Shown: positions 1-12,040 of the stretch, piece after piece
Layout: every line of letters starts with the position of its first letter
Numbering within the stretch: position 1 is the first letter of the stretch
Origin: Oopsacas minuta
Lineage: Eukaryota > Animalia > Porifera
Direction: 5' to 3'
Length of the DNA stretch: 12,040 bases
NCBI GenBank assembly: GCA_024704765.1
Contig: JAKMXF010000196.1
Location: 1-12,040 of the forward strand
Translations under genes and position numbers: made by a program
The notes under the pieces: generated by a model
What the model saw: only the letters and a program-made list of their open reading frames with translations
Databases searched by the model: none
Told to the model about the DNA's origin: nothing

Positions 1-343
1 GGCTCTTGCTGACACTAAACCTGTCTACTAGGGTCACAACATCTATATACGGCAACTTCATTTTCTAACGTCCATACATAAAGTTTACCTTTGACAAGTC
101 CCTTGTGTGATGGCCATTATCAACTACTGCCCTGTATTATCTTATAAAATAGTCACTTGTCTCAATGGTAAACTTTTCTAGACAACTGGCGCTGGCACGA
201 ACCTCAAATTACTACCACGTATTTCCAAAAATGAATTATTGTCGTTGAAGAACAACCTCAGAATGTGTGTAAAATATACTAAAAATGCCCAATTAAAGTC
301 ATAAGCGACTCCACTCTCATGAAAGTTTTTTTCGGGCCAACGA

Positions 344-447
344 TCTATATTACTAAATCTCAATTGTTGTTTGTTTGTTTGTTTGTCCGTTGGATACCTC
401 GAGGCACAATGCGCCGAGTTCATCGCGAAGCGACGAGCCTTTGCTCG
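344..447 (+). mobile_element. Tiny non-autonomous Helitron-like element (104 bp)
   Basis: Starts with TC (A|TCTATATTACTAAA), contains a (GTTT)n tract, has a TCGC-GAA-GCGA hairpin (423-433) 14 nt before the end, and ends CTCG|T (one mismatch from CTAG). The paralogous empty site near 9063 shows insertion between A and T with no target duplication. Confidence 0.72.
366..386. repeat. (GTTT)n microsatellite inside the Helitron-like element
   Basis: gttgtttgtttgtttgtttgt read directly. Confidence 0.85.
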
Positions 448-935
448 TATTTCCTCTAATGAGCTGTACGACAAATTAGGTACATAAGGCCTCACAAATG
501 ATTATGAATTTTGGACCAGGGATGCACGACCTAACCAAAGTGAAATTAACAAATATGTTGCCTACTAGTTATAATCATCATAACTCGGTATAATAAAGTA
601 TTCTAGGGTATATATTCTTTACCCTACAGACATTTGTCTTATTTCATACATTTCCCTAATGAAATACGTGAAAGTACCAATCCATGCATCTTGGGTAAAG
701 GATTCACATCATATTCCTCTAGCTGACGAATTATCCATTCTACTCCTCGCCTAAATAACATGTATCATAAAACTAAAAAATACAATACGTACATCGTGTT
801 CTAAGTATAACTACAGGGGAACCTCGTAAATACATAAATATGGCAAGGGTAATACTATTTACCCGATTATATGTACAAATGATCAAACTAAATCAAGTCT
901 CTATAACGGTTATCTAATTGGTATTACTGTTAATA

Positions 936-983
936 CGAACTCTGGTTTAAAGCAAATAATATTTTTGCTTTAACCAGAGTTCG
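936..983. repeat. Near-perfect 20-bp stem-loop
   Basis: CGAACTCTGGTT(T)AAAGCAAA, loop TAATATT, then TTTGCTTTAACCAGAGTTCG: 20 pairs with one bulged T. Confidence 0.9.
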
Positions 984-1217
984 GATTGTGGAGATCGCCA
1001 TAGTTTTCATAAAACATTTGAGCACTCGGAAATCTCCGTCAGCCCAGACCAGGAGTTTACTCAGAGTCCAGGACCTACCTAGAAACTACCATCTATGGAT
1101 ATTACAAGATATTTTGATTTACTAGTAGTACTTCAGTAATACTCAAGCGATAAACATATTTTCACCTTCAAGCAGGATTAGCTCTCCATGACTCAAATAA
1201 TCTATTCATTGTTAGTT

Positions 1218-1941
1218 CAGGGCTGGATTTTCCTGGTTCACTGCCCTGACTTATGGCGTCCGCGTGACTCAATATGTGAATAACCTCTTAGAATTCCACT
1301 GCAATAGTGCTTACATTCAATTACAATCATACGGATTGAAATTCCCAAGGCAACCCTTATGATAGCCGTGGGAACGGAATCTCAATTCCCATTCTGATTC
1401 CTTTCTGACCGCACCCCTGCTACAGCTCCATCAGCCCCCGGCTTAATCTGGCCCTGGCTCATAGGCATAAAGTTTGTCATTGTGGGGAGAGCCCCACACT
1501 TTTCTCTCCGTACTGTAGATGTAAAGCTGGAAATCTACCAAAAACTGAGGCTTGTTTTCGTGCTTTTTCTACTGAGCATCAAGAACTGATGGCCAATCAT
1601 AAATTCCATCCTGAGTCATGCATTGACATGTTATGCCATCTCTATATATACATTAATCAGGGGCAAGAAACCGAGTACTGCTGGTTTCAGAGTGGTCCGA
1701 CGTCGCTGTACCACCTTTAAGTATTGCAAGCTCTACTATAGCTATACCACATCTATCGGTTCGAAATATACAAATCGTTAATAATTTTGTATGGCATTTA
1801 TAATGCCGTAACATTGCAATCAGTGCTGAGACCCCAAGTTACCCCCCAGTCGCCGGCCCTGTATGGGCCTACCCCAAAAATTGATATAAAAATTTTAAGT
1901 ATCCAAGCCCCTCCTGATACTACGCTCTGGCTACGGCCCTG
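1218..1941. mobile_element. Cluster of orphan hAT-like terminal sequences (MITE debris)
   Basis: CAGGGCTGGATTTT at 1218. Ends whose reverse complements read CAGGGGTGCG (1419), CAGGGCCAGATTAAG (1456), CAGGGCCGGCG (1861) and CAGGGCCGTAGCCAG (1941). CAGGG starts are typical of hAT TIRs. No matching 8-bp TSD pair found. Confidence 0.5.
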
Positions 1942-2527
1942 CATGGATCCCTGTTAAACCTAAGAGCACCCAATCATTCATTTCTGTTTCAGGCTGTGAT
2001 GTAGAAAGCGGTGTTATATTGGTTCCAAATGTAGAGAGGTGAAAATCAATTGATGACATTCAAGTTCGTTCAATGAAGATAAGGCTTGATCAGACTGGGA
2101 TACTTACTTCCAGGACCGCAATAGTCGACTTACTATACAGTAATAATGTATTTTATAAGCCTAATCTAAAATTAAATGCGCAAAACCCTAATACTAGTTA
2201 TTCGCAATAATGGCACACTATGTCAGTATATTAATTGAGTCTTTTTAAAAGTGGCAGTATCATAATATTAGTACAGAAGGTAAAAGGAATTTCTAGAATT
2301 TACTCCAAACAGTCATAGACATGTGTCCAATAGGGGGGCGAAATCGTTGGCGTTTAAAGTTCGTTAGTCCTCAAAGATGTGCTTAACAGTCCAACGAATT
2401 TATCCCATATTTCTTGGCTTCGCTTTCCCTTACATTGGAAATGAAAATATTTTTACAACAAAATAAATAATGAATAATAAGTATTTGTGGAATATAGTTA
2501 GAATTGTTAGTTTCTAATGTATAAGTA

Positions 2528-3730
2528 TTAAATGAATGGTAATTTGGTGAGTGTAGATACTATATACATTGTTTGTATTGAAATCTGTCTGCCAGGTTAA
2601 AAGTTCCTATCTAACATCAGACTATTCGCAAAAGTCAGTATACGAGCAAAATCTTCGTTACCAGCAGTTTCATAAGCCTCTGAGAATGCATTTACGGACC
2701 AAGACCCCTTGCTGGTTTCTCTATACGCCTCATAATCCGGAACACACGAGTACGCCACCAGGAAGTCACTCTCTTTCATCGCAGCTGGGTAGGTAACAAA
2801 ATTTTCTGGGGTGGAGTCTGTCTCAACTTGGTCTCTTGATTTACCCCTGCAGGCCTCAATCAATGAAACTTTTGGTTTGGAAATCAATTCTGGTATTTGT
2901 AGCATCGCGATTATCTCACTTACTGAAACATATTTGTAATCTTCACATAATATTTTATCACCTTCAAGACCATGACTTGAAATTGCTATGAAAATACTTG
3001 ACAATTCCTTATGTGTATCTATTGCTTGCTTTACGTTAGTCAAATAGTCTAGCCGTGTAGCGTTTGCTATTGATATTATACATAGTTGCATTTTGTTGAA
3101 TAAATTATGGAATGTTATCGATCATTTCTTGCACTATTTCTAAGTTGGCCGTTAGCAAATTTTTCGTCACAAGAATTGTGCCAAGTCCTTTGTAATTCAA
3201 CCTTTCGGAAAACTTATACTTCGGGATTTTGCTCGTAACTTTTATGAGAGATTCAGATACCAGCGGTGTAGGGGGTTGAGTAATACCCAGATTCATTACA
3301 CACTGTATTTGTAAGACGCGTAACTTGCATAGCTCGATAAATGAGAATTTGTGGATTTCTTTCATATCTTCAGGCCTAATAAGGGTTACGACACGAATGG
3401 TTTCGACGCCTAGTTCAATGAATAGATTGATTCTAGGCTCGAATTTGTTTTCTTTGAAAATATCTCGCCATGTTCGTTGCTTGAAATCATTTATATAATT
3501 TAAAATTTCTGAATTTGTGATTTGTAATTTCCTCTCTAGATGAGAAATCTTAGTCTCACATTCCATATTTTTCTCAGCTAGATCCAAATTCTTTGACTCC
3601 AATTTTGGAATAGAGCTTCAATTCTCTCAAAAGTATCTCCGAATTCTTGACCCACCAATTCTGCAATGAATTTGGACAAATCTTTTATTGACGCTTGTTG
3701 AGGCTTGAATCCTAAATCATTTAAAGTCAT
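2528..3730 (-). pseudogene. Caspase-family (peptidase C14A) gene with N-terminal coiled coil and SAM-like domain; two frameshifts and one premature stop
   Basis: ORF 2597-3091 has IFIAISSHG (His, 2972-2974), KPKVSLIEACRG (Cys, 2849-2851), DFLVAYS, AYRE and GSW. ORF 3105-3602 ends with the p20 start YKF..KGLGTILV and joins ITFHNLFNKM by a +1 shift near 3120. TAA at 2597-2599 is followed in frame by PGRQISIQTMYIVSTLTKLPFI* (typical caspase STLTK tail). An upstream frame from ATG 3730 (MTLNDLGFKPQQASIKDLSKFIAELVG...) joins by a 1-nt deletion in the T-run at 3603-3606. Confidence 0.9.
3303..3473 (-). other. Putative SAM (sterile alpha motif)-like domain within the caspase gene
   Basis: TWRDIFKENKFEPRINLFIELGVETIRVVTLIRPEDMKEIHKFSFIELCKLRVLQIQ follows the SAM pattern W(L)..+.L..Y...F...G+D....L..L..EDL..+GI...G...KL by eye. 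Not confirmed by HMM. Confidence 0.5.
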
Positions 3731-3770
3731 TTTATATTATTTAAAATCATTTTACATCATTCTAAATCAT
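3711..3770. repeat. 10-bp minisatellite, 6 degenerate copies, overlapping the caspase start codon
   Basis: cctaaatcat/ttaaagtcat/tttatattat/ttaaaatcat/tttacatcat/tctaaatcat. Confidence 0.8.
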
Positions 3771-4019
3771 TGAATATTTTTTGTTTCATTTTATATAATT
3801 TCATCATTTTTTGCTTATATTCGCAGATGAGCATCTTCGAAACAAGCTAATTATTTAACACTAGCGCCCTTCGCTTGCTAGGTCGCTGTGCAGTGCGGCT
3901 AACCATGTGATTTTTCAAAAATCCAAAAAGGTGGCAATGGCATCATAATTTCGTCAGGTGTGAATTTTCGTCAAGACTCAAACCTGTCCGAGTCAGGCCT
4001 AAATACCCCTCCCTGCATG

Positions 4020-4035
4020 GCAGAAATCAGCCCTG
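4020..4035 (-). mobile_element. Orphan hAT-like TIR end
   Basis: GAAATCAGCCCTG (reverse complement CAGGGCTGATTTC) resembles CAGGGCTGGATTTT at 1218. The 8-bp flanks differ (tgttagtt vs gggtgtac). Confidence 0.4.
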
Positions 4036-4050
4036 GGGTGTACACTAAAG

Positions 4051-4052
<2 letters not shown>

Positions 4053-4101
<49 letters not shown>
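4053..4101. repeat. (TTA)n microsatellite, about 16 units
   Basis: Uninterrupted TTA run read directly. Confidence 0.97.
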
Positions 4102-4102
<1 letters not shown>

Positions 4103-4170
4103 TATCATTATTATTTAAATTGTACAATAATTCAGATTATAGAGAGGAAGTGAATATTAGTTTTCCCATA

Positions 4171-4673
4171 TCCGGGTGATTCAAAAAACATGCAACCCAA
4201 AAGTAAATATTTGCAGTGAAGACAATTCTTAATCAAACTCAATCAAACTCAGAACATACGTAAAATATCTATATTTTTAGTACATATTAAAAATTCAGCG
4301 TACTACAGTCAATATTTTATGAATTAGAGCAAATGTTCCAAATGACCTCATTTGAGTTCTGTACATTTCTTGAGTCGTACCACCAAGTTGTTCATGACAT
4401 TTTTGCATACAGTGGTCGGAATCTTTCTAATTTCTTCTCTGATGTTTTCCTTCAACTCGCTGATGGTTCTAGGCTTAGTAGAATAAACTCGGTCTTTAAA
4501 ATAGCCCCACAAGTAGAAGTCAGGAGGGTTTAAGTCGGGGCTATAGGAGGCCCACTCAAAATTCGTCTTGAGACTGATGACTCTTGCTCCAAAGTGTTCT
4601 TTGAGCCAGTCCCTGGAAAAATTTGAGGTGTGTGAGCTCGCTCCATCTTGTTGGAACCAAATGTGATTCAGAA
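4171..4673 (-). mobile_element. 3' part of a Tc1/mariner DD41D (rosa-type) transposon, truncated by the gap
   Basis: Candidate TIR TA|TCCGGGTGATTCAAAAAACATG at 4169-4192, followed by the transposase C-terminus at 4324-4673. Confidence 0.8.
4324..4673 (-). pseudogene. DD41D Tc1/mariner transposase, C-terminal 116 codons (missed by the ORF track)
   Basis: Manual translation: LNHIWFQQDGASSHTSNFSRDWLKEHFGARVISLKTNFEWASYSPDLNPPDFYLWGYFKDRVYSTKPRTISELKENIREEIRKIPTTVCKNVMNNLVVRLKKCTELK*GHLEHLL*. There are 41 residues between the QQD Asp and the PPD Asp. In-frame TGA at 4348-4350 replaces the usual Gly of GGH.EH. Confidence 0.92.
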
Positions 4674-5462
4674 NNNNNNNNNNNNNNNNNNNNNNNNNNN
4701 NNNNNNNNNNNNNNNNNNNNNNNNNNNNNNNNNNNNNNNNNNNNNNNNNNNNNNNNNNNNNNNNNNNNNNNNNNNNNNNNNNNNNNNNNNNNNNNNNNNN
4801 NNNNNNNNNNNNNNNNNNNNNNNNNNNNNNNNNNNNNNNNNNNNNNNNNNNNNNNNNNNNNNNNNNNNNNNNNNNNNNNNNNNNNNNNNNNNNNNNNNNN
4901 NNNNNNNNNNNNNNNNNNNNNNNNNNNNNNNNNNNNNNNNNNNNNNNNNNNNNNNNNNNNNNNNNNNNNNNNNNNNNNNNNNNNNNNNNNNNNNNNNNNN
5001 NNNNNNNNNNNNNNNNNNNNNNNNNNNNNNNNNNNNNNNNNNNNNNNNNNNNNNNNNNNNNNNNNNNNNNNNNNNNNNNNNNNNNNNNNNNNNNNNNNNN
5101 NNNNNNNNNNNNNNNNNNNNNNNNNNNNNNNNNNNNNNNNNNNNNNNNNNNNNNNNNNNNNNNNNNNNNNNNNNNNNNNNNNNNNNNNNNNNNNNNNNNN
5201 NNNNNNNNNNNNNNNNNNNNNNNNNNNNNNNNNNNNNNNNNNNNNNNNNNNNNNNNNNNNNNNNNNNNNNNNNNNNNNNNNNNNNNNNNNNNNNNNNNNN
5301 NNNNNNNNNNNNNNNNNNNNNNNNNNNNNNNNNNNNNNNNNNNNNNNNNNNNNNNNNNNNNNNNNNNNNNNNNNNNNNNNNNNNNNNNNNNNNNNNNNNN
5401 NNNNNNNNNNNNNNNNNNNNNNNNNNNNNNNNNNNNNNNNNNNNNNNNNNNNNNNNNNNNNN
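4674..5462. other. Assembly gap (789 N)
   Basis: Run of N. ORFs spanning it are artefacts. Confidence 1.
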
Positions 5463-6109
5463 CAAGTCTCTACGTATATTTTGAGATCTCAACTATTTGT
5501 TTACTTTATATTCATAAATACAACAATAAATTTGCATATGAGAAACTTGACAATTCGTTGAAATTCGGATTCAATTTACCTGATTACCCCAATGTAATTG
5601 TTTGCTTTCTTATATCGTCAACAGAAGGATAGAATTGTGTAAACTTTAGACCACAAATCTATATAAATACTGATAAAATTCAGTGACATTTCAATTGTCA
5701 AAGTCTATAATCCAGGGATTCTTAGAAATGTCCAAAAATGCCAATCTCAGCCTCCAAGAATCTGCGTTGGTCTCTCTCACTACGGAAATAGTTCAACGCA
5801 TGCACATCAGATGGGCATTTTGCGGAATAAATCCACCTGTATTTGACCCAACTGACTTGTATGTCATTGTCCTTGGCTCGCTTCACTCGTGGACAGGGCA
5901 GCAAAGAAGTCGCCTTTGTCGCCGCCTCGCTTATCGCTGTTGTATAGCTAATCGGCGTGCGACCTCCTCGTGCTGTTATTCTCCCTGGGCACGTCTTCGA
6001 GAATCTTCTCTAAGGCCTTCCGATCCCAGTTGTCTTAGCGAGAGTTAGTTAATTTTGTTGGTGGTCTATTGTGTAACTTATAGGGCAGGGACACCTGGAT
6101 ATCGGCCTT

Positions 6110-6600
6110 TTGGAGAGAAATTTGGCTGAAATTTCGGTTTGTAAAATTTACAAAACGGGGAGTTTGGAATTTTATCAATCATCCTATGTCAATGGTCTTG
6201 CCAAGCATTATTTCATTGTTTGCGACCACTGTCGACATTTTCCGACTTTTACTCATTCCCTAAGTCCCCTTCCAGTGATTGCGACTATAAAATAATGTTT
6301 GAGCTTAAAGCTACCGTGAAATTTAGATATTGAATGAATACATATTATATACAACACTGAAGTACGTATTGCTTAACAAACAAATATTTAAGGGAACGGG
6401 TACTTCTAAACGATCAGAAGAATATATTCCCTGCCCTGAGGCCAGCTCCTATGAATCTTAATGTTGTGAAGAAGATAAATAGGCGATATACCTTTTCCTC
6501 TTCTCCTATTCTTCCCCGACTCTCTTATCGTCCGCCAGAGGTTTTCCAACCTCATCACACCCCATTTCCTATTTATGGACCTTCCCAAAAGCTGCTTTCA
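6110..6600 (+). pseudogene. Possible Mutator-like transposase N-terminal relic
   Basis: LAEISVCKI(Y)KTGSLEFYQSSYVNGLAKHYFIVCDHC resembles the C..C...L....GLA...+.C..C motif of Mutator-like transposases. A downstream frame gives FLFMDLPKS (compare F..MDLP). Recalled motif only; several stops. Confidence 0.3.
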
Positions 6601-7076
6601 ATGAAAACTAGCAAAAGGTATAAGCACCAATGGCGAAAATTTTCCATCCGAAGAAAACTTCTAAGACCAGGCAGACTATTGATACAAACATACAATAGAC
6701 CAGTACCTCTTCCTAAAAGAAGGAAATCTTTAACTCGTAAAAATTTGTATTCATTATCTACAATTTTCTCTTTCTATTTCTTCTTTTGTCATTTATCTTC
6801 AAAGATGGTAGTATGAAGAGCTTAAGGTAAGCTTGACAGAAACTTGATCGTAGCCTCGTTGGGAAATTTGAGAAGAAAAGCTAATATAATGTTATTTATA
6901 CGATGTCTTGCTACAGGTAACCTGTCAATATAACCCTACTCATAAGCAATGGTGACCAAAGGGTTCCAAAACCTGGGTATTTTGTGGACATACATTGATA
7001 AAACAAGTAAAAAATTTGTATTGGCTAGGTGATTACATAATAGAACAGGGCAAGTGTACAATGCCCACCCTACCAA

Positions 7077-9019
7077 CAGGCGCGTCGTAAAGTGGGGGGA
7101 TGGGGGTACTCATCCCCCCCCACGTTTAGACAGAGGGGGATAATCCCCCTCTAATTGTGAGTGAGTATTAAATTAGTTTTGAATTTATTAGAGCATTCTG
7201 CCAATTTAAGAGGGATATAATTTACAATAGTTTACACCCTCTGATCTGCATTCTCGATACCTGTTGGATAATAATAATAAACCAACTACGATGGGTGGGT
7301 GGGTTATCTCACCCTTCATTGTCTGTTTATAAGGATGTTTCACCAATTCATTCACAAAAAGAATTGCTCTAATTAAACTCATAACCAAGTTAAATTGATA
7401 AACTTGGTCTCATGTGATAGATATTGCTTTGACATTTATGTAAACAAAGACATAAACGGATACAACTATACGAAATTATTTTAGAATTAGTAAATTTAAA
7501 GTTAGAACATTTACGATAACGTGTTTAAGCGGATAAGACATAAAATTCAACTAATCGTTTAAGATATCCACTTGCTATGGATCCAACCTGACTTTCAGTT
7601 GCTTGTGTTTCAATCGCTGCCAATGCATCCAAAATTACACCAAATTGTCGATACAATCCCGAAAGTGCAGTATATTTAACTGTGAAACGAGTAGGGCAGA
7701 GGGGTCAAATGTGGGTCTGTGGATTATCTAACTCCAATGCAACTTTCTGCACAATTGCACAACGTTTCGGGGAATGACGAAGGAAAGTGATTAGGTTGTT
7801 GACCAAGTGTAGAAAGTCACGCATTAGAGAGACAGCCTTGACAACATCTTGAACTGCGAGATTAATACAATGCATATGACAGTGAGTACTTAGGGCACTT
7901 GGAGCCACCTCAGAAATTCGAGCAGCTACACCATTTGAATGACCACTGAACGATGAGGCACCATCAAATGTCATCCCGAAGCAGTATGACAAACTAATAC
8001 CGATGCGAAGGAGGGCGTCTTTGATTGCTGAAAATATTTATTCAGCATCACACTTATCAAGAGCATAGAAGCCAAGCACTCTTTCATTGGGAGATATGTC
8101 ACTATCTACAGTACGAAAACAGATGCTCAGTTGTTCAATCCGAGAAATATCAGACGTCTCGTCAGCTATCAATCCATAGAAACAATTACGCATTTGACGT
8201 GTAAATAATCGCACAATATGGTTCGCCATCATCTCTAGAATTTCTTCTTGTACTTCGATCGAAGTCCATGAAATTGCTTCCAGGAGCCATTCCTGTAAAT
8301 CTTTTGAATCAGAAGCACCTAGAACTAAGAGTTGCTTAAAATTAGATTCCGAGTCAATATGACCACGTGTAGGCAGTCCTTGGCGTGCTAAGTATCTCAA
8401 ACTTGTGAAAATCTGGATCAGACACTCGCGGGCAACTTTCTTGTTTGCTGTTTGTTGATCAATAAGTTTTCAACGACGCTCGTCCCAGAAATTGTGTTTG
8501 TGAATTTTATCACGTATGAGCGATGTGTATGAGAAGATTCATGAATCTTAAATTTCTCAGTAGCTTTTTTCCAATTCGTAAATCTAATAGTAACAAAAGC
8601 TTCATCTCCCTTGCTATTACGTAATGAGTGAACTGAGTATACTTGCCTACAAGGATGACAAATGCTGCCTTAAGTTCTGAGTCCTACTCCAGCCATGCGA
8701 ATTGTTCAAACCATACAGGTAAAAGCTTCCTCTTAGAATTAGGGTCAGTTGGGAAAAATTTATCTTTCGGTTGGTTTTGCAAGATTCTCTGTCTTTTGGA
8801 TTAGGCTCATCATCTTGATATGTTGATTGACTTGCCATTAAAGAAATCTAATTTGATTGTACAATAAACAAGGAATTTACGTCCCAATGCATTCTAGTAA
8901 ATAATAATAAAACACATGCTAGTATGTAAAGATCAAAACTTCGCTTTTCACGTATTTACCTAATACTAAACAAAACGATTTCGCCCCCCCCCCCAATCTG
9001 TTTCAAATCGACGCCTCTG
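7077..9019 (-). mobile_element. Degenerate, 3'-deleted hAT transposon
   Basis: Ends CAGGCGCGTCG (7077) and CGACGCCTCTG (9019) match at 9/11 as inverted repeats, have G/C-run subterminal regions and enclose a hAT transposase relic. Flanks cctaccaa and gctatgta are not a clean TSD. Confidence 0.6.
7560..8838 (-). pseudogene. hAT-family transposase, ZMYM1-like (TTF zinc finger + DUF4371 + catalytic core), with multiple stops and frameshifts
   Basis: WFEQFAWLE*...AF/CHPC...FTNWKKATEKFKIHESSHTH (TTF-type finger), LRYLARQGLPTRGH, GLIADETSDIS..EQLSIC, FDGASSFSG, HCHMHCINLAVQD, LCPTRF. No C-terminal hATC dimerisation domain seen. Confidence 0.92.
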
Positions 9020-9030
9020 GCTATGTAACA

Positions 9031-9197
9031 ACCTAATTTGTCGTACAGCTCATCAGAGGAAATATTTATGGCCCGAATCAAACTTTCATGACAGTGGAGT
9101 CGCCTATGACTTTACTCATGCATTTTTAGATAGAATTTTCACACATTCTGAGGTTGTTCTTCACAACAATAATTCACTTTTGGAAATATGTGGTAGT
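9031..9197 (-). repeat. Dispersed repeat copy B (empty-site paralog of 211-481)
   Basis: The reverse complement reads ...TTCGGGCCATAAA|TATTTCCTCTGATGAGCTGTACGACAAATTAGGT, continuous across the point where copy A carries the 104-bp insertion. Confidence 0.9.
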
Positions 9198-9666
9198 AGG
9201 TTCAAATTCTTCAATATTATTTAAGGCCCACTTGTGAGGCGTGAATTCAACTATTTGTAAACCCGCGGTGTTAAAGGTTACTAGAAATAGATCTTTAAAA
9301 ACAATTTTATTATATGTCAGTGTAATTTTGGTGGCATATTCAATAACGTTCTGAATCACATCATTTGAGGGTAATCTGACACTTCGTCCCCAAAATGAAT
9401 TCTCACTGAGGGTATTGTATCAGAGGTATTTGTCATATAGAAGGAATTTTCGGGCTTTTCTTACTTTATTTAAGAATTTACAATTGGATTGGTGTCAAGG
9501 TTTGCCATGGGTGTTGCTCGAATATCTGATCAGCTCTGGTTGTTGGTTAGGGTCTTTGGAAGCGATATCTGGTAGATTGTAGGACAAATTAGTTATTGCT
9601 TATAATTGTTGTATTTGGAATTTTTCTCACTGTTTTCGTATTGGCGCATGTACCAATACAAAATAA

Positions 9667-9980
9667 TGAGAAGATTCCAAGATTACAAATATTGGATTGG
9701 ACCTGGAAGAGATTAGAGACAAATACAAGGACATATGTAACATTCTGCATGGCGTCCGTACGGTCTTTACAAATTTATTCAATCAACATTCTCCTGGCCC
9801 TGAATATGATGTAAAATGATTTAATATCATGGTGAATCATATTCAGGGCCAGGAGGATGTTGATTAAATAAATTTGTGAAGACAACACGGGTGCCATGTA
9901 GAGAGGTACATATATCGTTGTACTTGTCTCTAATCTCTTCCAGTTCCAATCCAATATTAATAATCTAGGAATCTTTTTCA
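9667..9980. repeat. Imperfect inverted repeat, arms about 9667-9810 and 9836-9980, 25-nt spacer
   Basis: The left arm GATTCCAAGATTACAAATATTGGATTGGACCTGGAAGAGATTAGAGACAAATAC...CCTGGCCCTGAATATGAT matches the reverse complement of the right arm, roughly 80-85% by eye. The track ORFs 9596-9814(+) and 9775-9981(-) are mirror translations. Confidence 0.95.
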
Positions 9981-10260
9981 CTTAATTGACTCTCAAATAG
10001 TGCAATTTTTTGGTTGTTTGGTGAATTTTGGAATTAGTGATGTGTAGTTGCCTCTCTAGGTCTGAATCTTAGTTTCACATTCTATTTTCTTGTTCTCTAA
10101 ATCTAAATTTTTCTGAGTCAGATCAAAACCTTTTGATTCCAATTTTTGGAATCTGGCTTCGATTCGGTCAGAGGTGGTCTCTAATTCTTTACCCACCAAT
10201 TTGGCAATGGTGTTTGACAAGTCCTTGATGGAAGATTGCGGAGGCTTGAATCCTAAAAGT
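9827..10260 (-). pseudogene. Degenerate coiled-coil gene sharing its N-terminal module with the caspase gene
   Basis: Manual translation LLGFKPPQSSIKDLSNTIAKLVGKELETTSDRIEARFQKLESKGFDLTQKNLDLENKKIECETKI/DLERQLHITNSKI.../IALFESQLSEKDS*IINIGLELEEIRDKYNDICTSLHGTRVVFTNLFNQHPPGPEYDSP*. The first part aligns to about 3500-3718. At least two frameshifts and one stop. Confidence 0.8.
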
Positions 10261-11040
10261 ATAAAATCACCATATCTTCAGAGTAAAAGCATTGTATACA
10301 CGAAACTATGGAATGAACCTTTTCTAGAAAGGGATTATGTAAACAAGTCGGGCATTATTAAATAGTTATATATTTCAGAAATGGATTGACGACAAGTGCA
10401 TGAATTCATAAAAGCAAATTTTCTTTGAATATGTCAACCTATTTGCTTTATAACCAATTATTTGGAGAAATGGATCCCACATTGAGGCTTCTAAAACTTG
10501 TAACTGTAACTGCGATTCTAATGCCGAAAAACTTAATGTTTTTCTTAAAGAAATTTTATACAAATATATATTTATAGTGGTAAAGTTGGCACGTTCCTGA
10601 CTCACAGTAGTGAGGATGGAAAACATATATTAGCAATAACGTACTGTTTGATATAAGAATATAATTAGGAATAATGTACCCTTTGATATAGGAATGAAAA
10701 CTAAGTAGTCTTAATAGACTCATCATAACTTTTTACTGTAAATTTATGTATGCAAACCATTGGAACCTGAGATTTCAGTAATTAATGCAGGATTCTTACT
10801 CGTTTATAAGATTCGGTAGCACGCCAACATATGTTATTGAATTAAGGGATCACTCAGCGTATTCAATCGGTATACAAGTATGCAAGTTCTGTGTTCCGAA
10901 GATTTTGCAATTTGTTAATCAGAATCGTCTTGATAAATCATATTAATGTAAAACTAATACAATGGTCAGCGATAAGTCTACAAACATACCTGAAGGTTTG
11001 TCACATGTGATTGGGAGGATGTCGATTAAATAGACTTGCA

Positions 11041-11940
11041 CAGTCAAGGGACATAAGTATTCGACCACACAAATTTACTATCATAAATTGTATACTCTTT
11101 CCCGCTCCTATTTATTGTGTAGTCTATATTCGTAGCTGCAATCTAGTAATTTGCATAGAATAACATATGTTTTTCAAGAATTTCAAAAAATATTTTTGAT
11201 TTACACTTTTTGAAGGTGTTAATTATTAATAATTATTAGATGATTATTGATACTCAAAATATGTGGTCATTCAAAACCAATTAAGAATCTATAATTTCTG
11301 ACTTGATATTTGAATTCTACATGGGCGAGTTCCCGCAGATTGAATTTCCAATGGGATTGAACAATTTTTGCCAAAGTTATAGAAGAATTTCAATTTGTGC
11401 CATTTGTGCCACCTATTGCTAAGGTGGCACAAGTGGCCGCTACCAAGAGGTTATTTTGTAATTCAAGGGTTTGCATAGTAATATCATTCGAAAATATTAC
11501 TTCGACTTATTCCTCCTAACCCTAATTGATTTCCTTGTAGTGGCGCTTTTTCCTGCCACCTGTGCCACGTTTTGCAAAGTGGCACAAATTGAAATTTTGT
11601 ATAACTTTGGTAAAAATTGTTCAATCCCATTGGAAATTTTTATCTGCGGTAACTCGCCTACGTAGAATTCAAATATCAAGTCAGAAATTATAGATTCTTA
11701 ATAGGTTTTGAATTACCACACATTTTGAGTACCAATAATTATCTAATAATTATTAATAATTAACACCTTCAAAAAGTGTAAATCGAAAATATTTTTTTGA
11801 AATTCTTGAAAAACATGTCATTCTATGCAAATTACTACATAGCAGCTACGAATATAGACTGCCCAATTTATAGGAGCGGGAAAGAGTATACAATTTATGA
11901 TAATATATTTGTGTGGTCGAATACTTTTGTCCCTTGACTG
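11041..11940. mobile_element. 900-bp Tc1-like foldback MITE with TIRs of about 390 bp
   Basis: Arms 11041-~11437 and ~11554-11940 are about 90% identical by eye. Terminus CAGTCAAGGGACAAAAGTATTCGACCAC fits the Tc1 CAGT...AAAAGTATT..CAC pattern. Right flank TA, left flank CA. No transposase. Confidence 0.88.
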
Positions 11941-11946
11941 TATATA

Positions 11947-12040
11947 CAGGGTGCGTTTTAAGTTCTGTCCCATAGTCAAATCCTCATAACTTTACTACAA
12001 TAGATCTTTTACTATTTAAACTTTTATACCAGTTTACTAT
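11947..12040 (+). mobile_element. Possible start of another TIR transposon, running off the window
   Basis: TA|CAGGGTG immediately after the MITE, a common mariner/maT/rosa-type TIR start. The partner end is not in the window. Confidence 0.35.

Follow-up and report, generated by a model that had tools for sequence, protein, structure and literature searches.

A decayed caspase gene of the glass sponge Oopsacas minuta with a predicted SAM prodomain and intact relatives in tandem arrays

Introduction

Can a caspase be equipped with a prodomain other than a death fold? Initiator caspases carry six-helix death-fold domains, namely a CARD in caspase-9, CED-3 and Dronc or a DED in caspase-8 and caspase-10, and to our knowledge such death folds are what proximity-induced activation of caspases relies on across animals. 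The question is raised by a minus-strand locus of Oopsacas minuta (assembly GCA_024704765.1), for which the original prediction proposed a fusion of an N-terminal coiled coil, a SAM-like segment and a caspase. We analysed the complete 12-kb scaffold JAKMXF010000196.1 (12,040 nucleotides, termed the window below). The locus at 2528-3730 is very probably a dead glass-sponge caspase with a SAM prodomain; its two halves are of mosaic origin, an in-frame module extends its N-terminus, and it belongs to a family with intact members in tandem; SAM-driven activation is what we infer for the family.

Results

The caspase domain and its decay

Read in three frames, a caspase-like translation runs continuously across frames from an ATG at 3728-3730 to a stop at 2528-2530 (Table 1). 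On 2600-3115, Pfam recognized Peptidase_C14 (PF00656) with a score of 84.3 bits (curated cut-off 21.4; E 1.4e-23), and caspase-3 and caspase-7 were the top matches in the PDB. Both catalytic residues are kept, the His within SSHG at 2969-2980 and the Cys within EACRG at 2843-2857, as are the inter-subunit site VETD at 2816-2827 and the S1 arginines, of which the p20 Arg lies in a frame -2 segment (QLRNS) and the p10 Arg in YRETSKGSW. The pentapeptide carries Glu for Gln, as it does in the closest intact relative (L004:4821-6026), and the canonical C-terminal motif STLTK is still present downstream of the in-frame stop. On these grounds the predicted assignment to the caspases holds, and the predicted linker motif TQPPTP was located at 3264-3281. 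The scaffold itself is small, has a gap of Ns and is full of transposon debris (Tc1/mariner and DUF4371 fragments), and 85 bp ahead of the caspase ATG lies a repeat of high copy number. The stretch 2528-3730 was present in none of the RNA runs searched.

Table 1. Features of the caspase locus and of the second module copy within the window
Feature	Position	Strand	Basis
Caspase pseudogene, ATG to terminal stop, about 400 codons, intronless	2528..3730	-	Three-frame translations; Pfam and PDB matches; frame map against relatives
Large subunit p20	2816..3233	-	Pfam, PDB, motif reading; ends at VETD
Small subunit p10, premature stop inside	2531..2815	-	Aligned to caspase-3, and to the L003 paralog through the C-terminus
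Short Pro-containing linker, SAM to p20	3234..3275	-	Sequence; model pLDDT <55 here
Predicted SAM domain, five-helix bundle, subtype 2	3276..3494	-	Profile against PDB; AlphaFold model; Foldseek; VIA; wide structural search
Amphipathic helical, possibly coiled-coil module	3512..3714	-	Common only with 10024-10256; dN/dS; periodicity
Second, free-standing module copy	10024..10256	-	+21 nt (one heptad), own frameshift; no SAM or caspase after it
Frameshift 1, in an A-run	3603..3606	-	One base shorter than the second module copy (alignment); four runs concur
Frameshift 2, at or near the A5 run 3160-3164	about 3159..3168	-	Chained tblastn frames -3, -2, -1 against L004:4821-6026 and L001:3007-4221
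Frameshift 3	about 3119..3123	-	Frame -2 match stops at 3121, frame -1 match begins at 3121
Premature TAA, 22 codons short of the true end	2597..2599	-	Tyr there in the L003 paralog; four runs concur

A repaired protein of about 400 amino acids with three lesions had been predicted; the length is correct, while the reading frame is interrupted four times, since it shifts at three points and meets a premature stop at a fourth. Between the second and third frameshifts, about 15 codons in the third frame match the relatives (EKFANGQLRNSARND vs ESFDNGHVRLGASND). All four lesions were reproduced with zero differences in Logan contigs from four runs; these runs stem from one sample, which is probably the source of the assembly itself, so their agreement is not independent support. 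That the animal has an intact gene, and that the lesions are errors of assembly or sequencing, is very improbable. Two of the three frameshifts do fall into homopolymer runs (3603-3606 and 3160-3164), typical error sites, on a scaffold as small and gapped as this one. However, the short-read contigs span each lesion unchanged, neither the premature TAA (2597-2599) nor the third frameshift lies in a homopolymer, a second, approximately 91% identical copy (run X3) has a one-base deletion of its own at 2646, and both L003 paralogs are broken too. We thus treat the locus as a pseudogene. Between it and the L003 paralog, dN/dS was 0.23 over 188 codons, which indicates purifying selection for most of its past and hence a fairly recent decay.

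The prodomain as a SAM fold

A profile of the family compared with the PDB returned only SAM domains in the leading rows, headed by those of ARAP2 (E 8.7e-4) and SAMSN1 (2.3e-3) and followed by SASH3, BICC1 and p63. AlphaFold modelled the SAM residues of the window itself with a pLDDT of 82.7, and nearly all of the model's best 50 Foldseek matches were SAM domains, with probabilities of approximately 0.9-0.99 for most leading rows and weak E-values (at least 0.2). With VIA, where the best 50 rows were all SAM, the model aligned to the SASH1 SAM with a Z of 9.3 and an rmsd of 1.7 Å over 66 of 67 residues. A wide search of 48,161 chains, independent of Foldseek, likewise gave SAM domains for all of the best 15. 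A Z of about 8-9 is unremarkable for a helical domain of this small size, and it is not the score that carries the SAM call; what carries it is that the matches are almost exclusively SAM and span the whole domain.

Sequence profiles of single members responded far less. The Pfam models SAM_1, SAM_2, SAM_TNK and SAM_EPH each matched one or two of the 19 family members, under their gathering scores and with E-values of about 0.01-0.16 (SAM_1 in just two of the 19, E 0.01). On the single pieces of the window, Pfam found no SAM and returned noise (Spc24, Cep57, DUF7624; E >0.04). A word-index search with the 168-aa piece, whose length window excludes full-length relatives, had no match. A phmmer comparison of the middle piece with the PDB gave nothing relevant, and an ESM Atlas feature search with the middle piece and the helical module gave only bacterial rows below threshold.

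A death-fold prodomain was considered and rejected: CARD, DED, DD and PYD were not among the best 50 matches of VIA or of the search of 48,161 chains, and Pfam gave no death-fold match for any window piece or intact relative. As modelled, the prodomain adopts a SAM fold rather than a death fold. The SAM identity and the five-helix structure that had been expected for 3303-3473 were supported in this way, with a domain that extends further on both sides (about 3276-3494) than the original segment.

An intact family in related assemblies

Four related assemblies (ERZ25072730, ERZ20067936, ERZ25766962 and ERZ25072740) contain tandem arrays, syntenic with one another, of intact and intronless SAM-linker-caspase genes of about 400 amino acids, and three members (P0002, P0004 and P0006) were found using the window's own SAM-bearing piece. 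They share a layout of a SAM of about 65 amino acids, a disordered linker and p20/p10. In the full-length model of P0006, the SAM occupies residues 8-72, disorder 81-155 and the caspase fold 160-410. The linker of the intact relatives comprises about 75-100 disordered residues, in contrast to the short Pro-containing one in the window, and some members have EACRG or QTCRG as their pentapeptide. Three divergent SAM subtypes, with N-termini that align and share an invariant Gly, stand side by side in each array. The combination of SAM and caspase is hence a real and conserved architecture. Such a SAM-prodomain caspase has apparently not been described: a full-text literature search for 'SAM-caspase' yielded no paper, and the combination is absent among those in PMC2575513 and among the 60 nearest Atlas models.

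Mosaic origin of the Oopsacas copies

The two halves of the window gene have different affinities. Its SAM is nearest to subtype 2 (E 6e-16) and distant from subtype 1 (E 0.003-0.09), whereas its caspase domain is nearest to subtype-1 genes (E 1e-47, compared with 1e-22 to 6e-29 for subtype-2 genes) and nests within the subtype-1 clade of the caspase tree (support 96/91 and 98/97). AU tests on clades that were chosen after the trees had been seen rejected congruence of SAM and caspase (p 0.0009, and p 1.8e-7 on the SAM tree for the exact clade holding the caspase half). The result was borderline against a broader eight-gene clade (p 0.054), and p was 0.32 on the SAM tree for a poorly posed, uninformative grouping that set the Oopsacas SAMs together with every type-1 SAM apart from the others.

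The two other decayed SAM-caspases of Oopsacas (JAKMXF010000107.1; P0001, KAI6658143.1 / LOD99_11129) resemble the window gene in having a type-2 SAM joined to a caspase of the same clade (68% protein identity in the caspase), a short linker and a broken frame. Unlike the window gene, they are without the helical module, have a different upstream region and carry their lesions elsewhere. Judged from these sequence affinities, the Oopsacas copies are mosaics in which a subtype-2 SAM sits on a caspase from an otherwise subtype-1 clade, and prodomain exchange between neighbouring paralogs must, on the same reading, have occurred at least once. The mosaic copies would thereby show how such architectures arise.

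The N-terminal helical module

Upstream of the SAM, the window gene carries a segment that was found only in the window, where it occurs twice, and in no intact relative and neither L003 copy of Oopsacas. DNA homology between the two copies starts right after TTTAG and stops at the ITNSEI codons, and they differ by an indel of exactly seven codons. Their dN/dS was 0.13 when read in frame, compared with 0.90 for the two wrong frames, over only 70 codons and with a dS of about 1.2 that is near saturation. An amphipathic-helix period of 3.6 was pronounced in copy 1 (z 5.6) and present in copy 2 (z 3.0-3.6). A heptad period of 3.5 was modest for residues 31-82 of copy 1 (z 2.8; 79% of the a/d positions hydrophobic) and absent from copy 2 (z -0.5). 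The amphipathic part of the predicted N-terminal region is thus well founded, and its coiled-coil part stands on modest heptads in a single copy. Taken together, the codon comparison argues that a module of about 70 amino acids evolved as coding sequence, and the alignment with the relatives indicates that it was fused in frame at the N-terminus, where these have their start codon.

It may instead be that the module was never part of a caspase protein and derives from a different gene, as an exon or a fragment of it that was rearranged upstream, in which case the ancestor would have consisted of SAM and caspase and started near 3520. We consider this quite possible, though on the doubtful side. 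All intact relatives are without the module and have a Met 13-25 residues ahead of the SAM; both L003 paralogs are without it as well, and in one of them a Met is placed exactly where the module homology of the window ends. The TTTAG after which the inter-copy homology opens resembles a splice acceptor, the second copy stands alone with no SAM, caspase or ATG and is preceded by an in-frame stop at a distance of a few codons, and the transposon fragments together with the repeat ahead of the ATG suit a rearranged neighbourhood. On the other hand, save for the one-base frameshift, an open frame leads from the ATG at 3730 across the module to the SAM, and no stop interrupts it where the two join. 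The purifying selection seen in the module acted in exactly that frame, and the junction lies where the ancestral start codon was, which is what an in-frame N-terminal fusion predicts.

We retain the in-frame fusion as our reading. Because neither the intact relatives nor the two other Oopsacas copies have the module, the complete architecture of coiled coil, SAM and caspase rests on the single decayed copy at 2528-3730. Of the predicted fusion, the union of SAM and caspase is thus confirmed by the intact genes of four assemblies, and the search for relatives that retain the helical module as well found none.

Discussion

A conserved multi-gene family of an early-branching animal lineage with a SAM in the prodomain position would represent an independent solution to proximity activation, and the intact orthologs make this solution directly testable. 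As a dead copy, the locus at 2528-3730 is itself of limited value; it adds verification at the level of the fold, evidence for domain swapping and a candidate for an extra oligomerisation module.

In the intact family, association between SAM domains, either by self-polymerisation or with a SAM-bearing partner, would gather the caspase domains, which could then form dimers and self-cleave at the VETD-type site in the linker, in parallel to the role of CARD and DED in initiator caspases. The behaviour of SAM domains elsewhere makes such activation by oligomerisation plausible. More tentative, and rather unlikely to hold as a whole, is the wider proposal that glass sponges activate caspases through SAM-SAM contacts in place of death folds, with swappable prodomain cassettes, and that the Oopsacas cassette gained a coiled coil in what was until recently a functional, self-assembling initiator.

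The SAM of the intact family could also serve as a heterotypic dock for a SAM-bearing sensor or adaptor, with three subtypes for three partners, or as a localisation or inhibitory domain. This is a possibility to be taken seriously, although we would not expect it to be the actual role. SAM domains known from heterodimers (EphA-SASH1, EphA2-SHIP2, ANKS3-ANKS6 and Scm-Sfmbt) make up many of the closest structural matches, and the retention of three divergent subtypes within each array as well as the exchange of subtypes between caspase clades would suit a modular address tag. However, a partner was not found among 1.8 billion representative proteins, where the window's SAM-bearing piece had five matches, of which only three were convincing, all of them caspases of the family.

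The putative proximity-induced activation by SAM association can be compared with known systems. The death-fold initiator caspases share with the sponge family an N-terminal interaction domain that a flexible linker connects to a C14A caspase with its His/Cys dyad and inter-subunit Asp site, and both probably rely on proximity-induced dimerisation, which we infer for the SAM family by analogy. Unlike the death-fold initiators, the sponge proteins have a five-helix bundle as prodomain, and their genes are intronless and arranged in tandem.

SAM domains fused to enzymes are known from tankyrase, in which SAM-PARP forms filaments, and from SARM1, in which tandem SAMs build an octamer with a TIR NADase; in both, enzyme activity depends on self-association. 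The sponge family resembles them in the fusion of a SAM to an enzyme, and their SAMs are among its structural matches (8w23, 8aly, 6qwv, 6o0s and 9l2g). It differs in that the enzyme is a caspase, the SAM identity is just 9-18% and polymerisation of the sponge SAM would follow by analogy only. Polymer-forming SAMs, namely those of tankyrase, SARM1 and BICC1, are also among the closest structural matches.

The joining of a non-death-fold partner domain to a caspase is shared with the TNFR-caspases and LRR-caspases of amphioxus and the kinase-caspases of arthropods, which arose by lineage-specific shuffling, often in expanded families (PMC2575513; Atlas clusters).

Structure and decay of the caspase gene

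The window, whose 164-aa ORF maps to scaffold JAKMXF010000196.1 of GCA_024704765.1, covers that scaffold in full (bases 1-12040). It carries one caspase-like gene on the minus strand, which three-frame translation showed to be split across three frames. Its 3' two-thirds match Pfam Peptidase_C14 (84.3 bits, E 1.4e-23), and the best structure alignments of this part in a PDB search were with caspase-3 and caspase-7. The coordinates and the caspase assignment of the original prediction were correct, as seen from the continuous reading over three frames, the Peptidase_C14 match and the retained catalytic motifs. The S1-pocket arginine of p20 is conserved as well, but in the third frame, between two frameshifts, so that a reading kept to two frames wrongly calls it missing.

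Three lesions had been predicted; we found four, namely three frameshifts and one premature stop. The second and third frameshifts were bridged by three chained tblastn matches with intact relatives in frames -3, -2 and -1, and the short segment between them reads EKFANGQLRNSARND as compared with ESFDNGHVRLGASND in a relative. All four lesion sites were covered without a single difference by Logan contigs from four runs. A single sample, which probably also supplied the assembly, gave rise to these runs; their agreement excludes a scaffolding slip and leaves a peculiarity of that individual as an alternative. Contigs of one run (X3), which match 2602-2895 and 2950-3100 at about 91% identity and have their own one-base deletion at 2646, point to a further, closer decayed copy in the sample that would lie outside this scaffold.

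Comparison of the caspase half with the paralog on Oopsacas contig JAKMXF010000107.1 (L003) gave a dN/dS of 0.23 (dS 0.90, 188 codons), indicating that most of the divergence accumulated under purifying selection and that inactivation was comparatively recent. L003 holds two further broken SAM-caspase copies in tandem, with about 200 bp of upstream sequence in common. No intact Oopsacas SAM-caspase was among the matches, the whole Oopsacas genome lying outside these searches. The gene in the window is dead, and the mechanism proposed for the intact family is inoperative in this copy.

Positions of the lesions, motifs, related copies and mobile-element remnants (window coordinates unless a contig is named)
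Feature	Position	Strand	Remarks
Caspase-like gene	2528-3730	-	Split across three frames
Peptidase_C14 match	2600-3115	-
SAM domain	~3276-3494	-
Frameshift 1	3603-3606	-	A-run one base short relative to the second module copy, whose halves share one frame
Frameshift 2	~3159-3168	-	Chained tblastn matches with intact relatives
Frameshift 3	~3119-3123	-	Chained tblastn matches with intact relatives
S1-pocket arginine, QLRNS	3121-3165	-	Third frame
Catalytic motif SSHG	2969-2980	-	Retained
Catalytic motif EACRG	2843-2857	-	Retained
VETD site, inter-subunit linker	2816-2827	-	Sequence
Premature stop TAA	2597-2599	-	Tyr in the Oopsacas paralog
Canonical caspase C-terminus STLTK	2543-2557	-	Same frame read on past the in-frame TAA
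Terminal stop	2528-2530	-	22 codons on from the premature TAA, same frame
First copy on L003	7956-8940		Stop ahead of SAM, frameshift near 8540; 184-aa KAI6658143.1 in GenBank
Second copy on L003	10034-10348		SAM intact; internal deletion joins SAM to NLFNKMQL, then stop
Array genes without catalytic residues, contig L001	3007-4221, 4442-5671
Array gene without catalytic residues, contig L004	6384-7601
Array genes without catalytic residues, contig L002	1228-2535, 2738-3868, 4246-5553
(ATT)n microsatellite	4044-4103		Follows the high-copy repeat
Tc1/mariner-type DDE transposase, C-terminal fragment	4351-4677	-	Pfam DDE_3, E 0.0025, below threshold
DUF4371-type transposase-like protein, two adjacent ORF fragments	7705-8400	-	PF14291, E 5e-11 for 8041-8400

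SAM identity of the prodomain and the intact family

The middle piece alone had no match in Pfam, the PDB, a word-index search or the Atlas. An exhaustive search of 1.8 billion representative proteins returned five matches, three of them caspases sharing its N-terminal (SAM) module; this search yielded the Oopsacas paralog KAI6658143.1 (P0001, 54% identical) and the intact SAM-caspases P0002 (412 aa) and P0004 (404 aa) of relatives, and a later one P0006 (414 aa). In the relatives, six to nine caspase genes without introns stand in tandem at each locus, and since the neighbouring genes are split by introns, the array contigs represent eukaryotic host DNA. Most array genes encode a helical N-terminal module of about 65 aa, which occurs in three alignable subtypes with an invariant Gly.

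A profile of the family alignment run against the PDB retrieved SAM domains first (ARAP2, E 8.7e-4 over 66 positions; SAMSN1, 2.3e-3; then SASH3, BICC1 and p63), while all Pfam SAM models stayed below threshold for the family, which marks it as a very divergent SAM. The AlphaFold model of window residues 3252-3524, built on the family alignment, shows five helices in a bundle, the last of them long (pLDDT 82.7). Nearly all of its best 50 Foldseek matches were SAM domains, with probabilities of about 0.9-0.99 for most leading rows and E-values that were weak, in line with the small size of the domain. VIA-align superimposed the model on the SASH1 SAM (Z 9.3, rmsd 1.7 Å, 66/67 residues) with 50/50 SAM domains in the best 50 rows; the absolute Z values are middling, and the argument rests on near-exclusive SAM matches and whole-domain coverage. 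In a Foldseek-independent structural search of 48,161 chains the best 15 were all SAM domains, and no death fold appeared in the best 50. The SAM-like segment first recognized by eye is thereby borne out as a five-helix SAM-like bundle, and we conclude from these models that the prodomain is, by predicted fold, a SAM domain.

The pairing of SAM and caspase is likewise real and conserved in intact relatives. The full-length model of P0006 shows a SAM at 8-72, a disordered linker at 81-155 and a caspase fold modelled with confidence at 160-410, in which the loop between the subunits is disordered, and the three SAM subtypes occur together in arrays of ERZ25072730 (two contigs), ERZ25072740, ERZ25766962 and ERZ20067936. 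In five contigs from these four ENA assemblies (L001, L002, L004, L006 and L007), an Autophagy_act_C (Atg3/Atg10-like) gene lies immediately downstream of the subtype-2 SAM-caspase, and the subtype-3 SAM-caspase is on the downstream side in each array. A giant fn3 protein is encoded next along in L004 and L006.

Several otherwise intact array members have lost one or both catalytic residues, His (SYG or SIG) and Cys (EASRC, EAICN, ESICD, QACHS), one example combining SYG with EAICN; from their sequences, they look like candidate pseudo-caspases that could serve as SAM-recruited decoys or regulators.

Outside the four assemblies, the closest proteins were ordinary caspases with 30-35% identity in the caspase half only. 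No SAM-caspase pairing was found among the 60 nearest Atlas models, in which the partners of the caspase were DED, CARD, PYRIN, Dredd_N, kinase, MORN or Sel1. The genome paper of the hexactinellid Oopsacas minuta mentions neither caspases nor apoptosis, and a study of domain shuffling in amphioxus describes TNFR-, LRR- and death-caspases as well as TIR-SAM, but no SAM-caspase. The family is a new domain combination among caspases with recruitment prodomains, a known kind, for which full-text literature searching found no describing paper.

Mosaic origin of the Oopsacas copies

The two halves of the gene have different closest relatives. While the window SAM matched subtype-2 genes with 40-48% identity (E down to 6e-16) and subtype-1 genes with E-values of 0.003-0.09 only, the caspase domain was about 36% identical to subtype-2 genes (E 1e-22 to 6e-29) and 50% identical to the subtype-1 gene L004:4821-6026 (E 1.4e-47). 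In the caspase-domain tree, the window and L003 copies were placed inside the subtype-1 clade (support 96/91 and 98/97), with a 98/97 split between them and the subtype-2 genes, and constraining them to the latter was rejected (p-AU 0.0009). In the SAM tree, they grouped with subtype 2 (90/77), and forcing them into the clade of their caspase half cost 51 log-likelihood units (p-AU 1.8e-7); the groups for the AU tests were chosen with the trees already known, and few positions were available in the SAM alignment. The two tests nevertheless agree with the pairwise scores and indicate that paralogs exchanged prodomains at least once, and exactly this mosaic can result from unequal crossing-over in an array of this kind. 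The linker of the Oopsacas copies is about 20 aa long versus about 75-100 aa in the relatives.

The N-terminal helical module

The bases from 3714 to ~3512 were matched only by 10256-10024 within the same window (76-78% nucleotide identity). A coiled coil had been predicted here; a strongly amphipathic helix is present (period 3.6, z 5.6), and a coiled coil is plausible; this copy has a modest heptad periodicity (z 2.8), the second copy none. The two copies gave a dN/dS of 0.13 in the annotated frame versus 0.90 in both other frames (70 codons), which marks the module as true coding sequence, present or past.

The evidence on the predicted three-part protein is divided. All intact relatives examined, and both L003 copies, lack the module. 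This absence would fit a module merely juxtaposed to the SAM-caspase, as would the onset of homology right after a splice-acceptor-like TTTAG and a second copy that has neither an ATG nor a SAM or caspase behind it. However, besides the dN/dS contrast, the indel that separates the two copies is 7 whole codons long, and the module reads in frame into the SAM domain at a junction (~3512-3520) that coincides with the start Met position in relatives and one L003 copy. We regard a real in-frame fusion as probable and juxtaposition as the less favoured explanation.

Proposed activation mechanism

The components observed are a prodomain of SAM fold, followed by a linker that is long and flexible; a caspase domain that, judged from its residues, is catalytically competent in intact relatives; and an Asp site in the linker between the two caspase subunits. 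Initiator caspases are activated by induced proximity, and SAM domains homo- and hetero-oligomerise, as in tankyrase, SARM1 and Eph-SHIP2 pairs, whose SAMs were among the structural matches of the window SAM. By analogy, SAM-SAM association would concentrate the zymogens, which would then dimerise and self-process, with the SAMs either self-polymerising or docking onto a SAM-bearing partner; the three subtypes may represent three separate circuits. Overall, the original observation stands, apart from the number of lesions and how firmly a coiled coil was called, and its interpretation is supported in part. The locus adds verification of the fold on its own sequence, evidence that the copy arose as a mosaic, and, in the helical module, one further candidate for oligomerisation.

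Genomic surroundings

With its transposon fragments and a high-copy repeat, the scaffold is a decaying, repeat-rich piece of the genome. Contig depth rises from about 130 to thousands at ~3814, with many loose ends at 3814/3816, 3859/3860 and 3891/3892, so that the high-copy repeat (3814-3900 onward) starts about 85 bp upstream of where the caspase gene has its ATG. The Tc1/mariner DDE_3 fragment is truncated by an N gap from near 4677 to ~5470, and the DUF4371 fragments are another decayed mobile-element gene. Immediately downstream of the second copy of the helical module, at 9596-9981, each strand has an ORF of about 70 aa without a Pfam match; the two encode near-identical peptides (…WKRLET…LINILLALNM…) and lie tail to tail as an inverted duplication.
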